This document shows positions 1-64,000 of a stretch of 64,000 nucleotides of DNA, piece after piece (within the stretch, counting starts at the first letter, position 1; each line of letters opens with the position of its first letter). This DNA is from Patescibacteria group bacterium (GTDB lineage: Bacteria > Patescibacteriota > Microgenomatia > 2-02-FULL-39-11). The stretch is taken from NCBI GenBank assembly GCA_023379265.1, contig JAMCUI010000009.1, forward strand, positions 100,091 to 164,090, written 5' to 3'. The translations under genes and the position numbers were made by a program. The notes under the pieces were generated by a model, which saw nothing but the letters and a program-made list of their open reading frames with translations, had not been told where the DNA came from and made no database searches.

Positions 1-752
1 TATTCCATATTTAGAGTGGATGAAAGTGATAGAACTGTGGTGGGGTAATTTGACGTGCTGCCGCTGGCTACATAAAAGCCTTTATTTTTGAGATAAGATG
101 TAAAGTCGGCATCGTCAAAGGAAAAGTATTTTGAAAGGTTGGCGGGTGCAGAATAACTGTCGGGGACAATATAGTAGACATCCGGTAGACCGGCTGGAGT
201 TTCTTTTACGTTTGGCAGTGTCAGGTGGCTTGTTTCTGTAGGATACATCCTTTGGGCCAGTTGGTAATTTACTATGCCAAAAGAAGTAAAAACTACCATA
301 AGAAGACCAATAAGAAGAAACGATTTATTCAGTGCCAACAGTTTTTTTTGTGTCCGTCTGAGAAGAATAAATATTACAATATATGTTAACGTCAATACTA
401 GGATTAATACATGATTCTTACCGATAACAGCTGGTCCCAAAATGAAAGAGAATTCCCCGAAAGCGTTCCAGATAGCACCGTATGTGAAAAAGAGAATCAT
501 AAACACAGAAGCAAAAATATCTCCTTTTCTTCTTTCCTTCATGACAAATCTGGCCGGGTAAGATAGTAGAAGAGCAAAAAGGATGCATACTCCAAGTGGA
601 ATAAATAGGCGGTTAAGAGTGAGTTCGCCTATGTTGTGAAGGAAAAGTGAGAGCACTGCAGAAGCCGCAAAAAATACAGGCGAAAAAGGAAAATAAGAAA
701 TTGCCAATCGGCACACCCTTTTTGCGTTTAGGATGGGATTTTTCAAAGTCAT
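1..752 (-). CDS. Partial (5' part only; start codon at 752..750, gene continues past the window start) multi-TM membrane protein with an extracytoplasmic alkaline-phosphatase-superfamily (LtaS/sulfatase-like) domain
   Basis: My own minus-strand translation (not in the ORF track because it runs off the window edge): MTLKNPILNAKRV... Four or five hydrophobic helices precede ...DVYYIVPDSYSAP...ASGSTSNYPTT, which resembles the start of LtaS/EptA-type sulfatase-fold domains and the paralogous motif in the 11081..12700 protein. Confidence 0.5.
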   Translation of the reverse strand, partial: MTLKNPILNAKRVCRLAISYFPFSPVFFAASAVLSLFLHNIGELTLNRLFIPLGVCILFALLLSYPARFVMKERRKGDIFASVFMILFFTYGAIWNAFGEFSFILGPAVIGKNHVLILVLTLTYIVIFILLRRTQKKLLALNKSFLLIGLLMVVFTSFGIVNYQLAQRMYPTETSHLTLPNVKETPAGLPDVYYIVPDSYSAPANLSKYFSFDDADFTSYLKNKGFYVASGSTSNYPTTVLSLSSTLNME

Positions 753-910
753 GTCGAAAAGTGAAATTTGAAAAATTTTATGATAACTCCTTGAGAAAAA
801 GCTGAAAAGAGATATTTATATTATAAAAGAAAATTTGTCTAGGGTTCTGATCAATTCCAGATTGTAAGAAGATGTAATTATACACATTTTTTGGTAAAAT
901 CCATATATAT

Positions 911-981
911 TGCGGGATCGTATAACGGTAGTACGCATCCCTCTGGAGGATGTTATCTTGGTTCGAATCCAAGTCCCGCAG
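911..981 (+). tRNA. tRNA-Gln (anticodon CUG)
   Basis: Hand-folded cloverleaf. Acceptor TGCGGGA/TCCCGCA (U1-A72), U8, D-stem GTAT/GTAC with loop AACGGTA, anticodon stem CATCC/GGATG, loop CTCTGGA (U33, anticodon CTG, purine 37), variable TTAT, T-stem CTTGG/CCAAG with loop TTCGAAT, discriminator G73. CCA is not encoded. U1-A72 and G73 are classical tRNA-Gln identity elements. Confidence 0.8.
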
Positions 982-1132
982 CAAGATTGGACACCCAGCG
1001 ACCGTAAGCTCTAAAAAAGCCCGATTCTGCTTGCTAAGTGTTATTTTATTTTAGGAAGTCTTGGACCGTACCCTTGTTATTTAGCAGTCATTTTTACCCT
1101 CGAAGATATGATCTTTAGATCGTGAATGTGGT

Positions 1133-2377
1133 TTATTTGAGAAACTGGGATGGTTTAATTGTTTTTATCCTTTGAAATAGGATGGAACTGATTATAAAAA
1201 GAATAGTGATAAAACCGGCCGAACAAAGTAACGCTAGATACCAGTTATAGGTAACAGGGATAGTACTGGAAATAACCCGATTGATATTATTTTCCATGGG
1301 GAGAAAATGAGGCTTTGCCGACAATTCCCAAGGAATTTCCATTGACACCTTCTGATGACTAAGAATCATTACTTCCACAAGTGCCAAAAGATTTCCAAAT
1401 ATCAAAGCTGATATTGTCAACACGAAGTTTTCAGCCAAGAACTGTTTTCTTAAATCGCTTATTTTCCATCCGAGCATTCGCAAAATTGCAATCTCTTTTT
1501 CTCTGGTCTTCATGATAAAAACGATGATTAAGCCGTAAGCAATTGTTAAAACGACGCCAAGGATAATAAGGGCGGTTTGCCCAAAAGAAGAAACTAATTT
1601 TATTTGATCGGTTAGGGTTTGAGAAAATGTTTTTTCACTAAAAACGAGGTAGTCTTTGCTTATACCTGTAATTGTTTTAGGAATATCCCCTTTCCATTGA
1701 GGTTTTGTTTTAAGCAGCACTACATTTACGAAGTTTTTATCCTGATCGGGAAAAAGTTTCTTCATCTCCTCTGAATTTTGGGCAATTTTCAAAGCTGATG
1801 GATAATTCATATAAATATCGGCCGGAATGATATTGCCGGTGAGGTTGGTGTTGACGATTCCGGCTATTTGATATTCGTTCTTACCTAATGCAATAGCTCC
1901 ACCAACCCGCAGAGAGTTTTTCTGGGCAAAACCCTTGGTGATCAAAACATTGTTGCCATCAAGGGTAAAGCTCCCCTCCGACACATTTGCTTTGAGAACG
2001 TTGGCAAATAAATTCCCCTTAGTCTGTACTCCAAAAACATCCTTAAAATAATCATTATCAAAATACCAAAAGTATAGGCCCGTATCGGATTCTTGTACAA
2101 AATCCAGTTTGGTAAGTCTGTCAACCTCGTTTTGATAAATGGGTCCGTTAGAGTGAGGATAAATTGCTCCGACCATCTGATCGGGAATTTTGCCGGTTTT
2201 TTGCACCACAGTATCTACTCCGATAGCTTTAAACGGTAATGAAGCGATTTGCTCAAGGTTTTGACTGATAGTTAGGGTAACTAAAAGGAGGGAAAAGTAG
2301 ATCGCGATACTACATACCAAAAGAATGGTTTTCCCGATATTCTTCTTAACCGATGAAATAAAGTAATTTAATATCAT
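1133..2377 (-). CDS. ABC transporter permease, FtsX/MacB-like (N-terminal TM, large extracytoplasmic domain, C-terminal 3-TM FtsX domain)
   Basis: 414-aa ORF. C-terminal region ...IAILRMLGWKISDLRKQFLAENFVLTISALIFGNLLALVEV... is typical of FtsX permeases. Overlaps the next permease by 4 nt, indicating an operon. Confidence 0.75.
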   Translation of the reverse strand: MILNYFISSVKKNIGKTILLVCSIAIYFSLLLVTLTISQNLEQIASLPFKAIGVDTVVQKTGKIPDQMVGAIYPHSNGPIYQNEVDRLTKLDFVQESDTGLYFWYFDNDYFKDVFGVQTKGNLFANVLKANVSEGSFTLDGNNVLITKGFAQKNSLRVGGAIALGKNEYQIAGIVNTNLTGNIIPADIYMNYPSALKIAQNSEEMKKLFPDQDKNFVNVVLLKTKPQWKGDIPKTITGISKDYLVFSEKTFSQTLTDQIKLVSSFGQTALIILGVVLTIAYGLIIVFIMKTREKEIAILRMLGWKISDLRKQFLAENFVLTISALIFGNLLALVEVMILSHQKVSMEIPWELSAKPHFLPMENNINRVISSTIPVTYNWYLALLCSAGFITILFIISSILFQRIKTIKPSQFLK

Positions 2378-3438
2378 AGTTTAATATTGTAATTAATCAT
2401 TGGTGCTGATTTAACAATTGTTGGAAGCTGCCATTGAAGAAGTAAGGTAAGAAGAGAAGCAAAAATTACGGCACTCGCAAAAATAAATAAGGTATCTATA
2501 GCTATCCATTGTCTTACTTTCATCTTTGGCCAACCTAAAATATTTAATATTTCGGTTTGATATGCGTATTCAAGATGATGAAGTCTTAATACTGAAAATG
2601 CCAAGAGTAAAGAAATCCCAATCATGATAGTACTGAAATATGTTCCAAAACGATAAAACATTTGACTGAGACCCGATAAATTTTTCAACAGGTTGTCTTT
2701 ACTGATAATCGAGAATGAAGGGTACAGCGTTGTTAATTCTTCTTTAACTTTAGGAAGGTTAGAGGAAGATTGTAGGGAAATAAAAGCTTGATTAACTAAG
2801 GCGTCCTTTTCGCCCACAAGTTTTAAGGCTGTTTGATAGGGTAAGAATCCTTGGGCATTAGCCAGATTGCTTTGCTCCTGAAAATCAACCAAGCCGATAA
2901 TTTTATAGTTATTTGTGCCAATTTGATAATCTCCTCCCATTTTGTATTTAAATAGAGTAGCGAAATGTCTTTCCAGGATTATCTCCTGTGAATCGTTATT
3001 GGAAAAAAACTTACTCCCTGGCATGAGCATGGGCTCGATATTTCTCAAACCTACTTTTGGATCGTCTACATCCAAAGCGACCAGTGTTCGATTGTTTTTA
3101 ATATCAAACTGCCATAGAACCAGGACTGTCGAAACATTTTTGACACCGGAGATTTTAGATATTTTTTCTGATGTCTGAGTTTTGGGAAACGACTCAAGGT
3201 TAAAAGGCACGATAACTCCGCTCGTCTTTACGTTCTGAGGGTTTTTATTGGCACTGTCCTTTTGGAGGATTATTTCCGTCTGTAGTGACTTAAGCGGGCT
3301 GTCGACAAGACCTTTAATGTAGTTGGTAAAAATAGTCGAGCTTATACCCAAAAAAAGGATTACTCCAGCCAAACAAACCGTTATGACAGTTTTTCTCCAA
3401 TAATAGAAGATATTTTTTAAGACAATTCGTATCATCAT
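2374..3438 (-). CDS. ABC transporter permease, FtsX/MacB-like (second permease of the pair)
   Basis: 354 aa with the same architecture. ...ILNILGWPKMKVRQWIAIDTLFIFASAVIFASLL... FtsX domain. Tightly packed with neighbours. Confidence 0.7.
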   Translation of the reverse strand: MMIRIVLKNIFYYWRKTVITVCLAGVILFLGISSTIFTNYIKGLVDSPLKSLQTEIILQKDSANKNPQNVKTSGVIVPFNLESFPKTQTSEKISKISGVKNVSTVLVLWQFDIKNNRTLVALDVDDPKVGLRNIEPMLMPGSKFFSNNDSQEIILERHFATLFKYKMGGDYQIGTNNYKIIGLVDFQEQSNLANAQGFLPYQTALKLVGEKDALVNQAFISLQSSSNLPKVKEELTTLYPSFSIISKDNLLKNLSGLSQMFYRFGTYFSTIMIGISLLLAFSVLRLHHLEYAYQTEILNILGWPKMKVRQWIAIDTLFIFASAVIFASLLTLLLQWQLPTIVKSAPMINYNIKL

Positions 3439-3443
3439 GCATG

Positions 3444-3890
3444 TTAATTGAGAGATTTTAGTATCTCTCTCAAATCTTCATAACTCCAACCACCTTCAAA
3501 AGACGGAGCAAAGGCGTCACCTTCGGGAAAGTTCTTCAGCTCAACTGATTTACCATCTACAGTAAACGTATCTTTGCCACCGATGAAAATAACAATCGGC
3601 ATATGTTCGGTGAGATTGTATTTGTCAATTACGCTTTTGGCTTGAGGATCATCAAAACTGAATTCTTTTACCGTAAATTTCGGAAATTCTGTAATGATTG
3701 GCTCAACCTTTCTGACAATCGCTACTGCCGGAGGATGAGGAAGATAGAAAATTTCGATAGTTTGAGGAGTCATCTGATACGAAGTATTACTGCTTACAGA
3801 TTGATTCTTTTGTTTAAAGACAAACAAGTAAGAAGCCGCTCCAATGATAAGAATCAACACCAAAACAATACCTAAAATTCTTTTACTCAT
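3444..3890 (-). CDS. Small membrane-anchored extracytoplasmic protein of unknown function (ABC operon accessory component)
   Basis: 148 aa with an N-terminal TM helix (ILGIVLVLILIIGAASYLFV) and a soluble domain. Overlaps the ATPase gene by 8 nt. Confidence 0.4.
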   Translation of the reverse strand: MSKRILGIVLVLILIIGAASYLFVFKQKNQSVSSNTSYQMTPQTIEIFYLPHPPAVAIVRKVEPIITEFPKFTVKEFSFDDPQAKSVIDKYNLTEHMPIVIFIGGKDTFTVDGKSVELKNFPEGDAFAPSFEGGWSYEDLREILKSLN

Positions 3891-4560
3891 TTTTATCTCC
3901 TTTCATTTGAGATAACATTCCTTTTGACAACTGGTAAACCTTTTGAGTTTTTTTGGCGATATCTTTTTCGTGGGTCACAACAATGAAAGTAGTGGAATAT
4001 TTCTTATGCAGACTTTCAAATAAACTCATTATTTTATCCGAAGTAGCTTCATCAAGGTTGCCAGTTGGTTCATCAGCTAAAACTAGTTTCGGTCGGTTGA
4101 CTAAGCTTCGAGCAATTGCTACTCGTTGTTTTTCTCCGCCACTCAGGTTATCTACGCACTTGTTTTCTTTTCCCGAAAGCCCTACTTGATCAATTAGATC
4201 TAGAATTCGTTTGTTCTTCTCGTCCTTGTCAATGTCTTTGCGAGGATAAATAGCTAAATAAATATTGTCATAAACAGATAATGAGGGGATGAGTTTAAAG
4301 TCCTGGAAGACAATACCTATATTTTTGAGACGAAACTCAGCTAGTTGTTCTTCAGAGTAGTGAGTTATATCTGAGTTGGAAAAGACAACCTTGCCACTAT
4401 CAGAAGAAACTAAACCCGCCATGATAGATAAAAGAGTTGTTTTACCTACTCCAGATTTACCGATAATGCTGACGAATTCTTTCTCTTCCAGATCAAAGCT
4501 GATTTGTTCTAAGACTTCTTGGTTGCCATAAGTTTTTGAGATCTGCTTTAAAGTCAACAT
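3883..4560 (-). CDS. ABC transporter ATP-binding protein (MacB/LolD/FtsE type)
   Basis: Walker [10 protein letters not shown], signature [15 protein letters not shown], Walker [14 protein letters not shown]-loop VVTHE. Confidence 0.9.
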
Positions 4561-4562
4561 AG

Positions 4563-4841
4563 TTATTTTTTATAAAGATTAATAACTTGGGACAATTTTT
4601 CCTTTTGTTCTTTGGAAAGCCCTTCTCCACCATTTAATATTTGATGGACGATACTGCCTTCCAAAGTTTTGCTTCTTAAAGCATCGAATGATTTGGCAAT
4701 TGAGGTAACTAACATAGCAATTCCCATGCAATCGGCATCATCTGCTATATATCTTTTAAGTGTTTCAATCTGACCTTGTATGCGGTTAAGGTGATCTAAA
4801 GTCCGTTCCCGTCTGTTTTTAATTTTCGTATTAATTTTCAT
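4563..4841 (-). CDS. Metal/stress-sensing transcriptional repressor of the CsoR/RcnR/FrmR family (DUF156)
   Basis: 92 aa. LNRIQGQIETLKRYI...DCMGIAMLVTSIAKSFDALRSKTLEGSIVHQIL matches the RIEGQ...C...A..AL...H core of the family. Cys and His are at the expected positions, but Asn replaces the second Cys of CsoR. First gene of the ABC operon. Confidence 0.6.
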   Translation of the reverse strand: MKINTKIKNRRERTLDHLNRIQGQIETLKRYIADDADCMGIAMLVTSIAKSFDALRSKTLEGSIVHQILNGGEGLSKEQKEKLSQVINLYKK

Positions 4842-4844
4842 ATG

Positions 4845-4868
4845 TATATACCCCCACCCCTATATAAT
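4845..4868 (-). promoter_or_regulatory. Candidate operator/promoter element: TATATA-CCCCCACCCC-TATATAAT immediately upstream of the CsoR-family gene
   Basis: A 10-nt C-tract (G-tract on the coding strand) flanked by TATA-rich hexamers, 4-27 nt upstream of the start codon. Resembles GC-core/AT-flank CsoR operators. See the finding for this site. Confidence 0.3.
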
Positions 4869-4939
4869 ATACTCTTTTTTCTGAGTAAATGCTGAAACGA
4901 GTAAAGGAGGCAAATTCGCTTGCTTAAATTTGTTACAAT

Positions 4940-5278
4940 ATGGATAGTCAAACTATGAAACTTGCCATTATTCTTTCAACTAACAACGCAGAAAAAAACT
5001 GGAACGCATTTAGACTAGGCAACTTAGCTTTAAAAAGTGGTGATAACGTAAGCGTATTCCTTATCGGTGAGGGTGTTGAATACTTACAATTTACTAGTGA
5101 CAAATTTGACATCCAAAAACAGGTTGATGCATTTCTTAAATCAAGAAATGGAGAAATTTTAGCCTGTGAGACGTGTATGGATCTTCGGCATCAAGAAGGT
5201 AATAAAACCTGTCCGGTAAGCGGAATGAAAGAACTGTATAATTTGATAAAAGAGAGTGATAAGGTAGTTACTTTTTAA
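4940..5278 (+). CDS. DsrE/DsrF-like family small protein (sulfur-relay/peroxiredoxin-like fold)
   Basis: 112 aa. KLAIILSTNNAEKNWNAFRLGNLALKSGDNVSVFLIGEGV... with conserved Cys residues (ACETCMD, KTCP). Confidence 0.45.
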   Translation: MDSQTMKLAIILSTNNAEKNWNAFRLGNLALKSGDNVSVFLIGEGVEYLQFTSDKFDIQKQVDAFLKSRNGEILACETCMDLRHQEGNKTCPVSGMKELYNLIKESDKVVTF

Positions 5279-5282
5279 TCGT

Positions 5283-5978
5283 ATGAAAAAGCTACTGTTT
5301 GGCCTAAGCACATTATTGATCTTAGGGATTGTCTTTTCTTCTTCTGTATCAGCCCAAGGGATGATGAACTGGGGTAATACTTCCAGCGCAACTCCCTCCT
5401 CAGTGACTTCAACTGCTCAGGATGAAAGTAAAGGAAGACAACTATGGGATCAACTGCAAGCAAAACAAGTGACTTGTGAGAGTTTAAAAGATGACGATTT
5501 TGAAGTATTAGGTGAATACTTTATGGGTCAGTCTGTCGGTAATACGGAAAGACATGCCGTTATGAACCAAATGATGCAGAATATGATGGGTCAAAACGGA
5601 GAAGAGCAAATGCACATATCGCTTGGTAAAAGATCAAGTAGTTGTGATACCAATGTTTCGTTTCCTTCAGGATACGGATTACCTATGATGTGGTGGATGA
5701 TGGGAGGAGGTGGAAATCCTATGATGGGATATGGCGGCTGGAATAACTGGGGTAATATGATGGGTTGGGGAGGTTTTGGCTTCGGCTGGATATTTATGAT
5801 TATCTTTTGGACTCTTATTATTCTAGGTGTCGTTGCTTTAGTCCGATACTTAGGAGGTACCAGACAAAACAATACAATAGATAGAGCTAATCCGCCTTTG
5901 GACATTCTCAAAGAGCGTTATGCCAAAGGAGAAATCAACAAGAAAGAGTTTGAGGAAATGAAAAAGGACTTGAGATAG
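5283..5978 (+). CDS. Secreted/membrane protein with Met/Gly/Trp-rich low-complexity region, one TM helix and C-terminal SHOCT domain
   Basis: Signal peptide MKKLLFGLSTLLILGIVFSSSVSAQG. Met-rich stretches MNQMMQNMMGQNGEEQMH and MMWWMMGGGGNPMMGYGGWNNWGNMMGWGG. TM helix IFMIIFWTLIILGVVALV. C-terminus DILKERYAKGEINKKEFEEMKKDL is SHOCT-like. Confidence 0.55.
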   Translation: MKKLLFGLSTLLILGIVFSSSVSAQGMMNWGNTSSATPSSVTSTAQDESKGRQLWDQLQAKQVTCESLKDDDFEVLGEYFMGQSVGNTERHAVMNQMMQNMMGQNGEEQMHISLGKRSSSCDTNVSFPSGYGLPMMWWMMGGGGNPMMGYGGWNNWGNMMGWGGFGFGWIFMIIFWTLIILGVVALVRYLGGTRQNNTIDRANPPLDILKERYAKGEINKKEFEEMKKDLR

Positions 5979-5995
5979 GGTAAACTTGAAAAGAA

Positions 5996-6568
5996 ATGAA
6001 AACCAGAGAAAGCGGTATGCCAGATGAAAAGATGTGGGATACTTTTTTTGATCCGGATACCATTTTGGATAGTTTAGGCATAAAAAATCTCACAGGAAAT
6101 ATAGCTGATTTTGGTTGCGGATACGGAACATTTACTATTCCGGCAGCAAAAAGAACAAAAGGTAAGGTATATGCACTTGATATTGAAAAAGAGATGGTAC
6201 AAATAACACAGGAGAAGGCAAAGCAATCAGGTTTAAATAATGTAGTAGCAATTCAAAAGGATTTTATGACCGGTGGTACAGGACTCGCCGACTCATCCTG
6301 TGACATAGTTTTGCTTTTTAATATTCTTCATGCAGAAAATCCGTTAAATATATTGGTTGAATCAAAAAGAATTCTCACTTCAGGAGGAGCAGTAGCTATA
6401 ATTCACTGGATTCCTGATCCTACAACTCCCCGCGGACCACCGATGAGCATTCGTCCGCATCCTGAAGAAATTCAAAATTGGTTGAAAGAAGCAGGTTATA
6501 AATTAAAAAACACGATAATTCCACTTCCTCCATATCATTATGGTTTATTGGGGAAAAAGACTGATTAA
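5996..6568 (+). CDS. Class I SAM-dependent methyltransferase
   Basis: Motif I DFGCGYGTFTIPAA, acidic motif II VYALDIEKEM, post-I region. Confidence 0.75.
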   Translation: MKTRESGMPDEKMWDTFFDPDTILDSLGIKNLTGNIADFGCGYGTFTIPAAKRTKGKVYALDIEKEMVQITQEKAKQSGLNNVVAIQKDFMTGGTGLADSSCDIVLLFNILHAENPLNILVESKRILTSGGAVAIIHWIPDPTTPRGPPMSIRPHPEEIQNWLKEAGYKLKNTIIPLPPYHYGLLGKKTD

Positions 6569-6634
6569 GTGATAGAATAAGTAACTTTTTAATAGTCGTA
6601 TTGAAATAAACTAGGTTATCTCATTTAAATTTCC

Positions 6635-7246
6635 ATGCCAGAAAAACTTCATAAAAAAGCACTGTTGCTTTCTTATTTTACCGTTGTTTATAACATTATA
6701 GAGGGAATCCTCTCCATATTTGTTGGAGCAAGTACAGGGAGCATTTCCCTGGTTGGATTTGGTCTGGACAGTTTCATAGAAAGTCTATCGGGCAGTATCT
6801 TAATATGGAGATTTACTAAAAGCAGTCATATATCAAACAGTCACACTGATGAAACTGAACAAAAAGCCATACGGCTTATCTCATATACCTTTTTTATCCT
6901 AGGAGGGTATGTTTTATATGAGTCTATTACCAAACTCCTTAGACAGGAATCTCCAACACAAAGCGTCTTTGGCATAATTATTGCTGTCGTTTCAATCATG
7001 GTAATGATTGGTCTATATAAAAATAAAATCAACTTTGGCATGAAAAATCATATTAGAAGTATAGTTGCTGATTCCAGGCAAACTCTTGCTTGCATATGGA
7101 TGTCAATCACAATGCTTTTCGGTCTTGGTCTTCATTATATGTTTGGAATTTGGTGGAGTGATGCTGTTGCAGGAATAGTAATCTCGATGTTTCTGTTTAA
7201 GGAAGGATATAATACTTATCGAGAAAAGAAGTTATGCAGTTGTTGA
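6635..7246 (+). CDS. Cation-diffusion-facilitator-like membrane protein (transmembrane domain only)
   Basis: 203 aa with about 6 TM segments. N-terminus KKALLLSYFTVVYNIIEGILSIFVGASTGSISLVGFGLDSFIESLSGS resembles CDF TM1-TM2. No cytoplasmic C-terminal domain. Tentative call. Confidence 0.4.
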   Translation: MPEKLHKKALLLSYFTVVYNIIEGILSIFVGASTGSISLVGFGLDSFIESLSGSILIWRFTKSSHISNSHTDETEQKAIRLISYTFFILGGYVLYESITKLLRQESPTQSVFGIIIAVVSIMVMIGLYKNKINFGMKNHIRSIVADSRQTLACIWMSITMLFGLGLHYMFGIWWSDAVAGIVISMFLFKEGYNTYREKKLCSC

Positions 7247-7626
7247 TGATGATTATGCTGGATATGATATTCTTTCTTACGCTGACGATGGACTAGTTCA
7301 AACTATATCAGCTGTAAATGAAACATTCCTTTTTTAAGGTGTCTCATTTGTCTCATTTAGCCTCAGGTATGATACACTATAAGGATAGAAGTTATAACGA
7401 TTGTAAGGGTCTTGACCGGCACGCTCAGCCATTCGACTCACTTTATTCGCTCATGGCTATAGCCAGTGAGTTGAATGTCATGAGTGAGCACAGCGAATTG
7501 AAGGGTTCTGACTGTCTCGCTCAGCCAAATTGGGCGCAGAAGAAATACAACTATTTTACTTTGTTCACTCGCTGTTATAATTGCCACATTAGATATTCAA
7601 AATCTCAATCCTTAGAATCGTTTTTA

Positions 7627-8925
7627 TCAATTAATTCCAGATAAGTTAAGCTTTATATACCCACTGGGAATTGTTTTCCAACGTACTACATCTTTTATAT
7701 TTGTTAATGTCACTGATCCAAATACAGCAGCAATAACAGCGGCAATTCCTCCGATTCCCAATCCCCATCTAGGTCCAATATGTTGGCCGATCCAACCAAT
7801 CAAAGGTCCTCCGATAGAGGTTGACCCCAAAAAGGCCATAGTCCAGTATGCCATTATTCTGCCCCTCATCTCAGGAATGCACTCCAATTGTAAAATCGTA
7901 TTTCCCAGTGATTGGAACGAAATATAGAAAAATCCTACAAACAGGATGGCAACAATTGTAAGAGTAACCGTGGGCATCATTGCAGAAATGAGAGTGGATA
8001 TTCCGAAGAACAGTGCTGATATTACCATCATCCAACTTTCCATCCGTCTTTGACCAGCCAAATATATTCCTCCAATTATTGCTCCTATCCCTTGTGCTGC
8101 AGTCAGCGAGGCATAAGTGCTTGCACTTCCGTGAAATGTAAAGTCGACAATTAACGGGAGACTAACCTGGAACTCATAGGTGAGCGTTCCAATAATTGCC
8201 ATCATGATAATCGAATTGCGTATAATAGGATTTGCTATTATATATCGCATTCCATCAAATAACTGGTTTTTTACTTCTCTGGCTGATTTTGCCGCTTGAA
8301 CAAAGTATACTTTCTCAACCTTAATAAATATAAGTGCCAACAGTATTCCTGTATAGGAAAATGCATTTACAATAAAGCACACACCTATGCCTTTTGTCGC
8401 TATCAAGATTCCAGCAAGGGCAGGACCTACGACACGTGATATGTTGACTAGAATACTAAATAACGATAGGGCGTTTTTAAGTTTTTCCTTTCCAACCATT
8501 TCACCTACAAACACTTGTCTGGTAGGGTTATCGATCATATTCACCACCCCATATGAGAAAGCAAGTACGGCAACTATCCACACTTTGACTGATCCGGTTA
8601 AAACTAAATATCCTAATAGTAACGACTGGAGTGCGAAAATTGACTGTGTTATAAAGATCAGTTTACGCTTGTCATAGCGATCTGAAATCAATCCTCCAAA
8701 GGGAGCAAAAAGAAGTATTGGTACAAACTGCATGGCTGTCGTTATTCCCAAAGCAATGCCTGAATGGGTCAGCTTCAGTATCAACCATGCTTGAGCAACA
8801 GTTTGCATGTATGTTCCGGGAGTGGATATCAGTTGCCCCAAATAATATAAACGGTAATTTCTATTTGAGAGCGAAGTCAAAAACCATCGGAAATATCCTC
8901 TGAATGGAATCATTACTTTGTACAT
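7627..8925 (-). CDS. MFS transporter, MFS_3/EntS-like family (12 TM)
   Basis: 432 aa. ...YMQTVAQAWLILKLTHSG...GGLISDRYDKRKL... About 60% identical paralog of 18796..20076. Confidence 0.8.
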   Translation of the reverse strand: MYKVMIPFRGYFRWFLTSLSNRNYRLYYLGQLISTPGTYMQTVAQAWLILKLTHSGIALGITTAMQFVPILLFAPFGGLISDRYDKRKLIFITQSIFALQSLLLGYLVLTGSVKVWIVAVLAFSYGVVNMIDNPTRQVFVGEMVGKEKLKNALSLFSILVNISRVVGPALAGILIATKGIGVCFIVNAFSYTGILLALIFIKVEKVYFVQAAKSAREVKNQLFDGMRYIIANPIIRNSIIMMAIIGTLTYEFQVSLPLIVDFTFHGSASTYASLTAAQGIGAIIGGIYLAGQRRMESWMMVISALFFGISTLISAMMPTVTLTIVAILFVGFFYISFQSLGNTILQLECIPEMRGRIMAYWTMAFLGSTSIGGPLIGWIGQHIGPRWGLGIGGIAAVIAAVFGSVTLTNIKDVVRWKTIPSGYIKLNLSGIN

Positions 8926-9108
8926 ATCCCTGTATATTATCGGTATCAGATGAAGTAATTATGAAGGTGTGGAAGTCGGAAAGGACCTAAATTTCAGCAG
9001 ACTATATCCCCTAAATTCAAAAAATAATAGCGGCCGTGCTTAAAACCTTTTCAAAATGAATTTAATATTTTACTTTATAAACAAAAGTGAACATTATATT
9101 ATAGGGTA

Positions 9109-10920
9109 ATGATGGATTCTCAACCTGATTTAAAAAATCCTGGTAATCCACCCGAGAATGGCTCACAATTTTCAACAGTGGCATCAGTAAAACCTACCGT
9201 TCCATCAGAGACAGATCATCTTGCTGATTTAAAGCGTATCAGAGGATGGCGTACTCCGGATAGTACTCCATTTGCAATTAAAGTATCACTTCTCCCACAA
9301 GACAAAGAAGCCATGCAAGAAGGTGAAGAAGCTGTCGATGGAAACAGAAATGTTCAGCAAACTTTCGTAAGGATGTCAAAACAGATGTGTGACATAGCAG
9401 GTGATGTGATAGCTGAATATCCCGGAACATATGAACAACTGAAAGCAGCGTTTCCTAAATATACATATGAACAACTATTACCCCTTTTGGAATCTTTCAA
9501 GAGAAAAGAAAGTCCTGCTAATTACCCCGATATAAATGTGGTTAGGAACCATAATCTTAAAAGTCTATTACATAAACTACACGATTACCCTATTTATCGC
9601 CAGACATACGGGTCGCCAGAGTATTTTATATTTGAGGATCCCGAAGAAGTTGTCCCAAATTTGGCAGATTCTCTTGATGTAGGGCATGCGCCGGTAGGGC
9701 CTCTGATGGTAGTAAGTTATCCCATTACCGCTTTGGAATATGGTTGGGTGAGAGGAAAAAAGTATCCTCCACTTAAAGGGCATATTTATCAATATATTTA
9801 TATGAATGCTGGGGAAAAAAGATCAAAGACCGGAACCGTGTACCCAGATGTGGTGAAAGCCGTACGTACAGTCAGGTTATGGGATGATGGGTCAGAAGTA
9901 GAACTTGAGAAATTAGAAGCTGATGTTGAAAAACGCAGTGGATATCGTCGTCCAAAACCTCGAGAACATATTCCATTGATTACAGATGCTGATGCATGGG
10001 CTGCCCAATCCAATAGAGAAGGCCTTTTCCAAGCCCCTTTCCGTTCATATTTGATTCCTGATGTGTCACTTCAGGGTCCGCACCGTATGGATTATCGAAG
10101 AGAATCGTTAAACCTTGCAAAGGGTTCCGCATTCGAACAATTAGTTCTAATTACGATAGCATATAATAATGCATTTTCTCCAGTAGATTCTCGCGTTTAT
10201 CCACAATATCAACTTGCAGACAGATTTCAAGGTGCTTCAGCACAATCTGTACGCGCTGATGGTTATTGGATTGATGCTTCCGGTCAGGAAAATGTCGTAG
10301 AAGTGAAATACGGTCGTGCTGTAGAAAAGACTATTAAATCCGTTGAAAGAGAGAAAAAACAGCTTCAAAGAGAACCAAACGCCAAAATCAAGTATCACCT
10401 GGTGACGCTTAATGCTGGACCGGGGCATATTCCGGAAGAATATAAACCGTTCCATGAACCATACAGAAAGTTGATAGAAATAATAGACGATTCAGATGTA
10501 AAAAGAAATCTCGGGATACTTTCTGATTGGATTATAAAAATATCCGTAAGTAAAGATCCGTCATTCGGGACGATATTAAAGAGAGTGCGTACATTTTTGT
10601 TCAACGTTTTGGATCAGGCTAATCATCTTACTGCTGCGGTCCGTCAGGAATATATAAAAAGGACATTAACAAAATGTATGGAATTGTATGAAAAAAGAGA
10701 TTATAAGGGCTGGCAAGAATTTATGGCCCAATTTTCTCTGGTATCTTTCAAAGATAATGAGTATGAAGAGACATATCGCGGACATGATGGTGAAATGCAT
10801 CGAGGTATGCTAAAAAAAGAATCGATTAAGGAAGAAGTCGATAACAATGGGAATGATAACAATGAATATCAACCATCCATTGAGCAAGTTGAATCTATAA
10901 CTTTAGATGATAAACTATAA
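9109..10920 (+). CDS. Large cytoplasmic hypothetical protein (603 aa) with a candidate PD-(D/E)xK nuclease-like core in its C-terminal half
   Basis: Long open frame with no TM or signal peptide. Region ...AFEQLVLITIAYNN...ADGYWIDASGQENVVEVKYGRAVEK fits helix-E / strand-D / hydrophobic-hydrophobic-E-x-K. I recognise no other domain. Confidence 0.6.
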   Translation: MMDSQPDLKNPGNPPENGSQFSTVASVKPTVPSETDHLADLKRIRGWRTPDSTPFAIKVSLLPQDKEAMQEGEEAVDGNRNVQQTFVRMSKQMCDIAGDVIAEYPGTYEQLKAAFPKYTYEQLLPLLESFKRKESPANYPDINVVRNHNLKSLLHKLHDYPIYRQTYGSPEYFIFEDPEEVVPNLADSLDVGHAPVGPLMVVSYPITALEYGWVRGKKYPPLKGHIYQYIYMNAGEKRSKTGTVYPDVVKAVRTVRLWDDGSEVELEKLEADVEKRSGYRRPKPREHIPLITDADAWAAQSNREGLFQAPFRSYLIPDVSLQGPHRMDYRRESLNLAKGSAFEQLVLITIAYNNAFSPVDSRVYPQYQLADRFQGASAQSVRADGYWIDASGQENVVEVKYGRAVEKTIKSVEREKKQLQREPNAKIKYHLVTLNAGPGHIPEEYKPFHEPYRKLIEIIDDSDVKRNLGILSDWIIKISVSKDPSFGTILKRVRTFLFNVLDQANHLTAAVRQEYIKRTLTKCMELYEKRDYKGWQEFMAQFSLVSFKDNEYEETYRGHDGEMHRGMLKKESIKEEVDNNGNDNNEYQPSIEQVESITLDDKL

Positions 10921-11080
10921 GGATTGACGTTACAACGCTTGAAAGGGTCAAGGCAGAGACGTGCAGCTTAGACGAGGTAAATGCGAATTTTGGAAAAAAG
11001 GTTATCCCGTGTCTTTCAAAGATAGAGTAGGAATCTGAATCATACGCATTGGTACGAATAGTGGATTGTAGGAACACATT

Positions 11081-12700
11081 ATGAAAATATTTCCACGGGT
11101 GAGACCAAACCTTCGTACATTTTTTGTTACTTCCGGTCTAATCATATCAGGAATTATTCTGTTTGCACTACTTAAAATATACGGCCAGTTCTTAGTCTTC
11201 TGGATATTCGGAAAGCCCAAATGTGACAAATGTAATATTATTGTCATTGAAGCAGATGTTCTTGGGTCTAATCATCTTCCGTGTTATGGATACTATAGAA
11301 ATACCGCACCTAATCTTTGTACTTTTGCCAAAGAGAACGTATTCTTTTCACATTCATATTCTCAAGGACCACAAACAACCTCCAGTACCTTTTCTCTTTT
11401 TACCTCACTTTACCCAGTCAATCATGGGATTAATATACCATACGAGAAAAGTATCCTTAACGATAAATATCTCACTCTAACACAAGCACTTAAAGCCCAA
11501 GGGTACAATACTATCTATGTGGGACCTTCTATCCCACAGGTTCCGCTTGACCGCGGAATAGAGCGAGGTTTTGACGATATAATCATTACCCCGTCCAATA
11601 TCAGTGACAATCCTGACATTATGACTTGGTGGAAAAAAGGATTGCAGAAAGTAGTGGAAAATACGCAAAATGGTAAAAAAACCTTTCTTTTTATATATAC
11701 AGACTATTTGCACGATCCTTATTTAGTAGGAAATAAAAAATTGCTTTACGCATCTAACCGTTATTCTAATTTCGCCATAACCGATAAAGAACTTAATACA
11801 TTAACACCGGAAATTCTAAATTACTACCTGACCTCTGTGAGTGAACGGATAAACGGAGGAACAAAAGAAGGTTACACAAGCGGCGACCTAAATTTGTATA
11901 AGCAGTTAAAGGAAGCAAAAAATTTTGACCAGGCAAAAAAGATATTCTTCAGCTATCCAACGATTGAAAGAAATCATGCGCTTCTCTATTTTAATTATTA
12001 TTTACGAATAAATCCCAAAGATAACAATGTCGTTAAGTATTTAGCCGCGCTTTATGATGAAAAAATAAACATGTTTGATAAAGATATGGGGTCCTTTTTT
12101 AAGTATCTTGGAGAAAATGATTTGAAAAGGAAATCGATCTTTATATTAACCTCAGCTCACGCAGAGGAGTTTATGGAACATGGAGATTGGGGTCATAAAA
12201 ATAAATTATTTAATACTAATTTGACTATACCTTTTATAATGTCTATTCCTACAATAAGTAACCGACATATCAATGATCTTATCCAAAATATCGACCTATA
12301 CCCAACACTGCTTGGATTAATTGGTGTTGAAAAGCCAAGTTATCTTCAGGGAATAGATTTAAGCGATTTAATATATGGATTACCCGATGCCAAGAAGGAA
12401 AATTATGTTATCAGCCAAATTCCTTATGCTGATCCACCTTTGGCTTCAATTTCTGATGGTCAATGGAAATTAATTGTGAACACCAAGATAAATAAAGCTA
12501 TTAGTCTCTTTAATCTGGTAACTGACGCTAAAGAACAGAAAAATGTCGCCGACAACAATCCAGAAATTACTGACCGACTACTTCAGGAATTGGACAAAAT
12601 TATGAATAATAAAAATACGAAACCAATTAAAAAATTCAACTTTCCTGACTGGATCAATGATGAAGAGAGAAGAAAGATAATTAAAGAAGGCTATTTTTAA
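11081..12700 (+). CDS. Membrane-anchored alkaline-phosphatase-superfamily (sulfatase/LtaS-like) protein
   Basis: 539 aa. N-terminal TM FFVTSGLIISGIILFALL, then IVIEADVLGSNHLPCYGYYRNTAPNL...SQGPQTTSSTF..., typical of the metal-site and nucleophile region of the sulfatase fold. Confidence 0.55.
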   Translation: MKIFPRVRPNLRTFFVTSGLIISGIILFALLKIYGQFLVFWIFGKPKCDKCNIIVIEADVLGSNHLPCYGYYRNTAPNLCTFAKENVFFSHSYSQGPQTTSSTFSLFTSLYPVNHGINIPYEKSILNDKYLTLTQALKAQGYNTIYVGPSIPQVPLDRGIERGFDDIIITPSNISDNPDIMTWWKKGLQKVVENTQNGKKTFLFIYTDYLHDPYLVGNKKLLYASNRYSNFAITDKELNTLTPEILNYYLTSVSERINGGTKEGYTSGDLNLYKQLKEAKNFDQAKKIFFSYPTIERNHALLYFNYYLRINPKDNNVVKYLAALYDEKINMFDKDMGSFFKYLGENDLKRKSIFILTSAHAEEFMEHGDWGHKNKLFNTNLTIPFIMSIPTISNRHINDLIQNIDLYPTLLGLIGVEKPSYLQGIDLSDLIYGLPDAKKENYVISQIPYADPPLASISDGQWKLIVNTKINKAISLFNLVTDAKEQKNVADNNPEITDRLLQELDKIMNNKNTKPIKKFNFPDWINDEERRKIIKEGYF

Positions 12701-12814
12701 TATTTAATGACGCTTCACGTAATACAGTTCCCACTTGTTTTACTCACTATTTATAAATAACCCACAGGGTGATATGACCGGGATGTCCAGAGGATTTTTA
12801 CCCAGTATCCTCAC

Positions 12815-14758
12815 TCAGACCTGTCCTCTAAACTGGCTATTATAGAGATCGGCGTAGAAGCCATTTTTTGCTAAAAGTCCTTTATGGGTGCCTTTCTCGA
12901 TGATTGTTCCGTGGTTCATGACAAGGATAAGGTCCGCGTCGCGGATAGTAGAGAGTCTGTGGGCAATTACGAAATTCGTTCGGCCCTTCATGAGCTTGTT
13001 CATGGCATTTTGGATAAGAAGCTCGGTTCTGGTATCCACACTGCTGGTTGCCTCATCCAAAATAAGAATTTCCGGATCAGCCAGGAACGCGCGTGCTATG
13101 GTTAAAAGCTGCTTCTGGCCTTGAGAGATATTTGTTGCATCCTCGTTGAGAACCATGTTGTAGCCTTCCGGTAGCGTCCTTATAAAGTGGTCGGCATATG
13201 CCGCTTGTGCTGCTCGTACAATTTCTTCTTCTATCGCGTTTTCGCGGCCATATGCAATATTATCGCGGAGTGTTCCATGGAAAAGCCATGTATCCTGCAA
13301 TACCATGCCGAACATGCGGCGCAGGTCGCCGCGTTTGAGCTTTGTAATGTCAATGCCGTCAATTAGTATATTGCCGCTGTTTACTTCATAGAAGCGCATC
13401 AGTAGATTGACAAGAGTTGTCTTACCGGCCCCGGTTGGACCGACAATTGCTATCATTTGGCCGGGTTTCACAACAAAATTCATATTCTCCATAAGAATCT
13501 TATCTTTACTATATCCAAAACGGACATGCCGGAATTCGACTGCACCTTTGGGAGTATTAATTGTCAAAGGTTTTACCGTTTCAGGCACTTGTTCCTCTTC
13601 GTCTAAAAGTTCAAATATGCGTTCTGCTGAGGCTATGGCTGACTGGATCACGTTTGCAATATTTGCAAGCATGGTGATTGGTTGGCTAAACTGGGCTGAA
13701 TATTGGATAAATGCCTGAACGTCACCGATGGAAATTGCGCCTTGTGTTGTCATAATTCCTCCCACTACTGCCACTAATACATAACCTATATTCCCGACGA
13801 ACCGCATGAGCGGCATGAGAATGCCTGAGACATATTGTGCCTTCCAACCGGCATCATAAAGTTTGTCGTTGAGGTAGTCAAACCGTTCGATAGCTTTTCT
13901 CTCGTGTCCAAATGCTTTGACGATCTTGTGTCCCGTATACATCTCTTCGATGTGGCCATTGAGATCACCAAGGCTGCTTTGCTGCTTTCTGAAATAATCT
14001 TGTGAACGTTTAGCAATACCCGTAACAATAAACAGACTCATTGGAATGGTTGCCAACACAATCAGGGTCAACACCACGCTTATTGAAAGCATCATTACCA
14101 GTACGCCTACAAGAGTGACTGCGGAGGTAATGAGTTGCGTTACGCTCTGTTGAAGGGTGGAGCTGATATTATCCATGTCATTGACCGCGCGACTGAGGAT
14201 CTCGCCGTGTGTGCGTCCGTCGAAATATTTCAGGGGTAACCGTGAAAGTTTTTCGTCTACTTCTTTTCGGAGTTTATAGATAGTTCTTTGTGCTACACCG
14301 GCCATCAGGTACTGTTGTATAAATATGAAAATCGCGCTGACAATATACAGCCCAAGCAAAATTACCATAACTCTGCCTATATAACCGAATTCGATACCGG
14401 GTACCGGGGCAATTTGTATAGAGAGTGTTGGGTTTTGCAGTAATTCTTTTCTTATAATTTGATTTCTTGCTTGTACGATGAAACTTGCAATCAGGTTGTC
14501 AAAAAGCTTGGTTGTTGCCAGACCCAGAATCTTCGGGCCAACGATATTAAACACCGTTCCCAAGACTGCTGCCGCTACCACGATTGACAAAAGGAATTTT
14601 TCCGGAACAAAATACTGAAGCAGCCTCCTGAGTGTACCTCGGAAGTCCTTGGCTTTCTCGACGGGTCTGCCCATGGCTCCCCAGCCACCCCGACCCATTG
14701 GGCCATGGCCCATACCGCTTTGACTAGTTTGGTTTTTAGCGTTATTACTTGGACTCAT
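12815..14758 (-). CDS. ABC exporter, fused TMD-NBD (type I exporter half-transporter)
   Basis: 647 aa. 6-TM domain, Walker A GPTGAGKTT, signature ISQGQKQLLTIARAF, Walker B ILILDEATS. Confidence 0.9.
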   Translation of the reverse strand: MSPSNNAKNQTSQSGMGHGPMGRGGWGAMGRPVEKAKDFRGTLRRLLQYFVPEKFLLSIVVAAAVLGTVFNIVGPKILGLATTKLFDNLIASFIVQARNQIIRKELLQNPTLSIQIAPVPGIEFGYIGRVMVILLGLYIVSAIFIFIQQYLMAGVAQRTIYKLRKEVDEKLSRLPLKYFDGRTHGEILSRAVNDMDNISSTLQQSVTQLITSAVTLVGVLVMMLSISVVLTLIVLATIPMSLFIVTGIAKRSQDYFRKQQSSLGDLNGHIEEMYTGHKIVKAFGHERKAIERFDYLNDKLYDAGWKAQYVSGILMPLMRFVGNIGYVLVAVVGGIMTTQGAISIGDVQAFIQYSAQFSQPITMLANIANVIQSAIASAERIFELLDEEEQVPETVKPLTINTPKGAVEFRHVRFGYSKDKILMENMNFVVKPGQMIAIVGPTGAGKTTLVNLLMRFYEVNSGNILIDGIDITKLKRGDLRRMFGMVLQDTWLFHGTLRDNIAYGRENAIEEEIVRAAQAAYADHFIRTLPEGYNMVLNEDATNISQGQKQLLTIARAFLADPEILILDEATSSVDTRTELLIQNAMNKLMKGRTNFVIAHRLSTIRDADLILVMNHGTIIEKGTHKGLLAKNGFYADLYNSQFRGQV

Positions 14759-16509
14759 ACAGTTTCTTTCTCAATTTCCGTCGCTGACAGTTGTGAAGTC
14801 ACAATTGCGCGATAGACATCGCAGGTTTTCATAAGTTTCGTGTGAGTACCGATACCTACAACTCGTCCCTCATCAAGGACAATAATCTGATTGGCGTCAA
14901 TCACTGTGCTGACCCGCTGGGCGACAATGATTACTGTAGCATTGCGAGTCTCTCCTTTGAGAGCGGCACGCAATTTAGCGTCAGTCTTAAAGTCAAGCGC
15001 CGAGAAAGTATCGTCAAATACGTAAATTTCCGGTTTTCTCACCAGGGCTCTGGCAATTGAGATACGTTGCATCTGCCCACCAGAAACATTTGTCCCACCT
15101 TGGGCAATCATCGAATTAAAACCTTCAGGCATTTTGGTAATAAATTCACTGGCCTGTGCCACATCAGCCGCGTGTTTTATTTCTGCTTCTGTTGCATTTT
15201 CGTGGCCAAAACGAAGATTCTCGTTCACAGTTCCTGCGAACAATACAGCCTTTTGAGGAACAAAACCGATTTTTTCACGTAAATAGTCCTGTGACATTTG
15301 TCTAATCTCAACTCCATCAACGAGTATCCGGCCGCTGTTTACATCATAAAAACGCGGAATAAGGTTAACTAGGGTAGACTTGCCAGCACCGGTGCCGCCT
15401 ATGATGGCGGTTACATTACCGGGAGAGGCACGAAATGAGATGTTATAAAGTGCCGGTTTTTCCGCTCCATGATAACTAAAAGTGACATTTTGAAATTCGA
15501 CAAAGCCGCGAAGTTTATCGGCTTTCTTCACTTCTTTAAGGTCGTTGATTTCAGGTTCCATGGCCAAAACTTCGTTGATTCTGGTGGCAGAGGCTTCCGC
15601 ACGCGGGATCATAATAAACATAAGCGCTACCATCAGGAGTGAAAAGAGAATCTGGAAAGCATATTGCAGGAAAGCAAACATCGCACCGATTTCCAAATGC
15701 CCGCCAGTGACGCGCAGACTGCCAAACCATATTATGGCCACACTGGAAAGATTTATAAGAAGCATCATTACTGGCATCATTGTCGCCAACATCTGGTTGA
15801 CTTTAATTGCGATACTTGTTACGTCGCGGTTGGCTTCATCAAAACGCTGTTCTTCATGCTTGATCCGATTAAAAGCCCTCACCACTCGGACTCCAGTTAA
15901 GTTTTCATCCAAAATAAGGTTTAGTTTATCCAGTTTTACCTGCATGATAGAGAAAAGAGGTACTGCCTTGACAAGGAGTATCAGAATAACAATAACGAGG
16001 ATTGGCATGACCGCAACCAGAATCCATGAGAGCCCTACATCCTGGTTTAGGGCAAGAATAATGCCAACAATCAGCGTGATTGGAGCAGTGATTAACATAT
16101 TCAGGATCATAACCATCACCTGTTGGATCTGTACCGTATCATTGGAGGTACGGGTGATAAGAGATGCAGTGCTGACTATGTCAAACTCATGCAGCGAAAA
16201 CTGTTGAATCCTGTAGAAAATCTCAGCGCGGATAACTTTCACCATACCCGTCGCAACCTGGGATGAAAAATATATGCCTACCACAGCGCATAGTGTGCCT
16301 GCAATTGCCACTATGGCCATAAGTCCTCCGGTTCTCCAAATGTAGTCGGTGTCGAATGTTGAAATACCTTTATTTACGATATCTGCCATCAAGTTTGGCA
16401 AATACAGGTTTGCCACAGACTGTCCGACAGCAAGTGCAAGGATAAGCGCTAGGAGAATCCGGTAGGGTTTTAAGAAACGTAATAGTTTAATCATTGCAAA
16501 TTGACACAA
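14755..16509 (-). CDS. ABC exporter, fused TMD-NBD (partner half-transporter)
   Basis: 584 aa. Walker A GGTGAGKST, signature VSGGQMQRISIARAL, Walker B YVFDDTFSALD. 4-nt overlap with the partner gene. Confidence 0.9.
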   Translation of the reverse strand: MCQFAMIKLLRFLKPYRILLALILALAVGQSVANLYLPNLMADIVNKGISTFDTDYIWRTGGLMAIVAIAGTLCAVVGIYFSSQVATGMVKVIRAEIFYRIQQFSLHEFDIVSTASLITRTSNDTVQIQQVMVMILNMLITAPITLIVGIILALNQDVGLSWILVAVMPILVIVILILLVKAVPLFSIMQVKLDKLNLILDENLTGVRVVRAFNRIKHEEQRFDEANRDVTSIAIKVNQMLATMMPVMMLLINLSSVAIIWFGSLRVTGGHLEIGAMFAFLQYAFQILFSLLMVALMFIMIPRAEASATRINEVLAMEPEINDLKEVKKADKLRGFVEFQNVTFSYHGAEKPALYNISFRASPGNVTAIIGGTGAGKSTLVNLIPRFYDVNSGRILVDGVEIRQMSQDYLREKIGFVPQKAVLFAGTVNENLRFGHENATEAEIKHAADVAQASEFITKMPEGFNSMIAQGGTNVSGGQMQRISIARALVRKPEIYVFDDTFSALDFKTDAKLRAALKGETRNATVIIVAQRVSTVIDANQIIVLDEGRVVGIGTHTKLMKTCDVYRAIVTSQLSATEIEKETV

Positions 16510-16557
16510 CCAGAGAAATATATTATACTCTATAATAGTTAGATAGTCTAATCAATT

Positions 16558-16998
16558 ATGCAGGAAGATAAAACAAATGAACTGGTAGAGATGATGTTCA
16601 AGGTTTCCCGTCTGATGAAAGAAGAGATGTCTTATACAAATAATTTGATACATTTAAGTATATTACAAATTCAAACTCTTATTTTTCTAAGTCAAAACAA
16701 AAAAGTGTCGATGGGTGATATCGCAGGGTATTTCCGGATTGAGCTGTCTTCAGCAACTAGCCTTCTTAATAAATTATGCGATCAGGGGTTAGTACAACGC
16801 CATGAAGACAAAGAGGATAGAAGATTGGTAATGATAACCTTAACCGATAAAGGAAAGACGCTTCTCAAACAAGCAATCAGTCATCGAAGAATTAAGCTGG
16901 AAAAGATGCTGTCATATCTGTCGCAAAGAGAAAAATCCGAATTATTAAATATCTTAAAAACACTTAACAACAGATTGCAAAGACAAGATGAAAAATAA
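16558..16998 (+). CDS. MarR-family transcriptional regulator
   Basis: 146 aa. Winged helix ...LSILQIQTLIFLSQNKKVSMGDIAGYFRIELSSATSLLNKLCDQGLVQRHEDKEDRRLVMITLTDKGK. Divergent from the ABC exporter pair. Confidence 0.8.
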   Translation: MQEDKTNELVEMMFKVSRLMKEEMSYTNNLIHLSILQIQTLIFLSQNKKVSMGDIAGYFRIELSSATSLLNKLCDQGLVQRHEDKEDRRLVMITLTDKGKTLLKQAISHRRIKLEKMLSYLSQREKSELLNILKTLNNRLQRQDEK

Positions 16999-18085
16999 AA
17001 AAATATTCATAATAATTTCCCTAGTTGCACTCCTTGTTGTAGCAGGAATCGTTATCGGCAACAGAAATTCATTATTATCATCTGCGCGTTCAAATTCCGG
17101 GCCGACCACTACTACGTCTGTACGTTTTGTAAATTCGACGATTACCGCTGACGGATCTGTGACAGCTCAAAATCAGGCTACACTTAATTTCCAAACATCA
17201 GGAAAATTGACTTATCTTCCCTTTAAGGAAGGCGATAAGGTGGCGCAGGGTCAAACTATCGCACAACTTGATACCTACCAATTACAACGGGAACTTACCA
17301 CATCCTTGAATAACTACAAGATCGCCCGCGATAATTTTGACCAGACTCAGGAAAATGCCAATACCGGCGTGTTGCAAGGTTCTCAAAAATACAGTTTACA
17401 GGTGTTAAATAAGGGAGGATTTGAAGCGTCTGATGTAGTTGGCAATATAGTAAAAAGAGTTTTGGAACAAAACCAGTCCACTTTGGACAATTCAGTAATT
17501 AATGTAGAGCTGGCCAATTACGCTCTGCAACTTTCCAAACTTACATCCCCTCTGGATGGTATTATTACTCACGAAGATGTTGTTGTTCCTGGTATAAACA
17601 TCACTACGGGAACTACTTTTACCATTGCGGATCCGGATTCAATGGTTTTTCGGGCAAATGTACCAACGGAAAATATTTACTACATATCCGATGGTAGTGT
17701 AGTAACCTTGGCAATAGACGGCATAAAAAACAAGATAAACGGCACAGTTGTGAAAATATATCCGTCAAAAGTCGTTCTGGCGGACGGGCAAGCAGTTTAC
17801 CAAGTTGATATTGAAAGTGATGACTTAAAAAAACAGGCAAAATTAGACGAGAGCGGTCGGGCAATAATCAGTACTAATTCCAAAAATGTAGCACTTGTTC
17901 CGGCATGGACAGTGCTTGCAGGCAAATATATATGGGTTAATAATAACGGAATCCCGGAACTTAGACAGGTAACTATCGGGAAAACTCACGGGAATGAAAT
18001 CGAAATTACGGATGGATTATCTACACATGACAAAATAATAACTGACCCAAAATATATATCGTCCCTGAAATATCAACTGTTGTGA
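16988..18085 (+). CDS. HlyD-family periplasmic adaptor (membrane fusion protein)
   Basis: 365 aa. N-terminal TM, biotinyl/lipoyl-like ...ATLNFQTSGKLTYLPFKEGDKVAQGQTIAQLD..., coiled-coil, beta-barrel. Confidence 0.7.
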   Translation: MKNKKIFIIISLVALLVVAGIVIGNRNSLLSSARSNSGPTTTTSVRFVNSTITADGSVTAQNQATLNFQTSGKLTYLPFKEGDKVAQGQTIAQLDTYQLQRELTTSLNNYKIARDNFDQTQENANTGVLQGSQKYSLQVLNKGGFEASDVVGNIVKRVLEQNQSTLDNSVINVELANYALQLSKLTSPLDGIITHEDVVVPGINITTGTTFTIADPDSMVFRANVPTENIYYISDGSVVTLAIDGIKNKINGTVVKIYPSKVVLADGQAVYQVDIESDDLKKQAKLDESGRAIISTNSKNVALVPAWTVLAGKYIWVNNNGIPELRQVTIGKTHGNEIEITDGLSTHDKIITDPKYISSLKYQLL

Positions 18086-18720
18086 GAAAAATATTTTCTT
18101 TATTCAAAAATCGAAAACTTCTAAAAATTATTGGTGGAGTATTTCTCCTAGTCCTTCTCATTTGTTTATATTTTTTTTATTTGGAAACAACCGGTAGAGT
18201 ATATATTGATAAATCACTTATACAAGCACCGGTTATTGTCATTTCTCCATCCATATCAGGTAAAGTACAGGAAATTGATGTCAAAGAAGGACAAAATGTA
18301 CAAAATGGTGATACATTGGCCGTCGTCGGTTCTGAAACGCTTCGTGCCGATACAGATGGTCTTATTATATCGGCAAGCGATTTGACTGGAGGAACAGTAA
18401 ATCCGCAGACACAACTTATCCAAATGATAAGACCTGTGAATCTTCGGGTTGCAGGTACAATCGATGAGAATAAAGGATTAAATGATATTCGTGTTGGACA
18501 GGTAGTCTCATTTACAATCGATGCGCTTCCGGGAAAGACATTTTGGGGGTACGTCGATGAGATCTCTCCCAGTGCGGTAGCTCCTTTATTTTCTTTTTCC
18601 ACGTCGACGGAACGTCCCACGCAACAGTTTACTGTTTATGCCAGATTTGATTCAACTATGTATCCTGCCATAAAAAACGGTATGTCCGCAAAAATGATAG
18701 TTTATACTAGGACGCGATAA
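18082..18720 (+). CDS. Short HlyD-like membrane-fusion-family protein
   Basis: 212 aa. TM helix, then ...APVIVISPSISGKVQEIDVKEGQNVQNGDTLAVV... lipoyl-like hairpin. Confidence 0.55.
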   Translation: MRKIFSLFKNRKLLKIIGGVFLLVLLICLYFFYLETTGRVYIDKSLIQAPVIVISPSISGKVQEIDVKEGQNVQNGDTLAVVGSETLRADTDGLIISASDLTGGTVNPQTQLIQMIRPVNLRVAGTIDENKGLNDIRVGQVVSFTIDALPGKTFWGYVDEISPSAVAPLFSFSTSTERPTQQFTVYARFDSTMYPAIKNGMSAKMIVYTRTR

Positions 18721-18795
18721 TTACACTTCTTTCTTGTCTCACTTTTATTCAAATTTTTTTATTTCTGGATGAAATGATAATTATAATATTGGAAT

Positions 18796-20076
18796 ATGCC
18801 TGCTCTTACTTCTTTTATTAAGGAAACATTTTCCTCACTAGAGGTTCGCAATTACCGACTTTATTTTATCGGTCAGGCAATCTCAGTTTCGGGCACTTTC
18901 ATGCAGTCGGTAGCCCAGGCATGGCTTGTCCTCAAAATTACTAATTCCGGTACGGCGCTTGGTCTGGTCACCGCTTTGCAGTTTTTACCGATTCTCATAT
19001 TCGGGCCATGGGGAGGGGTGGTAGCTGACCGGTACGATAAACGTAAGCTGCTTCTTATTACACAAATAATTTTCGGCGTACAGGCTTTGATTTTGGGATT
19101 TCTGGTAATTACCGGATTAGTACAGCTGTGGATGGTAGGGGTTTTGGCGTTTATTTACGGAATAATAAACGTTGTCGACAATCCGGTACGCCAGACGTTT
19201 GTTCCGGAGATGGTAGGCAATGAAAGGCTCAGGAATGCTGTTACACTTTACAGCAGTCTGGTGAATCTGGCGCGGGTGATCGGACCTATTTTAGCCGCGG
19301 TATTTATTGCAAGCGTGGGGCTGGGTATGTGCTTTATCATAAACGGTATTTCCTACACGGCCATTATCATATTTTTGCTTGCCATGGATGTGACGAAACT
19401 TCATGTTACCAACCAGTTGGTAAAGAAAGGCGGCCAGATGATTGAAGGATTGCGTTATATCTTAAAAACAGCGCATCTTAGGAATACTCTTTTGATGATG
19501 GCGCTGATCGGTACGTTGACATATGAATTCCAGGTGAGTCTGCCTCTTTTGGCTGAGTTTACTTTTCATGGGGATGCGGGAACATACGCATTTCTCATGT
19601 CCGCACAGGGAGTAGGCTCAATTATCGGCGGGGTGCTTTTGGCCGGGCAAAAAAATATATCCGTCAAAGCCCTGACTTTTGCAGCTCTTTTTTTTGGTGT
19701 TTCCACACTCTTTGCGTCATTTATGCCGGGATTAGTATTGACGGCTATTTTTATTTTCATAGTTGGTTTCTTTTCCATTTACTTCCTGTCCCTGGGAAAT
19801 ACAATTCTCCAATTGGGAAGCGATCCGGCGATGAGAGGCAGGGTGATGGCATACTGGTCGATGGCCTTTTTGGGCTCGACAGCCATAGGCGGACCCATTG
19901 TTGGCTGGGTAGGAGAGTATGCAGGTCCCCGTTGGGGATTGGGGATTGGGGGACTGGCAGCAATTGCCGCATCATTTATAGGATTTATTGCCATAAAAGA
20001 TATGCACAGAAAAATATCGGAAGAAGCTATGACTCAGGCTGAATTGGCAGAAGGGGAAGAGAAAAGAGTCATGTGA
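18796..20076 (+). CDS. MFS transporter, MFS_3/EntS-like family (paralog of 7627..8925)
   Basis: 426 aa. ...FMQSVAQAWLVLKITNSG...GGVVADRYDKRKL... Confidence 0.8.
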   Translation: MPALTSFIKETFSSLEVRNYRLYFIGQAISVSGTFMQSVAQAWLVLKITNSGTALGLVTALQFLPILIFGPWGGVVADRYDKRKLLLITQIIFGVQALILGFLVITGLVQLWMVGVLAFIYGIINVVDNPVRQTFVPEMVGNERLRNAVTLYSSLVNLARVIGPILAAVFIASVGLGMCFIINGISYTAIIIFLLAMDVTKLHVTNQLVKKGGQMIEGLRYILKTAHLRNTLLMMALIGTLTYEFQVSLPLLAEFTFHGDAGTYAFLMSAQGVGSIIGGVLLAGQKNISVKALTFAALFFGVSTLFASFMPGLVLTAIFIFIVGFFSIYFLSLGNTILQLGSDPAMRGRVMAYWSMAFLGSTAIGGPIVGWVGEYAGPRWGLGIGGLAAIAASFIGFIAIKDMHRKISEEAMTQAELAEGEEKRVM

Positions 20077-20137
20077 ACAGAGTATAATATCCTAGATATG
20101 GAACTTTATAAATTTGATATGATAAATTATCCCGATT

Positions 20138-20326
20138 ATGCCTGATGAAGAATTCAGCCACACTGTATCAGAGGCTTTCCAAAAAGGAAAAAAAGATCCG
20201 TATTCAGGGTTGCGTAAACGGATAACAGAAGAAGGAGCAAAACTCTGGCTGGATACTCTAAACAAACAAAAAGCAGGGGAGATTCCTCCGAACCGATATG
20301 GACCGGATCCGAAAAAAGTAAAATGA
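20138..20326 (+). CDS. Small basic hypothetical protein (62 aa)
   Basis: Open frame only. No recognisable motif. Confidence 0.25.
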   Translation: MPDEEFSHTVSEAFQKGKKDPYSGLRKRITEEGAKLWLDTLNKQKAGEIPPNRYGPDPKKVK

Positions 20327-20356
20327 CTCCATCCACTACTTTGGTATAATTAGACT

Positions 20357-21226
20357 GTGAATTATTCTCCAAAAGAAAATAATACTTTTAGGTTGCGCGA
20401 TGGCAGGGTATTGGGATATGCACAGTATGGGGATCCGAAGGGGAAACCTGTTTTCTTCTTTCATGGTTGGCCAGGATCCCGTTTCTCAGGAAAAGAAACA
20501 GATGATGCTGGGAAAAAAATCGGCGCAAGAATTATTTCCACTGACAGGCCTGGAATAGGGTTATCTACTTACAAAAAAGACAGGAAACTACTGGACTGGC
20601 CGGATGATGTAGTAGAGTTAGCAGATCACATGAAAATAAAAAAGTTTTCCCTGGTGGGAGTCTCAGGCGGCGGACCTTATGTTGCCGTATGTGCATATAA
20701 AATTCCAGAAAGGATAATAAAAGCAGGAATTGTGGTGGGGTTGGCACCGGTGGATGTGAAGGGAAATCTTGACGGGATGGCTTTACAAAGCCAGTTAGGG
20801 TTTGGTAACTATCATAAGTTTCCTCTTCTTCGTACTCTGGCTGCATTTGGGGCGGCGCTACAGTTTGCATATTTTCCTCTTCTTGGACAATTAGCTTTTC
20901 CTACCAAAGAAGACAAACAGTTATTTAACAAGTCTGTCAGAGAGGGAAGAGGAGAAGGAGACGGGATAAAAGGAGCATTCCGTCAGGGCATAAGAGGCCC
21001 GGAACTGGAGCTGAAAATATATACTGATGATTGGGGATTTAAAGTAAAGGATATAAAAGCAAAAGTCTATCTCTGGTATGGAGCGAAAGACAAATGCGTC
21101 TCCATAAATATGGGCAAGTATTACAATTTACATATAAAAGGAAGTAAGTTATTTATAGATCCTGATGGAGTACATCTGTCCAGGTATAAATTTGAAGAAA
21201 AAATACTGAAAAAGTTGATTGATTAA
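20357..21226 (+). CDS. Alpha/beta-hydrolase fold protein
   Basis: HGWPGS oxyanion region. Nucleophile elbow GVSGGG. The GTG start lies about 6 nt after a TATAAT, so likely leaderless. Confidence 0.7.
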   Translation: MNYSPKENNTFRLRDGRVLGYAQYGDPKGKPVFFFHGWPGSRFSGKETDDAGKKIGARIISTDRPGIGLSTYKKDRKLLDWPDDVVELADHMKIKKFSLVGVSGGGPYVAVCAYKIPERIIKAGIVVGLAPVDVKGNLDGMALQSQLGFGNYHKFPLLRTLAAFGAALQFAYFPLLGQLAFPTKEDKQLFNKSVREGRGEGDGIKGAFRQGIRGPELELKIYTDDWGFKVKDIKAKVYLWYGAKDKCVSINMGKYYNLHIKGSKLFIDPDGVHLSRYKFEEKILKKLID

Positions 21227-21768
21227 TTTTGTTTTCCTTCAATAAGAAAAAGAAGTTTTTTGACTGTGTTGAAATTTCTGATAGTGATTTTTTTGTAAAT
21301 TTTTTTACTGACGAGCTTTGAGAAGCCGCTTTTTGTTATACCTTCTAGTTTTGTCGTCATATAAAGTACTCCCTCGCTGGTTTTGAGAAAATCCACTCCT
21401 TCTTTTAACGTAATTTCCTTCTCCACATCTTTTTCAGATGTTGGTTCTTTGACAAAAGCGATGTAACAACGTATACCGTTTGTCTTTTTCCAATCAGTTG
21501 GTACGTTATTTACGATTTCCTTCAGTTGTAAATGACTTTTGACGACAACAGATACAGGAATATTAAATGAAAGGATAAGTTCTTTTTCAATCTTTTGTAC
21601 AATCGTTGTTATATTTTTTTCCTTCGAGTCGAAAATGATATTACCGCTTTGGATATAAGTACTTACATTTTGAAATCCTGCTTTTTCCATAACAGCTTTA
21701 AGAATGGGCATTCTGATAATGCTTTTTCCACCGACATTTATTCCCCGAAGAAGTGCAATATATCTCAC
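21223..21768 (-). CDS. DUF1697-family protein
   Basis: ...YIALLRGINVGGKSIIRMPILKAVMEKAGFQNVSTYIQSGNIIFDS... The ORF track extends the N-terminus to 21951, overlapping the upstream gene by 145 nt. An in-frame GTG at 21768 is the more plausible start. Confidence 0.55.
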   Translation of the reverse strand: MRYIALLRGINVGGKSIIRMPILKAVMEKAGFQNVSTYIQSGNIIFDSKEKNITTIVQKIEKELILSFNIPVSVVVKSHLQLKEIVNNVPTDWKKTNGIRCYIAFVKEPTSEKDVEKEITLKEGVDFLKTSEGVLYMTTKLEGITKSGFSKLVSKKIYKKITIRNFNTVKKLLFLIEGKQN

Positions 21769-21805
21769 AAATTTGTGTTTATAGTGAATATTATTTTTAG
21801 AAGAT

Positions 21806-22219
21806 TTATTTGTTTTTATATACTCCCCAGCCAAATGCGAGGAGTGTGATGATAAAACAAACAGCCATGATAAATGAATAAGTATCAGACTGTGAAGGCA
21901 CAAATACTGCTCCGGCGACTTCCGCAATAAGTATAGCCAATGTTCCCACAACCGATACTTTTATCCAATTCGCATCTTTATATCTGACTGATCTAACTAC
22001 CAGAACCGTCAAGCCCAAAAGCAGACCGGTTCCTACAAGAATATGCAATGCCAAAGGCGGTTGACTCCAAGCAAATTCCCACATTTGTCTTTCGCCTGTA
22101 TTCTGAGGGAATTGAACAAACAGGTTGGTAAACATACCGAGGAGATACTGAATGACAAGAAAGACGATAAGGAAAACGTCATGCGGTATAAGCTTATTTT
22201 TCTCTTTAATATATTTCAT
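21806..22219 (-). CDS. Small integral membrane protein (4 TM), function unknown
   Basis: 137 aa with four hydrophobic helices. Confidence 0.4.
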   Translation of the reverse strand: MKYIKEKNKLIPHDVFLIVFLVIQYLLGMFTNLFVQFPQNTGERQMWEFAWSQPPLALHILVGTGLLLGLTVLVVRSVRYKDANWIKVSVVGTLAILIAEVAGAVFVPSQSDTYSFIMAVCFIITLLAFGWGVYKNK

Positions 22220-22314
22220 TATACTAAATTATTGTGAAATAATTCACAATTTTACATAAATAAGATCCGATTTTAAGACCAATTTTATTTATCCTATAGC
22301 TTTTTGGCGCTGAA

Positions 22315-23451
22315 ATGATACACTTAGGAGACTATATGCGGGAATTTACCCATCAATCTAGATTTATGCTCACAGGTCTTGTTCCCAAAGGGACAGATGA
22401 TGAATCGCTCATTGCTGGGATGGAGGAACTTGAATCTCTCATAAAAACATACGGAGGCTTGGTTTGTGCCGCAACAGTACAGAAAGCGGATTATCCACAT
22501 AGGGAGACTTTTGTCGGGGCAGGAAAAGCGCAAGAAATAGCAGATACTATTGCGGCTGAAAGGATAGATGTAGTTGTCATAAATAATATAGTTAAACCAG
22601 GGCAGCTTTATACTCTTGAAAAGATTTTTTATCGGTCAAATCCAAATATAAAGGTATGGGATAGGGTAAACCTTATACTGCAGATTTTTTCTCTTCACGC
22701 GCGTACAAAGGAAGCAAAACTTCAGATAGATCTGGCAAACCTGAGACATATGGGTTCGCGACTCTTTGGCATGGGTTATATTTTGTCCCGGCAGGGAGGA
22801 GGAATAGGTACAGTGGGGGTGGGAGAAACCAATACCGAGCTTATGAAACGCCATTGGAGAAATGAAATGAGAAATATCGGAAAAGAATTGTCAAAGCTTT
22901 CTAAAGGTCGGGAAAACCAGATAGAAAAAAGGAAGAGGGCAGGGTATCTCACAGCTGCCATTGTCGGTTATACCAATGCAGGCAAAACAATGCTTTTCAA
23001 CAGGCTGACTGGTAAAGTTAATCTGGTTGCGGACGCGCTTTTTGCCACACTGGACAGCAGTGTTGGTAAGATGGTTATTCCAGGCATCAGAGATGATGTC
23101 ATAGTTTCAGATACCATAGGATTTATAAGGAATTTACCTACAGGGTTGGTGGACGCCTTCAAGTCTACGCTTTTAGAATCCATCCATGCAGACCTGCTTT
23201 TAATAGTTGTTGACAGTTCGGATCCAGAGTACGGAGATAAAGTCCGGACTGTTGATAACGTTCTCTTGGAATTAGGACTTGATGAGAAGAAGAGGTTTTA
23301 TGTTTTCAATAAAATAGATAAAGTAGTCGCACCGGAAAAGGTCGGTTCGGCAAAGCAATACGCTCCTATGCCTGCTGTTTTCATCTCGGCAAAAACAGGT
23401 CAGGGGATGGAAGGGCTTACCAAACTCATTTTACAAAGTTTGCATGGATAG
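22315..23451 (+). CDS. hflX: GTPase HflX
   Basis: N-terminal HflX domain (...RQGGGIGTVGVGETNTEL...). G1 GYTNAGKT, G3 DTIGF, G4 NKID. Confidence 0.85.
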   Translation: MIHLGDYMREFTHQSRFMLTGLVPKGTDDESLIAGMEELESLIKTYGGLVCAATVQKADYPHRETFVGAGKAQEIADTIAAERIDVVVINNIVKPGQLYTLEKIFYRSNPNIKVWDRVNLILQIFSLHARTKEAKLQIDLANLRHMGSRLFGMGYILSRQGGGIGTVGVGETNTELMKRHWRNEMRNIGKELSKLSKGRENQIEKRKRAGYLTAAIVGYTNAGKTMLFNRLTGKVNLVADALFATLDSSVGKMVIPGIRDDVIVSDTIGFIRNLPTGLVDAFKSTLLESIHADLLLIVVDSSDPEYGDKVRTVDNVLLELGLDEKKRFYVFNKIDKVVAPEKVGSAKQYAPMPAVFISAKTGQGMEGLTKLILQSLHG

Positions 23452-23688
23452 GAATAGGGAAACCCTGCTGGAAAAAATCTGGTCGTATGTCTCCTGAAGA
23501 TTAAAATTAGTTTATGTAATTGACTTTACCCGGATTTACTGTTAAGGTAGCTTACGATGTCTTTTAAAAAACATGGTACCAGGAAGAAACCGCATTCATT
23601 TCTTATAAGAAAAAAAATCCATGGACGGGTGAAAGCTCTTCTTCGGAAAAGAAGAGTCAGATAGCCTTACATATATCCTATAGTCATA

Positions 23689-23718
23689 TTGACTTCATCT
23701 TCGGGTTAGTGTATAATA
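23689..23718 (+). promoter_or_regulatory. Sigma-70-type promoter (TTGACT-18-TATAAT) driving the DEAD-box helicase leader
   Basis: TTGACT at 23689-23694 and TATAAT at 23713-23718. The conserved leader element begins 12 nt downstream. Confidence 0.5.
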
Positions 23719-23729
23719 TATTCATCGGT

Positions 23730-23852
23730 AAACAGATTTAATCAATAAATCTGTTTAGATCAGATTTTGTTTTAAGCAGTTCTATAGATAAAGATACCCT
23801 AACTTTTTTTCCGTATCTTTTCCCCTTCTTAACTCACTTCTCATTTAGACAG
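23730..23852 (+). promoter_or_regulatory. Conserved ~125-nt leader element, copy A (two conserved hairpins plus conserved 3' block), at the start of a ~340-nt 5' leader
   Basis: Hairpin 1 AAACAGATTT-aatcaat-AAATCTGTTT (23730-23756). Hairpin 2 AAAGATAC-n15-GTATCTTT (23790-23820). Shared blocks CTGTTTAGATCAGAtTTTGTTTTAAGCA and TCATTTAGACAG. Second copy at 42498-42627. Confidence 0.55.
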
Positions 23853-24067
23853 TTTTCTTGGTTTAACCCGCTTTAGCGAAATTCCCCGACCCGCTTCGTC
23901 CAACCTTAAGCGAGGCAAGTCGTAAGATCGAGGGATGCAGAGACCTTTTTTCGCTTCGGCGAGGTTTACACTCTGATGAAGCGCGTTATTAAGATTACCA
24001 GACCGTTAGGTTGTGGGAGCTTCAACTGTTCCGGTGAATTACTGTTTCAGATTAATTAGAAGGAAAA

Positions 24068-25369
24068 ATGTATAAACATAATTTCCAAAAGAGATACGGC
24101 AGGTTAGGTTTTGGCGGATTCCACCGCAGACACGGTTTTAACCGACGCGGAAGTAGCGCCGGTCGAAGGATAAATGCCGTAAGCCGCAGGTCAGATATTG
24201 GCCCATCGGTGTATATAAGAAAGCGAAATAATACAGGTCTAAGGGAAAATGCCGTAAGCCGCAGAACTATTGTTGATCCCTCAAGATACATCAGTAGTGA
24301 AAATACCCAGCCTATCCAGGAAAAATATACTTCACAGCACAGTTTTGATGATTTTCCTATAGACAACAGGTTAATACAAAATATATATGCCCGCGGTTAT
24401 GAAAAGCCAACACCAATTCAGGATCAGGCGATTTTTCCCATACTGGAAGGAAGAGATGTAGTTGGTATTGCCAATACTGGCACCGGCAAAACAGCAGCAT
24501 TTCTCATCCCGGTCATAAACAAGATTTTGAATGAAAGCGCAAATAAGGTACTTATCGTCATCCCTACAAGGGAGCTGGCAGTACAGATAGATGATGAGTT
24601 CCGGGCGATATCAAAAGGTTTAGCTATCACATCACTTCTTTGTATCGGGGGAGTCAGCATCAATCGTCAGATTTTCAGCCTACAGCAAAATCCCAGTATT
24701 ATAATAGGTACTCCAGGCAGGCTAAAGGATCTTTCCCAGAGGAGATTTCTGGACCTTTCTAATTTCAAGACTATTATACTTGATGAGGTCGACAGGATGG
24801 TGGATATAGGCTTTATACAGGATATAAAGTATATTGTTTCCCTCCTTTCACGACCGCGGCAGTCACTTTTCTTTTCCGCGACAATCTCTCCCGACGTTGG
24901 TAGTATTATACAGTCGTTTCTTACAAATCCTGTCACGATAAAAGTAAAAGTGCAAGAAACTTTGCCCCAGATAGAACAGGATGTGATAAGGGTAAGGGAT
25001 AAGAATGAAAAGCTTCAGAAATTGGACGAAATGCTTCGTCAGGAGGAGTTCAAAAAAGTGCTTATATTCGGTAGGACCAAGTGGGGAGTGGAAAGACTGT
25101 CTAGGTCGCTGCAACAGAAAGGCTTCAATGCAGCATCCATTCACGGGAATAAGTCACTAAATCAGCGTCTGCGGGTACTAACGCAGTTTAAGCTGAACCA
25201 GCTGCATATTCTGGTGGCAACAGATGTAGCGGCAAGAGGACTTGACATAGAGAATGTGTCACATGTGATAAATTTTGACGAGCCTTCTTCTTATACAGAT
25301 TATGTGCATAGGATTGGCAGAACCGGTAGGGCGCAGAAATCTGGGAAGGCGCTGACGTTTGTGGGTTAG
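24068..25369 (+). CDS. DEAD-box ATP-dependent RNA helicase with Arg-rich N-terminal extension
   Basis: Q-motif ...YEKPTPIQ. Motif I ANTGTGKT, Ia PTRELA, II DEVD, III SAT, VI HRIGRTGRAQ. The ~100-aa N-terminal R-rich extension contains a 25-aa tandem repeat. Confidence 0.9.
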   Translation: MYKHNFQKRYGRLGFGGFHRRHGFNRRGSSAGRRINAVSRRSDIGPSVYIRKRNNTGLRENAVSRRTIVDPSRYISSENTQPIQEKYTSQHSFDDFPIDNRLIQNIYARGYEKPTPIQDQAIFPILEGRDVVGIANTGTGKTAAFLIPVINKILNESANKVLIVIPTRELAVQIDDEFRAISKGLAITSLLCIGGVSINRQIFSLQQNPSIIIGTPGRLKDLSQRRFLDLSNFKTIILDEVDRMVDIGFIQDIKYIVSLLSRPRQSLFFSATISPDVGSIIQSFLTNPVTIKVKVQETLPQIEQDVIRVRDKNEKLQKLDEMLRQEEFKKVLIFGRTKWGVERLSRSLQQKGFNAASIHGNKSLNQRLRVLTQFKLNQLHILVATDVAARGLDIENVSHVINFDEPSSYTDYVHRIGRTGRAQKSGKALTFVG

Positions 25370-25449
25370 ATAGAAGAAGCTTTTCAAATTGAATCCGTTT
25401 ATTATCAGTATTTGTTGACGGCTTCCAGGTAGGAATTTCAAAATAGTTC

Positions 25450-26445
25450 TTGACCAGATTTTTCCTTATGAATACTGCTTTTCATTTTCAAGACGAGTCA
25501 TTATGGGAAGAATTTGCTGCACTGAAAAAATCCGCAGACATAAAAAGGAACGATGCTCTTAAAAAAAGAATTACCTATCAGCCCCGCGCTACGGATTTGG
25601 AGTTTTTACTTGGTGCATTTATGGAGATGTATGAGTTTCATTTGCACGGTATAATCCATAAACTTATTGCAAAGGGATATGCAGTTGATGCTTCATCCGG
25701 CTTCGGCGGAAAAAATTCTGAATTCCAGATGTTAACAGGAGAGTTTTCTATAGATTTTGTCACCAAAAATAAGCTGGAAAAGATGGGTGTGAAATTCCGG
25801 GAGTTTAACGGCATGAAATCGCTTGTCTTTTGGCCTCAGAAAGCGACGATTGATGATATAAAGGGAGACTGGATGAAGGTCGTAAATGCGCTTCCAGATA
25901 AAGGGAAATTGGTTTTCCCGTCTTCAAGCGCTGAGGCCGTTTCTTTCCGGAGAAAATATGTTCCCAAGGATTCAAATCTGCAGAAAGAAAGACTTTTTGA
26001 GAAATTAAAGTTCAGTATTCAGCAAAGAGTATATTCCGAGACTAAAAAGAGGCAAAAGGAAAGCCCGCGTCCCGATAAAATAGAAATAATGCTTGGCTTT
26101 TTTATAGAGGAGATAGAACCTCAGGTAAGGCAGGCGGTTATTAGCATGAATAAAAAGGGTTATTCTACTGACAGATCAGGATTTTCTGATAATCCGTGTG
26201 AACAAATAGTGGAAGGTGATTTTCGAGTTGGTGAAGAAACAGTAAAAATGTTGGAGGATGTAGGAGTACAATTGGAAACAAATCCCAGCGGTTACACCAG
26301 AATGAAATTCTTACCGTTGGAGGCGGATATACCCAAAATCAAGAAGCAATGGGATAAAATAGTTTCTCTATTACCGAATAAAAATCAGACTGCATCATTC
26401 TCCATGACCAGAAAAGCCAGGGAATTCAGGTTGTCATATCAGTGA
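25450..26445 (+). CDS. Hypothetical cytoplasmic protein composed of two homologous ~140-aa repeats
   Basis: Internal duplication visible by eye: KGYAVDASSGFGG...MKSLVFWPQKATIDDIKGDWMKVVNALPDK versus KGYSTDRSGFSDN...TRMKFLPLEADIPKIKKQWDKIVSLLPNK. Confidence 0.5.
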   Translation: MTRFFLMNTAFHFQDESLWEEFAALKKSADIKRNDALKKRITYQPRATDLEFLLGAFMEMYEFHLHGIIHKLIAKGYAVDASSGFGGKNSEFQMLTGEFSIDFVTKNKLEKMGVKFREFNGMKSLVFWPQKATIDDIKGDWMKVVNALPDKGKLVFPSSSAEAVSFRRKYVPKDSNLQKERLFEKLKFSIQQRVYSETKKRQKESPRPDKIEIMLGFFIEEIEPQVRQAVISMNKKGYSTDRSGFSDNPCEQIVEGDFRVGEETVKMLEDVGVQLETNPSGYTRMKFLPLEADIPKIKKQWDKIVSLLPNKNQTASFSMTRKAREFRLSYQ

Positions 26446-26638
26446 ATATTATAGTGTGAGGTTTAATAAAGTAGATATAAGTTTAGTTTGTGGTGGATTT
26501 TCCCTATTTTCCGTAACGGATAATTTTCACTTTTTCCTCATCAACTGACGATATTATAATCGGTTTTGAGGCATTTAGCCATACCGTGATAGTTTGCTAT
26601 ACTTATGAAATGGTCAGCCGCAAGTAACCAAATAGAAT

Positions 26639-27805
26639 ATGGAAAAAAAGGATAATCAACTGGACAATTATTCGCTTAAAGAACTTATTTTGTATTTCTT
26701 CAAGATAGGCATGATAGGTTTCGGGGGTTCTGTAGCTTTGGCTAGAATGATGCAAGATGATTTGGTTAAAAAGAAAAGATGGATAAGCGAAAGAAGATAT
26801 TTGCGCGGTCTAGCGCTATCACAGCTGGCTCCTGGTCCGCTTTCAACCCAATTGGCTATATACATTGGATATAGAAAAGGGAAAGTAAAAGGGGCGACGC
26901 TAGCAGGGATATTTTTTATGTTACCCTCATTTCTTATAGTGCTTCTTATCAGTTATTTCTATTCATTTTCAAAAAATATTAGCTTTATTCAAGCAATGCT
27001 TTATGGTTTTGGAGCATCGATAATTGGTATTGTGGCATCTTCCACAATAAATCTGTCCCGTCCGATCGTAAAAAAAAGATTTTCATGGCTGATAGTTCTT
27101 GTCATGTTTATATTGACAGGTATCACAAAACAGGAAAATGTATTTTATTTTCTTCTGGCTGGAATTGCAACGATATTGATTTATGCACCTTCGGATAAAT
27201 TTTCCCTGAAGAAACTACAGATGGTAATTCCGAGTATTTCGTTATTTTCTTACAACAATGTTAATAACATAAAGACGTTACTTCTCGTAGCGCTTTTTTT
27301 CCTGCAGGTTGGTACACTTGCCTTTGGTGGTGGATATGCCATTTTGCCACTTCTTGAGACAGGCGCAGTCAATCATTACCACTGGATTACCAATAAGGAA
27401 TTTCTGGATGCAGTGGCTGTAGCCATGATTACGCCGGGTCCGACGGTTATTGCTGCAACTTTTATCGGTTATCTCACGGCTGGATTTTTTGGAGCTTTGA
27501 TAGCAACAGTGGCTATCCTTTTACCAATATATCTTATCGTTATCATATTGTCTCCATTTTTCGACCGTCATTCAGAAAATCCTCAGCTTTCTGCTTTTGT
27601 GGAAGGGGTGACCGCGGCAGCAATTGGAGCTATAGCCGGTTCAGTGTTGCTTTTGGGAAAGGATTCAATTGTTGACCAAGCAACAATAGTTATTGCGGCA
27701 GTATCATTTATTCTTACGCAGCGTTTTAAGGTTCCTGAGATAATTACTGTTCTACTTTCAGGGTTTGTAGGATTACTTTTTTATCATTCACATTTCCGTT
27801 TGTAA
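26639..27805 (+). CDS. chrA: Chromate transporter ChrA (fused two-domain CHR family)
   Basis: Both CHR halves present: ...GMIGFGGSVALARMM...QLAPGPLSTQLAIYIGY... and ...LAFGGGYAILPLLE...MITPGPTVIAATFIGY... Confidence 0.85.
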   Translation: MEKKDNQLDNYSLKELILYFFKIGMIGFGGSVALARMMQDDLVKKKRWISERRYLRGLALSQLAPGPLSTQLAIYIGYRKGKVKGATLAGIFFMLPSFLIVLLISYFYSFSKNISFIQAMLYGFGASIIGIVASSTINLSRPIVKKRFSWLIVLVMFILTGITKQENVFYFLLAGIATILIYAPSDKFSLKKLQMVIPSISLFSYNNVNNIKTLLLVALFFLQVGTLAFGGGYAILPLLETGAVNHYHWITNKEFLDAVAVAMITPGPTVIAATFIGYLTAGFFGALIATVAILLPIYLIVIILSPFFDRHSENPQLSAFVEGVTAAAIGAIAGSVLLLGKDSIVDQATIVIAAVSFILTQRFKVPEIITVLLSGFVGLLFYHSHFRL

Positions 27806-27888
27806 TTTTTTGTTATCGCAAGGTTTATACTCATTAAATAATTTCCTGCTGATCGACTTGACGGATTTAAATCTGCTAACATATCAAC

Positions 27889-29124
27889 ATGGTGAAATTT
27901 TTCCATCCCAACAACCGTATAGTTTTTATTCTTCTGACAATGTTTCTGAATTTTCTGGGATTTTCTATCCTTTTTCCCATTATACCGTTTATGGTTGGAA
28001 ACTATATTTCCGATTCCCATGCTTTGGCTCTTTATGTAGGTCTTCTTCTTTCCATCTATGCTTTGTGCCAGTTTTTCGCGGCTCCCGCCTTGGGTGCTTT
28101 AAGCGATAGGTTCGGACGCAAGCCGATTCTCCTGATCAGCCTTTTTGGGTCATTTGTAGGGTATCTCATTTTGGGATTTGCGGGAGCTTTATGGATGTTG
28201 TTTTTAGGCAGGATAATAGATGGTTTGACGGGAGGCAATATCAGTACTATTTATGCCTATATGGCAGATATCACTAAGCCTCAGGAAAGGGGAAAATATT
28301 TTGGGCTTTTGGGAGCTGCAGGAGGTGCCGGGATGATCTTCGGCCCGGCGATAGGAGGTTATTTAGGGACTTTTCATCTTTCAGTTCCGCTTTTTATTGC
28401 TGCGGCAGTGACGCTTCTTGATATACTTTTTGGATATTTTGTCCTGCCGGAGAGTCTTTCTGCAGAACATAAAATTGATCATTTTGATTTGACTCATCTG
28501 AACCCTTTCCAACAATTTTCACATGTATTTTCTCTTTCAATTTTGAAGAGGTTATTTTTAGTAGGTTTTATTTTCTTTGTTGCCATGAATGGGATGTATG
28601 GCACAAACGCGGTATTTCTGAAAGACGTCTTTGTCTGGAATACTGCACAGATTGGAACGATACTTTTTATGATCGGTTTTGTGGATATATTCAGCCAGGG
28701 GTTCCTCATAAATAAACTTTTGCCCAAATTCGGGGAAACTAAAGTAGCAATTTTGGGATTAGTGATGACATTGATAGGGTTTTTTATGGCATCGGCTACC
28801 TCTTTTCTTACTCTTCCTTTTCTTATCTATTTTGCACTTATAATTCTCAATATAGGCGATGGTCTGTTTGAACCAAGTCAAAATGGATTGATGTCAAACT
28901 CTGTTGGTCCCAGGATGCAGGGACGGGTCCAAGGAGCAAATCAAGGCATGCAGTCCATAGCAAGAATTGTTGGTCCGTTTATTGCCGCCTACATATACCG
29001 TTACTGGAGGGGACTGCCTTTTTTCTCAGAAGGAATATTTGTGGTAATTGCACTGATAATATTATTTTTTTCCATTTCCACCATAATGTCACATAAGATT
29101 ACAGAAGAAGTTAATACTGTATAA
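27889..29124 (+). CDS. MFS efflux transporter (DHA1-like, 12 TM)
   Basis: Motif A GALSDRFGRKPILLISL. 411 aa. Confidence 0.8.
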   Translation: MVKFFHPNNRIVFILLTMFLNFLGFSILFPIIPFMVGNYISDSHALALYVGLLLSIYALCQFFAAPALGALSDRFGRKPILLISLFGSFVGYLILGFAGALWMLFLGRIIDGLTGGNISTIYAYMADITKPQERGKYFGLLGAAGGAGMIFGPAIGGYLGTFHLSVPLFIAAAVTLLDILFGYFVLPESLSAEHKIDHFDLTHLNPFQQFSHVFSLSILKRLFLVGFIFFVAMNGMYGTNAVFLKDVFVWNTAQIGTILFMIGFVDIFSQGFLINKLLPKFGETKVAILGLVMTLIGFFMASATSFLTLPFLIYFALIILNIGDGLFEPSQNGLMSNSVGPRMQGRVQGANQGMQSIARIVGPFIAAYIYRYWRGLPFFSEGIFVVIALIILFFSISTIMSHKITEEVNTV

Positions 29125-29241
29125 TCGATGCAAAATTGCCTCTTCAATTTTAATTATCTAAGAATTCAATTAATAACATGACTAAGAAGTGGAAAATCTG
29201 CAACAAGGGACATAAATTCCAGGGGTACGGGTTTTGTCCAG

Positions 29242-29946
29242 TCAAAGTTTGGATAATTCAATCTTTGCTTTCATTTCCTCTCCAGATGAAATGAATTTAT
29301 TTTTTTCCATCTCCGACAGGACTATTTCCGCTCGGGTTATGGCGTCGTCTTTATTTGCACTAAGATAGCTGGGAGCGTTTATGAGCGCAAGAAGATATGT
29401 GGCTTGGGGGAGAGTGACTTTGTCCGGTGTGGTATGAAAATAAGTTTCGGAAGCATTGTATATGCCATATGCATGTTTTCCGTAATAGATGGCATTGAGA
29501 TATATAGTAATAATCTGATTCTTGGAGTATTTTCTGGTTATAAACAACGCAAGAATTTTTGACTTGATATCGGTTTGCCAGTTGTCGGTGTTGTCAAAAT
29601 AAAGGTTTTTAGCGAGTTGTTCGGTTATGGTACTTGCTCCCTGTCTTTTTCCAGAGGTGAATGTAAAGAAAAGAGCTCGGATGGAACCGATAAGATCGAT
29701 GCCCGAGTCAGAATAAAAGCGTTTATCCTGAGAAGCTAGAGCAGAATCTTTGATTTTTTGGCTAATTTTATCCGATTGGACATAGCGTATATGGAATTTC
29801 TTAATTTGTATTTGGAATCTTTGAGGAAGTTCATTTGTCAGCATGTTTGCCGGAGGAATAACAAATTTGAATAAAGTCAGAGAGGTAATAATAATTATCA
29901 GAATAAATACGCTCAAAATCCGTAAATAAGATATTTTTTCTTTCAT
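29242..29946 (-). CDS. Monofunctional peptidoglycan glycosyltransferase (GT51 transglycosylase)
   Basis: N-terminal TM. GT51 motifs ...GASTITEQLAKNLYF... and ...RKILE... Confidence 0.8.
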   Translation of the reverse strand: MKEKISYLRILSVFILIIIITSLTLFKFVIPPANMLTNELPQRFQIQIKKFHIRYVQSDKISQKIKDSALASQDKRFYSDSGIDLIGSIRALFFTFTSGKRQGASTITEQLAKNLYFDNTDNWQTDIKSKILALFITRKYSKNQIITIYLNAIYYGKHAYGIYNASETYFHTTPDKVTLPQATYLLALINAPSYLSANKDDAITRAEIVLSEMEKNKFISSGEEMKAKIELSKL

Positions 29947-29976
29947 ATAAATAATGATGTATTATAACAATTAAGC

Positions 29977-30909
29977 ATGAAGAGCCCTATGAAAAAGTAT
30001 TTTCTTTTATTTGCTTCAGTTTTTATAGGATTTTGTGCGTTTTGGTTTTATAAAAATAATTCCAGCCGATTTCTAAAGTTACCGTCAACATGGCAGATTT
30101 CTGGGGGAAAGGGAGTTTTTTCAGGAAAGATAATGGGTAACAGTTTTGATCATATTGCCGTTATAGTTATGGAGAATAAATCTTTCAAGGATATTGTAGG
30201 GAATAGATCCGCTCCATATATTAATTCCCTAATTCCGGAATATAGTCTTTTAGGTAATTACCATGCGGTAGCTCATCCCAGTTTACCCAATTATATTGCC
30301 CTTGTGGGTGGAAGTACTTTTGGAATAGAGAGTGACTGTACGGATTGTTTCATAAAGGGAAATAACCTAGCGAATCAATTGGAACAGTATCACAAAACTT
30401 GGAAAGCATACATGGAGTCAATGCCATCTATATGCTTTATAGGAGGTAGTGGACTATATGTCCAGAAACATAATCCATTTATTTATTTTAACGATATACG
30501 GAATAATAAAGAAAGATGTGATAATATTGTACCTTTTAGTAAATTAGAATCTGATTTGAAATCAAATGTTCCCAATTTTATCTTTATAAGTCCAAATTTA
30601 TGCAATGATATGCATGAATGCTCTACAGCAATAGGAGACAAATGGTTGTCTGTCCAAATTCCGATGATTTTGAATTCATCTGCTTTCAACAAACAAAAAT
30701 CATTGCTTATTCTGACTTGGGATGAGGATGACGGTTTAGAAGACAACAAGGTAGCTGCTATATTCATTGGAAGTGGAATCAAAAAGGGGTATGTTTCTCA
30801 GATTTATTACACTCATTATTCCTTACTTCATACAATTGAAAACCTATGGGGATTGTCTCCGCTTACAGAAAATGTCTCCCAAAGCGCAGTAATTTCGGAT
30901 GTGTTTTGA
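29977..30909 (+). CDS. Secreted phosphoesterase-family protein (PF04185, phospholipase C / AcpA acid-phosphatase-like)
   Basis: N-terminal TM/signal. ...HIAVIVMENKSFKDIVG...HPSLPNYIALVGG... Paralog of 36620..37552. Confidence 0.7.
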   Translation: MKSPMKKYFLLFASVFIGFCAFWFYKNNSSRFLKLPSTWQISGGKGVFSGKIMGNSFDHIAVIVMENKSFKDIVGNRSAPYINSLIPEYSLLGNYHAVAHPSLPNYIALVGGSTFGIESDCTDCFIKGNNLANQLEQYHKTWKAYMESMPSICFIGGSGLYVQKHNPFIYFNDIRNNKERCDNIVPFSKLESDLKSNVPNFIFISPNLCNDMHECSTAIGDKWLSVQIPMILNSSAFNKQKSLLILTWDEDDGLEDNKVAAIFIGSGIKKGYVSQIYYTHYSLLHTIENLWGLSPLTENVSQSAVISDVF

Positions 30910-30926
30910 AACGACCCTCGGAATAT

Positions 30927-31808
30927 TTAGGGAGTAATGGTTGCAGGAGATCCGGTTGCCGTGGAGGTAGGGGTTTTCGTAATAATTACAGAAGGAGTTT
31001 GTACAGTTGCTGACGAAGAAGAAACTGGTTGTCCAGCAATGATAAGTTCGTGGAATAGAGTTCTCATCTGGGAGAAGTCAGAGCGGATTTTGGCAAAACC
31101 TGCCCGTACTACTTGGGCAATATCCTGTCTCACCTGAGCAAATGTTGTTTCTGCGCCTGACGTACCTGAATTGACAGAAACATTTTGGACAGTTGTTATG
31201 TCGTTTGTGAGCGTTGTATTAATAGTTTGCAGTTGAGAAGACGCATCGTTTAACAGGCTTTGTAATTGCGATACGTTTTTTCCCTGAGACTGAAAAGTGT
31301 TGATAAGATTCTGAATCTGGGGAACAAGAACCTGGATATTTGCCGTGACTGTTTGTAGGTTGTTGATGACAATAAGAAGACGAATTTTTGGTTCAAAAAC
31401 CGCATAGATATAATAGCCAGTAATTATTTGTTTAGCATCTGTTCTTGCTGTCGCAAAATCGGTGTCAGCATCAATTTTTGCCTTCAGAGTGGTGAGGCCG
31501 TTAATGTCTGTCTGAATTTCTGCCGAAAGACTGCTTTTTTCACTGGAAGTTAATTTAGAATCGTTTTGTACGCGGTTGTTGAGATTGGTAAGTGATGTCA
31601 GGCGGTTGGTAATAAGTGTGTCTGCCCGCTGAATAATATTTTGTAATTGGTTTTCCTGGCGCTGTGCCGTCTTTGTCGCCTGGTTTTCTAATCTATTTAC
31701 GTCCCGTATGAGCCCGTTACCGAAGTTTTGAGCAAAAACAGGTAAAGCGCTTGAGGCAATAAATGTTCCGGCAAAAGCTGTAGCGGCAATAAATTGTTTA
31801 AGTCTCAT
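30927..31808 (-). CDS. Secreted coiled-coil (Q/N/T/L-rich) protein with Ser/Thr-rich C-terminus
   Basis: Signal peptide MRLKQFIAATAFAGTFIASSALPVFAQ. Long heptad-like Q/N/L-rich segments. Tail PTSTATGSPATITP. Confidence 0.5.
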   Translation of the reverse strand: MRLKQFIAATAFAGTFIASSALPVFAQNFGNGLIRDVNRLENQATKTAQRQENQLQNIIQRADTLITNRLTSLTNLNNRVQNDSKLTSSEKSSLSAEIQTDINGLTTLKAKIDADTDFATARTDAKQIITGYYIYAVFEPKIRLLIVINNLQTVTANIQVLVPQIQNLINTFQSQGKNVSQLQSLLNDASSQLQTINTTLTNDITTVQNVSVNSGTSGAETTFAQVRQDIAQVVRAGFAKIRSDFSQMRTLFHELIIAGQPVSSSSATVQTPSVIITKTPTSTATGSPATITP

Positions 31809-32227
31809 AATCCGTTTGTACTATCTTGAGATTTATCGATGTTATTAATACTGTTTAGATCGGTATCTGTTTGATTGATGGCTTGTTGCATAGTAGTGTC
31901 TGTGTTATTTAGCGTCTGATCAACATTTGAGGAAGTTATTGGGGTAACAGCTGGGGTAGTAATAGCAGTCGGATAAACTGCCACTGGTAAACTTGTTGGT
32001 TGCGGATTCACGGTTGTCTGCGTTTTTTTACCACTCATCATCAAAGTGTAACTTCCGGCAACAAAAAGAATAAGGACAATAAGAGCTAAAATGATATAAA
32101 TATGCTTTTGATTCCTAGGTTTTGCAGGATTTTGTGCAGTTGCAACCGGCGTTTCTTGAGGAGGATTTGATGGAGCATCTTGTGGGATGTTTGGTGTGGG
32201 TGAAGGGTTGGCAGATTGTGTTTCCAT
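31805..32227 (-). CDS. Pro/Thr-rich single-pass membrane protein (cytoplasmic Pro-rich N-terminus, extracellular Thr/Asn-rich C-terminus)
   Basis: 140 aa. TM IYIILALIVLILFVAGSYTLMM. 4-nt overlap with the downstream coiled-coil gene. Confidence 0.4.
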   Translation of the reverse strand: METQSANPSPTPNIPQDAPSNPPQETPVATAQNPAKPRNQKHIYIILALIVLILFVAGSYTLMMSGKKTQTTVNPQPTSLPVAVYPTAITTPAVTPITSSNVDQTLNNTDTTMQQAINQTDTDLNSINNIDKSQDSTNGL

Positions 32228-32267
32228 AATTTACTGATAGTGGAAATTATATCCCCTTAAAAACTAG

Positions 32268-32295
32268 TTGACAATATATCGAATAGTGATATAAT
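32268..32295 (+). promoter_or_regulatory. Near-consensus sigma-70 promoter (TTGACA-16-TGaTATAAT) positioned for a leaderless PadR transcript
   Basis: TTGACA at 32268-32273. Extended -10 TGATATAAT at 32287-32295. PadR ATG at 32303. Confidence 0.5.
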
Positions 32296-32302
32296 TTGGA
32301 TT

Positions 32303-32674
32303 ATGAGCAAAAACAAAACCTTTGCCAACCCCAATGTCTCACTCACTCCCCAGATTTTTTATATCTTATTGTCTTTGGCTACAAAAGATCGCCACGGATA
32401 TGACATCATGAAACAGGTAGCCATTGATTCCCAAAATAAAATAAGGCTGGGTCCAGGTACGCTTTATGGTGCAATAAAAAGGATGTTGGAAGAGAAATTA
32501 ATCACAGCGGTTAGATCAGATGACAAAAGACGCAAATATTACCGGCTTACTGGGAAAGGCAGGACGATCTTTTCCGGAGAGTTAAACAGATACAATAATG
32601 CCGTCATTCTGGCAAGAAACAGAAGATTATTTAGTGGATTTTCAACTGTCCTCTTAAATCCAATATATGAATAA
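32303..32674 (+). CDS. PadR-family transcriptional regulator
   Basis: ...PQIFYILLSLATKDRHGYDIMKQV...LGPGTLYGAIKRMLEEKLI... Confidence 0.8.
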   Translation: MSKNKTFANPNVSLTPQIFYILLSLATKDRHGYDIMKQVAIDSQNKIRLGPGTLYGAIKRMLEEKLITAVRSDDKRRKYYRLTGKGRTIFSGELNRYNNAVILARNRRLFSGFSTVLLNPIYE

Positions 32675-33368
32675 AGCGAGAGATTGGATTTTATCTTTGC
32701 CAGTTTATACATTTTATAGCATGTTGCTTTTGTTTTATCCTCCAGATTACCGCAGAAAATTCGGGCAGGAGATGTTTCTTACTTTCCAGGATATGTACCG
32801 TGAGGAGATGATGGAGAAAGGAAAAGCGAGTACCGGTTTCTGGTTGGAGGTAATTGGTGATGCTTTTTCCAGTGCAGTGGGTCAGCATTTACAGATGATT
32901 CAAAAACAAGGTGTAAGAAAGTATTCACGCAAAACACTCAATTTGAATAAATACAATATTATTGGCGGAATTTTACTTTTACCGGCATTTGGTATATTTG
33001 CCCTAGACATAGTTTCGCGCGTCCTTCAGGGGGATATTGTCCATTACAACCGGGCGTTATATGCGTTTCTATCTCATACCCCTTTGTATAGGACTCCTAT
33101 CCTTTTTTCCTGGGTGATACTTTTTCCATTATTGGCAGTGCTGATAAATCTTGTTCCGGTGATAAATTATTTCAGACGAAAACATACGGTGAAAATAAGC
33201 GTTTTATTTATAGAGAGAAATCTTATCAGCATTGCAATTTTGGGAGTAGGATTGTTTTTCCTTGCTATTGTCAAGCTGCATGATTTTGCCCCCTGCATGC
33301 TTCACGGATTGTTAAAGTTCGGGGGAAGTCAAATGCTGAAAATAATTTCAGTTTGCAGCAAGGCTTGA
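32667..33368 (+). CDS. Multi-TM membrane protein co-transcribed with PadR
   Basis: 233 aa. Overlaps the PadR gene by 8 nt. Confidence 0.5.
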   Translation: MNKARDWILSLPVYTFYSMLLLFYPPDYRRKFGQEMFLTFQDMYREEMMEKGKASTGFWLEVIGDAFSSAVGQHLQMIQKQGVRKYSRKTLNLNKYNIIGGILLLPAFGIFALDIVSRVLQGDIVHYNRALYAFLSHTPLYRTPILFSWVILFPLLAVLINLVPVINYFRRKHTVKISVLFIERNLISIAILGVGLFFLAIVKLHDFAPCMLHGLLKFGGSQMLKIISVCSKA

Positions 33369-33369
33369 T

Positions 33370-33633
33370 ATGAAAAAAAAGATATTGATTATTACCGGAG
33401 TTTTAGTTTTATTAGTTTTTATTTTTGTCATTTATCAGATTAGAACCCTTCAAAAAGCCCACAGTACTTTTGAAAATTATTATGTTTTCAGAGGGTGTAT
33501 AAAATTGGTAAAGAAGACAGATGATTGGGGACTTTGTCAATTACCCTCCGGTCGGATTATCAAACTTGTCAAGTTTCAAGACAAATGGTATCTGGATGGA
33601 GATTTACCAATTTACCGTTTTAATTTCCTCTAA
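33370..33633 (+). CDS. Small membrane-anchored protein (87 aa)
   Basis: N-terminal TM ILIITGVLVLLVFIFVIY. Starts 2 nt after the previous stop. Confidence 0.35.
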   Translation: MKKKILIITGVLVLLVFIFVIYQIRTLQKAHSTFENYYVFRGCIKLVKKTDDWGLCQLPSGRIIKLVKFQDKWYLDGDLPIYRFNFL

Positions 33634-33665
33634 TAAACACTTCTGGTTGCCTCCCTATTTAAGTC

Positions 33666-33698
33666 TTGACTTAACAAAAATCTATTGTAAGATAGATT
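33666..33698 (+). promoter_or_regulatory. Promoter (TTGACT...TAAGAT) with perfect inverted repeat AATCTAT-tgtaag-ATAGATT overlapping the -10: putative ArsR operator
   Basis: Inverted repeat at 33679-33685 / 33692-33698. ATG at 33703, likely leaderless. Confidence 0.4.
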
Positions 33699-33702
33699 AC
33701 AA

Positions 33703-34065
33703 ATGGATATTTTTTCAGCTTTGGCTGAACCAAGACGGAGGGAGATTATTGAACTTTTGGCTCATAATGGTCAAATGACCGCTTCCGACATTAGCGATAA
33801 TTTCCATATCAGTTCTCCGGCTGTTTCCCAACATCTGAAAGTGCTCCGCCTGACGGATTTGGTGGAAGTGGAAAAACAATCGCAGAAAAGAATTTATAGA
33901 CTAAACCTGCAAAAAGTAGATGAGCTCGAAACGTGGGTTCTACAGTTACAAAAGAGCTGGGAGGATAAATTTGATAAGCTGGATAAAATAATTGAAGATG
34001 AAAAAGCAAAATTACAAACATTAAAAACTACCACAAAAGCAAAAAGGAGAAAATATGCCAGATGA
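33703..34065 (+). CDS. ArsR/SmtB-family transcriptional regulator
   Basis: ...LAEPRRREIIELLAHNGQMTASDISDNFHISSPAVSQHLKVLRLTDLVEVEKQSQKRIYRLN... Confidence 0.8.
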   Translation: MDIFSALAEPRRREIIELLAHNGQMTASDISDNFHISSPAVSQHLKVLRLTDLVEVEKQSQKRIYRLNLQKVDELETWVLQLQKSWEDKFDKLDKIIEDEKAKLQTLKTTTKAKRRKYAR

Positions 34066-34552
34066 ATCCAAAAAGGAACTGGTAATGACCCGGGTTTTTG
34101 ATGCTCCGCGGGAGCTGGTTTTCAAAGCTTGGACGGATCCGCATTTGATAACAAAATGGTGGGGGCCAAGAGGGGTCTTTATACCGGTTTGTGAGGTAGA
34201 CGCAAAACCAGGCGGAAATATCAATATTGTTATGGAGGCGGATGAAACCTTGGGAAAGTTCAAGGGGACGAAGTGGCCGATGGAGGGAAAATTTGAAGAA
34301 ATTGAAAAACCTTCAAAAATTGTGTTTACCGCAAATGCGGTAAATGAAGGTAGAGTGATTCTTGAGCACAAGACTACAGTGACTTTTGAGGAGGAAAACG
34401 GAAAGACAACGATGAAAGTACACGTTGTTGTCACAAAAGCACTTCCTGGTTCAGAATTTGCAATAAAGGGTATGGAACAGGGATGGAGAGAGCAGTTTGA
34501 TAAACTGGTAGAATTTATCAGACAGGGAGGCAAAGAAGGTGAGTATAGATGA
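34055..34552 (+). CDS. SRPBCC-superfamily protein, AHSA1 (activator of Hsp90 ATPase homolog)-like domain
   Basis: ...LVMTRVFDAPRELVFKAWTDPHLITKWWGP... Classic ArsR-AHSA1 gene pair with an 11-nt overlap. Confidence 0.75.
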   Translation: MPDESKKELVMTRVFDAPRELVFKAWTDPHLITKWWGPRGVFIPVCEVDAKPGGNINIVMEADETLGKFKGTKWPMEGKFEEIEKPSKIVFTANAVNEGRVILEHKTTVTFEEENGKTTMKVHVVVTKALPGSEFAIKGMEQGWREQFDKLVEFIRQGGKEGEYR

Positions 34553-35013
34553 ACAAGTATATAGTTGATTTTATAAATGTTTCTACGGTTGGTTTAGAGT
34601 CTTCACCTGTTGCAAAAGCTCTTGCAGGACTGCGTGCCAATGAAGCCCGTTACTTTATGAATAAATACAATCATAAATTTACGGTTGTACCAGCTATCGA
34701 AAGCAAGGAGACTCTTGATTATGTAAATAAAATTTTGAAGGAAGAACGTGATATTGAATTTGTGGCCAAACCTTTAGAGACGTCTCGTTTTCAAGTAAAA
34801 AATATTAAATGGACTTACGTCTTTTATGAGGACGGTCTTGGAGTAAACATCTTGTATACGGTTGATGATCCCAAGAAGAGGGCAGTTGGTTTTAAACTTT
34901 CTGAGGGTATGGAAATACCAAAAGAGTTAGGGAAGTTTAAGTTTGCGAAGCAGAAGTCTAAACTAGCTGGGACAATTCGAGGTTCGTATTTTGTAATTAA
35001 AGGTGAATATTAA
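34549..35013 (+). CDS. Hypothetical protein (154 aa)
   Basis: Open frame overlapping the upstream stop by 4 nt. No recognisable motif. Confidence 0.4.
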   Translation: MNKYIVDFINVSTVGLESSPVAKALAGLRANEARYFMNKYNHKFTVVPAIESKETLDYVNKILKEERDIEFVAKPLETSRFQVKNIKWTYVFYEDGLGVNILYTVDDPKKRAVGFKLSEGMEIPKELGKFKFAKQKSKLAGTIRGSYFVIKGEY

Positions 35014-35137
35014 AAAGCAACGGGAATAGTTGGTAGTTAGTTGTTGGTGGTTGGTGGATAGTTTTTTGTGAGATTTCTCACAGAATTCCCGTGATAGGAG
35101 ATTAAACTTTTCCATAAAAGAAAGGAGGTGATTTTAA

Positions 35138-35542
35138 ATGTCACGACTTCATCCTTATTTAAATTTTAACGGCCAGGGTTTTGCAGCAATGAATTTTTAT
35201 CATTCGATTTTCGGCGGAGAGCTGAAAACCCAAAGTTACGGTGAATCCGGTCAGGCAAGAAAGGAATCCGAAAAAAAATTACTCATGCATGCGGAGCTTA
35301 AAACGGACAATTTCACTATTTTAGCAAGTGACGGAAACGAGGAGCACAAAGTGACAATGGGTAACAGTGTCAATATGTGCCTTGTGGGAAATGAAGCCAA
35401 ACAGTTGACGGATTATTTTAACAAGCTGGCAGAGGGAGGGAAAATCACTATGCCTCTGGCAAAGCAATTTTGGGGTGATACGTATGGAATGCTAACTGAT
35501 AAATTCGGAATCCACTGGATGGTAAATATATCAGCAAAATGA
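35138..35542 (+). CDS. VOC/glyoxalase-superfamily protein, PhnB-like (3-demethylubiquinone-9 3-methyltransferase domain family)
   Basis: ...HPYLNFNGQGFAAMNFYHSIFGGEL...FWGDTYGMLTDKFGIHWMVN... Strong SD AAGGAGGTG upstream. Confidence 0.65.
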   Translation: MSRLHPYLNFNGQGFAAMNFYHSIFGGELKTQSYGESGQARKESEKKLLMHAELKTDNFTILASDGNEEHKVTMGNSVNMCLVGNEAKQLTDYFNKLAEGGKITMPLAKQFWGDTYGMLTDKFGIHWMVNISAK

Positions 35543-35649
35543 ACTGAATAAATAAAGTTCATCCATTCATTCAAGACTTATTAACAGGATAGGCTTAAGA
35601 ATAAGGGTAAATTTATTATTGGAAATTAATTGAAGGGAGGTGAAAAGAA

Positions 35650-36021
35650 ATGTTGAGTTTGAATTCTTTAATGATTTTTTCAGAGGACCCCAAAAAATTG
35701 AATGAATTTTACAAGAAAGTATTCCAGAAAGAAAATGACATGGAGGATGGCGGATATTATGGATTTGTAGCGGGAAATACTTTCCTGGGTTTTGGACCTC
35801 ATAATAAGGTCAAAGGGATGAGTAAAAATCCGGAGCGTATGATGCTCAACTTTGATACAAAAGACGTAAAGGGAGAATTTGTGAGGATAAAAAAGCTTGG
35901 AGCAAAAGTGATCGCAGAGCCTTATCAGATGCTCGGTTCTGATATGTGGATTGCGACATTTGCCGATCCTGACGGAAATTATTTCCAATTGACTACGCCC
36001 TGGGAAGGAGATAAGAAATGA
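35650..36021 (+). CDS. Glyoxalase/bleomycin-resistance (VOC) family protein
   Basis: ...ATFADPDGNYFQL... SD GAAGGGAGGTG upstream. Confidence 0.65.
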   Translation: MLSLNSLMIFSEDPKKLNEFYKKVFQKENDMEDGGYYGFVAGNTFLGFGPHNKVKGMSKNPERMMLNFDTKDVKGEFVRIKKLGAKVIAEPYQMLGSDMWIATFADPDGNYFQLTTPWEGDKK

Positions 36022-36590
36022 GAGAAATAAGTATGTTTACGATGGTTTCCCTTGACGGCTTTTTTGAGGGTAAAGGTCATGATTTGAGTTGGCATAAAGT
36101 GGATAGCGAGTTTAACAATTTTGCTATCAGACAACTGAAAGAAGCTGATACGCTTATTATGGGAAGTAAAACGTATCAGCTTATGGAAGGTTTTTGGCCG
36201 ACGAAGGCAGGACTTAGGGAAAACCCTGTTGTTGCCCGGATGATGAATACAATGCAAAAAATCGTATTTTCAAAAACTCTTGGAAAAGTGAAAGAAACTG
36301 AATACTGGAAAAACGTTAGGCTTGTGAAAAATAATGTCGCAGGAGAATTAAAAAAGCTTAAAAAACTTCCCGGGAAGGATTTGCTGATTCTGGCAAGCAG
36401 TAATTTATGCACCACTTTATTGGAGATGGATCTTTTGGATGAGTTGCGGATTATGATAAATCCTGTGGTTATAGGAAATGGTACCAGATTGTTCGAAGGT
36501 TTCAAATTTAAATTAAGTCTTAGTCTTTTTAACACAAAAACATTCGGCAACGGTAACGTGCTTTTGTATTACAGAGTTTCTCCTCAATAA
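36018..36590 (+). CDS. Dihydrofolate-reductase-like protein (RibD C-terminal domain family)
   Basis: ...MFTMVSLDGFFEG...LIMGSKTYQLM... Confidence 0.7.
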   Translation: MREISMFTMVSLDGFFEGKGHDLSWHKVDSEFNNFAIRQLKEADTLIMGSKTYQLMEGFWPTKAGLRENPVVARMMNTMQKIVFSKTLGKVKETEYWKNVRLVKNNVAGELKKLKKLPGKDLLILASSNLCTTLLEMDLLDELRIMINPVVIGNGTRLFEGFKFKLSLSLFNTKTFGNGNVLLYYRVSPQ

Positions 36591-36619
36591 ATATATACAT
36601 TAATCTTCTCAAGCGATCT

Positions 36620-37552
36620 TCAATTTTCAGTGACAAAGAATTCAGACATGACGGGACTTTTTTGAGTCTGTACAGTAAGAGGAGGTATGTTCCAGGCTTT
36701 TTCTATAGTATGGAGTAGTGAATAATGATTGTAATATGTCTGTGATAAGTAATTCTTTTTGACATCTTTCCCTATAAAAATTGTAGGAATATGGTTTTTT
36801 CCAGATGTTTCCGCTTCGTCCCATGTCAATATTAAAAGAGAATTCTGATCATCAAACATAGGTGAATTCAGGATTTTATGTATCTGTATAGATAGCCATT
36901 TGTCTCCTTTATCTACGCCGCAGTAGTGCATGTCATTGCAGAGGTTTGGGCTTATCCATATAAAGTCGGGCGCGTTTTGGGGGTTTGCCAAATCATTTGA
37001 TAACGAAGCATACGGTACTATCTTGTCACATCTTTTTATATTTCTGAAGATGTCATAAAAATATACAAATGAGTTGTATTTGCGGGTATAGGGATATGAA
37101 CTTTTCAAAAAGCAGGAATTTGGAAGAGACTCAAAATATGCTTTCCATGTCTTATTGGCTTTTTCCAGCTGATCTATAAGATTGGTTTTGGATATAAAAC
37201 AATTGACACAGTCGGTCGTTATTCCAAACGTGGATCCGCCCAAAATAGCTAGATAGTTTGGTAGGCTAGGGTGAGAGATGGCATAATAATTTCCTGCAAG
37301 GCTTCCAGATTTTATGAGGTTGTTTATAAACGGGGCATTTTTACTTCCTACGATTTCATCATAGGATTTGTTTTCCATTACGATAAGAACTATATGGTCA
37401 AAGTGAGGAATGGTTGCTGTTGTTTCCTGTAGTTTATCAACTTTACTTTCACCGGCAAGATCAGAAAATGTATCAGCTGACAGCTTTAAGTTAATTATGA
37501 GAGCGGCAAAAATAAGTGTTGAGATAATAAAGTACAATAATTTTCTAGGCAT
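36620..37552 (-). CDS. Secreted phosphoesterase-family protein (PF04185), paralog of 29977..30909
   Basis: ...HIVLIVMENKSYDEIVG...HPSLPNYLAILGG... Same length (310 aa). Confidence 0.7.
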   Translation of the reverse strand: MPRKLLYFIISTLIFAALIINLKLSADTFSDLAGESKVDKLQETTATIPHFDHIVLIVMENKSYDEIVGSKNAPFINNLIKSGSLAGNYYAISHPSLPNYLAILGGSTFGITTDCVNCFISKTNLIDQLEKANKTWKAYFESLPNSCFLKSSYPYTRKYNSFVYFYDIFRNIKRCDKIVPYASLSNDLANPQNAPDFIWISPNLCNDMHYCGVDKGDKWLSIQIHKILNSPMFDDQNSLLILTWDEAETSGKNHIPTIFIGKDVKKNYLSQTYYNHYSLLHTIEKAWNIPPLTVQTQKSPVMSEFFVTEN

Positions 37553-37684
37553 ATCTTAGAATACCGAATTCAATAAATAAATTAAATGGTTGTATACAAT
37601 TTTATTATAATCGCAAATCCGTCTTTCTCAATCGTTGACAGTTGAGAAAACTGATAGTATATTGGTATCAGTTGATTAAAGACT

Positions 37685-38518
37685 ATGTTCACTACGGCAA
37701 TTATCGCGTTCAGGGAGTTTCTTGAAGCATTTTTGATAGTAGGTGTTTTTTTGGGAATATCAAAAAAACTGAAACTAAAAAGAGAGATGGAGATAGTGCT
37801 GGCAACACTTTTTGGCGTAGTACTTTCTCTTTTTCTTGCCAGTGTTACCTATATGGTGGGTGATAAGGCGAGGACAGTATTTACCGAGGAAAATGCCGAT
37901 ATTTTGGAAAGCTATCTTCTTGTCTTTTCCGGATTGTTTATAGCCTATGTAGTTTTTTCCTTACATAATGTAGTCAGGAGAGGTAGGAGACTTACGCTTC
38001 TAAAAGCGCATAATGAACTTTCGCAAGATGCGTTTGATGTATCACTTTTTTTTACCATAGTATTTCTAGTTCTTAGGGAAGGTTTTGAGACAGCCCTTTT
38101 TACCGCCAGTGTTTCTCTCTTTTCGGCATTTAGCCAAAATTTCATTGGGCTTTTACTGGGTTTTGCGGGTGCCACTATATGCGGGTTGGCCACCCTTGCA
38201 GCTTATATCAGATTTCCAATAGGCAAAGTATTCAAAGTTACAGAATATATGATAATCCTTTTGGGCGCATCTCTAACCCAGCATGGTTTAACACAAATGT
38301 TGGCGAAATATTTTCATTTAGATCTTTCAATAATTTTTTCCTTTAATTTGCAGTTTTTGCCAGGCGAGGATACGTTTATCGGGCATTTGCTTCAGGGATT
38401 TTTGGGGGTAGACAGGGGATTTAGCCTTCCCCGGCTTATCATTATGTTTGTATATTTTGCTGTAATTTATACACTTTTCGTCAGACAGAGGAAAAAAGTT
38501 ACCAAGGTTTACCACTGA
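37685..38518 (+). CDS. FTR1/EfeU-family iron permease
   Basis: Two REXXE motifs: AFREFLEAF near the N-terminus and VLREGFETALF in TM4. About 7 TM. Confidence 0.55.
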   Translation: MFTTAIIAFREFLEAFLIVGVFLGISKKLKLKREMEIVLATLFGVVLSLFLASVTYMVGDKARTVFTEENADILESYLLVFSGLFIAYVVFSLHNVVRRGRRLTLLKAHNELSQDAFDVSLFFTIVFLVLREGFETALFTASVSLFSAFSQNFIGLLLGFAGATICGLATLAAYIRFPIGKVFKVTEYMIILLGASLTQHGLTQMLAKYFHLDLSIIFSFNLQFLPGEDTFIGHLLQGFLGVDRGFSLPRLIIMFVYFAVIYTLFVRQRKKVTKVYH

Positions 38519-39062
38519 TTCTTATTGGACCAATTTCAAGATCCCGGTGTTTTACGGTAAGTGAAAAAAGGAAAAGTGAGGCAAGTGCTAATACTGCCAG
38601 GATAGTTGTGTGAGTGGCGACAAGAGTCAGAAGTTTTGTCTGCTGAGTAATTATTACAAGTGGATAAGCACAATAGGCCATCTGTAAAGTCATGGAAATC
38701 ATGTGCCAATATCCTCCAGCGTTGAATCGCCATGGTGAGGGCATAATCCACTCTTTCCAATGGGTAATAGACATGACGATATGAGTAGTGACCATAATAA
38801 CAAAACCTAAAACAAATGCCTGAATAATGTATTCCATAAGAGGTTTGGCGGATACGATAAAAAGGTATTTTAGAATAATTGTATCAATCATTCCGGCAAG
38901 TACAACATCCATTACAATTCCCCAGAAATTGCATCCCACAAATCCTGCTGTTCTTTTTTTGAAAAGCCCGAATTTGCCGGCATATATAAGAAGCGGAATA
39001 AGCCAGTTGAGTATTCCGGATAAAATAACAATAACTAGATACGGAAGAAGTCGGGTTGTCAT
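38499..39062 (-). CDS. Integral membrane protein of unknown function (5-6 TM)
   Basis: 187-aa hydrophobic ORF. Confidence 0.4.
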   Translation of the reverse strand: MTTRLLPYLVIVILSGILNWLIPLLIYAGKFGLFKKRTAGFVGCNFWGIVMDVVLAGMIDTIILKYLFIVSAKPLMEYIIQAFVLGFVIMVTTHIVMSITHWKEWIMPSPWRFNAGGYWHMISMTLQMAYCAYPLVIITQQTKLLTLVATHTTILAVLALASLFLFSLTVKHRDLEIGPIRISGKPW

Positions 39063-39170
39063 AAAAGAATATTAAAATATAATAAAAGATTTTTATCAAC
39101 GGTTTGTTTTTTCCCCTTTTTATAGAACTCATCTTGATACTCTGTTTTTAGCTTCAATTATATTATTCCT

Positions 39171-39851
39171 TCAAGCCTGAGAATGAGATTTTGAGATAGC
39201 TTCTAGCAGTCCGTCTGAAAGCCATATGACGCGGTGGACATACTTTTTATCTTCTGGCTCATGGGTGACCATGACAATTGTCTGTTTTAAGTCTTTGTTT
39301 AAGCGTTTGAAAAGCGATAGTACTGTTTTGGCTGAAGTCGAGTCAAGATTGGCCGTTGGTTCGTCAGCAAGAAGTGCAATAGGGTTATTTATAAGCGCCC
39401 GGGCGATAGCCACTCTCTGTTGTTCACCTCCTGAGAGCTCTGAAGGATAATGGTCCAGCCTGTCTCCCAGACCTACTAGTCGTAAAAGTTCGGCCGCCCT
39501 TTCCTTATCAGGTATCCCTTTTAGGGCCATTGATGGCAGATAAACATTTTCCAGAGCAGAAAACTCCGCAATCAGCGCGTATTCCTGGAACACATATCCG
39601 AGCTGACTTAGACGGAATTTTGTTTTTTCTTCATCTGAGAGAGCTATAACATCTTTTTTATTTATGAAAAGCTTCCCGCCTGTGGGCCGGTCCAAAAGTC
39701 CAAGTTGGTGAAGAAGTGTGGATTTGCCTGAACCGCTTCTGCCCATGACGGCTACAAATTCACCTCTTTGTATTTCAAAAGTTACGCCCTTTAGGGCAGG
39801 GGTCGGGACTTTTCCCGGATATGTCTTTTTCAGATTTTCGGCTTTAATCAT
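39171..39851 (-). CDS. ABC transporter ATP-binding protein (MacB/LolD-type)
   Basis: Walker A GRSGSGKST, signature LSGGEQQRVAIARAL, Walker B LLADEPTANLD. Confidence 0.9.
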   Translation of the reverse strand: MIKAENLKKTYPGKVPTPALKGVTFEIQRGEFVAVMGRSGSGKSTLLHQLGLLDRPTGGKLFINKKDVIALSDEEKTKFRLSQLGYVFQEYALIAEFSALENVYLPSMALKGIPDKERAAELLRLVGLGDRLDHYPSELSGGEQQRVAIARALINNPIALLADEPTANLDSTSAKTVLSLFKRLNKDLKQTIVMVTHEPEDKKYVHRVIWLSDGLLEAISKSHSQA

Positions 39852-39855
39852 GATT

Positions 39856-41106
39856 TTACCCCCAAATTGCTTTTAATATATCTTTTTTGGCTACTATGCG
39901 GGACGGCACAAATCCGGCAAGAATACCTGCAGCTATAAGGCTTATTGTTCCGGCTATTACTTCTACAGACCGGTGGTTAAGGGACAGATAGCCAAAATCC
40001 ACATTTATCGGGTAGCGGGCCAAAAGTGGTGTCAGAATGCCAAAGACAAGAAAAGCTCCGGCAAGAGTCCCGCATATGGCAAAAAAGAAAGATTGAAAAA
40101 CATAGGAAAGAATGATAATTCTTTGTCTTATACCTATGGCTTTGAGTATGCCTATTTGCCTGCTTTTGTTTATAGCGTTTATATAGACAATTACAAAGAT
40201 GGTGATTGAGGCGACAAGGACGGAAATGGCACTGACAATAAAGGATATGAGGTTTAACGCATTCATAAATGCAGCGACAGTACCTAAAATATCCAGATAA
40301 TTCTGGACTTTAAGTGTCGGTAGAAGAGCTTTGATATCGTTTTCATAACCAGCTAGAGTGCCGCGTGAAAGATCGACTTTGACTAGAATCTGTGAAGCGT
40401 TGTTAAATACATTCAGGACTGATTCTGCTTCACGGGCGGAAATAAAAGTTTCAAATATACCCAAAGTATCATCATATATGCCTTTGACCGTATATGTTTT
40501 TATAATCCCGTTTGAATAGGTAATTTGCACTTTGTCTCCTACTCTTACCCCTCCCAAATCGCTTGGTGCGGGGATACCATAGCCTCCGGCAAGAGCTGAG
40601 GAGAGAACTATCTGGTCTGTATCCTCAGGTGAGAGAAACTGTCCATCTTTGAGGAGTTTATTTACCGTAAGTACTTCTTTTTCCTGGTTGGGGTCTATAC
40701 CTACGATGGTGCCTGATACGCTTTTGACTACACCGTTTTTATCCTTATCGAATGTGATGGAACCAGCCAGATTGTAATGGCGGGCGGTGGCGATAACTCC
40801 GGGTACGGATTGTATTTCCTGTCTTACCTGATCCTGGTTTACAATGAATTGTTTTGGTTGAGGTTCTTGTTCAGGTCCAACTGTAATGTGTGAAGTGAGA
40901 ACATCAATCATGGTGGTTTCAAACATTTTTTGGAGACCTGAAAGAATGCCTGAGATAAACATCATATTCAGGTATGAAAGCGCCAGTATGAAAACCAAAA
41001 GTGCAAGAGTGGATTTACTGCCTCTTACAACCGATTTATAAGCTATAAACAATGCAGTTTTGATATCTCTCATGGAGATTGTTGATATGAGGCGGGACCC
41101 TATCAT
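39856..41106 (-). CDS. ABC transporter permease, FtsX/MacB-like
   Basis: 416 aa. N-terminal TM, extracytoplasmic domain, C-terminal FtsX 3-TM bundle. Confidence 0.75.
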   Translation of the reverse strand: MIGSRLISTISMRDIKTALFIAYKSVVRGSKSTLALLVFILALSYLNMMFISGILSGLQKMFETTMIDVLTSHITVGPEQEPQPKQFIVNQDQVRQEIQSVPGVIATARHYNLAGSITFDKDKNGVVKSVSGTIVGIDPNQEKEVLTVNKLLKDGQFLSPEDTDQIVLSSALAGGYGIPAPSDLGGVRVGDKVQITYSNGIIKTYTVKGIYDDTLGIFETFISAREAESVLNVFNNASQILVKVDLSRGTLAGYENDIKALLPTLKVQNYLDILGTVAAFMNALNLISFIVSAISVLVASITIFVIVYINAINKSRQIGILKAIGIRQRIIILSYVFQSFFFAICGTLAGAFLVFGILTPLLARYPINVDFGYLSLNHRSVEVIAGTISLIAAGILAGFVPSRIVAKKDILKAIWG

Positions 41107-41237
41107 TCACTTCTCCCAAATTTCGCTTCAAAATCCACTAAAAAATTTAGCGTAATTTTAGTATCAAGACCATGAAACTATGTTTGGGATCCGTCGCTTA
41201 TGCCACCCCACTTCGTAATATTAATTCTTTTTATATA

Positions 41238-42383
41238 TCATTGTGGTACGACTATTTGGTCTCCGGCGGACAGACCATATGTGACTTCACTTTTTGTCAG
41301 TCCTCTGAGGCCCAGTTTTACCTCTATCAGTTTGTTACCATGGTTTGCTTTTTCCACGTACGTTTTTTCGTCATTTGTGGTAATTGCGTTATTGGGTACA
41401 GTAAGGATATTTGATTTGTCGGCTATAATTATGGTTACAGAGGCAGTCATATTAGGTTTGACATCTGGGGAAAGCTTATCCGCCGATATGCGTATGTTGT
41501 ACGTTACTGATCCCTGTATTTTTGTTCCAACAGTATCAATTCCAGTTACGGTTCCGGTAAATTTCTGGTCGGGAAGCGCATCAAAAACTATTTCTGCCAG
41601 CTGTCCGATTTTTATCTTGGGTATGTTGACTTCATTGAGTGAAGCATATAGGTATGGATTTTCCAGATTGGCAATTACAAGGACTGGTGAAGTAGCCAAT
41701 GATGAAATTTGATCACCATTTTTCACCAGTAAGTTGGTGACTGAACCGGAAATCGGAGCATTTACCGTGACACTTTGCGTCTCATTGTACGTCTGTAGGC
41801 TGGATGAGAGGGCCGCCTGATCTTTTGCCAGGACACTTTGCTGATTTTTGTAATTGGCTTCCGCGGCTAACCAATCATCCTGAGCAGTGGTAAACTCAGG
41901 GAGTACTCTATTGATTGATTTGGGAGAACCGTCGGAATTCTGGTAAGTGGAGTTTTCCGCTAAATCAGTAAATTTCTTCCAGGCGGCATACATAGTTGAC
42001 TGTAGAGTATAAAGCTCAGCAGTATCAGCATCCAATGTGGATTTGTCAGCTAAATATGCGGCATACGCGGCTTTTTTTTCTTTGTCAGTAGCCGTGCTTT
42101 CCACATTAAATAGTGGGTTACCTTTTTTCACGTTCTGATTATTATCCACGTAAAGCCCGGTAATAATGCCGTTGGTTGGAGAAGAGATAGATGTTTGTGA
42201 AGAAATGGTATATGTAGCATTTGCCAGTACGCTGGTTTGGAGATTTTCTCGTTTTAAGGTATAGACTGAATCAGTTTGAGCAGGTCGTAAAAGAATTACC
42301 ATTACAATGATAAAGAGGAGGACAAAAATTCCCAAAATTAGATACCATTTTTTTGACTTTAGAAAAGAGACGGTTCTGGCCAT
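41238..42383 (-). CDS. HlyD/MacA-like periplasmic adaptor
   Basis: TM YLILGIFVLLFIIVMVILL, coiled-coil and beta-barrel regions. Start placed at internal Met (MARTVSF...). The longer ORF to 42569 would run through the promoter and leader of the divergent RRM gene. Confidence 0.65.
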   Translation of the reverse strand: MARTVSFLKSKKWYLILGIFVLLFIIVMVILLRPAQTDSVYTLKRENLQTSVLANATYTISSQTSISSPTNGIITGLYVDNNQNVKKGNPLFNVESTATDKEKKAAYAAYLADKSTLDADTAELYTLQSTMYAAWKKFTDLAENSTYQNSDGSPKSINRVLPEFTTAQDDWLAAEANYKNQQSVLAKDQAALSSSLQTYNETQSVTVNAPISGSVTNLLVKNGDQISSLATSPVLVIANLENPYLYASLNEVNIPKIKIGQLAEIVFDALPDQKFTGTVTGIDTVGTKIQGSVTYNIRISADKLSPDVKPNMTASVTIIIADKSNILTVPNNAITTNDEKTYVEKANHGNKLIEVKLGLRGLTKSEVTYGLSAGDQIVVPQ

Positions 42384-42460
42384 ATTTATTATCTTAACAT
42401 GAATATTATTATATTGAATTAGATCTAAGTGAAAAAGCGTGGTTTCAATACTATCCTTTG

Positions 42461-42489
42461 TTGTTTTATGTTGCAGAATATGATATAAT
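42461..42489 (+). promoter_or_regulatory. Sigma-70 promoter with extended -10 (TTGTTT-17-TGaTATAAT) for the RRM gene leader
   Basis: TATAAT at 42484-42489, preceded by TG. Leader element starts 9 nt downstream. Confidence 0.45.
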
Positions 42490-42497
42490 GCGTCTAT

Positions 42498-42627
42498 AAA
42501 CAGATTTAAGCCAATAGATCTGTTTAGATCAGAATTTGTTTTAAGCAAGCCAAAGATAAAGATACTCAATTCATATTTCTTTTTTTCGTATCTTTTCCTC
42601 TTCTTATTTCATCTCTCATTTAAACAG
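42498..42627 (+). promoter_or_regulatory. Conserved leader element, copy B (same two hairpins and blocks as 23730-23852)
   Basis: Hairpin 1 AAACAGAT-n12-ATCTGTTT (42498-42525). Hairpin 2 AAAGATAC-n22-GTATCTTT (42558-42595). Blocks CTGTTTAGATCAGAaTTTGTTTTAAGCA and TCATTTAAACAG. Confidence 0.55.
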
Positions 42628-42844
42628 CTATATTTGCTTAAGTCGCGGAAGTAATATCATAATCAGTATTCGGCTGAAAGAATAAATAGGCGAATAGATA
42701 CCTGTAGAGTCACTTTTTTACAGACTTACAATTGGTTTCAGTTTTAGTACCGTTTTTCTTTTGGTTGTTTGATATAATTTTGCTTCTGAAATTATTAATT
42801 ATTTCTTATCCTTTTTAAGGATAAGAGTAAAAGGAGTTATCAAA

Positions 42845-43174
42845 ATGGCAAAGAACCTTTTTGTAGGAAGTCTTCCCTTCTCAGTTACTGAAGACGCGGT
42901 CGGACAACTGTTTGCAAAATACGGACAGGTACAGTCAGTCAATGTAATAAAGGACAAATATACCGGTAAAAGCCGTGGATTTGGCTTTGTGGAAATGAGT
43001 ACGGAGGAGGAAGCACAAAAAGCCATACAAGGCCTCAATAACTATAACCTTGAGGGCAGAAATATAATCGTCAAGGAAGCCTTACCAAAGCCGACTTATA
43101 CGGATGGCAGAGGAAGTGATAGTAGAGGTAGACGAAGTTTCGGCTTTGGCGGCAGACCTCAGAGAAGGTATTAA
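42845..43174 (+). CDS. RRM-type RNA-binding protein with Arg/Gly-rich tail
   Basis: RNP-2 LFVGSL. RNP-1 RGFGFVEM. C-terminal GRGSDSRGRRSFGFGGRPQRR. Confidence 0.85.
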   Translation: MAKNLFVGSLPFSVTEDAVGQLFAKYGQVQSVNVIKDKYTGKSRGFGFVEMSTEEEAQKAIQGLNNYNLEGRNIIVKEALPKPTYTDGRGSDSRGRRSFGFGGRPQRRY

Positions 43175-43198
43175 ACCTTGTCAATAGAGTAGGGGATT

Positions 43199-44518
43199 TT
43201 ATGAAGTCAGGAAATAGCGGAATTTGCGCCTCATCAGGAATTTGGATAGGAAGCTCATTTTTCTTATTTCATTTACTACCATTGTCGATTCTTTTCTGAA
43301 TTCATAATCTTTTTCCACTATTTCAGGGTTTACTTGTAGAGCAATATTGTTAAACCCTAATAGTCTTATGCCTGAGAGAGACCGTACTCGGGACAGAGCT
43401 ACATAGCCCATACCCAGTAGGAAGGATTTTGTGAGGTCTATCTCAGCTGCGGAAAGCGTCATTCCCTGGCTTTTATGGACTGTTATGGCCCATGCCAATC
43501 TCAGAGGGATTTGGGATACCTCAGCTCGTGTTTTGTTATTCTCGGTTATTGTCCATTTGGCATATTCCACATTTATCTTTTTACCGTCAGCAGTCTTGAC
43601 GATAGGATTTCTGTCACTATCAAACCCTTCGACTTTTCCTAAAGTTCCATTTACGTATCCTTTTTCGAAATTATTACGGACAAACATGATAAGCGCACCC
43701 TTTTTTAAGACCAGATTTTCCGGTGCAAGGCATGATCTTTTGATCATTGCTACAAGCCCTTCTTCACCCATACTGTACATAGTATATGACTGGGATTCCT
43801 CTGGGATCTTCTCAAGTTCAGAATTGTTTATGGCGTCTACGTCAATATTGTGGGTATAAAGCTTAGTTGGGGTAATACTTCTATCAATTTCGCCTGTTTG
43901 CACTTTGTTTTCAAGGATGGATAAAATTTCCGGCGTGATATCGTTTTCCCTTATGGCATTTAGTATTTTCAGAAGAGCTGTATCTTTCTGCCTATATGAT
44001 ACGCCAAGGTAGCAGATTTTTAGATCCATTTTTGACCAGACGCGGGATTTGAATATAAAATCTGCTTCTACTCTGTTTTGACTGTATGGAGGAAGCTGGA
44101 AAAAATCTCCTGAAAGGACTATTTGTATACCGCCAAACGGAGCGTCAGTCTTTCGCGCGCTTTTAAGTATCGTGTCAAGCATGTCTAGTTTTGCGGCATG
44201 GAGCATTGAAACTTCATCAATAATGAGAACTTTGGTCGTGGTAAATCGGTCACGAAGGTAACGCTTGCTGAGGATCTCTTGTAGGTCTTTATCTGTAAGA
44301 TGATCCTTGAGGCCGATGCCGGACCACGAATCGATGGTAATGCCGTCCATGTGTGTTGCGGCGATGCCTGTAGAGGCAGTGATGCCAACGGATGCGTTTT
44401 TTGACTGAAGAAATTTTATGTATTTGTTAAGAAGATGCGTTTTTCCTGATCCTGCAGGTCCTGTGATATAGATGTTGTATCCCAGTTTTAATAAGTCAAA
44501 AGCTTCGTTTTGAGTCAT
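43199..44518 (-). CDS. PIF1/RecD-like ATP-dependent DNA helicase (AAA_30 + UvrD_C_2)
   Basis: Walker A GPAGSGKTH, motif II LIIDEVSM, C-terminal ...TVHKSQGMT... Confidence 0.8.
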   Translation of the reverse strand: MTQNEAFDLLKLGYNIYITGPAGSGKTHLLNKYIKFLQSKNASVGITASTGIAATHMDGITIDSWSGIGLKDHLTDKDLQEILSKRYLRDRFTTTKVLIIDEVSMLHAAKLDMLDTILKSARKTDAPFGGIQIVLSGDFFQLPPYSQNRVEADFIFKSRVWSKMDLKICYLGVSYRQKDTALLKILNAIRENDITPEILSILENKVQTGEIDRSITPTKLYTHNIDVDAINNSELEKIPEESQSYTMYSMGEEGLVAMIKRSCLAPENLVLKKGALIMFVRNNFEKGYVNGTLGKVEGFDSDRNPIVKTADGKKINVEYAKWTITENNKTRAEVSQIPLRLAWAITVHKSQGMTLSAAEIDLTKSFLLGMGYVALSRVRSLSGIRLLGFNNIALQVNPEIVEKDYEFRKESTMVVNEIRKMSFLSKFLMRRKFRYFLTS

Positions 44519-44654
44519 ATAACCTTCTTATTATATGTTTATTGTACTTAAAATCATATATTTACTCTTCCTACTGCATCCCGTTTTTTCGGGATAAGTG
44601 TAGAAGGGTATATGCTAATTGCAGTTTCAAACGTAAGAAGTATAATTAATTTCC

Positions 44655-45200
44655 ATGAGCAAACATATAGTGGTTTTTGCTGCCAATGAATGCAAAAAAG
44701 AGAAGGAAAACCTTTATTATTCCATGGCTTATGAAACCGGAAAACTTTTAGCACAGGAAGGGTTTATTACGGTGACTGGTGGAGGGCCGGGGCTTATGAA
44801 TGAGACTATGCGCGGAGCTTTTGAAAATGGCGGCAGAACAATCGGATTTTGCCTGAATGTAAAAGGACGGGAACACAGTATCTATTTGTCCGAAAAGAGA
44901 ATGTATTATGATTTGCGTAAGAGACAGAGGGAGTTGATGGATATAGGGGACGGGTTTCTGGCTCTTCCCGGCGGTTTGGGTACAATTTATGAAATATCTG
45001 GGGTGCTGGCGCTAAAAAGGAAAGGCGAGATTTCACCTGATAGACCCATGATACTTATTGACACTATCTACAAAAATCTGGAAAAGCTGTTTCATAGTCT
45101 GCAGGAAGAAGGATTGATAGGACATGATTTATCGTCTCTTTACCGTATGGTTCAAAATCCAATGCAAGCTATAGAGTTATTGAAAGGGAGTTTCTCATGA
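44655..45200 (+). CDS. LOG-family protein (TIGR00730; cytokinin riboside 5'-monophosphate phosphoribohydrolase-like)
   Basis: ...VTGGGPGLMNETMRGAFENGGRTIGF... and ...LALPGGLGTIYEI... Confidence 0.75.
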   Translation: MSKHIVVFAANECKKEKENLYYSMAYETGKLLAQEGFITVTGGGPGLMNETMRGAFENGGRTIGFCLNVKGREHSIYLSEKRMYYDLRKRQRELMDIGDGFLALPGGLGTIYEISGVLALKRKGEISPDRPMILIDTIYKNLEKLFHSLQEEGLIGHDLSSLYRMVQNPMQAIELLKGSFS

Positions 45201-45958
45201 ATTATAAGGCGGTTATTGCAGATGTAGACGGCACTCTATTTCCTCCTTCGGAAGTTCCTTCTCCAAAACCGTCAGAAAGCCTAATTGAAGCTGTAAAAAA
45301 AGTTCAGGATAGAGGAGTATCTTTTAGTATCGCTTCAGGTCGGTCTCTTCCATGGGTGCGTGAAATAATAAACGGGTTTAATTTACATTCACCGATAATC
45401 CTGGACAACGGTGCAAAAATTTATGATTGTTCTAAAAAAGAATATGTTTGGGAGTCGTATATATCCAAAAATACTGCACAAAAGATAGTACATGAGTTGA
45501 TCGCAGACAAATCGCTAAATGTCATTGTGGCAGACGGTGAGGAAAGGGTGACTGATCCTCTAAAGATAATAAACTGGAAAATAAGTAAAATATTGGTTTT
45601 AGGTGTGACGCCACAAAAAGCTGAGGATCTATGTCAAAGTCTGAAGAAGTTTACAGATATTCACGTGACAAAAAGTATTTCAGGGACAGGAGAGAGGAGT
45701 CAGTCAATACATGTGACTAATTTTGATGCTACAAAACAGACTGCTGTTGCTAAGCTTTTGGATTTCCTGCATATTACTCAAGACGAAGTAGTTGGGATTG
45801 GTGACAGTTATAACGATTTTCCTCTTCTTATGGCTTGTGGACTGAAAGTGGCAATGGGAAATGCGGTGGAGGATCTCAAAGCGATAGCCGATTATATTGC
45901 TCCGACTTATGCAGAAGATGGAGTGGCTAAAGTATTGAAAAAATTTATTTTAAAGTAA
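45197..45958 (+). CDS. HAD-superfamily hydrolase, Cof-type (IIB)
   Basis: Motif I ADVDGTL. Motif IV GIGDSYNDFPLL. Confidence 0.8.
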   Translation: MNYKAVIADVDGTLFPPSEVPSPKPSESLIEAVKKVQDRGVSFSIASGRSLPWVREIINGFNLHSPIILDNGAKIYDCSKKEYVWESYISKNTAQKIVHELIADKSLNVIVADGEERVTDPLKIINWKISKILVLGVTPQKAEDLCQSLKKFTDIHVTKSISGTGERSQSIHVTNFDATKQTAVAKLLDFLHITQDEVVGIGDSYNDFPLLMACGLKVAMGNAVEDLKAIADYIAPTYAEDGVAKVLKKFILK

Positions 45959-46124
45959 TTAACAGGTTTTAGGCAATGAAACGTAATTCAGAATGTCATA
46001 CCGAATCGGTTTCGGCATCCCCTCCTAAATATAACGGGATCCTGAAATCACCGCCATCAGGCGGTATCCTCTCTGAGGCGGGGCAAGTTCAAGATGACAG
46101 AGAGATACTTAAATTAGTAAATAT

Positions 46125-46676
46125 ATGAGAATAAGTAGTTTTCACGATTTAAATGGTGAGAGGAAAAACCAAATTCTGGTGGTGGTTGATAGGGCGGGTA
46201 GACCGTTGGGACTAGCTAGTCGGCAACAGTGTCATAGCGGTACTGGTAAGCCCCATTTGGCTTTTATGGCATTAATACTTGATAAAGGAGGTAATATTGT
46301 TTTGACAAGAAGAAGTAAAGGAAAATCACTTTGGGGAGGTTTCTGGGATGGTTCTGTAGTCAGTCATGTATTGCCAGGTGAGACACCTGAGAAGGCGGCG
46401 CAAAGAAGAGGAAGGGAGGAGATGGGCGTGGACATCAAATTTACCGATATTGGAGCTTTTTATTACTTTGCCAAGTTTAAGGATGGGGCAGAAAACGAAT
46501 TCTGTCATGTTCTTCTTGGTAAATCAGATATAGAGATTCAACCAAATCCTGTGGAAATAGAGGATACGAAAAAGATCTTACCAGCTGATTTGAGAAAAGA
46601 TATTCAAAAAAATCCCGACAGTTACACGCCATGGTTAAAACTGGCATTTGAAAAGATTAATATCAAACCCGTATGA
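46125..46676 (+). CDS. Nudix-superfamily protein resembling type-1 isopentenyl-diphosphate isomerase
   Basis: ...HLAFMALILDKGGNIVLTRRSKGKSLWGGFWDGSVVSHVLPGETPEKAAQRRGREEMGV... follows the IDI-1 pattern, but has Ser where the catalytic Cys is expected. Confidence 0.5.
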   Translation: MRISSFHDLNGERKNQILVVVDRAGRPLGLASRQQCHSGTGKPHLAFMALILDKGGNIVLTRRSKGKSLWGGFWDGSVVSHVLPGETPEKAAQRRGREEMGVDIKFTDIGAFYYFAKFKDGAENEFCHVLLGKSDIEIQPNPVEIEDTKKILPADLRKDIQKNPDSYTPWLKLAFEKINIKPV

Positions 46677-47590
46677 CTCAAGAGACGAAAGCAGTATTTG
46701 CACTTTTAGGCACAGTAATTCTTTGGTCACTGATGGTGGTGATTACACGGATAGCGGTAACAGAAGTGCATCCTTTTACGCTGTTATTTTTGCGACTGGC
46801 AATCGCATCTGTTTTCTTTGCTCCTTTTGTCTGGAGGAAGAAACCATGGAAGAATAAAAAGTTTTCTTATCTGATTAAGATATCGCCGCTTTTGATGACA
46901 AACGTCACCTTTTTTATATTGGGCATACAATATACGACTGCCTCCGCAAGCCAACTCATTTATGCGATAATGCCAATACTTGTTCTTATCGCCAGTGCAT
47001 TATTTTTGCGGCAGAAATATCACTGGGGTAAAAATGTTGGGGTAGTTGTCGGTCTGATGGGGGTTGTTGCGCTTGTATTTCTGTCGGCAGAGGGTAAAGG
47101 CACGACTATAGCAGGCAGTCTTTCCGGAAATCTGCTTATTGTTATAGCTATGTTGGGACAGGTAAGTTATATAATCCTGTCAAAAAATATTTCGAGAGTT
47201 TTTTCTGCTGTGGAAATCAGCGGTGTGGCGATAATTATTTCCCTTCTGCTTTCGATACCTTTAGTCACCGCTGAAATTATTTATTATCACGGAACAATTC
47301 TCATGCCGCAAAATGGTCTTCTTGCGGCTTTCTATTTAGGTTTTTGCGGGACTTTTCTGACGTATATATTGCAGCAGTATGCAATAAAGCGCCTTTCTAC
47401 CCTGACTGTCAGTTTGACTTCTTATATACAGCCTATAACTACAGCTGCGTTTGAAATAATGCTTTTGGATGAGAAAATGACAACAGGTTTTCTTGTGGGT
47501 GGAGGGTTAGTCTTTTTAGGTCTTTTCTTGTCAACTACAATAGAAGTTTTGCATCACCGTATGAAAAGGGTGGAGGTGTTCGTGGAGTAA
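46673..47590 (+). CDS. EamA/DMT-family transporter (10 TM)
   Basis: Two EamA-like 5-TM halves. 305 aa. Confidence 0.7.
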   Translation: MTQETKAVFALLGTVILWSLMVVITRIAVTEVHPFTLLFLRLAIASVFFAPFVWRKKPWKNKKFSYLIKISPLLMTNVTFFILGIQYTTASASQLIYAIMPILVLIASALFLRQKYHWGKNVGVVVGLMGVVALVFLSAEGKGTTIAGSLSGNLLIVIAMLGQVSYIILSKNISRVFSAVEISGVAIIISLLLSIPLVTAEIIYYHGTILMPQNGLLAAFYLGFCGTFLTYILQQYAIKRLSTLTVSLTSYIQPITTAAFEIMLLDEKMTTGFLVGGGLVFLGLFLSTTIEVLHHRMKRVEVFVE

Positions 47591-47594
47591 ATAT

Positions 47595-48170
47595 ATGTTG
47601 ATAAAACCGGTTGTTTTGGATCTTGAGACGCAATTTACGTTTCAGGAAGTAGGGTATGACCCAAAGAAACTGAAAGTATCTGTTGTGGGTTTATATGATT
47701 ACGCCACTGATAAATATGAGGCGTACAAAGAAGAAAGTTTTCCCCAGCTTTTTTCCGTACTTGAACATGCTTCTGAAATAATAGGTTTTAATATTGATAA
47801 ATTTGATCTGCCGGTTTTATCTCCTTACTATGTAGGCAATATTAGCCAGTTTGCAACTCTTGATTTACTTTCCGAGGTAGAGAGGTCGCTTGGGTTTCGT
47901 GTAGCTCTAGATGATTTGGCGCGGTCAACCCTGGGAGAGAAGAAAAACGGACACGGATTTATGGCAATAGATTTTTTTCGCAACGGGGAGTGGGATAAAC
48001 TGATAAAATACTGTCTTCATGATGTGGAAATCACAAAAGCTCTTTATGAGTACGGTAAAAAGGAGGGAAAAGTATATTTCCAGTCAGTAGGAGGAAAAAG
48101 GGGAATACCGGTTTCCTTTTCCGCCAGAAAAAACTCTCAATCCACAGTATCACTGTCTTTGCCCTTTTGA
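47595..48170 (+). CDS. DEDD-family 3'-5' exonuclease-like protein (RNase H-like fold)
   Basis: Exo I VLDLET, Exo II FNIDKFDLPVL, Exo III CLHDVEITKALY. Confidence 0.5.
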   Translation: MLIKPVVLDLETQFTFQEVGYDPKKLKVSVVGLYDYATDKYEAYKEESFPQLFSVLEHASEIIGFNIDKFDLPVLSPYYVGNISQFATLDLLSEVERSLGFRVALDDLARSTLGEKKNGHGFMAIDFFRNGEWDKLIKYCLHDVEITKALYEYGKKEGKVYFQSVGGKRGIPVSFSARKNSQSTVSLSLPF

Positions 48171-48264
48171 TAAATTTTAACTCACAATCTTGACACTTTC
48201 CCATTTTTTGTTAAACTGTAACTGATACAAATCTACGTCTAGTTTATACTGAGCTTATTGAAGT

Positions 48265-48666
48265 ATGAAAATAGCCAAGAGAGAGGATTTCGCCCTTATT
48301 TTCATGAGTGAACTTTCCAAACATTACCCTGGTGAATACGTATCATTGGGATTTATTGCCCATCAGACGAATTTATCTCCTCTTTTTTTGAAACATATTG
48401 CTTCAGTTCTTCTTGAAAAAAATCTTATTGAAAGTAAAGAGGGGATAAGCGGAGGTTACAGGTTGCATAAACCACCGCAAAAAATTACCGTTTCAGAGAT
48501 TATTAAAGCCATTTCCAAGGGGATTGTAGCACCATCCTGTGTACATGGGGGAGTCTGCCGGTTAAAACGGACATCTTGTAGCTGTTTAGCGCTTTGGGAT
48601 AAGGTGAATAGGCAGTTATACTCTTATTTGGACAATATCAGTCTGGAAGATTTCGGAAGATTATAA
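48265..48666 (+). CDS. Rrf2-family (IscR/SufR-like) transcriptional regulator with C-terminal Cys cluster
   Basis: HTH ...LGFIAHQTNLSPLFLKHIASVLLEKNLIESKEGISGGYRL... Cysteines in APSCVHGGVCRLKRTSCSC. Sits upstream of the suf genes. Confidence 0.8.
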   Translation: MKIAKREDFALIFMSELSKHYPGEYVSLGFIAHQTNLSPLFLKHIASVLLEKNLIESKEGISGGYRLHKPPQKITVSEIIKAISKGIVAPSCVHGGVCRLKRTSCSCLALWDKVNRQLYSYLDNISLEDFGRL

Positions 48667-48864
48667 AAATTTGATTATATTATAGGTTGAAAAAAGCTTG
48701 CAGTGGAAATTTTTTAGCTAGCAAAATGTCAATATTCCGAAACTGAGTCATTAAACAGTAGTTGGTTTTATGAATATAGATAGTGTAAGCGTCTCGTATG
48801 CGACCTGCGAAAACTTCCACGAGCTTCACTTTTCATACTTATATATGAAAAGCAGAGATAAATT

Positions 48865-49698
48865 ATGAGCCTTATAATAAAAAATTTATCGGTAAATTTG
48901 AGAGAAAGGCAAATCCTGAAAGAAATTTCTCTTGAGGTGGCACCGGGAACTCTTCATGCAATTATGGGTCCCAATGGGGGAGGAAAATCCACTCTTTCAG
49001 CTGCTCTTTTGGGTAATTCCGCTTATACGGTTACGGACAGGGTAAGAGGGAAAAACAAACCGCAAATATTAGTGGATAACAAGGATATAACTGGTTTGCC
49101 TACAGACATGAGAGCAAAACTAGGCCTTTTTTTGGCTTTTCAAAGCCCGATAAGCATACCAGGCGTAAATGTCGCAAATCTTTTGAAAACCGCATACCAG
49201 TTAAGCAAAGAGCAAAGAACAAAGAACCATTCGTCCCGACATAAGGAAGGACTCAGGGCAAGAAAAGATCAAAAAAAACTTCATAACCCAGCATTATCGG
49301 TTTGGGAGTTCAACGAAATGTTGGTAAAAGAGGCCAAAAAACTCTCTATACCCCAGGATTTTTTGAGGCGCAGCTTAAATGAGGCTTTCTCAGGCGGAGA
49401 GAAGAAGAAACTAGAGATGCTTCAGGCGGTCATCCTTTCTCCAAAATATGCGGTTTTTGACGAGATTGATACAGGTCTTGATGTGGATGCTCTAAAGATT
49501 GTCGCCACAGGTATTGAGCAATTGAAGAAGAAAAAAACCGGAGTCATTGTTATTACTCATTACCAAAGGATACTAAAGTATGCCAGACCGGATTTTGTCC
49601 ATATACTTGTCGGAGGAAGGATAGTAGCTTCTGGAAATAGAAATCTGGCTAAAGAGGTGGAAGAAAACGGATACAGAAAGTGGGCAGATAATAATTAA
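48865..49698 (+). CDS. sufC: Fe-S cluster assembly ATPase SufC (with an internal ~70-aa insertion)
   Basis: Walker A GPNGGGKST, signature FSGGEKKKLEMLQAV, Walker B AVFDEIDTGLD, H-loop ITHY. Confidence 0.85.
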   Translation: MSLIIKNLSVNLRERQILKEISLEVAPGTLHAIMGPNGGGKSTLSAALLGNSAYTVTDRVRGKNKPQILVDNKDITGLPTDMRAKLGLFLAFQSPISIPGVNVANLLKTAYQLSKEQRTKNHSSRHKEGLRARKDQKKLHNPALSVWEFNEMLVKEAKKLSIPQDFLRRSLNEAFSGGEKKKLEMLQAVILSPKYAVFDEIDTGLDVDALKIVATGIEQLKKKKTGVIVITHYQRILKYARPDFVHILVGGRIVASGNRNLAKEVEENGYRKWADNN

Positions 49699-49812
49699 AT
49701 CCAAAATTCAAATGTCAAATGAAATCCAAATTGAAAATATTTAATTTTAACCATTTGAGATTTGTGTTTTGGAGTTGATTAATAATTTGGCTTTTATCAT
49801 TTTTTCTAGATT

Positions 49813-51210
49813 ATGTCTCAAGTTGCAATCCAACCAAACGATTATAAATACGGGTTCAAAAAGCCTGAAAATTATATCTTCAAGGCAAAAAAAGGGTTAA
49901 ACAACAAAACTGTGGAAGAGATTTCTTGGCATAAGGAGGAGCCTTACTGGATGAGAGATTTTCGCCTCTCGGCCCTAAAGATTTTTGAAGAGAAAAAACT
50001 GCCCATGTGGGGAGGCGACCTGACGCATATAAATTTTGATGATATTTACTATTACATTAAACCAACGGAGAAAAAGGCCAAAAGCTGGGATGAACTACCG
50101 GAAGAGATAAGGGATACTTATGACAGGATTGGAATACCAGAGGCGGAAAAAAAATATCTTGGGGGTGTAAGTGCCCAGTATGAGAGCGAAGTGGTCTACA
50201 AAAGTATCCAGAAAACACTCGGGGAAAAAGGTGTTATCTTTTTGGATATGGATTCGGGACTGAGAGAATATCCAGATCTAGTGAAAGAGTATTTTGGAAC
50301 TCTTATTCCACCAGCCGACAATAAATTTGCCGCGCTTAACAGTGCTACATGGTCGGGAGGATCTTTCATATATGTGCCGAAAGGCGTACATGTGGATTTG
50401 CCGCTGCAGGCATATTTCCGTATAAATGCCGCCAATATGGGCCAGTTTGAAAGGACTCTTATTATTGCTGACGAAGGTAGCTTTGTACATTATGTTGAGG
50501 GATGTACTGCTCCTATTTATACCACTGATTCTCTTCACAGCGCTGTTGTTGAGATATTTGTGAAAAAGGGTGCTCGGGTGCGCTATACAACTATTCAAAA
50601 TTGGAGCAATAATGTGTATAACCTGGTGACAAAAAGGATGAGAATTGAAGAGGAAGGAGTAGGCGAATGGGTGGATGGAAATATTGGCAGCAAACTGACA
50701 ATGAAATATCCCTCTGTTTACCTTATGGGCAAGGGGGCACGGGGAGAGGTTTTATCAGTAGCGTATGCCGGACCCGGACAGCATCAAGATGCAGGAGGTA
50801 AAGCAATACATTTTGCTCCGTATACCAGCTCAAAAATCACTTCAAAGTCTGTTTCTGCAGGTGGGGGGAGGACTTCCTACCGGGGATTGGTACAGGTGTT
50901 TCCTTTTTCCCAAAATGTCAAATCAAAGGTTGTTTGTGATGCTCTTCTTATTGATGAATCTTCGAGATCCGATACATATCCGACTATGGATATAAGGAAT
51001 AACGATGTCCAAATAGAGCATGAGGCAACAGTGTCCAAAATCGGGGATGAACAGTTGTTTTATCTTATGAGCCGTGGGCTCAAAAAGGCTGATGCCGAAG
51101 CGATGATAGTCAACGGATTTATAGAGCCCATCGTTAAAGAATTACCTTTAGAGTATGCTGTGGAATTAAACCGACTTATTCAATTGGAGATGGAAGGGAG
51201 TGTAGGGTAG
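49813..51210 (+). CDS. sufB: Fe-S cluster assembly protein SufB
   Basis: 465 aa. Characteristic SufB core ...[14 protein letters not shown]... and C-terminal ...[21 protein letters not shown]... Confidence 0.9.
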
Positions 51211-51393
51211 CACAATAATTTACAGGTTACGAATTAAAAGCTGCTCGTAGTGTAAATTTTCTAGATCGCAAGGATGGGAGATCTTTATCATTTTTTCAAT
51301 CAAAGAGTTGGAGTATGAGTTACGTATGCAATCTTTGGAAATTTACACATACTTCGCATCTTTTAAAATCTTCGAGGATAATTATTTTAATTT

Positions 51394-52035
51394 ATGAAGA
51401 AAAATTCTATTGTTATTATTGACAAATTGAGAAAGAATCAGCAGTTTATTGTGGATGATGAGAGGCAGAAAACATTTTTTATCCTGTTGGACTGCGGGAA
51501 GGATGAGAGTGGAGATGTGAATATAAACATAAAAAGTGAAAGCGCTAACGTACAGATATTAGGGATAGTGTTGGGATACGGGAAACAAAAGATAGAGATG
51601 TCTACATTGCAAAAACATCTTAAGCCTAAAGGCGTATCTGATCTTTTTATTAAATCCGTACTTTTTGATGAGTCAAAGTTTTATTACCGAGGTCTTATCA
51701 AGATAGAGAAGGATGCACAAAAATCAAACGCCTATCAGAAGAATCAAACACTCCTTATGTCGAGGAGATCTTGGGCTGATACCCGTCCCTATCTTGAGAT
51801 TTTGGCAAATGATGTGCGCTGTACTCACGGGGCCACAGTCGGCAAGCTTGACGAAAACCAGTTGTATTATCTTAGCACCCGCGGGATAGAAAGAGGGATG
51901 GCGACCAAACTTTTAATCTCAGGATTTCTGCAGGACGTGGTTGACAGGATACCGCAGGAAGATGTAAGAAAGAGAGTAGAGGGAAAAATTGAGCAAAAGG
52001 TAAATCAATTACTAAATAAATCAGTCAAAGATTGA
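51394..52035 (+). CDS. sufD: Fe-S cluster assembly protein SufD (short form, 213 aa)
   Basis: ...VRCTHGATVGKLDENQLYYLSTRGIERGMATKLLISGF... SufBD C-terminal signature. Confidence 0.7.
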   Translation: MKKNSIVIIDKLRKNQQFIVDDERQKTFFILLDCGKDESGDVNINIKSESANVQILGIVLGYGKQKIEMSTLQKHLKPKGVSDLFIKSVLFDESKFYYRGLIKIEKDAQKSNAYQKNQTLLMSRRSWADTRPYLEILANDVRCTHGATVGKLDENQLYYLSTRGIERGMATKLLISGFLQDVVDRIPQEDVRKRVEGKIEQKVNQLLNKSVKD

Positions 52036-52038
52036 ACT

Positions 52039-52350
52039 ATGGGAAAAAAACTTGTTCCGGTGGCAAAAAAATCAGACATACCAGAAGGGAAAATAAAAGA
52101 GTACAAAATGGAGGGAAAGACTATCGCTGTTGTCAACACTGATGGAGAATATTTGGCGTTTGATGGGCTCTGCACTCATGCCCAATGCGCCCTTGCCGGA
52201 GGCATGTTGGATGGGCATACCGTGACGTGTTATTGTCATGGGGGACAGTTTGATATAAAGACCGGTGAAGTCCTTGCTCTTCCTCCACAATCTCCTATCA
52301 ATGTTTATAACGTGAAGATCAAAGGCGAATATCTTTTTGTGGAGATCTGA
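52039..52350 (+). CDS. Rieske [2Fe-2S] domain protein
   Basis: CTHAQC...17 aa...CHGGQF (CxH...CxxH). Confidence 0.8.
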   Translation: MGKKLVPVAKKSDIPEGKIKEYKMEGKTIAVVNTDGEYLAFDGLCTHAQCALAGGMLDGHTVTCYCHGGQFDIKTGEVLALPPQSPINVYNVKIKGEYLFVEI

Positions 52351-52591
52351 TAAATTAAAGATTCGTAATTTTAATCTATGGGTCCTACCGTTTAAGCGTT
52401 CCAATCTTTGTTTCAGAGCGCTCGCGAGAAATAGTTGAATAGTGTCCTTATAGTCTTAGTCGCTCGCTTAATGAAACTTAGCTTGGAAATCCTTCTTAAA
52501 CGTCACCCATTTATGAAAATTAATGTATTTGATTGACATAGAGTAAAATTTCCACTTGCTTTGCTTTTTTAGAATATTAGGTTAGGCAAAT

Positions 52592-53821
52592 ATGTTTGAT
52601 CTCAAAAAAGTAAAAAAGGATTTCCCTATTTTTGACAGGCTGATAAACGGCAAAAGGATTGTATATCTTGATTCTACAGCTTCGACCCTAAAGCCGCGCA
52701 AAGTGATAAGCGCCTTAAATGATTACTATACCCGCTATAGCGTCAACATATTTCGAGGGTTGTATACATTATCTGAAGAGGCTACAGCCGAATACGAAAA
52801 AGCCCGGCAGAAAATAGCCAGGTTTATCGGTTGCGGGAATCCCAAGGAAGTTATTTTTGTCCGCAATGCTACTGAGGGAGTCAATCTTGTGGCTCAAGCC
52901 TGGGGAGAGATAAATATTGGTAAGGGTGAGGAGATTGTTTCCACCGTGATGGAGCATCATGCCAATATCGTACCCTGGCAGGAATTGGTAAAGAAAAAGG
53001 GGGCAGTATTGAAATTTGTAGATTTTGATAATGAGGGATATCTGGATTTGAATGATCTAGAGAAAAAAATCAACAGAAAAACAAAACTATTTGCCGTGAC
53101 GTATATGTCAAACGTTTTAGGGACAATAAATCCTGTTTCCAGGATCATTAAAACAGTCAGGAGGATAAATCCGCAGGCAAAAATTCTTATCGATGCCGCA
53201 CAGGCAGTGCCACATCTGAAAGTTGATGTAGACAATCTCGGATGTGATTTTTTGGTTTTCTCAGGTCACAAAATGCTTGGACCGACCGGAATAGGAGTAG
53301 TCTGGGGTAAATATGAGCTTTTGGACGGAATGTTTCCATATCAGTTTGGAGGAGACATGATAAAGGAAGTTTACCTTGATAAGACTGTTTATAAAGAGCC
53401 TCCGCATAAATTCGAAGCGGGTACTCCACATATTGCAGGTGCTATAGGTTTAGGAGCTGCAGTTGACTATCTTTTTGAACTTGGTATGGATAATGTCAGG
53501 CTACATGAAATTAAATTGACCGAATACGGTTTAAGGAGCCTGAAAGGAATAGACGGCTTGACAGTTTACGGTCCGCAAAAAGCTCAAGAAAGGGGAGGAG
53601 TGTTGGCTTTTAACCTCAAAAAAGTGCATCCTCATGATGCAGCGCAGGTACTAAACGAGGATAATGTCTGTATCAGGAGTGGACACCATTGTGCAATGCC
53701 GGTACATACAAAGTTACACATACCTGCTTCTTGTCGTGCAAGTCTCTATATTTACAACACTGAAGAAGATATCGATCAACTTGTATTATCCCTGCAGAAA
53801 GCCGTTAAAATATTCACTTAA
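52592..53821 (+). CDS. sufS: Cysteine desulfurase SufS
   Basis: PLP lysine in ...FLVFSGHKMLGPTGIG... Active-site ...RSGHHCA... Confidence 0.9.
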   Translation: MFDLKKVKKDFPIFDRLINGKRIVYLDSTASTLKPRKVISALNDYYTRYSVNIFRGLYTLSEEATAEYEKARQKIARFIGCGNPKEVIFVRNATEGVNLVAQAWGEINIGKGEEIVSTVMEHHANIVPWQELVKKKGAVLKFVDFDNEGYLDLNDLEKKINRKTKLFAVTYMSNVLGTINPVSRIIKTVRRINPQAKILIDAAQAVPHLKVDVDNLGCDFLVFSGHKMLGPTGIGVVWGKYELLDGMFPYQFGGDMIKEVYLDKTVYKEPPHKFEAGTPHIAGAIGLGAAVDYLFELGMDNVRLHEIKLTEYGLRSLKGIDGLTVYGPQKAQERGGVLAFNLKKVHPHDAAQVLNEDNVCIRSGHHCAMPVHTKLHIPASCRASLYIYNTEEDIDQLVLSLQKAVKIFT

Positions 53822-53836
53822 ACAAAGTTTTGCCTC

Positions 53837-54217
53837 ATGGATAATTTCTATAGAGATAACATACTGGATCATTATAAAAATCCCCGTAATTTCGGCAGAC
53901 TGAAAAAGCCGGATGTCTCATACAGTGAGGAGAATGTGACGTGCGGGGATAAAATAGGAATGGAGGTAAAATTCAGAATTCAAAATTCAGAATTCAAAAT
54001 TATTGAGGATGTGCGTTTTTGGGGAGAGGGGTGCGCCGTCTCCATGGCTTCCTCCTCTCTTTTGACGCAGAAGGTGAAAGGTATGGATGTATTGAAAGTA
54101 AAGAATTTGGGTAAGGAAGATATACTAAAACTTTTAGGAATTGAGTTGACTCCAACCAGACTTAAGTGTGCACTCCTGCCTCTTGAGGTGTTGCAAAAAG
54201 CTTTACAAGGAAAATAA
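53837..54217 (+). CDS. sufU: SufU/IscU-like Fe-S scaffold / sulfur acceptor
   Basis: ...ILDHYKNPRNFGRL...VTCGDKIGMEV...WGEGCAVSMASSS... Confidence 0.85.
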   Translation: MDNFYRDNILDHYKNPRNFGRLKKPDVSYSEENVTCGDKIGMEVKFRIQNSEFKIIEDVRFWGEGCAVSMASSSLLTQKVKGMDVLKVKNLGKEDILKLLGIELTPTRLKCALLPLEVLQKALQGK

Positions 54218-54312
54218 AAGGGTCTTGCCATCATAGTGTATTTGTTTTATAACTAAAATACTGTTCTAAAATGACTTTATTAAAGTAAATTAATTTCTGG
54301 AAGGAGAGAGAG

Positions 54313-54588
54313 ATGGATCAAACAAATAATTCTTCAGGTGCTTCGGGACCATCAGGCCCAAAAAAGGTAAACAATGTTACGGTTGTAGTAGACAGAAATC
54401 TTTGTATTGGTGCGGCTTCTTGTGTGGCTGTGGCGCCAAAGACTTTTGCCTTGGATAATGAGGCTAAAGCGATAATATTGGATACCGCAACCGAAGATAG
54501 TTTAGATACGATAATGGACGCGGCCAAGTCGTGTCCGGTAGCTGCTATAATAATTCATGACGATACAGGTAAACAGTTGTTCCCGTAA
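54313..54588 (+). CDS. Small ferredoxin (single-cluster 3Fe-4S/4Fe-4S type)
   Basis: ...VVVDRNLCIGAASCVAVAP...AKSCPVAAI... Confidence 0.65.
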   Translation: MDQTNNSSGASGPSGPKKVNNVTVVVDRNLCIGAASCVAVAPKTFALDNEAKAIILDTATEDSLDTIMDAAKSCPVAAIIIHDDTGKQLFP

Positions 54589-54663
54589 GTAGATGTGACT
54601 CACAGAAGTGTTGTAGCTGCGATTATTATTCACGATGAATCCGGCAAACAGTTGTTTCCTTAA
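54589..54663 (+). repeat. Tandem partial duplicate of the ferredoxin 3' end (last ~16 codons + stop), in frame with the preceding stop codon
   Basis: GTAGCTGCGATTATTATTCACGATGAATCCGGCAAACAGTTGTTTCCTTAA versus the original GTAGCTGCTATAATAATTCATGACGATACAGGTAAACAGTTGTTCCCGTAA. Confidence 0.6.
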
Positions 54664-54676
54664 AACCTGATATTTC

Positions 54677-54877
54677 ATGCTAAATAATCTGTCCTCCACA
54701 ATCTTAAGTTCGTCCGTAACTAAATTTGCCGCGGATGACGAAAGAAATTCAATTTCTTCTCGACTAAATCTACACGATTGTCCTTCATGCAATTTTGAGA
54801 CGCTGATGGGTATGCCTGGCAGCGCAGATGCTATATGCAAGAACTGTGGTTTTAAGGAACCTTGTTGTGCTGATTAA
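54677..54877 (+). CDS. Small zinc-ribbon-like protein (66 aa; CPSC...CKNC...CC)
   Basis: Two CxxC pairs. Between the ferredoxin and the OFOR genes. Low support. Confidence 0.3.
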   Translation: MLNNLSSTILSSSVTKFAADDERNSISSRLNLHDCPSCNFETLMGMPGSADAICKNCGFKEPCCAD

Positions 54878-54965
54878 AATTAATTTAACTTTAATATTCT
54901 GAATTTATACAAATATTGGCGGATTATTGGTAGTTAGTGATGAAATAGTGTTAATTTAGCTGACC

Positions 54966-56717
54966 ATGATCAATTTAACTGTAAAAATTGGAGGAGAAGC
55001 CGGTTTTGGAATTATGACGACTGGTCTTTTTTTGGGCAAGATCGCCACCAGAAGCGGTTATCATGCGTTTGAATATACTGAGTATCCATCTCTTATACGC
55101 GGAAGCCATAATGTAGTAGGTGTAAGGATATCCGACGAAAAAACGTATTCACAGGAAGAGAAGGTGGACGTGCTTCTTTGTCTGAATGCAGATACTTACA
55201 AACGTCATATTTCCGAAATGAAACAGGGTGGGATGGTAGTCTATGACAGGGATAAAACGGATATAAACAGTATAAAAGATGAAAATCGGGCAGACTTAGT
55301 CTATGTTCATGTGCCTTTTGCCAAAATACTACAGGAGGGAGCCTTTCCTACTGTGATGCTCAATAATATTGCTATGGGGGCTCTTATGTATCTTATAGGA
55401 GCAGATTTCGGAATACTTAAAAATCTTATTTCCGAAAACTTTATCAAAAAAGGCGAAGAAGTGATAAATAAAAATGTCAACGCATCACAAATGGGATATG
55501 ACAAAGCAAGAGAGAGCGATACTGAAGGTTATAAAGTAAAAATTCCAAAAAAGGAAAGTATCAGTTCCAGGATGTATCTGTCTGGAAATGAAGCGGTTGG
55601 TTTGGGAACTCTTGCTGCAGGATGCAAGTTTTATGTGGCGTATCCGATGACCCCTGCTTCAGCGCTTTTACACTACTTGGCTGCAAAAGCGGAAAAAAGC
55701 GGCATGGTGGTAAAACACGCTGAAGATGAGATATCAGTAATCAATATGGCTCTGGGAGCTTCTTGGGCTGGAGTACGCTCCATGGTAGGGACATCCGGTG
55801 GAGGATTTGCGCTCATGGTGGAGTCGGTATCACTGGCAGGCATAACAGAGACTCCAATTGTAATCGCCATGGTACAGCGTCCCGGTCCAGCTACGGGTAT
55901 GCCTACATGGACTGAACAGGGTGATCTTTTATTTATTGTTCATGCAGGACATGGTGAATTCCCCAAGATCGTATTATCTCCAGGGGATGTGGGAGAGGCA
56001 TATCAGTTAACAACAGAAGCTTTTAATCTCGCTGATAAGTACCAGACGCCTGTTTTTATACTTAGCGACAAGTATTTGCAGGAAGGAAAGCAGAGTATAG
56101 ATAGAAAAGAAATAGAGGAATATAAATTTGATATAAACCGCGGTAAGCTTTTGACTGCCGAGAAACTTGAAGTGCTTCCAAAAGGCGGATATAAAAGGTA
56201 TCTACTGACGGAAGACGGTATTTCTCCCCGAGCAATTCCGGGTTTGCCAAACAGTTTACAACAGGCTAATTCATATGAGCATATTGAAGATGGGCACACA
56301 ACCGAGGATGCGCAAGAAAGGATAAAGCAGGTTGACAAAAGAAATAGAAAAATAAGGACATATCTTTCTGCCGATTTTAAGATGCCACAGCTTTTTGGTC
56401 CAAAAGATGCTGAGTTGACTATAGTTTCATGGGGATCAATGAAAGGACCGGTGTTGCAGGCCATGCAAGATTGCGGCAACAAATTTAATTATCTGCATTT
56501 TACTCATCTTTGGCCTCTGGATAAAGAAAAAGTTTCACAGGTGTTGAAAAGTCTTAGGAAGACATTGTTAGTGGAGAACAATTCTACGGCGCAATTGGGA
56601 CAGTTATTGCAAATGGTGACTGGTGTGGAACTTGATAATAAACTTTTGAAATATTCAGGCCGTCCGGTTTTTCCGGAAGAAATATTAGCGAGGATAAAAG
56701 AGTTAGGAATTGGTTAA
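54966..56717 (+). CDS. 2-oxoacid:ferredoxin oxidoreductase, fused gamma-alpha subunit (KorA-like)
   Basis: N-terminal gamma-type domain (GGEAGFGIMTTGLFLGKIATRSGYHAF). Alpha domain ...YLSGNEAVGLGTLAAGCKFYVAYPMTPAS... Confidence 0.85.
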   Translation: MINLTVKIGGEAGFGIMTTGLFLGKIATRSGYHAFEYTEYPSLIRGSHNVVGVRISDEKTYSQEEKVDVLLCLNADTYKRHISEMKQGGMVVYDRDKTDINSIKDENRADLVYVHVPFAKILQEGAFPTVMLNNIAMGALMYLIGADFGILKNLISENFIKKGEEVINKNVNASQMGYDKARESDTEGYKVKIPKKESISSRMYLSGNEAVGLGTLAAGCKFYVAYPMTPASALLHYLAAKAEKSGMVVKHAEDEISVINMALGASWAGVRSMVGTSGGGFALMVESVSLAGITETPIVIAMVQRPGPATGMPTWTEQGDLLFIVHAGHGEFPKIVLSPGDVGEAYQLTTEAFNLADKYQTPVFILSDKYLQEGKQSIDRKEIEEYKFDINRGKLLTAEKLEVLPKGGYKRYLLTEDGISPRAIPGLPNSLQQANSYEHIEDGHTTEDAQERIKQVDKRNRKIRTYLSADFKMPQLFGPKDAELTIVSWGSMKGPVLQAMQDCGNKFNYLHFTHLWPLDKEKVSQVLKSLRKTLLVENNSTAQLGQLLQMVTGVELDNKLLKYSGRPVFPEEILARIKELGIG

Positions 56718-57606
56718 AAAGAATATGATGGAAACTACTAATCCAAATGTTTTTGCAGGCTATTTTCCGACGTGGTGTCCTGGATGTGGAGATTTTGGGA
56801 TTTGGGCAAGTATAAAAGGTGCACTGGCAAAACTAGGTTATTCCCCGGAAGAGATGGCTGTTGTTTTTGGCATAGGTTGTTCAGGCAATATGAATGATTT
56901 TCTCTGGGTGGATAGTTTCCATGCTCTGCACGGTCGCGCAGTTCCAAATGCCGTAGGTATCAAAATAGCCAATCATAAACTGCCTGTTTTAGCCATTGCA
57001 GGAGACGGAGATTGTTATGGGGAAGGCGGAAATCATCTGATACACGCCTGTCGTGGAAATCACGATATTACCATACTGGTACACGATAATAGGGTTTACG
57101 GGTTGACTACAGGTCAAGTTGCACCAACAGGGTTGAAGGGTTTCAAAGCAAAATCTACACCTCAAGGGGTAATAGAAGTGCCTGTAAATCCGGTAGCGTT
57201 AGCTATCACCCAAGGCGCCACATATGTAGCGCAAGGATTTGCAGGTGACATAAACCATCTGACAGATCTTATTGTTGAAGGGGTTAAGCACAAAGGCTTG
57301 TCGCTTGTAAACGTATTTCAGCCATGTGTTACTTTTAATCATGTGACGACTTATGCCTGGTATAGGGAAAGACTTTACAAGCTGACTGTTCAGAACCATG
57401 ACCCTAAAGATATGAAAAAAGCATTGGATAAGTCTTTGGAGTTGGATGCGCATATTCCAATTGGGTTAATATATAAAAGTGAGAGGCCGACCTATACCGA
57501 TTGCCTACCACAGATTTCAAAAGAGACTTTGGTGGATGCGGGTTTGGGTTTTACGAAAGATGATTCCAGCGCTATGTTGCAGAAGTTCGTTCCTGAATTC
57601 CTTTAA
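56710..57606 (+). CDS. 2-oxoacid:ferredoxin oxidoreductase, beta (TPP-binding) subunit (KorB-like)
   Basis: ...WCPGCGDFG... and TPP motif GDGDCYGEGGNHL. 8-nt overlap with the alpha gene. Confidence 0.85.
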   Translation: MVKKNMMETTNPNVFAGYFPTWCPGCGDFGIWASIKGALAKLGYSPEEMAVVFGIGCSGNMNDFLWVDSFHALHGRAVPNAVGIKIANHKLPVLAIAGDGDCYGEGGNHLIHACRGNHDITILVHDNRVYGLTTGQVAPTGLKGFKAKSTPQGVIEVPVNPVALAITQGATYVAQGFAGDINHLTDLIVEGVKHKGLSLVNVFQPCVTFNHVTTYAWYRERLYKLTVQNHDPKDMKKALDKSLELDAHIPIGLIYKSERPTYTDCLPQISKETLVDAGLGFTKDDSSAMLQKFVPEFL

Positions 57607-57679
57607 CCTAAAACTTACAGTCTCTTGACAATTAGCACTCTCTTTGTTAAACTGCTAGAAACCTAAAATTTTTGAAAAT

Positions 57680-60136
57680 ATGCAAACTACTGAGGATCAG
57701 AATACGAAAACTTTACCAGTCGTACCTATACGTGACGGAGTTGTTTTCCCAAATACAGAGATAGTCCTTACTTTTGGCAGGCCCAAGTCACTAGCTGCAA
57801 TTGAAGCTTCAAATAATACCGACAGGATGGTTGTTCTTGTCATGCAGAAAACTCCGCATGTACACGATCCTTCCACAAATGATTTGTATAAAGTCTGCAC
57901 CATCGCCAGAATAGAGAGACTTCTAAAGACAGAGGGAGAAATAAATGCCCTGGTAAAGGGGATAAACCGCGTACAGATATTATCTTACGAATCCACCGAA
58001 CCCTATTTTCTGGCAAAAGTGGCAGAGTTACCTGATGAGGCAACAGGATCAGATGAGATAACAGCTTTGGTAAATCATATTACTGCCGAGTTGAAAAAAG
58101 CTGTCAATATGGGTAAATCGGTCGACTTCTTGTCATTTATGAATATCATGTCGGGACTGTCTCCGGCAGAATTTTCCAATCATGTTGGCGCTATTTTGGA
58201 TATAAAGCCGGTTGAAAAACAGCAGCTTTTGGAAATGACAAATGTCAAAGACAGATTGGTGAAAATTGCCGAGTACTTGACGCATGAAGTTAAGATTCTT
58301 GAGATTGAGCGAAAGATTGCCAGTAAAACTCAGGAGAAATTCGATAAATCAGTCAAGGAGGCAGTGCTGCGCGAGAGACTAAAGACGATTGAAAAAGAAT
58401 TAGGCGAAGAGGGTGAGACAAAAGAGATAAGAGAACTTGCAGATAAGATAAAAAAGGCACTTATGCCGTCGGAGGTTGAAGAAAGAGCCAGGAAGGAACT
58501 GAAACGTCTGGCACAAATGTCTTCCTATAATCCAGAGGCTTCATATGTGCGTACATATCTCGATTGGCTGATAGATCTTCCTTGGTCGGTGTCAAGTTCT
58601 AATAATGTTGATATAAAACAGGCGTCAAAAATACTTGATGAAGATCACTTCGGATTGCAGAAAATAAAGGAGAGAATTCTAGAGTATCTGGCCGTGATGA
58701 AACTTAAGGCCGGATTGAAGGTGGAAGACTCCGCTAAAACAAAAAAGGACGGCGATAAAGACGAAAAAAAGAATATCAAGATTGCCACACCGACAATTTT
58801 GTGTTTTGTCGGCCCTCCCGGAGTTGGTAAGACTTCAATCGGTCGTTCCATAGCCAGATCTCTTGGAAGAAAATTTATCAAAGTCTCGTTGGGAGGTATA
58901 AGGGATGAAGCTGAGGTGCGGGGTCACAGGAGGACGTACGTGGGAGCATTGCCCGGAAGAATCATACAGGGGATAAAACAAGCAGGCACAAAAAATCCTG
59001 TATTTATGCTGGACGAAATAGACAAAGTAGGTGCAGATTTCAGAGGAGACCCCTCAGCGGCACTTTTGGAGGCGCTAGATCCAGAGCAAAATCATGCCTT
59101 TTCCGACCATTACTTGGAAGTTCCTTTTGATTTGTCGGATGTCATGTTTATCACTACATGTAATGTTTTGGATACTATACCTCCGGCACTTCGCGACAGG
59201 CTTGAAGTGATACATTTCCCTGGGTATACTGAGGATGAGAAATATCATATAGCCCGTGATTACCTTATCGATAAGCAGCTTGAGGCGCATGGTCTGAAAC
59301 ATGACAATGTAGTGGTTACCGATAAAGCATTGCGGGAAATAATAAGGCGGTATACCAGGGAAGCAGGTGTCCGTAATTTGGAAAGAGAAGTCGCTAGGAT
59401 TTTCAGAAAAGTGGCAAAGGATCTGGTTGAAGGCAATAATAAGAAACATCTTATTACCACATCCGTTCTGCATAAATATCTTGGTCCACAGAAATTTACT
59501 TCATACTTGGCAGAGAAAAAGGATGAAGTGGGAATGTCCACTGGTCTTGCCTGGACTGAAGCAGGAGGAGATATACTTTTTATAGAGGTAGCTCTTATGA
59601 AGGGAAAAGGGAATCTTCTTCTGACTGGTCAGCTTGGAGATGTGATGCAGGAATCCTGCAAGGCGGCATTATCATATGTCAGGGCGCGTGCAAAATACAT
59701 TGGTATTTCAGAGAAGTTTTACCAGACGACAGATATACATGTTCATGTGCCTGAAGGGGCCGTACCCAAGGATGGACCTTCTGCCGGAGTGGCAATTACA
59801 ACCGCCCTTGTTTCCGCACTTACAAATACCGCTGTCAAAAAGGATGTTGCCATGACAGGTGAAGTGACTTTGCGGGGTAGAGCTCTTGAGATCGGCGGTG
59901 TAAAAGAAAAGGTGATTGCGGCACATAGGGCAGGGATAAAGACAGTAATATTGCCCAAAGCCAACAAAAAGGACCTTGAAGATATTCCAAAGTATGTCTT
60001 AAAAGATCTGAAATTTGTGTTTGTTGACCATATGGACCAGGTGTTAAAAGTAGCTCTAGTACAACCGCTGAAAAATGAGGAAGAAGTGACTCCGCAAACT
60101 GTTCCTCAACCCCTCACTGCCAGATTACATTCTTAA
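57680..60136 (+). CDS. lon: ATP-dependent Lon protease
   Basis: N-terminal LON domain. AAA+ Walker A GPPGVGKTS. Proteolytic domain with catalytic Ser in DGPSAG and downstream Lys. Confidence 0.95.
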   Translation: MQTTEDQNTKTLPVVPIRDGVVFPNTEIVLTFGRPKSLAAIEASNNTDRMVVLVMQKTPHVHDPSTNDLYKVCTIARIERLLKTEGEINALVKGINRVQILSYESTEPYFLAKVAELPDEATGSDEITALVNHITAELKKAVNMGKSVDFLSFMNIMSGLSPAEFSNHVGAILDIKPVEKQQLLEMTNVKDRLVKIAEYLTHEVKILEIERKIASKTQEKFDKSVKEAVLRERLKTIEKELGEEGETKEIRELADKIKKALMPSEVEERARKELKRLAQMSSYNPEASYVRTYLDWLIDLPWSVSSSNNVDIKQASKILDEDHFGLQKIKERILEYLAVMKLKAGLKVEDSAKTKKDGDKDEKKNIKIATPTILCFVGPPGVGKTSIGRSIARSLGRKFIKVSLGGIRDEAEVRGHRRTYVGALPGRIIQGIKQAGTKNPVFMLDEIDKVGADFRGDPSAALLEALDPEQNHAFSDHYLEVPFDLSDVMFITTCNVLDTIPPALRDRLEVIHFPGYTEDEKYHIARDYLIDKQLEAHGLKHDNVVVTDKALREIIRRYTREAGVRNLEREVARIFRKVAKDLVEGNNKKHLITTSVLHKYLGPQKFTSYLAEKKDEVGMSTGLAWTEAGGDILFIEVALMKGKGNLLLTGQLGDVMQESCKAALSYVRARAKYIGISEKFYQTTDIHVHVPEGAVPKDGPSAGVAITTALVSALTNTAVKKDVAMTGEVTLRGRALEIGGVKEKVIAAHRAGIKTVILPKANKKDLEDIPKYVLKDLKFVFVDHMDQVLKVALVQPLKNEEEVTPQTVPQPLTARLHS

Positions 60137-60207
60137 ATTGTAGTTTGAAGGTCTTAAATAGAGAGAAAATTACTCTGTTGTAGAATTTTTAGAACTAGTA
60201 TACAATC

Positions 60208-61059
60208 TTAATTTTGGCTATTTTTCATGTAGTTATAAACCAATCCGGAAATATTTACCATAGTTTTTTTTGTTTTTTCCACATCAGTAGTGTCAGTAGT
60301 CATAATACCAAGGTAGTAAGGTCTCTCTGGTAGGTCAATAATACCCACATCATGAATCTTGCCTACATCGTCTCCTGTTTTATGATAGATTTTTATACCA
60401 CTATTTTCTGGAATGCCTTCAGGAATCCGGTCGTCAAAGTCGCTCTTATCCATAAATCCAAGCATTTCAGCGGTAAGAGGTTTGGTGGTAATTTCTCCTT
60501 TGTACATTTTGGTAAGGAGTATAGACATATCTTTGACTGATGTTTGATTATCTATCATGTTGGTTTGATGCAATCCCCAAGAATCAACAAGTGACTGGAT
60601 TTTATCTTGTGTTAAGACAAGATTTGCCAATATATACGCAGCTGTATTGTCTGACTGTTCCATCATGAGGCGGGCTAGAGTTTTGAGGGAGTAGGGAGTA
60701 CCGGGTGTAGCATAACGCATGCTACCTGAGCCGTAATCCTGAATATCGTCAGGCTGTAAAATTATCACTTTATCCAGGTCAATTTCTCCCTGTCCAGCCA
60801 GTTGATAAAGAGCAGCGAGTATTGCGACTTTATTTACGGAGGCAGCAGTCATGACAGTATTCTCATCAATTCCAAAACCGTTTTTCTTATTTATATCGTA
60901 TATATATACAGAAAAAGTTCCTCCATCCTCTTTTTCTTTTTTTGATATTGCAGAGAGAAGTTCATCTTTTGAAGCGATTGGGGTCATATAGAAATTATTT
61001 TTACTGATAAATTTTCTCAATATATTTTTCTCGTTACTAAAAATTATTATTGCAGTCAA
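60208..61059 (-). CDS. Class-A beta-lactamase-like serine hydrolase (start codon uncertain)
   Basis: SxxK SVNK, SDN (EQSDNTAA), KTG (HKTGDD). The annotated TTG start lacks a signal peptide, yet the in-frame upstream sequence encodes one. Confidence 0.6.
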   Translation of the reverse strand: MTAIIIFSNEKNILRKFISKNNFYMTPIASKDELLSAISKKEKEDGGTFSVYIYDINKKNGFGIDENTVMTAASVNKVAILAALYQLAGQGEIDLDKVIILQPDDIQDYGSGSMRYATPGTPYSLKTLARLMMEQSDNTAAYILANLVLTQDKIQSLVDSWGLHQTNMIDNQTSVKDMSILLTKMYKGEITTKPLTAEMLGFMDKSDFDDRIPEGIPENSGIKIYHKTGDDVGKIHDVGIIDLPERPYYLGIMTTDTTDVEKTKKTMVNISGLVYNYMKNSQN

Positions 61060-61380
61060 GATGATCCCTATGCCTAAAAAAATTAATAATTTTTTTGGGA
61101 AACGCTTTTTTCTACTTTTTTTTCTTTTGTATTCGGCAAAAAGGAGTTTGGATAATTTTTTCTCAGTGAATCTGGTTTTAGATGAACAGAGTAGTCTCTC
61201 ATTTTTATTATGTGGATATTTTAGCAGAATGTTGCCGTTTGCTGAAGAAATGTAAAATTTATTACAAATATTTTATCCGATAAAAAATTGCCACTTGAAT
61301 TTTAAGTTTTGGGGTAACATAATGAAATTAAAGTTGCCCACAAGGAGTGGGTCTATTGATTGTTGGAGAATTAAAAAATC

Positions 61381-63261
61381 ATGCCAGCCCGTCGTAAAAC
61401 TCAAAAACTACAATCCATTCCAAAACTCTCACCGAACGCTGTTGTAGCATATCATAACAATGTCTATCTTCTTTACAGTCTGAAAACTGGCAAATTGAAG
61501 GATGTCAGGATCGACGAAAGTCGTGACGGTATTCGTTTTAATCCTGAAGAAGTAGGGAAGAAGGAAAATGCTTTAACCACTAGAAAAACTTCAGAAAAAA
61601 GCGATCTGGTAGATATCAGAATCGCTAGCATAGACTCCAATTTTTATATGACTTATAAGTCCCAGAAAGACGGTAAGAGCCATTTTTTTGGCAGTGTGTC
61701 TTCTGATTTGCGCCATTGGAAAGGAGCTGCTGAGCTTTCCCAGATAAACGAGACGGGAGTAGTCGTCTCTCAATTCAAATATAAAAATAAATATGTTATG
61801 TATTACGGCGACAGTATTATAAGATGTGCTTACTCAACTGATCTGAAAAGATGGGAAAAGGCAGGCGGGACTGTACTTGAACCACATAGAGATTTTTTTG
61901 GTGTTTCACCACTGAAAGTCGGAAACGCGTTTGTGACAAATGACGGTATCGTACTTCTTTACTATGTCCATGTGGCAGGCAAGGTACATAATAAATATTC
62001 TTTATTCCTTGCACTTTTGGACCGTGAAGATCCCACAAAGATTGTAAAGAGATACAACACTCCGCTTTGGGAAACCACCAGAGAATTGATGGACAAAGGT
62101 GTCTATCCTTTGGGAGTGGTGAGTCTTGGCGCCAAACTCATATCCTACTGGTTGGGAAGGGACGGTGTGGCTTATGCCGTAAGCCATATTTTGTCGAAGA
62201 AACAGGTGCAGAAAGTACCTGAAGTTTCGGCAGGTTTACTGAAAAAGCTTAAAGATAATCCTATATTAAAGCCAATAAGCGACCACTTCTGGGAATCAAG
62301 GGCGACGTTTAATCCGGCGGCTCTCTACGAAAAGGGAAAAGTGCATATAGTCTATCGAGCTATAGGGGATCATGATATATCAGTATTGGGATACGCGTCC
62401 AGTTCAGATGGAAGAAATATAGACGAGAGACATCCTGAGCCTATATTTGTGCCAAAAAGTCATCTAGGAGCTCATACTCCTTACGTGCAGCAGGCGCCTA
62501 GTCTTTCGTCATATACTTCAGGTGGAGGGGGTTACGGAGGGTGTGAAGATCCAAGACTGACAAAAATTGGGGATAAGATCTATATGACTTATGTAGCTTA
62601 TGATGGGCATAGCCCACCGCGTGTGGCACTGACATCAATAAAAGCAGATGATTTTTTTAATCATAATTGGGATTGGGAAAAGCCTGTTCTTATTTCTCCT
62701 CCTAACGTAGTTGATAAAAATGCCGTAATTTTCCCGGATAAGATAAATGGAAAATATGTCATCATGCACCGTATTTTTCCGAATATTCTTATAGACTATG
62801 TAGATAGTTTGGATTTTAATGGCAGTACGTTTCTTAAAGGCGAACACAAAATTCGACCAAGACTTGGCAAATGGGATAGTAGGAAAGTCGGGGCTGGAGC
62901 CCCTCCCATAAAAACTGATGAAGGATGGCTTCTTATCTATCACGCAGTTGGGGATAATGATAGTGCCAAATATAAGATGGGAGCTATGCTTTTGGATACA
63001 AAAGATCCCACAAAAGTACTATATAGGTCCAAAAGGCCCATTTTGGAACCTACAGAATCTTATGAAAACGAAGGTTATAAGGCTGGTGTGGCTTATCCGT
63101 GTGGCGCAGTTAAAAAAGATGACGAGCTTTTAGTTTATTATGGGGGAGCGGATATGGTGACTTGTGTGGCTTCAGCGAAATTATCCACATTTCTTTCACA
63201 GTTGAAATCTTCTGATGAGGCAGAAGTATATCCCCTCAATAGTCACGTGGCGATAAATTAA
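61381..63261 (+). CDS. Glycoside hydrolase family 130 (beta-mannoside phosphorylase-like) protein with two tandem GH130-type beta-propeller domains
   Basis: C-terminal domain: ...GGCEDPRLTKIGDKIYMTY... and ...GAGAPPIKTDEGWLLIYHAV...AMLLDTKDPTKVLYRS. N-terminal domain ends with the homologous ...LALLDREDPTKIVKR. Confidence 0.7.
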   Translation: MPARRKTQKLQSIPKLSPNAVVAYHNNVYLLYSLKTGKLKDVRIDESRDGIRFNPEEVGKKENALTTRKTSEKSDLVDIRIASIDSNFYMTYKSQKDGKSHFFGSVSSDLRHWKGAAELSQINETGVVVSQFKYKNKYVMYYGDSIIRCAYSTDLKRWEKAGGTVLEPHRDFFGVSPLKVGNAFVTNDGIVLLYYVHVAGKVHNKYSLFLALLDREDPTKIVKRYNTPLWETTRELMDKGVYPLGVVSLGAKLISYWLGRDGVAYAVSHILSKKQVQKVPEVSAGLLKKLKDNPILKPISDHFWESRATFNPAALYEKGKVHIVYRAIGDHDISVLGYASSSDGRNIDERHPEPIFVPKSHLGAHTPYVQQAPSLSSYTSGGGGYGGCEDPRLTKIGDKIYMTYVAYDGHSPPRVALTSIKADDFFNHNWDWEKPVLISPPNVVDKNAVIFPDKINGKYVIMHRIFPNILIDYVDSLDFNGSTFLKGEHKIRPRLGKWDSRKVGAGAPPIKTDEGWLLIYHAVGDNDSAKYKMGAMLLDTKDPTKVLYRSKRPILEPTESYENEGYKAGVAYPCGAVKKDDELLVYYGGADMVTCVASAKLSTFLSQLKSSDEAEVYPLNSHVAIN

Positions 63262-63262
63262 G

Positions 63263-64000
63263 ATGGTAAGCATAGACAGATTTTCCGGAAACCCCTTGCT
63301 TTCACCTGACCCTAAAAAAAATTGGGAATCTGAGGCGGTGTTTAACGGTTGTGTGGTTGAGGAGAAAAATGCAGATGGAAGTTTTGTGCAACATATGCTT
63401 TATCGGGCAATGGGAAAAGCGCAAAACGTGGGTGGTATCAATTTAGAGCTTTCTACTATTGGTATTGCCGATTCCATAGACCGCATGCATTTCCAAAACA
63501 GGAGACAGCTAATTGTTCCGCAAAACGATTGGGAAAAATACGGTTGCGAGGATCCCCGCATCACCAAATTTGAAGGTAAGTATTATGTTTTCTATACTGC
63601 TTTATCAAAATTTCCTCCTGATGCAGACAGTATTAAGGTAGCTGTTGCGGTTACCACCAATTTGAGTAGGATTGAAGAAAAACACATTGTGACTCCTTTC
63701 AATGCCAAAGCCATGGCGCTTTTTCCGGAAAGAATAGATGGTAAGATTGCCGCCATACTGACAGTTCACACGGATCTTCCACCAGCCAAAATAGGCATTG
63801 CTCTTTTTGATGAAATTTCACAGATTTGGGACAGAAAGTATTGGGAAAGATGGTATGGAGATCTTGACCATCATGTGATTCCGCTTCTGCGTTCTATAAA
63901 CGATCATGTTGAAGTTGGAGCTCCTCCCATAAAAACCAGTGAAGGGTGGCTTATCCTATACTGCTATATACGAAATTACATGACATATCATAAGATTTTT
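63263..64000 (+). CDS. Second GH130-family protein (partial, continues past the window end)
   Basis: My own translation from ATG 63263: MVSIDRFSGNPLLSPDPKK...YGCEDPRITKFEGKYYVFY...VGAPPIKTSEGWLILY... Confidence 0.65.
   Translation, partial: MVSIDRFSGNPLLSPDPKKNWESEAVFNGCVVEEKNADGSFVQHMLYRAMGKAQNVGGINLELSTIGIADSIDRMHFQNRRQLIVPQNDWEKYGCEDPRITKFEGKYYVFYTALSKFPPDADSIKVAVAVTTNLSRIEEKHIVTPFNAKAMALFPERIDGKIAAILTVHTDLPPAKIGIALFDEISQIWDRKYWERWYGDLDHHVIPLLRSINDHVEVGAPPIKTSEGWLILYCYIRNYMTYHKIF

What the first reader, a model, noticed from the sequence alone, without database searches (positions are those of the whole stretch)
9109..10920. Orphan 603-aa cytoplasmic protein with a PD-(D/E)xK-like nuclease core, inside an efflux cassette bracketed by inverted MFS paralogs
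I recognise nothing in the N-terminal ~330 residues. The C-terminal half contains, in the canonical order, a helix with Glu (AFEQLVLITIAYNN), a strand with Asp (ADGYWIDASG) and a hydrophobic-hydrophobic-E-x-K strand (NVVEVKYGR). This is the restriction-endonuclease-like PD-(D/E)xK signature.
A large uncharacterised nuclease-fold protein encoded alone, next to an LtaS/sulfatase-like membrane enzyme, is the sort of context in which standalone defence or nucleic-acid-processing proteins are found. It could be an undescribed system.
Basis: inference. Interest (0 to 1): 0.6.

Follow-up and report, generated by a model that had tools for sequence, protein, structure and literature searches.

The report
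Rare nuclease-like protein in tiny bacteria
This gene encodes a real 603-residue protein whose back half belongs to a very rare, undescribed family from ultra-small bacteria and archaea with a strictly conserved DNA-cutting-enzyme signature; nothing shows it is a defence system or works with the neighbouring gene.

Summary
The ORF 9109-10920 (+), 603 aa, and all three quoted motifs are present. The surroundings are also as described.

The protein matches no model in Pfam, NCBIfam, PADLOC, PHROGs or PDB sequences. It is not a full orphan. An exhaustive phmmer search and contig scans found about 25 distant relatives (25-35% identity). They come from Patescibacteria/Peribacteria and at least one Altiarchaeota MAG, and they match only aa ~311-580. 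Residues 1-310 have no relative anywhere.

Across 18 divergent members, K338, G339, E343, Q344, P365, Q366, D389, E398, K400 and G402 are invariant. This is the E...D...ExK order of PD-(D/E)xK nucleases. The conserved Asp is D389, not D384.

An AlphaFold model built on the family alignment (pLDDT 66) places helix, ExK strand, helix and strand where that fold needs them, followed by a confident helical bundle. The first two strands are unresolved. Foldseek gives no significant hit, though PD-(D/E)xK enzymes make up 14 of the top 50.

No neighbour is conserved among homologs, none lies beside a sulfatase, and there is no defence-model hit.

Verdict: probably a new PD-(D/E)xK-type nuclease family with swappable N-terminal modules. 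The fold is not proven and the biological role is unknown. Interest is moderate.

The parts
9109..10920 (+). Complete ORF, 603 aa plus stop codon. It is identical to 'MAG: hypothetical protein M1366_00840 [Patescibacteria group bacterium]'.
8926..9108 (+). 183-bp AT-rich intergenic region shared with the divergent MFS gene. It holds one weak sigma-70-like match (9074-9102) and is the presumed promoter region.
   Evidence: consensus match only; inferred
9109..10038 (+). N-terminal region, aa 1-310. It has no homolog in 1.84 billion representative proteins, no internal repeats, no family match, and a low-confidence, partly helical model. It stays open for about 310 codons in a 38% GC genome, so it is coding.
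10039..10848 (+). Conserved family domain, aa ~311-580. It begins at the 'FRxY...P' motif. This is the only part shared with the ~25 relatives.
10108..10407 (+). Nuclease-like core, aa 334-433.
- Helix a1: aa 334-353.
- Presumed strands b1 and b2: aa ~362-392. This stretch includes a query-specific insertion and is low confidence.
- Strand b3: aa 395-400.
- Helix a2: aa 405-421.
- Strand b4: aa 428-433.
10135..10137 (+). Codon of E343, the invariant Glu of helix a1. K338, G339 and Q344 beside it are also invariant.
10273..10275 (+). Codon of D389, the invariant Asp and presumed metal ligand on strand b2.
10300..10308 (+). Codons of E398-V399-K400, the invariant ExK on strand b3. G402 follows and is also invariant.
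10435..10728 (+). Helical bundle, aa 443-540. It is the most confident part of the model (pLDDT 72-94 per 10-residue block). It carries the invariant residues L490, D502, N505 and R512.
10762..10815 (+). Beta-hairpin, aa 552-569. It matches the family motif 'LEAHFEYxGxLYRGFI'. E554 is invariant.
10834..10917 (+). Acidic, Asn-rich tail, aa 576-603. It is not conserved and is predicted to be disordered.

Best explanation
The gene encodes a soluble, modular nuclease.

The C-terminal ~270 residues are the catalytic module of a rare, previously undescribed family. Its core is of the PD-(D/E)xK (restriction-endonuclease-like) type:
- Helix a1 carries E343.
- A beta-hairpin carries D389 and E398-x-K400.
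- Helix a2 and strand b4 follow.
- A family-specific four-to-five-helix bundle and a beta-hairpin come after the core.

By analogy with the superfamily, D389 and E398 (helped by E343) would hold one or two Mg2+ ions at the scissile phosphate, and K400 would position or activate the attacking water. The substrate is most likely DNA.

The N-terminal part is the exchangeable targeting or regulatory module. Some relatives carry 2-8 tandem ~72-residue repeats with helix-hairpin-helix-like signals. Peribacteria relatives carry other repeats. This protein has a unique 310-residue region.

Shown: the ORF, the family, the invariant residues, the module boundaries, and the absence of a conserved partner gene.

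Inferred: the fold of the first two strands, catalysis, DNA as substrate, and the role of the N-terminus. The cellular role is open: repair or recombination, restriction-like defence, or DNA scavenging.
For: - Family. Eleven distant relatives with E 1e-9 to 9e-4 all align to aa ~324-578. Thirteen related loci came from genome and metagenome scans; some repeat organisms already in hand. A profile built without the seven new members scores them at E 1e-43 to 1e-79.
- Invariant residues in 17-18 members at 25-35% identity: K338, G339, E343, Q344, P365, Q366, L369, D389, E398, K400, G402 and Y429. The order and spacing fit PD-(D/E)xK enzymes. The nine-residue gap from D389 to E398 lies within the range known for the superfamily (established knowledge).
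- Model. The AlphaFold2 model on the 12-sequence alignment has pTM 0.67. It shows helix 334-353, strand 395-400 (ExK), helix 405-421 and strand 428-433, then a confident helical bundle.
- Fold hits. Fourteen of the top 50 Foldseek PDB hits are PD-(D/E)xK enzymes from four families: XPF/Mus81, EndoMS/NucS, BamHI and the HerA-associated DUF nuclease. An ERCC4-domain protein also appears among the viral hits.
- PHROGs. The only family hit by more than one member is phrog_29037, 'endonuclease' (2 of 12, best E 0.0015).
- Repeats. Repeat-bearing relatives give HhH-type weak hits: DNA_pol_lambd_f at 32 bits against a cut-off of 29.8, and the NusA C-terminal repeat. This fits a nucleic-acid substrate.
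- No transmembrane segment or signal peptide.
Against: - No statistically significant match to any known nuclease. This covers Pfam, NCBIfam, PADLOC and PDB sequences, by single sequence, consensus and profile.
- The best Foldseek E-value is about 0.1, with TM-scores below 0.3.
- hhalign against Hjc and NucS gives probabilities below 1%. A control between those two true superfamily members reached only 2.6%, so this test had almost no power.
- Strands b1 and b2, which carry D389, fall in the low-confidence part of the model (pLDDT < 50 for aa 366-392).
- The loose motif occurs by chance in 30% of shuffles.
- No biochemical data exist.
Confidence: 0.55

Rival explanations
1. The protein is a standalone restriction-like defence nuclease, similar in logic to Type IV (Mrr-like) enzymes. 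The variable N-terminal module would recognise foreign or modified DNA, and the conserved C-terminal nuclease would cut it. This refines the biological role of the best explanation.
For: - The architecture pairs a variable N-terminus with a conserved C-terminal nuclease-like core.
- The gene is single, with no conserved partner.
- The distribution is patchy and crosses domains, in CPR bacteria and an Altiarchaeota MAG, which suggests horizontal transfer.
- One member sits beside a TraG/HerA-like ATPase and one beside an SNF2 helicase.
- A sibling MAG carries CBASS genes about 8 kb upstream.
Against: - No PADLOC hit for the query or for 11 homologs.
- No Mrr_cat or other restriction-enzyme Pfam hit.
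- Homologs lie among amino-acid, glycolysis, tRNA-modification and purine genes, not in defence islands.
- No DNA methyltransferase lies nearby.
- The CBASS genes are absent from this window, and in the sibling MAG they are separated from the gene by transporter and metal-resistance genes.
Confidence: 0.15
2. The protein is a housekeeping or salvage nuclease of ultra-small symbionts. It would act in DNA repair or recombination, or degrade imported host DNA for nucleotide supply. This is also a refinement of the best explanation's biological role.
For: - Homolog neighbourhoods are housekeeping.
- The gene is single copy in the window.
- All taxonomically assignable members come from reduced-genome lineages: Patescibacteria, Peribacteria and Altiarchaeota.
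- HhH-like repeats in relatives point to binding DNA without sequence specificity.
Against: - The family is extremely rare: 12 clusters among 1.84 billion representatives and 3 hits among 185,579 species genomes. A core function would not be this rare.
- The N-termini are not conserved.
Confidence: 0.2
3. The conserved domain is not a nuclease. The E/D/ExK pattern would be coincidental or serve another purpose, such as metal or ligand binding, in a fold unrelated to restriction endonucleases.
For: - No significant sequence, profile or fold match to any nuclease.
- The key hairpin is unresolved in the model.
- The loose motif is common by chance.
- More than half of the conserved domain is a helical bundle with its own invariant residues D502, N505 and R512.
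Against: - All four signature residues, plus the flanking G402, are invariant at 25-35% overall identity.
- The confident helix-strand-helix-strand elements are in the right places.
- Weak fold and PHROG hits lean towards nucleases and not towards any other class.
Confidence: 0.25
4. The protein works together with the downstream sulfatase-family membrane enzyme, or with the efflux genes, as one functional cassette.
For: - The two genes are on the same strand, 160 bp apart, with no terminator-like site between them on that strand.
- The arrangement is identical in three assemblies of the same organism.
Against: - None of the roughly 10 independent homolog loci has a sulfatase, MFS or ABC exporter neighbour that is shared across loci.
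- The three assemblies are the same strain at 99.97% identity, so they add no independent support.
Confidence: 0.04
5. The protein is a secreted nuclease toxin or effector of a polymorphic toxin type, delivered to the host cell of the episymbiont.
For: - Carrier lineages are episymbionts (established knowledge).
- The proteins are large and modular with repeat regions.
- Restriction-endonuclease-fold toxin domains are known in polymorphic toxins (established knowledge).
Against: - No signal peptide or recognised secretion domain.
- The conserved part is the C-terminal 'toxin' and the variable part is the N-terminus. This is the reverse of polymorphic toxins.
- No conserved small downstream gene that could encode immunity.
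Confidence: 0.04

Closest known systems
PD-(D/E)xK (restriction-endonuclease-like) phosphodiesterase superfamily, e.g. NucS/EndoMS, archaeal Hjc, XPF/Mus81
   Same: - A Glu on the first helix, an Asp on the next-to-last core strand, and hydrophobic-hydrophobic-E-x-K on the following strand. All are invariant in the family.
- The helix, strand, helix, strand elements lie in the expected order.
- These enzymes dominate the weak fold hits.
   Different: - No significant sequence, profile or fold match to any member family.
- The family has its own 'KGxAFEQ' and 'PQYCL' signatures.
- About 150 residues of helical bundle and hairpin extension are as conserved as the core.
Type IV restriction enzymes of the Mrr type (DNA-reading N-terminal domain plus C-terminal Mrr_cat nuclease)
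   Same: - A single gene with a variable N-terminal module and a C-terminal nuclease-like core.
- The first helix has an 'FExL' motif resembling the Mrr_cat helix (resemblance recalled from memory, not tested).
   Different: - No Pfam Mrr_cat hit for any member, even at E <= 10.
- No PADLOC hit.
- The gap from the helix Glu to the Asp is longer.
- The context is not a defence island.
Cap4 / DUF4297-type defence nucleases (PD-(D/E)xK core followed by a helical or sensor domain; partner of HerA or CBASS)
   Same: - A nuclease-like core followed by a helical domain.
- The HerA-DUF assembly (9c1m_G) has the highest query-normalised TM-score in the PDB list, 0.28.
- One family member (L019) is next to a HerA/TraG-like ATPase.
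   Different: - The score is not significant.
- There are no PADLOC matches.
- The ATPase neighbour is seen once only.
- There is no SAVED or other sensor domain.
- The CBASS genes of the sibling MAG are 8 kb away and absent from this window.
Restriction-endonuclease-fold toxin domains of polymorphic toxin systems
   Same: A nuclease-type C-terminal domain on a long modular protein with repeats, found in organisms that live attached to other cells.
   Different: - The conserved and variable parts are reversed.
- There are no secretion or trafficking domains.
- No conserved gene lies downstream that could encode immunity.

Membership tests
PD-(D/E)xK nuclease superfamily | Catalytic signature: an Asp on strand b2 and (D/E)-x-K on strand b3, conserved across the family | tested here: met
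   D389 and E398-x-K400 are invariant in 12, 17 and 18-sequence alignments at 25-35% identity. The ExK lies on a predicted strand.
PD-(D/E)xK nuclease superfamily | Conserved acidic residue on the first core helix | tested here: met
   E343 is invariant and lies in the predicted helix 334-353, where pLDDT is about 80.
PD-(D/E)xK nuclease superfamily | Alpha-beta-beta-beta-alpha-beta core fold: a four-stranded mixed sheet between two helices | tested here: inconclusive
PD-(D/E)xK nuclease superfamily | Detectable sequence or profile relationship to an existing member family | tested here: not met
   - No hits in Pfam, NCBIfam, PADLOC or PDB sequences by single sequence, consensus or profile.
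- PHROGs gave only a weak 'endonuclease' hit: phrog_29037, 2 of 12 members, best E 0.0015.
- hhalign against Hjc and NucS gives probability below 1%. The Hjc-versus-NucS control gave only 2.6%, so the hhalign test lacked power.
PD-(D/E)xK nuclease superfamily | Divalent-metal-dependent phosphodiester cleavage | not testable with these tools
   Needs biochemistry.
Known anti-phage defence systems (PADLOC catalogue) | Match to a defence protein model | tested here: not met
   There are 0 families for the query. For 11 homologs there are only scattered single hits, each from one member (best E 7e-4).
Known anti-phage defence systems (PADLOC catalogue) | Conserved placement in defence islands or with partner genes | tested here: not met
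   Homolog neighbourhoods are housekeeping, and no gene is shared across independent loci. There are no relatives on viral contigs, phages or plasmids.
Type IV restriction enzymes (Mrr-like) | Mrr_cat-type catalytic domain (Pfam PF04471) | tested here: not met
   No hit for the query, 16 members or the family consensus, even at E <= 10.
Type IV restriction enzymes (Mrr-like) | Cleavage dependent on DNA modification | not testable with these tools
   Needs biochemistry.
   None of the homolog loci has a sulfatase-family neighbour.
Polymorphic toxin systems | N-terminal secretion or trafficking domain, variable C-terminal toxin, adjacent immunity gene | tested here: not met
   No signal peptide or secretion domain. 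The C-terminus is the conserved part. There is no conserved downstream gene.

The most novel reading that the evidence does not exclude
The conserved module may be the cleavage unit of a new class of modular nucleases restricted to ultra-small episymbionts (CPR bacteria and DPANN-type archaea). In this reading, exchangeable N-terminal modules direct cutting. Those modules are arrays of 2-8 repeats of 72 residues with variable loops in some members, and a unique 310-residue domain in this protein. This would be a natural 'array plus nuclease' design, or a new standalone restriction-like defence, possibly passed between the two domains of life.
Probability: 0.12. Interest if true: 0.65.

Novelty: new variant of a known kind. 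Interest (0 to 1): 0.35.

Why it matters
If the assignment holds, this adds a new family to the restriction-endonuclease-like superfamily. It is one of the rarest such families, with about 25 sequences among some 15 billion predicted proteins. It has a distinctive conserved helical extension and freely exchanged N-terminal modules.

The carriers that can be placed taxonomically are reduced-genome, host-dependent lineages, from both Bacteria and Archaea. That makes the family a candidate marker of gene exchange, or of a shared need such as DNA scavenging or conflict with hosts or viruses. The repeat-array relatives could be worth testing for DNA-recognition rules.

For this particular gene the practical gain is modest. 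It gives an orphan protein a testable catalytic hypothesis with four named residues. It also removes the suggested links to the sulfatase gene and the efflux cassette.

Tried and rejected
- Single-sequence AlphaFold of the full protein gave pLDDT 35 and was unusable.
- The word-index homolog search found only the query itself. With the family alignment it found nothing, not even known members.
- A seed from the NucS catalytic domain, meant to build a deep reference alignment, returned only 2 proteins. A scan of viral contigs for Hjc relatives returned 1 locus. No deep reference profiles could therefore be built.
- hhalign against shallow Hjc and NucS alignments gave no signal. A control between those two true relatives also failed, so the negative result is uninformative.
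- Profile searches of PDB sequences with the whole domain and with the core alone gave nothing.
- The family consensus against Pfam at E <= 10 gave only noise.
- tblastn of the consensus core and two members' domains against phages, and of the consensus core against plasmids, gave nothing or noise.
- A literature search returned only general CPR/DPANN papers.
- CBASS effector idea: rejected. The cyclase and E2 genes exist only in the sibling MAG, 8 kb away across a tRNA junction and unrelated genes, and no sensor domain is detectable.
- Shared repeats idea: rejected. The query N-terminus does not contain the repeats seen in relatives.
- Paralog idea: rejected. There is no second copy in the window.
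Full report
**Observation.** The window contains an ORF from the ATG at 9109 to the stop at 10918-10920 on the + strand. It encodes 603 aa, and the opposite strand is closed. The three quoted peptides start at aa 341, 383 and 395. The protein has no hydrophobic segment long enough for a membrane helix (best 19-residue Kyte-Doolittle mean is 1.2) and no signal-peptide-like start.

The context is as described:
- A divergent MFS gene lies at 7627-8925 (-).
- A sulfatase-family gene with a membrane anchor lies at 11081-12700 (+).
- Two ABC exporter genes, a MarR gene and two HlyD-like genes follow.
- A second MFS gene lies at 18796-20076 (+). It is 58% identical to the first and inverted relative to it.

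The ORF stays open for about 310 codons upstream of the first conserved residue. In a 38% GC genome this cannot be chance, so the N-terminal part is coding (direct inference).

The motif alone is weak evidence. A loose version of it occurs in 30% of shuffles of this sequence.

**Source.** The protein is identical to a hypothetical protein of a Patescibacteria MAG (GCA_023487465.1). The same protein is encoded in two Logan assemblies with the same neighbours. The window matches that MAG at 99.97% from position 979 onwards but differs to the left of it. The window therefore comes from a sibling assembly.

**Known families.** The query has no match in Pfam, PADLOC, PHROGs or PDB sequences, and only noise in NCBIfam.

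**Relatives.** The word-index search found only the query. The exhaustive phmmer search of 1.84 billion representatives found 11 distant relatives, with E from 1.5e-9 to 8.7e-4. Every one aligns only to aa ~324-578.

Pattern scans added three loci from species genomes: one Candidatus Altiarchaeota MAG and two Candidatus Peribacteria MAGs. They added ten more loci from metagenomes and none from viral contigs. A profile built from the first 12 sequences scores the new, independent members at E 1e-43 to 1e-79. The family is therefore real, but it is tiny.

None of the relatives has a Pfam, NCBIfam or PADLOC assignment in the shared region. The N-terminal 310 residues of the query match nothing, including the N-termini of the relatives. 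They contain no internal repeats.

**Conservation.** In alignments of 12, 17 and 18 members sharing 25-35% identity with the query, the invariant positions in the core are as follows:

| Residues | Presumed element |
|---|---|
| K338, G339, E343, Q344 | first helix |
| P365, Q366, L369 | first strand |
| D389 | second strand |
| E398, K400, G402 | third strand |
| Y429 | fourth strand |

This is the Glu...Asp...Glu-x-Lys arrangement of PD-(D/E)xK nucleases. The conserved Asp is D389, not D384. The gap of nine residues to E398 lies inside the range seen in characterised enzymes (established knowledge).

Further invariant residues lie in the helical part and the hairpin: L490, D502, N505, R512, E554 and E576. 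The conserved unit is therefore larger than a minimal nuclease core.

**Structure.** A single-sequence model was useless, with pLDDT 35. With the 12-sequence alignment the domain model reached pLDDT 66 and pTM 0.67. Its elements are:
- helix 334-353;
- strand 395-400, which carries ExK;
- helix 405-421;
- strand 428-433;
- a confident helical bundle, aa 443-540 (pLDDT per 10-residue block 72-94);
- a hairpin, aa 552-569.

Residues 366-392 have pLDDT below 50. The first two strands should lie there, and the query has an insertion there that the relatives lack.

Profile comparison with shallow Hjc and NucS alignments gave nothing. The same test between Hjc and NucS themselves reached only 2.6% probability, so it had no power. 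Attempts to build deep reference alignments failed.

In PHROGs, the only family hit by more than one member is annotated 'endonuclease' (2 of 12 members, best E 0.0015).

**Architecture of relatives.** Many relatives carry 2-8 tandem repeats of about 72 residues ahead of the conserved domain. This group includes the Altiarchaeota protein. The repeats are 43-59% identical within a protein and have two variable loops. They give weak helix-hairpin-helix-type hits: DNA polymerase lambda fingers at 32 bits, and the NusA C-terminal repeat. This fits a nucleic-acid substrate.

The Peribacteria members have different N-terminal repeats. The query has its own unique region. The family thus keeps the C-terminal module and swaps the N-terminal one.

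**Context.** Homolog neighbourhoods contain arginine and purine biosynthesis, glycolysis, tRNA-modification, GluRS and NUDIX genes. One locus has an SNF2 helicase next door and one has a TraG/HerA-like ATPase. An all-against-all comparison of neighbours found no gene shared across independent loci and no sulfatase.

The proposed link to the sulfatase gene rests only on same-strand adjacency within one strain. The window holds no second copy of the domain.

**Interpretation.** The best reading is a soluble, modular, metal-dependent nuclease. Its catalytic module would be a new PD-(D/E)xK-type family with a conserved helical extension, and its N-terminus would target or regulate it (confidence 0.55).

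The main rival is that the domain is not a nuclease at all (0.25).

Given a nuclease, the role could be:
- housekeeping or salvage (0.20);
- restriction-like defence (0.15);
- a partner of the sulfatase gene (0.04);
- a secreted toxin (0.04).

**Novelty and score.** The family is absent from all curated libraries searched and is extremely rare. Where taxonomy is known, it occurs in reduced-genome lineages of both domains.

If the fold assignment holds, it is a new variant within a very large and well-known superfamily. Specialists would find that unsurprising. The exchangeable N-terminal arrays and the cross-domain distribution give it moderate interest. The defence-system reading is not supported by anything found here. 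Interest: 0.35.

Noticed in passing
window 1-982; L001 1-1870: The window and the sibling MAG contig (JAMDBJ010000004.1) are 99.97% identical from window position 979 onwards but unrelated to the left of it. The window has tRNA-Gln(CTG) at 911-982 there. The sibling has a CBASS-like pair instead: an oligonucleotide cyclase (PADLOC E 5e-47) and an E2-like protein (E 2e-32), with no tRNA. The junction lies at the 3' end of the tRNA. This suggests a strain-variable island at a tRNA site, or an assembly join.
   Followed up: partly
window 4563-7246: This looks like a metal-handling cluster. It contains a CsoR-type repressor, a DsrE-like protein and a SHOCT-domain protein with a striking Met/Gly/Trp-rich stretch (5283-5978; a possible Cu(I)-binding motif). 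A small SAM methyltransferase and a cation-diffusion-facilitator efflux protein complete it.
   Followed up: no
window 12500-16500 and 19000-20500: The ABC exporter pair and the second MFS gene have GC 0.43-0.46. The sulfatase gene and other flanks have 0.34-0.39. The efflux block may have a different origin from its surroundings.
   Followed up: no
P0003-P0011, L012, L014 (relatives; not in the window): Relatives carry 2-8 tandem ~72-residue repeats with the consensus LASALGVE...IAKALVERGFxSPExPDGHxI...YxxxEVVGEEQAExNLRKYVQxxYxTLDDV. The repeats are 43-59% identical within a protein and have two variable loops. Hits to helix-hairpin-helix families are weak. This repeat type is undescribed.
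   Followed up: partly
L009 5638-9068: In a Candidatus Peribacteria MAG, the family domain follows a 563-aa ORF made of different ~150-residue repeats. Only a run of N separates the two, so they are probably one large protein.
   Followed up: no
L019 2372-5080; L006 11249-14701: One family member lies directly upstream of a TraG/TrwB/HerA-like ATPase gene and another lies upstream of an SNF2-family helicase gene. Each arrangement was seen once only.
   Followed up: partly
L010 3212-4480: A repeat-bearing family member sits beside a bacterial-type GluRS (catalytic domain plus Anticodon_2). The repeat-bearing form may therefore not be confined to archaea.
   Followed up: no

Follow-up and report, generated by a model that had tools for sequence, protein, structure and literature searches.

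The 64-kb stretch of DNA analysed here (the window) holds two copies of a cis-acting structured 5' leader RNA, one ahead of a DEAD-box RNA helicase gene (deaD) and the other ahead of a gene for an RRM-type RNA-binding protein (rrm), and sequence comparison gives good support to its description as a new family restricted to the Candidatus Gottesmanbacteria clade (Patescibacteria/CPR). The most likely role of this element is the co-regulation of the two RNA chaperones encoded downstream. The reading favoured here, with a probability of about 0.6, is that of a leader resembling the one of cspA, which would alternate between two mutually exclusive folds, a long rod and a 5'-terminal hairpin (P1), and coordinate the expression of rrm and deaD. 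The Candidate Phyla Radiation (CPR) consists of uncultivated bacteria with small genomes and few recognisable regulators, and to our knowledge very few lineage-specific regulatory RNAs have been described in it.

Block search, pairwise alignment and a covariance model built from the relatives' copies of the element (model R1) all locate the two copies where a preliminary description of this DNA had placed them. Over the 64 kb the model gives two matches and no more (Table 1), with 131 bits for copy 1 (E = 6e-26) and 133 bits for copy 2 (E = 2e-26), and reverse-strand scores of just 42-49 bits, the lower of which belongs to copy 1. In the window there are exactly two occurrences of the 29-nt block TCTGTTTAGATCAGAWTTTGTTTTAAGCA (23750-23778 and 42519-42547), each on the forward strand, and none of 100 dinucleotide-preserving shuffles gave a match to it. 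A third, partial match at 31846-31872 is attributed to chance, being inside an ORF and undetected by the covariance model. The similarity of the two copies begins right after the -10 box and stops about 135 nt further on in the pairwise alignment. They had been called near-identical and about 125 nt long, but their identity is about 85% in ungapped blocks and 73% with indels counted, and the functional element measures approximately 135-155 nt. The conserved 3' block noticed earlier is present in both, although one base differs (TCATTTAGACAG versus TCATTTAAACAG). The sequence of copy 2 is identical across four near-identical strain contigs (L001-L004). A search of the window at the Rfam gathering threshold gave no family that matches the leader element, and nothing matched either leader at E values up to 10, in agreement with the initial remark that no element of such sequence had been described. 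No prior description was found in the CPR, Microgenomates and Gottesmanbacteria literature, the coverage of which was incomplete and leaves absence unproven.

Table 1. Positions of the leader element, its parts and the neighbouring features in the window
Feature	Position	Strand	Description
CCTATAGT box, candidate transcription-factor or UP-type site	23677-23684	+	4 nt upstream of the helicase -35 hexamer
Helicase promoter, sigma-70-type	23689-23717	+	TTGACT 23689-23694, 17-nt spacer, TATAAT 23712-23717; 11/12 consensus positions
Leader element, copy 1	23726-23880	+	Full covariance-model match; putative 5' end of helicase mRNA
P1, copy 1	23730-23756	+	AAACAGATTT (23730-39), 7-nt loop, AAATCTGTTT (23747-56)
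Basal rod 5' strand, copy 1	23740-23764	+	Minimum-free-energy fold and covariation; overlaps P1 loop and 3' arm
Apical hairpin, copy 1	23790-23820	+	AAAGATAC (23790-97), 15-nt U-rich loop, GTATCTTT (23813-20)
Basal rod 3' strand, copy 1	23839-23863	+	TCTCATTTAGACAG then TTTTCTTGGTT
Lineage-specific insertion, 159 nt	23868-24026	+	GC 0.51, AAC at both ends; outside conserved element
Helicase Shine-Dalgarno	24059-24064	+	GAAGGA
DEAD-box RNA helicase gene, 433 aa	24068-25369	+	Pfam DEAD (PF00270), ResIII, Helicase_C (PF00271)
rrm promoter, extended -10 element	42481-42489	+	TGATATAAT; read from sequence; ends 8 nt before AAACAG
Leader element, copy 2	42494-42655	+	Full covariance-model match; putative 5' end of rrm mRNA
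P1, copy 2	42498-42525	+	AAACAGATTT (42498-507), 8-nt loop, AGATCTGTTT (42516-25); one U-G pair
Basal rod 5' strand, copy 2	42504-42533	+	Predicted fold
Apical hairpin, copy 2	42558-42595	+	AAAGATAC (42558-65), 22-nt U-rich loop, GTATCTTT (42588-95)
Basal rod 3' strand, copy 2	42614-42643	+	TCTCATTTAAACAG then CTATATTTGCTTAAGT
rrm Shine-Dalgarno	42831-42836	+	AAGGAG
RRM-type RNA-binding protein gene, 109 aa	42845-43174	+	Pfam RRM_1 (PF00076); RGG-rich tail

About 60 independent loci from genomes and metagenomes of Candidatus Gottesmanbacteria have the same element, in the sense orientation and right behind a sigma-70-type promoter in every case. What follows it is rrm, deaD or an rrm-deaD operon, except for one copy that precedes an unknown ORF, and the regulon of RNA-chaperone genes suspected from the two copies of the window is thereby supported. 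Forward-strand model scores range from 70 to 146 bits and those of the reverse strand from 27 to 63 bits, in favour of an RNA that is read from the forward strand. A pattern scan with one genome per species identified 19 full elements in 15 Gottesmanbacteria/Microgenomates-type MAGs, four of which gave two pattern matches each, and every one of these elements is upstream of and sense to rrm or deaD, bar one before an unknown ORF. The scan pattern demanded the hairpin-1 sequence, so its copies are biased toward hairpin-1 conservation, while the protein-anchored sets are unbiased. Among the latter, three rrm homologues obtained via protein sequence, independently of the DNA pattern, also have the element. 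In a set of 80 metagenomic helicase loci chosen by protein, it is carried by 46 of the 50 loci with upstream sequence at identities of at least 56% and, according to the first-generation model and even with the search filters off, by 0 of the 30 loci at 55% or less.

Genomes differ in how the copies are arranged. In four of them there is exactly one copy at rrm and one at deaD, a single element is placed ahead of an rrm-deaD operon in L057 and in L104, and in L135 the order is element, rrm, element, deaD. RRM genes are preceded by 12 distinct aligned copies, two of which are before rrm-deaD operons, and additionally by those of L135 and L136. A covariance-model search of relatives had been proposed with the expectation of matches upstream of rrm, deaD and csp-like genes; the first two were found, but the sole csp-like (CSD) gene available, that of L058, lacks the element upstream, and because of this the regulon is described as rrm and deaD, not csp. 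Seven contigs labelled Gammaproteobacteria or Bathyarchaeia (L021, L027, L030, L042, L044, L045 and L049) are treated as mis-binned, since full elements and Gottesmanbacteria-like rrm or deaD genes are located on them. Scan matches outside Gottesmanbacteria (Flavobacterium, Bacteroidales, Nitrospirota and others) are chance hairpins with the short palindrome only and at most 26 bits, and the two pattern matches in viral contigs are both negative by the covariance model.

This distribution bears on whether the element could be an independent small RNA gene or a mobile repeat (MITE) that lies upstream of these genes by chance. The element has its own promoter, some 200 nt separate it from each start codon in the window, with a second TGATATAAT at 42770-42778 between copy 2 and the rrm start, and its rod superficially resembles the terminal inverted repeats of a MITE. 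On the other hand, there are one or two copies per genome, in front of the same two gene families despite changing synteny, and the two copies within one genome differ from each other as much as do copies taken from different genomes (73% identity versus a median of 65-67%). In most relatives the helicase ATG comes just 19-39 nt after the element, too close for a terminator or another promoter to fit in between; the prediction for 23400-24200 gave no terminator-like site, and the U run after the rod is inconsistent between copies, being found in some of them only. The scattered additional copies that had been named beforehand as the mark of a MITE were not seen, and either origin is regarded as extremely improbable.

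The promoter keeps a nearly constant position relative to the element. In most of 56 distinct copies a conserved TTGAC-17-TAnnnT motif ends mostly 7-8 nt (commonly 5-9) before (A)ACAGATTT, which agrees with the original proposal that the element starts at or next to the transcription start; from this promoter position, transcription probably begins at the first bases of the element. The TTGACT/TATAAT helicase promoter lies where it had been reported, although its spacer is 17 nt and not 18 nt long, and the rrm promoter, which has no good -35 hexamer, was not called by the consensus scanner. The CCTATAGT box ahead of the helicase promoter occurs once in the 64-kb window, and a similar box is conserved at the same position in 34 of the 43 helicase copies of relatives, so that co-regulation could be largely transcriptional. 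A factor would then act at this box, or the inverted repeat AACAGATTT-N-AAATCTGTT (+1 to +30), made of the hairpin-1 arms and nearly invariant as operators often are, would be a repressor operator, and RNA structure would be incidental. However, the box is absent from most rrm promoters (present in 3 of 12), including that of this window, and the spacing of the repeat changes without loss of its arms (L066, L085). The covariation of the rod is also strand-specific, G-U pairs being A-C mismatches on the other strand, and hairpin-1 variation favours RNA wobble pairs that break the DNA palindrome. The symmetry of a DNA operator would be equal on both strands, whereas G-U pairs are frequent here and the model scores are strongly strand-specific. 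Regulation through such DNA sites is consequently considered very unlikely.

The preliminary description pictured the element as two hairpins. Both of them exist, but they are not independent, and the fold supported by covariation is one long rod, in which the 3' block ATTTAGRCAG, together with approximately 17 nt beyond it, is the pairing partner of the hairpin-1 loop and 3' arm. The predicted ground state consists of a base of about 25 bp, internal loops and, at the tip, AAAGAUAC/GUAUCUUU with a U-rich loop. Of 55 sequences, almost every one has the rod as its minimum-free-energy fold (median -35.7 kcal/mol), and RNAalifold recovers the rod independently on a MAFFT alignment and on a model-based alignment. 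In the rod 93% of alignment cells are paired, compared with 31-48% when the partners are slid by 1-3 columns, and its covariation involves 13 pairs and 71 cells changed on both sides, with none of 500 shuffles reaching any measure. The base comprises 25 model pairs, nearly continuous and A+U-rich, with 91.6% of cells paired. At two positions of the rod, 39 of 56 sequences have U-G, and a G-to-A difference of copy 2 from copy 1 in the 3' strand converts a U-G pair into U-A. The claim that a structure is under selection here, and not a drifting duplicate of DNA or a MITE, is upheld.

Some other roles of the rod were discarded. The A+U-rich base and the lack of a consistent U tract rule out an intrinsic terminator with the 5' hairpin as its antiterminator. 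A small-molecule riboswitch does not seem compatible with an unbranched rod, most conserved bases in helices, a dispensable tip and RNA-chaperone genes downstream. Pairing of the helicase coding start with the central strand was likewise dismissed, as the resemblance seen in a few sequences tracks codon choice and is unconserved.

Hairpin 1, or P1, is found in both copies with the 7-nt loop reported for copy 1, but the loop of copy 2 has 8 nt and not 12 nt. In this alternative pairing the first 10 nt or so of the transcript, (A)ACAGAUUU, can pair with AAAUCUGU(U), and because P1 and the base of the rod use the same central strand, AAAUCUGUUU, prediction and comparative analysis indicate that the two folds are mutually exclusive. 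The 5' region of copy 1 (23728-23760) has a folding energy of -11.0 kcal/mol (z = -5.4) and that of copy 2 (42496-42529) of -11.4 kcal/mol (z = -8.2). Across relatives 91.5% of the P1 cells are paired; variation goes almost entirely to G-U wobble, and those substitutions that affect the 5' arm are transitions and preserve pairing as G-U or U-G. The covariation of P1 by itself is weak, with one double change within alignment A5 and 181 of 500 shuffles doing as well, and something else could account for its conservation. Predicted stabilities favour the rod over the hairpin state by about 14 kcal/mol, at 37 as well as at 10 degrees C, so P1 can matter only kinetically or with a bound factor. The loop and 3' flank of P1 provide a ready toehold for strand displacement, and P1 could then be very short-lived.

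In another explanation there is no switch, P1 is transient or coincidental, and the rod is a fixed dsRNA determinant of processing or stability, for instance a 5' stabiliser or a site for RNase III. Everywhere the predicted ground state is the rod, strong covariation is seen in the rod and not in the 5' hairpin, and the nearly continuous base pairs of the rod fall, by prediction only, within the size range of RNase III sites (about 20 bp or more of near-continuous dsRNA). Moreover, the intercistronic copy of L135, the only one that is not 5'-terminal, has the rod and no P1 5' arm, which fits processing between cistrons, as in the rimO-crhR operon (10.1101/2021.03.26.437152). Nevertheless, the ACAGA sequence, which the rod leaves unpaired, ranks with the best-conserved positions of the element, and the near-invariant AUCUGUUUA and UUUAGRCAG strands drift less than expected of a static helix. 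P1 is also maintained in several ways: by wobble and compensatory changes, with A-U replaced by G-C in L104 and in the divergent copy of L037, which has two such changes; by reinvention in a shifted register in L093 and L100, where a different 5' hairpin (GCUGGU/ACCAGC) likewise captures the 5' strand of the rod; and by retention of its 5' arm in L066 despite a loop insertion. In L085 another ACAGATTT is present about 60 nt upstream. That the 5' arm is missing from the internal copy of L135 also counts in favour of a hairpin tied to the 5' end. Balanced against each other, these observations make a rod that does not switch unlikely.

The apical hairpin (hairpin 2), whose arms occur in both copies with loops of 15 and 22 nt exactly as first claimed, is the tip of the rod. 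Its cells are 96.8% paired and its closing C-G is replaced by U-A or G-C in four sequences, but it has been deleted in two lineages (L052 and L136) and is hence dispensable. This deletion is relevant to a reading that partly overlaps with the favoured one, in which the leader mainly binds the RRM protein and/or the helicase, by its U-rich loop or its invariant helices, and mediates autogenous repression as in ribosomal-protein leaders, with no need for alternative folds. Structure alone would not require the degree of sequence conservation seen in the paired regions and in the apical loop (CCYWA and then a U run), the products of both regulated genes are RNA-binding proteins, and feedback has precedents in RRM-1 proteins (PMC13370968) and CrhR (10.1101/2021.03.26.437152). 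Yet L052 and L136 keep the remaining element without the hairpin of the U-rich loop, and the three-way pairing constraint accounts equally well for the invariance of the central strand, so that a leader acting chiefly as a protein-binding site is a possible but rather unlikely explanation.

Downstream of the two copies, Pfam domains bear out the initial annotation of a DEAD-box helicase and an RRM protein; RRM homologues are named 'cold-inducible RNA-binding protein' by some sources. The long leader of approximately 340 nt with a GC-rich spacer, described for the helicase, does exist in this window, but it is species-specific, as it contains the 159-nt insertion, which is missing in L044, the nearest relative, and of which the loci examined contain no further copy. 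The spacer region with its insertion (23866-24067) folds no better than shuffles (z = -0.28), and on both grounds the GC-rich spacer was rejected as a part of the element. Between the rod and the start codon there are 4-24 nt in the case of the helicase and 19-65 nt in that of rrm, and about 200 nt ahead of either gene here; with such a wide variation direct occlusion of the ribosome site cannot be a universal output.

Comparison and prediction show the conservation of the element, its association with the two genes, the position of its promoter, the rod, and a 5' hairpin that exists as an exclusive alternative to it. In the favoured reading of two exclusive folds, the switching between them, its input signals, its output and the identity of the "on" state are what we infer from these patterns, and the leader would work in a manner analogous to the E. 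coli cspA 5'UTR. The 5' hairpin would form first during transcription, and the rod would take over once its 3' strand has been made. Temperature and the RNA-remodelling capacity of the cell, to which the encoded helicase and RRM protein contribute, would set the split between the folds, which in turn would govern mRNA decay, either 5'-end-dependent or of the RNase III type. In leaders whose rod stops 4-24 nt short of a helicase start that lacks a Shine-Dalgarno sequence, ribosome loading would depend on the split too. The outcome would be a coordinated, probably cold-responsive and self-limiting expression of both RNA chaperones, a responsiveness to cold or chaperones that is suggested by analogy.

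A more specific and doubtful version considers the leader as an "RNA-folding homeostat" that senses how much RNA-remodelling capacity the cell itself has. With 9-12 bp, the 5' hairpin has the size of a duplex that a non-processive DEAD-box helicase could open, while the rod of 25 bp or more would be beyond its reach. The helicase and an annealing-active RRM protein would speed the passage from the nascent hairpin, stable and translatable, to the rod, processed or poorly translated, and each mRNA would thus report whether chaperone activity suffices. Both genes would be induced automatically by cold, or by misfolded RNA in such amounts that it titrates the proteins. If this were true, a reduced CPR genome would have a self-contained post-transcriptional circuit, with one RNA module on both genes.

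The comparative evidence is unusually clean, with about 60 loci, a strict association with two genes and strong covariation, and the element is ready for inclusion in RNA-family databases, where it would improve the annotation of Gottesmanbacteria. It joins an RRM protein and a DEAD-box helicase in one regulon, in parallel with the RRM-1 cold-shock proteins of Bacteroides, and by analogy suggests that this pairing is a general alternative to cold adaptation based on CspA. Additionally, the two exclusive folds lead to a specific hypothesis open to in vitro testing without cultivation of the organism, namely that temperature or chaperones control the choice of conformer.

The closest analogue in architecture is the cspA 5'UTR (Rfam RF01766), in which a 5' cold-box hairpin alternates with long-range stems and sets mRNA lifetime and translation in E. 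coli (PMC9411577). Both leaders have about 150-160 nt and belong to the mRNA of an RNA chaperone, at the extreme 5' end of both a conserved sequence is part of a short hairpin in one state and of long-range pairing into extended stems in the other (in the present case by prediction), and in both the leader motif is common to several genes of one stress regulon. cspA is also under feedback by its own product, as is proposed here. In contrast, there is no sequence or covariance-model similarity to RF01766 at E values up to 10, the host is a CPR bacterium and not a gammaproteobacterium, and the genes encode RRM and DEAD-box proteins instead of cold-shock-domain proteins, the csp-like gene of L058 being devoid of the element.

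Other systems share the genes more than the architecture. The cyanobacterial helicase CrhR, which is cold-induced, binds to its own mRNA at a structure whose rearrangement has been proposed to control processing and translation (PMC3485376; 10.1101/2021.03.26.437152), and in both cases the mRNA of a DEAD-box helicase carries a structure with a proposed regulatory rearrangement. However, the CrhR structure is located at the rimO-crhR junction and not in a 5'-terminal leader, is not common to an rbp gene, and is unrelated in sequence. The Chlorobi-RRM motif (RF01697; Weinberg et al. 2010, PMC2864571) is likewise a candidate cis-regulatory RNA upstream of RRM genes in a single lineage, but that lineage belongs to another phylum, RF01697 matches neither the window at the gathering threshold nor the leaders at E up to 10, and the present element also precedes DEAD-box helicase genes and has a rod with a competing 5' hairpin. 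The RRM-1 proteins of Bacteroides (RbpA/B/C) are cold-shock proteins with feedback via 5'UTRs of 122-155 nt, a length similar to that of the leader described here, and their auto- and cross-regulation is partly post-transcriptional; one RRM-1 gene shares an operon (BT1884-1887) with a CSP and a DEAD-box helicase (PMC13370968), so that RRM protein and helicase are genetically linked there as well. No shared structured motif is described for those leaders, nor is there homology to the present element, and, unlike in Bacteroides, the Gottesmanbacteria leader accompanies both genes also where these are unlinked.

Both stretches of the preliminary description, one ahead of a DEAD-box helicase gene (deaD) and one ahead of a gene for an RRM protein (rrm), were found in the window sequence as described. 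Their pairwise alignment showed dense identity over ~135 nt, starting directly past each -10 box, with little beyond, and the central 29-mer TCTGTTTAGATCAGAWTTTGTTTTAAGCA occurred exactly twice in the window, with no match in any of 100 shuffled sequences; a partial third match at 31846 sits within an ORF and was rejected as noise. The window copies are 73% identical with gaps counted, against a median of 65-67% between copies of different genomes, values that point to old paralogues under purifying selection, not to a recent duplication. The repeat search also returned a 51-nt and a 91-nt repeat pair, the latter probably from paralogous coding sequence. Coordinates are collected in the table.

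Coordinates of the leader copies and of other features in the window and in contigs of relatives (L-numbers)
Feature	Sequence	Position	Strand	Details
91-nt repeat pair	window	13345-13435 / 15303-15393		1958 nt apart, 71% identical
Octamer CCTATAGT	window	23677-23684		single occurrence in the 64-kb window
Helicase promoter	window	23689-23717	+	TTGACT, 17-nt spacer, TATAAT
Element, copy 1	window	23726-23880		gene downstream: DEAD-box helicase, 433 aa
29-mer TCTGTTTAGATCAGAWTTTGTTTTAAGCA, copy 1	window	23750	+	
Insertion in helicase spacer	window	23868-24026		159 nt, GC 0.51, AAC at both ends
Protein directly 3' of helicase	window; L057	25450-26445; 2067-3044		~325-331 aa, no Pfam match
Extended -10 box TGATATAAT	window	42481-42489	+	ahead of rrm copy
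Element, copy 2	window	42494-42655		gene downstream: RRM protein, 109 aa
29-mer TCTGTTTAGATCAGAWTTTGTTTTAAGCA, copy 2	window	42519	+	
Second extended -10-like TGATATAAT	window	42770-42778		~67 nt before rrm ATG
Hairpin CTTATCC-loop-GGATAAG	window	42805-42825		immediately before rrm AAGGAG Shine-Dalgarno
51-nt repeat copies	window	54538-54663		75 nt apart, 78% identical
Adjacent rrm and deaD	L057; L104	313-2034; 20-1674		single element before rrm-deaD operon
Two-element locus	L135	1300-3213		element, rrm, second divergent element, deaD
Element before 209-aa ORF	L037	5755-5923		full-length, 102 bits
Locus of 209-aa ORF	L037	5755-6584		209-aa ORF, then weak YGGT-like membrane protein, then helicase with divergent element
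Divergent second copy	L037	7489-7661		
Cold-shock-domain gene	L058	4818-5015	-	65 aa
Insertions of at least 50 nt	L092; L075; L089	1063-1276; 1144-1283; 2280-2419		inside rod or hairpin loop

Three RRM homologues (81-86% identity) were retrieved solely by protein sequence, and the element is present in the upstream intergenic region of each, with neighbouring genes that differ from locus to locus. An identical RRM protein is found in several assemblies, including GCA_023487465.1 (Patescibacteria), and the best-named homologues belong to Candidatus Gottesmanbacteria; the rrm leader is invariant across four strain contigs, which are near-identical, so that this invariance is uninformative on selection. 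A DNA-pattern scan with one genome per species yielded 38 stretches, half of them (19) full-length elements, all on Gottesmanbacteria/Microgenomates-type contigs, and the remaining 19, matching a short palindrome only, were discarded. With one exception, the full copies lie upstream of, and in the same sense as, an RRM or DEAD-box helicase gene, and in four genomes there is precisely one copy for rrm and one for deaD. This strict gene association, together with their copy number and their distance from the start codons, excludes the reading of the repeats as a small RNA gene or a MITE. The exception precedes a 209-aa ORF in L037 without a Pfam match, a possible third member of the regulon.

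A covariance model (R1) was run against 80 metagenomic helicase loci found by protein similarity, and where helicase identity was at least 56% and upstream sequence was present, 46 of 50 loci had the element immediately ahead of the gene, versus none of the 30 loci at 55% or less, also with the search filters off, a boundary that confines it to one clade. Some loci join both genes: L057 and L104 have one element for the pair, and the second copy of L135, lying in the intercistronic gap without a promoter and without the 5' arm, suggests a processing site. The clade is not devoid of cold-shock proteins, since L058 encodes one, and the element was not found in the upstream region of that gene. 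The protein encoded directly 3' of the helicase is a conserved uncharacterised neighbour in the window and one relative. Seven contigs with typical Gottesmanbacteria rrm/deaD loci and the element (L021, L027, L030, L042, L044, L045 and L049) come from MAGs named 'uncultured Gammaproteobacteria' or 'Bathyarchaeia', probably through binning or labelling errors.

An alignment of the 62-nt stretches preceding every distinct copy showed a recognisable TTGAC(A) -35, a ~17-nt spacer and a TAnnnT -10 in 39 of 56 copies, the -10 ending mostly 7-8 nt (commonly 5-9 nt) ahead of the C of CAGATTT. From this conserved position, the predicted RNA start should lie at or just before (A)ACAGAUUU. A CCTATAGT box stands 3-5 nt upstream of the -35 in 34/43 helicase promoters versus 3/12 rrm promoters (relatives with the box at the same position include L022, L026, L032, L038, L052 and L057), and could be a dedicated transcription factor site or a special upstream promoter element. 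As to regulation at the DNA level, the box is probably real, but most rrm promoters do not have it, and an operator role for the palindrome is at odds with the G-U pairs and with the strand asymmetry of the element. The second TGATATAAT ahead of rrm falls in extra spacer peculiar to this species and might be a proximal promoter bypassing the leader element.

In single-sequence folds CUGUUUAGAU pairs with AUUUAGACAG, enclosing the second of the two hairpins originally described, and RNAalifold on 22 MAFFT-aligned sequences predicted a longer irregular hairpin (the rod), in which the "loop" and 3' arm of the first hairpin pair with the 3' block and ~17 nt past it, with two-sided changes in 8 pairs. 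In a model-based alignment of 57 sequences (A5), rod and apical hairpin (the tip) were scored as 35 pairs: 93% of cells were paired, versus 31-48% with partners slid by 1-3 columns, two-sided changes occurred in 13 pairs (71 cells), and 0/500 shuffles reached the observed value in any of five measures. RNAalifold on A5 again recovered the rod base and the tip independently, and of 55 distinct sequences nearly all have the rod as their minimum-free-energy structure (median -35.7 kcal/mol at 37 degrees C). G-U pairing is frequent, and model scores on the forward strand are about twice those on the reverse strand, which places the structure in the RNA of this strand. The two RNA-chaperone genes are preceded by a conserved, promoter-proximal, strand-specific structured RNA.

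The second hairpin of the preliminary description holds as the tip of the rod (96.8% of cells paired), with its closing C-G pair changed to U-A or G-C in four sequences, but it is no constant part of the element, being absent from L052 and L136, which keep the rod base. These natural deletions weaken, for the tip, the idea of a protein-operator RNA, which otherwise overlaps with the switch favoured below. A riboswitch is unlikely, given an unbranched rod before chaperone genes. The large insertions in three relatives show that the middle of the element tolerates them.

The first hairpin (the 5' hairpin, P1) exists and is conserved, but its strand AAAUCUGUU(U) is also the centre of the rod base, so the two folds exclude each other, and its formal covariation is weak: in A5, 91.5% of cells are paired with one double change, which shuffles equal. 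We argue that it is nevertheless under selection, because ACAGA, unpaired in the rod, is yet among the best-conserved positions of the element, and almost every substitution in the 5' arm is a transition (A to G, C to U) by which wobble pairing on this strand is preserved. Compensation from A-U to G-C is seen in L104 and the divergent second L037 copy, the third partner, on the rod 3' strand, still being compatible; in L093 and L100 the canonical arm is gone, and a different 5'-terminal hairpin, GCUGGU/ACCAGC, again captures part of the rod 5' strand. In L066 the ACAGAUUU arm is displaced by an insertion, not destroyed, and the hairpin still folds, in L085 ACAGATTT lies ~60 nt upstream of its usual place, and the arm is missing from the L135 intercistronic copy, the only one not at a 5' end.

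In isolation the 5' region folds at -11.0 kcal/mol (z = -5.4) in the helicase copy and -11.4 kcal/mol (z = -8.2) in the rrm copy. When constrained to form the 5' hairpin, the sequences fold less stably than as the rod, by a median of ~14 kcal/mol, a penalty with which, by the folding model, the hairpin could exist only co-transcriptionally, kinetically trapped or stabilised by a bound factor. The main alternative is a static rod for processing or stability, with no switch. The reading preferred here is a switch between two folds that exclude each other, the rod, which covariation supports, and the conserved 5' hairpin.

The distance from ...CAG to the helicase ATG is 19-39 nt in most relatives, which puts this ATG 4-24 nt past the rod end, across an A+U-rich linker, and most helicase genes of the clade have no recognisable Shine-Dalgarno upstream of the start (L022, L026, L032, L038, L043, L046 and others; consensus M-F/Y-x-x-S-F), whereas rrm starts 34-80 nt past ...CAG with a strong AAGGAG. 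Both window spacers measure ~200 nt. The long GC-rich leader first described is thus present in the window but peculiar to this species, since the insertion in the helicase spacer has no other copy among all fetched sequences and is not in the nearest relative, L044; the predicted folding of the spacer region holding it does not exceed that of shuffles. Because the element is conserved in the window despite the long spacers, its universal output cannot be simple blocking of the ribosome-binding site. The hairpin before the rrm Shine-Dalgarno also occurs in the L007, L011, L049 and L052 rrm leaders, with an invariant stem and varying loops, and may be a further element of translational control, specific to rrm.

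The element is very probably a structured cis-regulatory leader, and by analogy with the cspA 5'UTR it would determine, in cis, what becomes of the mRNA. That it is a switch of the cspA type, with two states and a response to cold and/or to chaperone capacity, is, taken broadly, given a probability of about 0.6; any specific direction of switching, with either hairpin or rod as the active fold, is far more doubtful. The 5' hairpin would form first during transcription and be displaced by the rod after synthesis of the 3' strand, and how the mRNA population splits between the folds would depend on temperature and on how active the encoded helicase and RRM proteins are. This split would in turn govern decay, whether 5'-end-dependent or through a nuclease specific for double strands, and, at helicase starts that lack a Shine-Dalgarno and lie next to the rod, ribosome loading as well.

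Rfam returned no family at curated or permissive thresholds, Chlorobi-RRM (RF01697, PMC2864571) and the cspA thermoregulator included, and a literature search of incomplete coverage did not turn up an account of it from CPR bacteria. On these grounds the element represents a new RNA family. Its kind, a structured leader co-regulating RNA-chaperone genes, is already known. At 37 degrees C the cspA 5'UTR forms a cold-box hairpin at its 5' end, which at 10 degrees C yields to extended stems made by long-range pairing, altering half-life and translation (PMC9411577). In Bacteroides, RRM-1 proteins are cold-shock proteins under feedback via their 5'UTRs, and one is encoded in the same operon as a CSP and a DEAD-box helicase (PMC13370968). 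CrhR binds to a structure within its own mRNA (10.1101/2021.03.26.437152; PMC3485376).

Follow-up and report, generated by a model that had tools for sequence, protein, structure and literature searches.

How is the gene of a small RNA-binding protein controlled in a member of the Patescibacteria, and what does the long stretch between its promoter and its start codon contribute? Patescibacteria are uncultured bacteria with tiny genomes and few recognisable regulators, and to our knowledge almost nothing is known about their gene control. The window analysed here is a stretch of 64,000 nucleotides (64 kb) from a Patescibacteria genome. An original prediction, made from the letters alone, had described its positions 42461-42844 as the second copy of a leader element, followed by a hairpin that abuts the Shine-Dalgarno (SD) sequence of a gene for an RRM protein and has the geometry of an RNA thermometer or translational gate. 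The region is laid out as follows.

42461-42489, plus strand: distal promoter P1 of the RRM gene (sequence reading)
42497-42648, plus strand: leader element copy B, a rod-like imperfect hairpin (model match of 141.3 bits, MFE fold, covariation on 52-55 instances)
42503-42516 with 42631-42644, plus strand: basal helix of copy B
42520-42529 (CTGTTTAGAT) with 42618-42627 (ATTTAAACAG), plus strand: central helix of copy B
42558-42565 (AAAGATAC) with 42588-42595 (GTATCTTT), plus strand: apical hairpin of copy B
42500-42508 (ACAGATTTA) with 42515-42523 (TAGATCTGT), plus strand: likely alternative 5'-terminal hairpin (fold I) in copy B
42649-42802, plus strand: AT-rich linker of ~150 nt seen in this lineage (linkers in relatives: 25-135 nt)
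42803-42827, plus strand: stable SD-proximal hairpin, core CTTATCCTT-TTT-AAGGATAAG at 42805-42825
42830-42836, plus strand: Shine-Dalgarno sequence AAAGGAG; 42845-42847, RRM start codon ATG (sequence reading)
42845-43174, plus strand: the regulated gene, encoding an RRM (RRM_1) Gly/Arg-tailed RNA-binding protein of 109 aa

The window RRM protein is identical residue for residue to one on contig JAMDBJ010000004.1 (GCA_023487465.1, Patescibacteria group bacterium), and the named organisms nearest to it are Candidatus Gottesmanbacteria.

In promoter P1, the -35 box TTGTTT (42461-42466) is separated by a 17-nt spacer from a perfect extended -10 box, TGATATAAT (42481-42489). Because TTGTTT agrees with TTGACA at just three of six positions, P1 was missing from a consensus promoter scan. 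The first base of the element lies 8 nt past the end of the -10 box. Read from the promoter sequence, transcription would start near 42495, with 42497-42648 as the 5'-terminal part of the RRM mRNA. The linker contains another exact TGATATAAT at 42770-42778, 25 nt 5' of the SD-proximal hairpin, and could represent a proximal promoter P2 giving a short leader with the hairpin alone. The motif occurs three times in the window, twice in the region 5' of the RRM gene, a count that is not significant alone as 14 of 100 shuffles reach it.

On the opposite strand, a long ORF (41238-42569) overlaps the copy B promoter and 73 nt at the 5' end of the element, and it had been proposed that the HlyD gene starts at the internal Met at 42383 instead. 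The shorter gene is supported. HlyD homologues of 367-400 aa cover no more than 86% (381/443 residues) of the long ORF, the NCBI annotation gives an HlyD-family protein of 381 aa, and a minus-strand promoter-like site matching 10 of 12 consensus positions lies at 42435-42408, inside the supposed extension. The protein read from 42383 carries MARTVSFLKSKKWYLILGIFVLLF..., a typical N-terminal membrane anchor. The long ORF is an artefact, and the corrected feature is as follows.

41238-42383, minus strand: HlyD-family (periplasmic adaptor) gene, corrected start at 42383, 381 aa

A repeat search located the other copy of the element, copy A, at about 23740-23870. Alignment of 23680-24075 with 42440-42855 showed that the two copies share a core of ~150 nt with roughly 85% identity and diverge beyond it.

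23677-23717, plus strand: copy A promoter, with a CCTATAGT box at 23677-23684, the -35 box TTGACT at 23689-23694, a 17-nt spacer and the -10 box TATAAT at 23712-23717
23729-23873, plus strand: leader element copy A, 5' of a DEAD-box helicase gene (24068-25369), model match of 136.9 bits

A covariance model was built from five instances, namely both window copies and the loci of three closely related RRM homologues at 81-86% identity, each with the element directly 5' of the gene. In the window the model matched only copy B (141.3 bits, E 1.5e-29) and copy A (136.9 bits), so that the predicted second copy of a common leader behind its own promoter, TTGTTT-17-TGATATAAT, was recovered. A third partial repeat at 31846-31872 was unmatched by the model and is treated as chance.

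To find further members, metagenomes were scanned with the pattern ATCTGTTTARAT...ATTTARRCAG, which represents both strands of the central helix. The scan gave at least 120 stretches, of which 80 were taken as loci, and the model run on these pattern-selected loci yielded at least 52 distinct full-length instances at 57-151 bits. Altogether, the element is present at at least 55 further distinct metagenomic or genomic places beyond the window, with member scores of 50-151 bits. As the scan pattern fixes the central helix by design, we picked five more RRM homologues by protein only. All five, four of them from named Gottesmanbacteria, carry the element with the same central helix; thus, all eight protein-selected close RRM homologues possess it and the central helix is invariant in all eight. 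By contrast, the model matched none of 80 loci of more distant RRM genes (at most 60% identity, including six other Patescibacteria), a set that came from an RRM-protein-guided scan of genome contigs and was saturated by the generic RGFGFVEM pattern. With filters off, the element was likewise absent from a Gottesmanbacteria RRM locus (58% identity), Curtissbacteria, Daviesbacteria, and three other Patescibacteria loci. Its presence in close and absence from distant RRM loci show that the family belongs to a subgroup of the Gottesmanbacteria, which are ultra-small bacteria of groundwater.

No Rfam 15 family matches either copy at E values up to 10, apart from weak matches to unrelated families (best E=0.28), and at Rfam gathering thresholds the whole window contains only a tRNA elsewhere. 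Literature searches retrieved no description of the motif. Judged by sequence and predicted structure, the ~145-nt rod-shaped leader is a previously undescribed RNA family within a known kind, the structured 5' leaders of RNA-chaperone and cold-shock genes.

Single-sequence folds of both copies and RNAalifold all give one long imperfect hairpin. In the model-fitted alignment of 52 sequences, 90.9% of the cells pair and 26 of the 46 pairs change on both sides (157 cells); none of 500 shuffles attained any of five measures, and pairing fell to 33-51% when the partners were slid by 1-3 columns. Since a model-fitted alignment leans towards its own model, we realigned 55 sequences with the structure-blind program MAFFT. 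From this alignment RNAalifold again derived the basal, central, and apical helices, with compensatory changes at 12 pairs. Among scan-selected instances, the search pattern itself accounts for part of the invariance of the central helix, as it fixed this helix. The apical AGAUAAAGAUAC/GUAUCUUU lies outside the search pattern, yet is conserved in 45-51 of the 52 instances. Over the instances, forward scores of 57-151 bits stand against reverse scores of 30-61 bits (42-46 bits for the window copies), and G-U pairs are frequent in the rod. Taken together, the much higher forward scores and the common G-U pairs indicate that the element functions at the RNA level, on the same strand as the gene downstream.

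These data also bear on whether the feature belongs to the DNA, as a miniature inverted-repeat mobile element or a long palindromic protein-binding site. A long inverted repeat that occurs twice in 64 kb, is intergenic and precedes several unrelated genes would fit such an origin. However, its orientation is fixed relative to promoter and gene, its gene partners are specific, strand scores are asymmetric with common G-U pairs, and compensatory changes keep the RNA pairing. Furthermore, the window copies are 75% identical to each other compared with 73-78% to copies elsewhere, and the nearest neighbours among element copies mostly belong to the same gene class. Copies within a genome being no more alike than copies between genomes, together with clustering by gene class, argues against recent transposition, and we consider a DNA-level feature hardly credible. 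A riboswitch was also considered. The model describes a single unbranched rod with no branch points, not a multi-helix junction or ligand pocket, and the genes downstream are mostly RNA-binding or RNA-remodelling, not metabolic or transport genes.

The genes behind the element fall into few families. The prediction that it should recur upstream of RRM and DEAD-box genes in related genomes was borne out, with 20 RRM genes (15+5) and 24 DEAD-box helicase genes. The remainder comprises three genes for ~330-aa proteins, three for ~80-aa Cys-rich proteins, three for proteins with a SHSVDIKDISNxFI motif (one complete at 147 aa, the other two cut by contig ends), one for a Fic protein, and one for an ABC ATPase. 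The three recurrent families other than RRM proteins and helicases have no Pfam match. In every case, the element is oriented towards the next gene. In the window, a 331-aa ORF without Pfam match (25450-26445, plus strand) lies 80 nt downstream of the DEAD-box gene, with which it probably shares a transcript. Its homologues at loci L099, L137, and L168 each lie directly behind their own leader copy, which makes this family a member of the regulon. Thus, the leader family marks a small RNA-remodelling regulon of RRM, DEAD-box, ~330-aa, small Cys-rich, and a few other proteins. At L101/L149 and L135, the first ORF after the element encodes a conserved 79-82-aa protein with a zinc-ribbon-like CxxC...CPDxEC pattern. 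L167 bears two copies: a full one (3920-4065, minus strand) in front of a gene for a Fic-domain protein with an N-terminal HTH-like region, and a shortened one (6081-6181, minus strand, 44 bits) ~600 nt before a DEAD-box gene.

Could the element instead be a small RNA, separate or derived from the 5' UTR, that acts in trans, so that its position before RRM and helicase genes is secondary? Its own strong promoter and stable stand-alone rod shape are compatible with this, as are L170 and L145, where no same-strand ORF is found in the ~300 nt available. Against it, no terminator follows the element, a start codon lies 3-10 nt after it in most helicase leaders, and the same few gene families are found downstream in more than 90% of assessable cases. 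A trans-acting role is therefore improbable, and a cis-acting leader remains the preferred reading.

The 5' end of the leader has a second way to fold. Starting 3 nt into the element, ACAGAUUUA can pair with UAAAUCUGU over 9 bp (fold I), and as UAAAUCUGU shares bases with the 5' strands of both the basal and the central helix, fold I and the rod are mutually exclusive. Of 58 instances, 43 can form the full 9 bp, and 95.7% of fold I cells pair. An ACA near the 5' end is unpaired in the rod yet 88-96% conserved. Pair 9 of fold I is mostly A-U, G-C in nine instances that probably represent one clade and thus few evolutionary events, G-U in a few, and never A-C, while L113 and L146 have A-U in place of U-A at pair 8; the covariation of fold I consists of these two pairs only. 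The conservation and covariation of its letters make an alternative 5' hairpin likely. In the competing fold II, the ~46-bp rod, CUGUUUARAU is paired with AUUUARRCAG and the flanks are zipped; formation of fold I would free the 3' half. The short natural variants L213 (1331-1441) and L214 (1354-1442) lack the apical hairpin and have 9 or 12 nt in place of 43 or 68 model positions. The apical hairpin is thus dispensable in these two, and the core consists of the basal and central helices and the 5' hairpin.

In thermodynamic models the rod is the more stable fold, by 4-20 kcal/mol, whether at 10 or at 37°C. When 17 minimal leaders were folded under constraints, start-site accessibility did not differ systematically between folds I and II, and masking of the SD or AUG by the rod or by the freed 3' strand was rejected, as accessibility did not change consistently among these leaders. 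Since the thermodynamic models contain neither a temperature switch nor start-site masking, any switch must be kinetic or protein-driven. Fold I would form first during transcription, with the rod as the thermodynamically favoured end state, and the balance between the two would set translation and/or mRNA lifetime. Low temperature, or scarcity of the encoded chaperone or helicase, would slow the conversion from fold I to fold II. Slowed conversion could in turn lead to induction by cold or RNA-folding stress with negative feedback, as in cspA-type leaders, and by this analogy the leader genes would be cold-induced.

With moderate confidence, we explain the locus as a whole by a structured cis-acting leader family with a two-fold switch that serves an RNA-chaperone (cold-shock-like) regulon, with the SD-proximal hairpin as an insulator. 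The more specific idea that the leader senses RNA-folding capacity, being expressed in fold I and converted to a silent rod by the RRM chaperone and the DEAD-box helicase, is possible but tentative. The main rival holds that the rod is a static site without conformational switch, either for recognition by a protein (an operator) or for processing by RNase III. In the central and apical helices, the sequence of each strand is conserved beyond the needs of pairing, and a rod of ~46 bp matches the substrate length of RNase III. The stable hairpins that 8 of 11 long RRM leaders carry immediately 5' of the SD could shield a cleaved mRNA from 5'-to-3' decay, and the encoded proteins bind RNA, with the RRM protein, the helicase, or another factor as candidates for operator binding. 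However, a static site leaves unexplained the conserved ACA, which is unpaired in the rod, and the covarying pairs 8 and 9 of the 5' hairpin, and the apical hairpin is dispensable in L213 and L214. We regard this alternative as rather unlikely; it is compatible with the two-fold leader and not strictly exclusive of it.

The position of the rod relative to the start codon differs between genes. Of 23 helicase leaders, 16 have the AUG 3-17 nt past the model end, most without an SD, and helicase AUGs near the rod open a conserved N-terminus, M[YF]xx[SN]F. In four RRM leaders, 25-29 nt separate the element from the AUG and the rod base lies ~12 nt before the SD. These short distances imply that in minimal leaders the base of the rod abuts the initiation region. 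The window copies are atypical, with linkers of 194-196 nt to the start codon, and at a distance of ~195 nt the rods of copies A and B are unlikely to exert direct steric control over initiation. Counted from the last base pair of the rod, the AUG of most DEAD-box genes (L133, L159, L113, L096, L132, L163, and others) follows after 7-14 nt and no SD is recognisable, unlike the RRM genes of the same organisms, which have a strong AAGGAG. The copy A linker (23874-24060) is GC-rich and strongly folded. GC-rich modules (40-49% GC in genomes of ~30% GC) also occur between rod and SD in some other leaders, including L144, L110, and L217, where they are closed by a CCGCC...GGCGG-type stem; they may constitute a second RNA module that is optional.

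The hairpin next to the RRM start had been described as a perfect 8-bp stem at about 42808-42828. The hairpin itself is real, while its position and size needed revision: it lies 2-3 nt further left and comprises 9-11 bp with a 3-nt loop, CTTATCCTT (42805-42813) pairing with AAGGATAAG (42817-42825) across TTT and the stem extending to 11 pairs over 42803-42827. It is also conserved, as the same CUUAUCC/GGAUAAG stem recurs in L086, L088, and L213 with compensatory changes in the upper part and different loops. More generally, 8 of the 11 RRM leaders with linkers of at least 40 nt have a stable hairpin that ends 2-7 nt before the SD, often of unrelated sequence; the SD-proximal hairpins of RRM leaders reach z = -1.7 to -4.8 against shuffles. 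In the four RRM leaders with short linkers, no SD-proximal hairpin was found.

The proposal that this hairpin is a thermometer or translational gate did not hold up. In favour of the idea, the hairpin lies 2-4 nt from the SD, the UCCUU of its 5' arm could in principle pair with the AAGGA of the SD instead of the AAGGA of its own 3' arm, and for L216 the fold prediction pairs part of the SD. However, the SD and the AUG at 42845 are both outside the stem, and melting in a physiological range is not predicted, the modelled free energy rising from -15.9 kcal/mol (15°C) through -11.1 (37°C) to -3.8 (70°C). In these predictions the stem persists from 5 to 70°C, its unpaired probability staying at or below 0.05 over 5-45°C, and over the same 5-45°C predicted SD accessibility is nearly flat. 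In addition, the hairpins of relatives at this position are unrelated sequences without an anti-SD, and four RRM leaders have none. With SD and AUG outside a stem that is too stable to melt and SD accessibility nearly constant, the hairpin is not an RNA thermometer, and a role as temperature-dependent or other translational gate is very improbable. Its most likely role is not that of a sensor but of an insulator, shielding the SD from upstream structure, or of a 5' stabiliser that blocks 5'-to-3' decay, and the SD would stay open. It shares with the SD-masking thermometers of the ROSE and fourU type the presence of a short hairpin near the ribosome-binding site, but leaves SD and AUG outside the stem and is far too stable for physiological melting. 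The leaders of ompA and aprE contain 5' stabiliser stem-loops of bacterial mRNAs. Like these, the window hairpin is a stable stem-loop just 5' of a strong, free SD, its stabilising role here being putative, and unlike them it is one module of a larger conserved leader.

The family as a whole resembles several known systems. The cspA-type leaders of Escherichia coli and its relatives are long 5' UTRs that act as thermosensors and are subject to feedback by Csp RNA chaperones. The leaders described here are likewise long structured 5' UTRs before an RNA-chaperone gene, with possible alternative folds and a leader common to a functional class, and feedback by the encoded RNA chaperone is plausible by analogy. 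They differ in having no sequence or structure homology to cspA-type leaders (no Rfam match), in preceding RRM and DEAD-box genes and not cold-shock-domain genes, and in forming a single long rod, and the Gottesmanbacteria leader models show two exclusive folds but no temperature or accessibility switch. The Chlorobi-RRM motif is an RRM-associated RNA motif found by comparative genomics. It too is a conserved structured RNA directly 5' of RRM genes in one bacterial lineage, whereas the Gottesmanbacteria motif has no Rfam model match and also precedes helicase and other genes. In Bacteroides, the RRM-1 proteins encoded by rbpA/B/C are cold-adaptation factors with 5' UTRs of 122-155 nt and feedback at transcriptional and post-transcriptional levels (preprint, PMC13370968). 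This cold role and these leaders make the cold-shock analogy reasonable. For cyanobacterial rbp genes, 5' UTRs of RRM-protein genes are the subject of Ehira et al. (2005), as that work is listed in PMC4152365. The cyanobacterial and Bacteroides genes share with ours single-RRM proteins with a Gly/Arg tail and leaders of more than 100 nt, but, compared by description only, those leaders are not reported as one defined structure common with DEAD-box genes.

An RNA with more than 55 instances and compensatory changes unites RRM genes, DEAD-box genes, and three families of unknown function into a testable regulon, with functions predicted for its unknown members. It adds a third lineage, after cyanobacteria and Bacteroides, with long regulatory leaders on RRM genes and supports the idea that RRM proteins fill the role that cold-shock-domain proteins have elsewhere. 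If the leader indeed senses RNA-folding capacity, bacteria with minimal genomes would tune their entire RNA-remodelling machinery through a single RNA shape. The family would then also be the first class of cis-regulatory RNA to be defined in Patescibacteria, and the ~330-aa family (including ORF 25450-26445), the 80-aa Cys-rich proteins, and the 147-aa protein would be assigned to RNA metabolism or cold adaptation. In practical terms, the start of the HlyD-family gene is corrected, and the covariance model can serve to annotate genomes of this kind.

The promoters of the family suggest a second, transcriptional layer of control. In nearly all instances other than copy B, a TTGACx/TATAAT-type promoter precedes the element, with the sigma-70-type -10 box ending 5-11 nt before it. 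In 25 of 55 family promoters, a CCTATAGT box (core palindrome CTATAG) lies 2-5 nt 5' of the -35 hexamer. The fetched loci, 479 kb in all, contain CCTATAGT 29 times, in 24 cases with an element no more than 100 nt downstream, and the box is probably a transcription-factor site, as yet putative, for the same regulon. Within the 64-kb window it is found once, in the copy A promoter; copy B has only a degenerate TATCCTTTGT at about 42452-42461. In L144, L126, L133, and L213, for example, CCTATAGT lies 38-59 nt before the element.

Several further candidates and neighbouring features were noted. Additional mimics of a central-helix strand near the SD (CTGTTTCAGAT at 24041-24051 in the copy A leader and ATTTCAGACAG in L139) were discarded, as their number does not exceed that in shuffled linkers (P = 0.40 and 0.12). 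The pyrimidine tract UCUUUUCCUCUUCUU was rejected as an anti-SD because it is the reverse of the SD and not its reverse complement. The near-identical strains L001-L005, considered for a test of coding versus RNA constraint, have no substitutions in the region except one in L005 and were uninformative. A 79-aa ORF antisense to the RRM gene (42799-43038, minus strand), which overlaps the RRM coding sequence and the hairpin, is almost certainly spurious. Downstream of the window RRM gene lies a gene for a Pif1-type helicase on the opposite strand, and the window has no counterpart of a small ORF of 66-90 aa that follows the RRM gene after 12-45 nt in several relatives. This ORF, which has no Pfam match, is located at 1874-2107 in L213, 1854-2084 in L214, 1858-2118 in L216, 1887-2087 in L217, and 2333-2572 in L091.

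Follow-up and report, generated by a model that had tools for sequence, protein, structure and literature searches.

A diverged in-frame duplicate of a ferredoxin gene end in Gottesmanbacteria, possibly left by recombination between lineages

The ferredoxin gene and its neighborhood

The window, i.e., the whole 64-kb stretch of DNA that was analyzed, comes from a Patescibacteria/Gottesmanbacteria MAG. It encodes a small ferredoxin between the suf operon and the genes of a two-subunit 2-oxoacid:ferredoxin oxidoreductase (POR), the gene order being suf operon, ferredoxin, a zinc-ribbon ORF (orf66), and the two oxidoreductase subunits. The following genes are considered below:

54313..54588, plus strand: ferredoxin gene, 91 aa, single-cluster type (C31-x2-A34-x2-C37 ... 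C74-P75)
54677..54877, plus strand: orf66, 66 aa, small and zinc-ribbon-like (CPSC...CKNC), with a weak Zn_ribbon_8 match; called in locus L002
54966..56717, plus strand: alpha subunit of the 2-oxoacid:ferredoxin oxidoreductase (POR-alpha), its first 1.2 kb within the divergent tract described below
56710-57606: second subunit of the 2-oxoacid:ferredoxin oxidoreductase (POR-beta)

The ferredoxin matches the Pfam families Fer4_13 (47.8 bits, cut-off 24.5) and Fer4_15 (45.3 bits, cut-off 22.4). Its ligand motif, Cx2Xx2C ... CP, is represented by C31-I-G-A34-A-S-C37 and C74-P75 and is invariant in the alignment; the alanine at the second ligand position suggests a cluster of the 3Fe-4S type. The nearest solved structures are those of PDB ID: 1DWL, 2Z8Q, and 1ROF, and the 1369 homologs collected belong mostly to Gottesmanbacteria/Microgenomates. 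The tail of the protein is highly conserved in the alignment of these homologs (consensus VAAIIIHDETGKQIFP). No second ferredoxin gene was found in the 64-kb window with either tblastn or blastn.

The neighboring genes show some peculiarities of their own. The SufU/NifU_N gene (53837-54217) contains a perfect 14-nt tandem repeat, AAAATTCAGAATTC, present in 2.4 copies at 53968-54001; it includes GAATTC palindromes and is coding (KFRIQNSEFKII). The orf66 gene is not preceded by a Shine-Dalgarno (SD) sequence, and its C-terminal half is identical in the closest relative, locus L003. ORFs of this type are often missed by gene callers, and a related coding motif, RLN(I/L)H.CP.C, occurs downstream of the ferredoxin in several other Gottesmanbacteria loci.

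A diverged repeat behind the ferredoxin stop codon

The stop codon of the ferredoxin gene is followed by a short spacer and a second version of the gene end:

54538..54588, plus strand: original 3' segment, codons V76-P91 and TAA (VAAIIIHDDTGKQLFP, then stop), forming the terminal β-hairpin after the last Cys ligand
54589..54612, plus strand: spacer, 24 nt (GTAGATGTGACTCACAGAAGTGTT), stop-free in the ferredoxin frame
54613..54663, plus strand: copy, 16 codons and TAA (VAAIIIHDESGKQLFP, then stop), most likely orphaned from the 3' end of a diverged ferredoxin allele
54595..54663, plus strand: possible micro-ORF with a GTG start, 22 aa (MTHRSVVAAIIIHDESGKQLFP), from the mechanical ORF list, its expression being unsupported

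The last 16 codons of the ferredoxin and the TAA (54538-54588) recur at 54613-54663, in frame and at an offset of 75 nt; the DNA of the copy starts with GTAGCTGCGATTATTATTCACGATGAATCCGGC. The two segments are identical at 40 of 51 positions. The 11 differences comprise ten at codon position 3 and one at position 1; eight codons carry synonymous changes, two carry conservative ones (D to E, T to S), and the stop codon is retained. Both the coordinates and sequences of the segments and this count of codon changes are as described in the original prediction. When 11 random substitutions were simulated, two or fewer amino-acid changes with the stop kept occurred with P = 4.5e-5, and ten or more changes at position 3 with P = 2e-5. 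The bias towards position 3 supports the earlier argument that neutral decay of a dead duplicate would not keep the peptide. A minus-strand ORF at 54502-54840 (112 aa) was considered as the constrained frame and rejected, as the variable sites would fall at its codon position 1.

The duplicated part starts directly after the last cluster ligand (C74-P75). In an AlphaFold model of low confidence (pLDDT 57), used for segment placement only, the original segment contains strands at residues 79-83 and 88-90. The peptide encoded by the copy fits the family consensus, and one homolog (P0072) has identical last ten residues. The copy comprises neither a ferredoxin domain nor any cluster ligand, the spacer having S and V at the positions of C74-P75, and the 22-aa product of 54595-54663 has no Pfam match. 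The predicted tryptic peptide of the copy is SVVAAIIIHDESGK, and that of the original ends with SCPVAAIIIHDDTGK.

Such repeats are rare. A repeat scan of the whole 64-kb window yielded only three short-range imperfect repeats; a filtered scan of five shuffled windows yielded none, with a complexity cut-off that drops the ferredoxin repeat too. The repeat is confirmed as real and as exceeding chance.

Elsewhere in the window, a 433-aa ORF (24068-25369), which we take from its sequence motifs to be a putative helicase of the DEAD-box type, has an in-frame repeat in its Arg-rich N-terminal tail (24149-24290), the offset again being 75 nt. The repeat units contain INAVSRRSDIGPSVYI and ENAVSRRTIVDPSRYI, with an exact 18-nt core, AAATGCCGTAAGCCGCAG. 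An imperfect direct repeat is also present at 7396-7527 (offset 96 nt, 27/36 identical).

It is exceedingly improbable that the duplication is an artifact of assembly or binning. Contigs of related strains do tend to break near repeats (e.g., L163 breaks off after 12 nt of the copy and L166 about 68 nt downstream of POR-alpha). Against an artifact, four Logan loci from contigs of SRR10278331, SRR10252151, and SRR10267473 are identical across the repeat, and the two copies, at 78% identity, have no long exact word in common that could mislead an assembler. These loci match the window at 99.99-100% identity over 3.4-10.3 kb, with one mismatch, which lies outside the repeat; as L164 and L002 stem from the same contig, the four loci represent three sequencing runs. 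The ferredoxin protein is also present in two NCBI MAG records. The artifact that the original prediction had allowed for is thus contradicted by the recovery of the duplication in the assemblies of three runs and in two NCBI records.

The spacer and the junction

Homology between the two gene ends begins sharply at V76. The original prediction read the extension behind the stop codon (VDVTHRSV VAAIII...) correctly, but the spacer part of it is not homologous to the 24 nt preceding the original segment (54514-54537), with which it shares 9 of 24 positions (37%), compared with 78% identity between copy and original. Differences at codon positions 1 and 2 amount to 9/16 in the spacer and 1/34 in the copy (Fisher p = 3.9e-5). 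As the homology is discontinuous at V76, a simple, evenly aging tandem duplicate is ruled out. No other copy of the spacer occurs in the window or in any locus searched, except in the same strain. The only microhomology at the junction is GTAG, which occurs at the start of both spacer and copy; the site was negative for inverted repeats and att-like motifs, and TRF reported no 75-nt tandem array.

These properties bear on an in-situ tandem duplication of 75 nt (the last 24 codons and the stop), arising through slippage or unequal crossing-over and followed by decay of the dead copy. The offset of 75 nt corresponds to the sum of spacer and copy, and the native downstream flank adjoins the copy. 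In L163, a more distant relative discussed below, the spacer codons next to the copy (GCA GGT GCT) also resemble that gene's own A-C-P codons (GCA TGT CCT) at 7 of 9 positions. However, neutral decay predicts neither the uneven conservation of spacer and copy nor the concentration of 10 of the 11 differences at third positions. As a complete explanation tandem duplication is refuted; it could serve only as the origin of the repeat, supplemented by selection or overwriting, and altogether it is unlikely.

An RNA element was rejected as an explanation: the region 54530-54700 folds less stably than its shuffles (z = +1.4), no terminator-like site was found near the repeat, two promoter-like matches nearby do not exceed the number in shuffles (mean 2.6), and Rfam gave no match apart from a sub-threshold one to isrI.

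Comparison with the closest relative

The closest relative (L003/L169) encodes a ferredoxin with 95% amino-acid identity and has a single gene end. Its alignment with the window contains a gap of exactly 75 nt with aligned flanks on both sides: L003 lacks the 75 nt, and its ferredoxin stop adjoins the homolog of the window sequence past the copy's stop. The start of orf66 lies 13 nt past the copy's stop in the window and 13 nt past the single ferredoxin stop in L003. The two genomes are 92-96% identical over most of 16 kb, and the duplication is contained in a region of lower identity:

54330..56180 (approximate, 1.85 kb), no strand: divergent tract relative to L003, containing the duplication, delimited by sliding identity and maximum-likelihood change points

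Within the tract, 14.7% of the positions left of the spacer and 19.0% of those right of the copy are mismatched to L003, compared with 7.0% (52600-54330) and 7.7% (56180-57500) outside it. The right edge at 56180 is abrupt. As the ferredoxin gene itself lies within the elevated part (14.7%), the duplication is not demonstrably placed at an edge of the tract. Other tracts of low identity to L003 are found at 51400-52400 and 48200-49000; all three tracts are 76-87% identical to L003 within a background of 92-96% and have sharp edges. Judged by their identity profiles, the tracts indicate mosaic recombination between lineages.

The suf operon also contains intergenic insertions that are absent from L003 (48668-48863 and 51211-51396, also 52360-52544 and 49705-49809). 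The first two have motifs such as GCT(T/C)G(C/T)AGTG(G/T)AAATTTT and CGTATGC.A.CT..G.AAA.TT.CAC in common, pointing to a small intergenic repeat element.

With L163 as the third taxon, the site patterns in the 3' half of the ferredoxin comprise 19 window-unique, 8 L003-unique, and 23 L163-unique sites; by these counts, the 3' half in the window is probably the more derived or imported sequence. The copy differs from the gene end of L003 at 8 of 51 sites, from that of L163 at 10, and from the window's original at 11, while the three single or original ends differ from each other at 6 sites each. The distance between the copy and L003 (8/51) is similar to the divergence of the flanking tract (16-19%). 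As a mild outgroup to the three original-type ends, the copy would fit an allele from another lineage. Two alternatives were rejected on the same sites. Intragenomic gene conversion does not agree with a copy that is no closer to its own original (11) than to L003 (8) or L163 (10), and formation of the single end of L003 by one crossover deletion between original and copy is not supported, since original-like and copy-like sites alternate along the L003 segment.

A second lineage with the same geometry

The L163 contig, k141_368281 of ENA assembly ERZ27233565, carries a ferredoxin with 85% amino-acid identity to that of the window, in a different upstream context. The gene upstream (2-1066) encodes a 354-aa protein instead of SufU, and thus the ferredoxin neighborhood has been rearranged there; the protein has no Pfam match and no homolog in the window or in any fetched locus. 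After the ferredoxin stop, a 24-nt spacer is followed in frame by GTT GCG GCT ATC (V-A-A-I), at which point the contig ends. The spacers of L163 and the window differ at 13 of 24 sites, including 8 of 16 at positions 1 and 2. In the copy, where the comparison covers 12 nt only, each of the four third positions differs and all other sites agree (Fisher p = 0.022); by hand calculation, four random differences would hit all four third positions of 12 nt with a chance of 1/495. Neither lineage has an indel or a stop within spacer and copy, as far as L163 reaches. The L163 spacer contains no in-frame ATG, GTG, or TTG, and the GTG of the window is not conserved. Searches that might extend the L163 lineage returned, for orf66, only the window's strain and one 50-aa protein (45% of the query, 71% identity) and, for the N-terminus of POR-alpha, only relatives at 75% identity or less.

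The original prediction named conservation of the arrangement in related genomes as a check, and the outcome is divided: the arrangement is absent from L003 and about 165 other loci, whereas L163 has the same geometry. As the copy is less scrambled than the spacer in L163, a single old scar that has been dead ever since is disfavored. The L163 pattern could be explained in three ways, i.e., by selection on a translated copy, by overwriting of the copy by later imports, or by a non-vertical history of L163.

The rearranged neighborhood of L163, with its unrelated 354-aa protein upstream, might also recall the remnant of a mobile element. Such an element would have integrated in the 3' end of the ferredoxin gene while bringing a replacement end, and would later have been deleted nearly completely. 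Integration of this type with a substitute end yields a diverged in-frame duplicate of exactly this kind. On the other hand, only 24 nt separate the two copies, the neighbors are SufU, orf66, and POR with no integrase or element genes nearby, and the lack of inverted repeats and att-like motifs noted above also counts against an element. Moreover, the two lineages would have to have a secondary deletion in common to be left with the same 24-nt remainder. A mobile-element origin is therefore very unlikely.

A second gene-end duplicate in POR-beta

A comparable duplicate is found in L003 at the start of POR-beta, where the window has one copy of the sequence concerned:

56746..56781, plus strand: 5' coding segment of POR-beta, single-copy in the window

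In L003, a 77-nt insertion at the 5' end of POR-beta (L003 5353-5485, corresponding to L169 8091-8205; window 56745/56746) duplicates 37 nt. The insertion contains an old N-terminal fragment (MKIMETTNPNVFAGYFPTWCP), which runs through a frameshift to a stop. This fragment is followed by an apparent diverged end of the alpha gene, a new SD sequence (GGAAGGAG), a new start (MNAASS...), and the second 37-nt copy. From its second Met (METTNPNVFAGYFPTWCP), the old fragment has 18 residues that are identical in amino acids to the N-terminus of POR-beta in the window. Four of the five differences between the two 37-nt copies of L003 fall at third positions, as do all nine differences between the old fragment and the single copy of the window within the 37-nt repeat.

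A repeat scan over 870 kb of related loci recovered the ferredoxin and POR-beta duplicates and seven others; six of the latter have no codon-periodic pattern, and one, in L067 (offset 105), was flagged as periodic. Gene-end duplicates with a synonymous signature thus appear, from these sequences, to arise in the clade by the joining of diverged alleles, with no selection on the leftover required. A single module replacement behind both the ferredoxin and the POR-beta scars was rejected, as the divergent tract ends at 56180, 565 nt before the POR-beta site, and the two are treated as separate events. Contigs end close to both duplicate sites: besides the breaks in L163 and L166 mentioned above, L002 stops about 70 nt beyond the repeat segment of POR-beta. 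Variation between strains in the presence of the scars may be responsible for these breaks.

Possible translation of the copy

The codon-periodic conservation of the copy next to a randomized spacer could reflect translation under purifying selection. Readthrough of the TAA at 54586-54588 would give rise to a 116-aa isoform with a second terminal β-hairpin, whereas reinitiation at GTG 54595, 6 nt past the stop in the window, would give a 22-aa product that might relay ribosomes to orf66. Purifying selection would then maintain the hairpin duplicate in two or more diverged lineages of Gottesmanbacteria, with ribosomes passing the TAA or restarting after it; we regard both this proposal and translation of the copy in general as rather doubtful.

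The L163 contig contributes to this proposal through its spacer of equal length, in frame and stop-free, and through the first four copy codons, which differ only at third positions; the absence of indels and stops from spacer and copy in either lineage and the 13-nt distance to the orf66 start, kept behind the copy, are in line with it as well. Frequent recombination should also delete the 75 nt, so that their retention mildly favors selection. The extension is open in frame over the spacer and 16 codons in the window and over 12 codons in L163, but the chance of a stop-free stretch is high (about 0.68 per 8 codons by hand calculation), and the evidence from L163 consists of 12 nt at a contig end (V-A-A-I, 4/4 synonymous). 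No SD sequence at a usable distance precedes GTG 54595, and the L163 spacer offers no canonical in-frame start. The terminator of the copy is itself TAA, and no suppressor tRNA is encoded in the window, the sole tRNA of which is tRNA-Gln(CTG). The copy is absent from the closest relative and from all of the roughly 165 other loci, and a fragment with no cluster ligand has no obvious function. Furthermore, the POR-beta scar of L003 has the same synonymous signature with no need for selection.

The original prediction suggested that the copy is or recently was translated. The data agree with it in that the divergence took place mostly inside a translated gene; present translation, through the GTG or by readthrough, received no positive support, given the lack of an SD sequence and of a suppressor tRNA in the window and the absence of the GTG from L163.

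Origin of the copy

The best explanation, to which we assign about an even chance of being correct, is that the copy, neither translated nor functional, is the orphaned 3' end of a diverged ferredoxin allele that imprecise recombination between lineages of Gottesmanbacteria left behind. Part of the suf-fdx-orf66-porAB operon would have been exchanged with DNA of a related Gottesmanbacteria lineage. One end of the exchange would have been resolved imprecisely, through homology-facilitated illegitimate recombination (HFIR) or a similar one-sided join, which would have placed the last 16 codons of the second allele behind the intact gene. Before being joined, each copy would have formed the 3' end of a functional ferredoxin gene in a separate lineage; the mostly synonymous differences would follow from this history, and no later selection would be needed. 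We infer that the join arose by recombination with foreign DNA, which side of it was imported, and that the copy is untranslated.

Several observations are consistent with a recombination scar: the 75 nt inserted in comparison with L003, the abrupt onset of homology, the tract of doubled divergence, the POR-beta scar, and the rarity of such repeats. The signals around the copy agree with it too, as there is no SD sequence before GTG 54595, no terminator, and no Rfam match, the promoter-like matches remain at shuffle level, and the fold is not stabilized (z = +1.4). At the same time, a plain scar is disfavored, since a dead copy would be expected to be as decayed as the spacer; the scar model thus requires an auxiliary assumption. 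The L163 pattern could be accommodated if later imports from the right, stopping at the non-homologous spacer, had overwritten the copy with functional alleles, or if the arrangement in L163 were not a simple vertical ortholog. The 19% tract that starts at the copy is compatible with overwriting from the right. Recombination with scar-free relatives should also quickly delete the 75 nt, yet two diverged lineages keep them, and the junction microhomology (only GTAG) is unconvincing.

A donor was sought in 80 genome loci and 80 metagenome loci, six further lineages by contig look-up, and one pattern scan of viral contigs. None of these roughly 165 related loci provided a donor allele or carried the spacer as a native flank, and the best 3' end differed from the copy at 8 of 51 positions. 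No second copy or spacer match appeared in this search outside the window's own strain and L163, and the viral-contig scan gave nothing. The second ferredoxin with a matching 3' end, for which the original prediction proposed a search, is thus present neither in the window nor in the related loci. Its third option, the 3' end of another ferredoxin left behind by recombination, nevertheless fits best of those it offered, although no paralog in the window and no donor could be assigned to it. As neither was found, "allele from a related lineage" is a more apt term than "paralog".

In its most probable reading, the feature is of an ordinary kind, namely a scar of recombination within a mosaic operon, and a neat example for an uncultured lineage. 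A scar would be a clean and datable trace of imprecise recombination among lineages within an uncultured group of episymbiotic bacteria, and would show directly at the sequence level that Patescibacteria exchange operon segments and patch them. It would also imply that gene-end debris can look selected when it is young or imported, which would be a warning for dN/dS calls of small ORFs. If the copy were translated instead, it would exemplify a situation rare in bacteria, a conserved coding sequence past a TAA stop, with a bearing on termination and coupling in organisms with reduced translation machinery.

Comparison with known systems

Integrative elements that insert in the 3' end of a gene supply a substitute end and thereby create attL/attR duplications. 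The locus resembles these in having two in-frame, diverged copies of a gene 3' end on the same strand; it differs in the distance of only 24 nt between the copies and in the lack of an integrase. Programmed stop-codon readthrough and termination-reinitiation (translational coupling) likewise occur in bacteria. The in-frame, stop-free sequence behind the stop codon and the start codon 6 nt downstream in the window are reminiscent of such cases, whereas the locus has no readthrough context, no suppressor tRNA in the window, and no conserved start, and the arrangement is absent from the closest relative.

HFIR is described for transformable bacteria as the anchoring of incoming DNA by homology at one end and its illegitimate joining at the other (Prudhomme et al. 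2002, PMC122325, and de Vries & Wackernagel 2002, PMC122324, as cited in PMC5361080; PMC3240628). Its outcome is insertion-deletions at the border of the recombination tract. Similarly, the 75-nt insertion of the window is situated inside a tract of doubled divergence, the right edge of which (56180) looks like an ordinary homologous crossover. In contrast to HFIR, the present case has no known donor and no clear microhomology at the junction, and the event is deduced from comparative sequence only; besides, the inserted material is homologous to the adjoining gene end and not foreign.

Orphaned 3' gene ends are a described outcome of one-sided recombination, known from T6SS effector/immunity, Rhs, and CDI loci, at which an incoming module displaces the old 3' region (PMC5361080). 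There, and in the proposed reading also at the ferredoxin locus, an intact gene is followed by the leftover 3' fragment of a displaced allele, which appears healthy since it served as coding sequence until its displacement. The orphans of those systems encode variable toxin domains, are accompanied by immunity genes, and are believed to persist because of their function, whereas the fragment described here would correspond to 16 codons of a conserved housekeeping ferredoxin with nothing attached.
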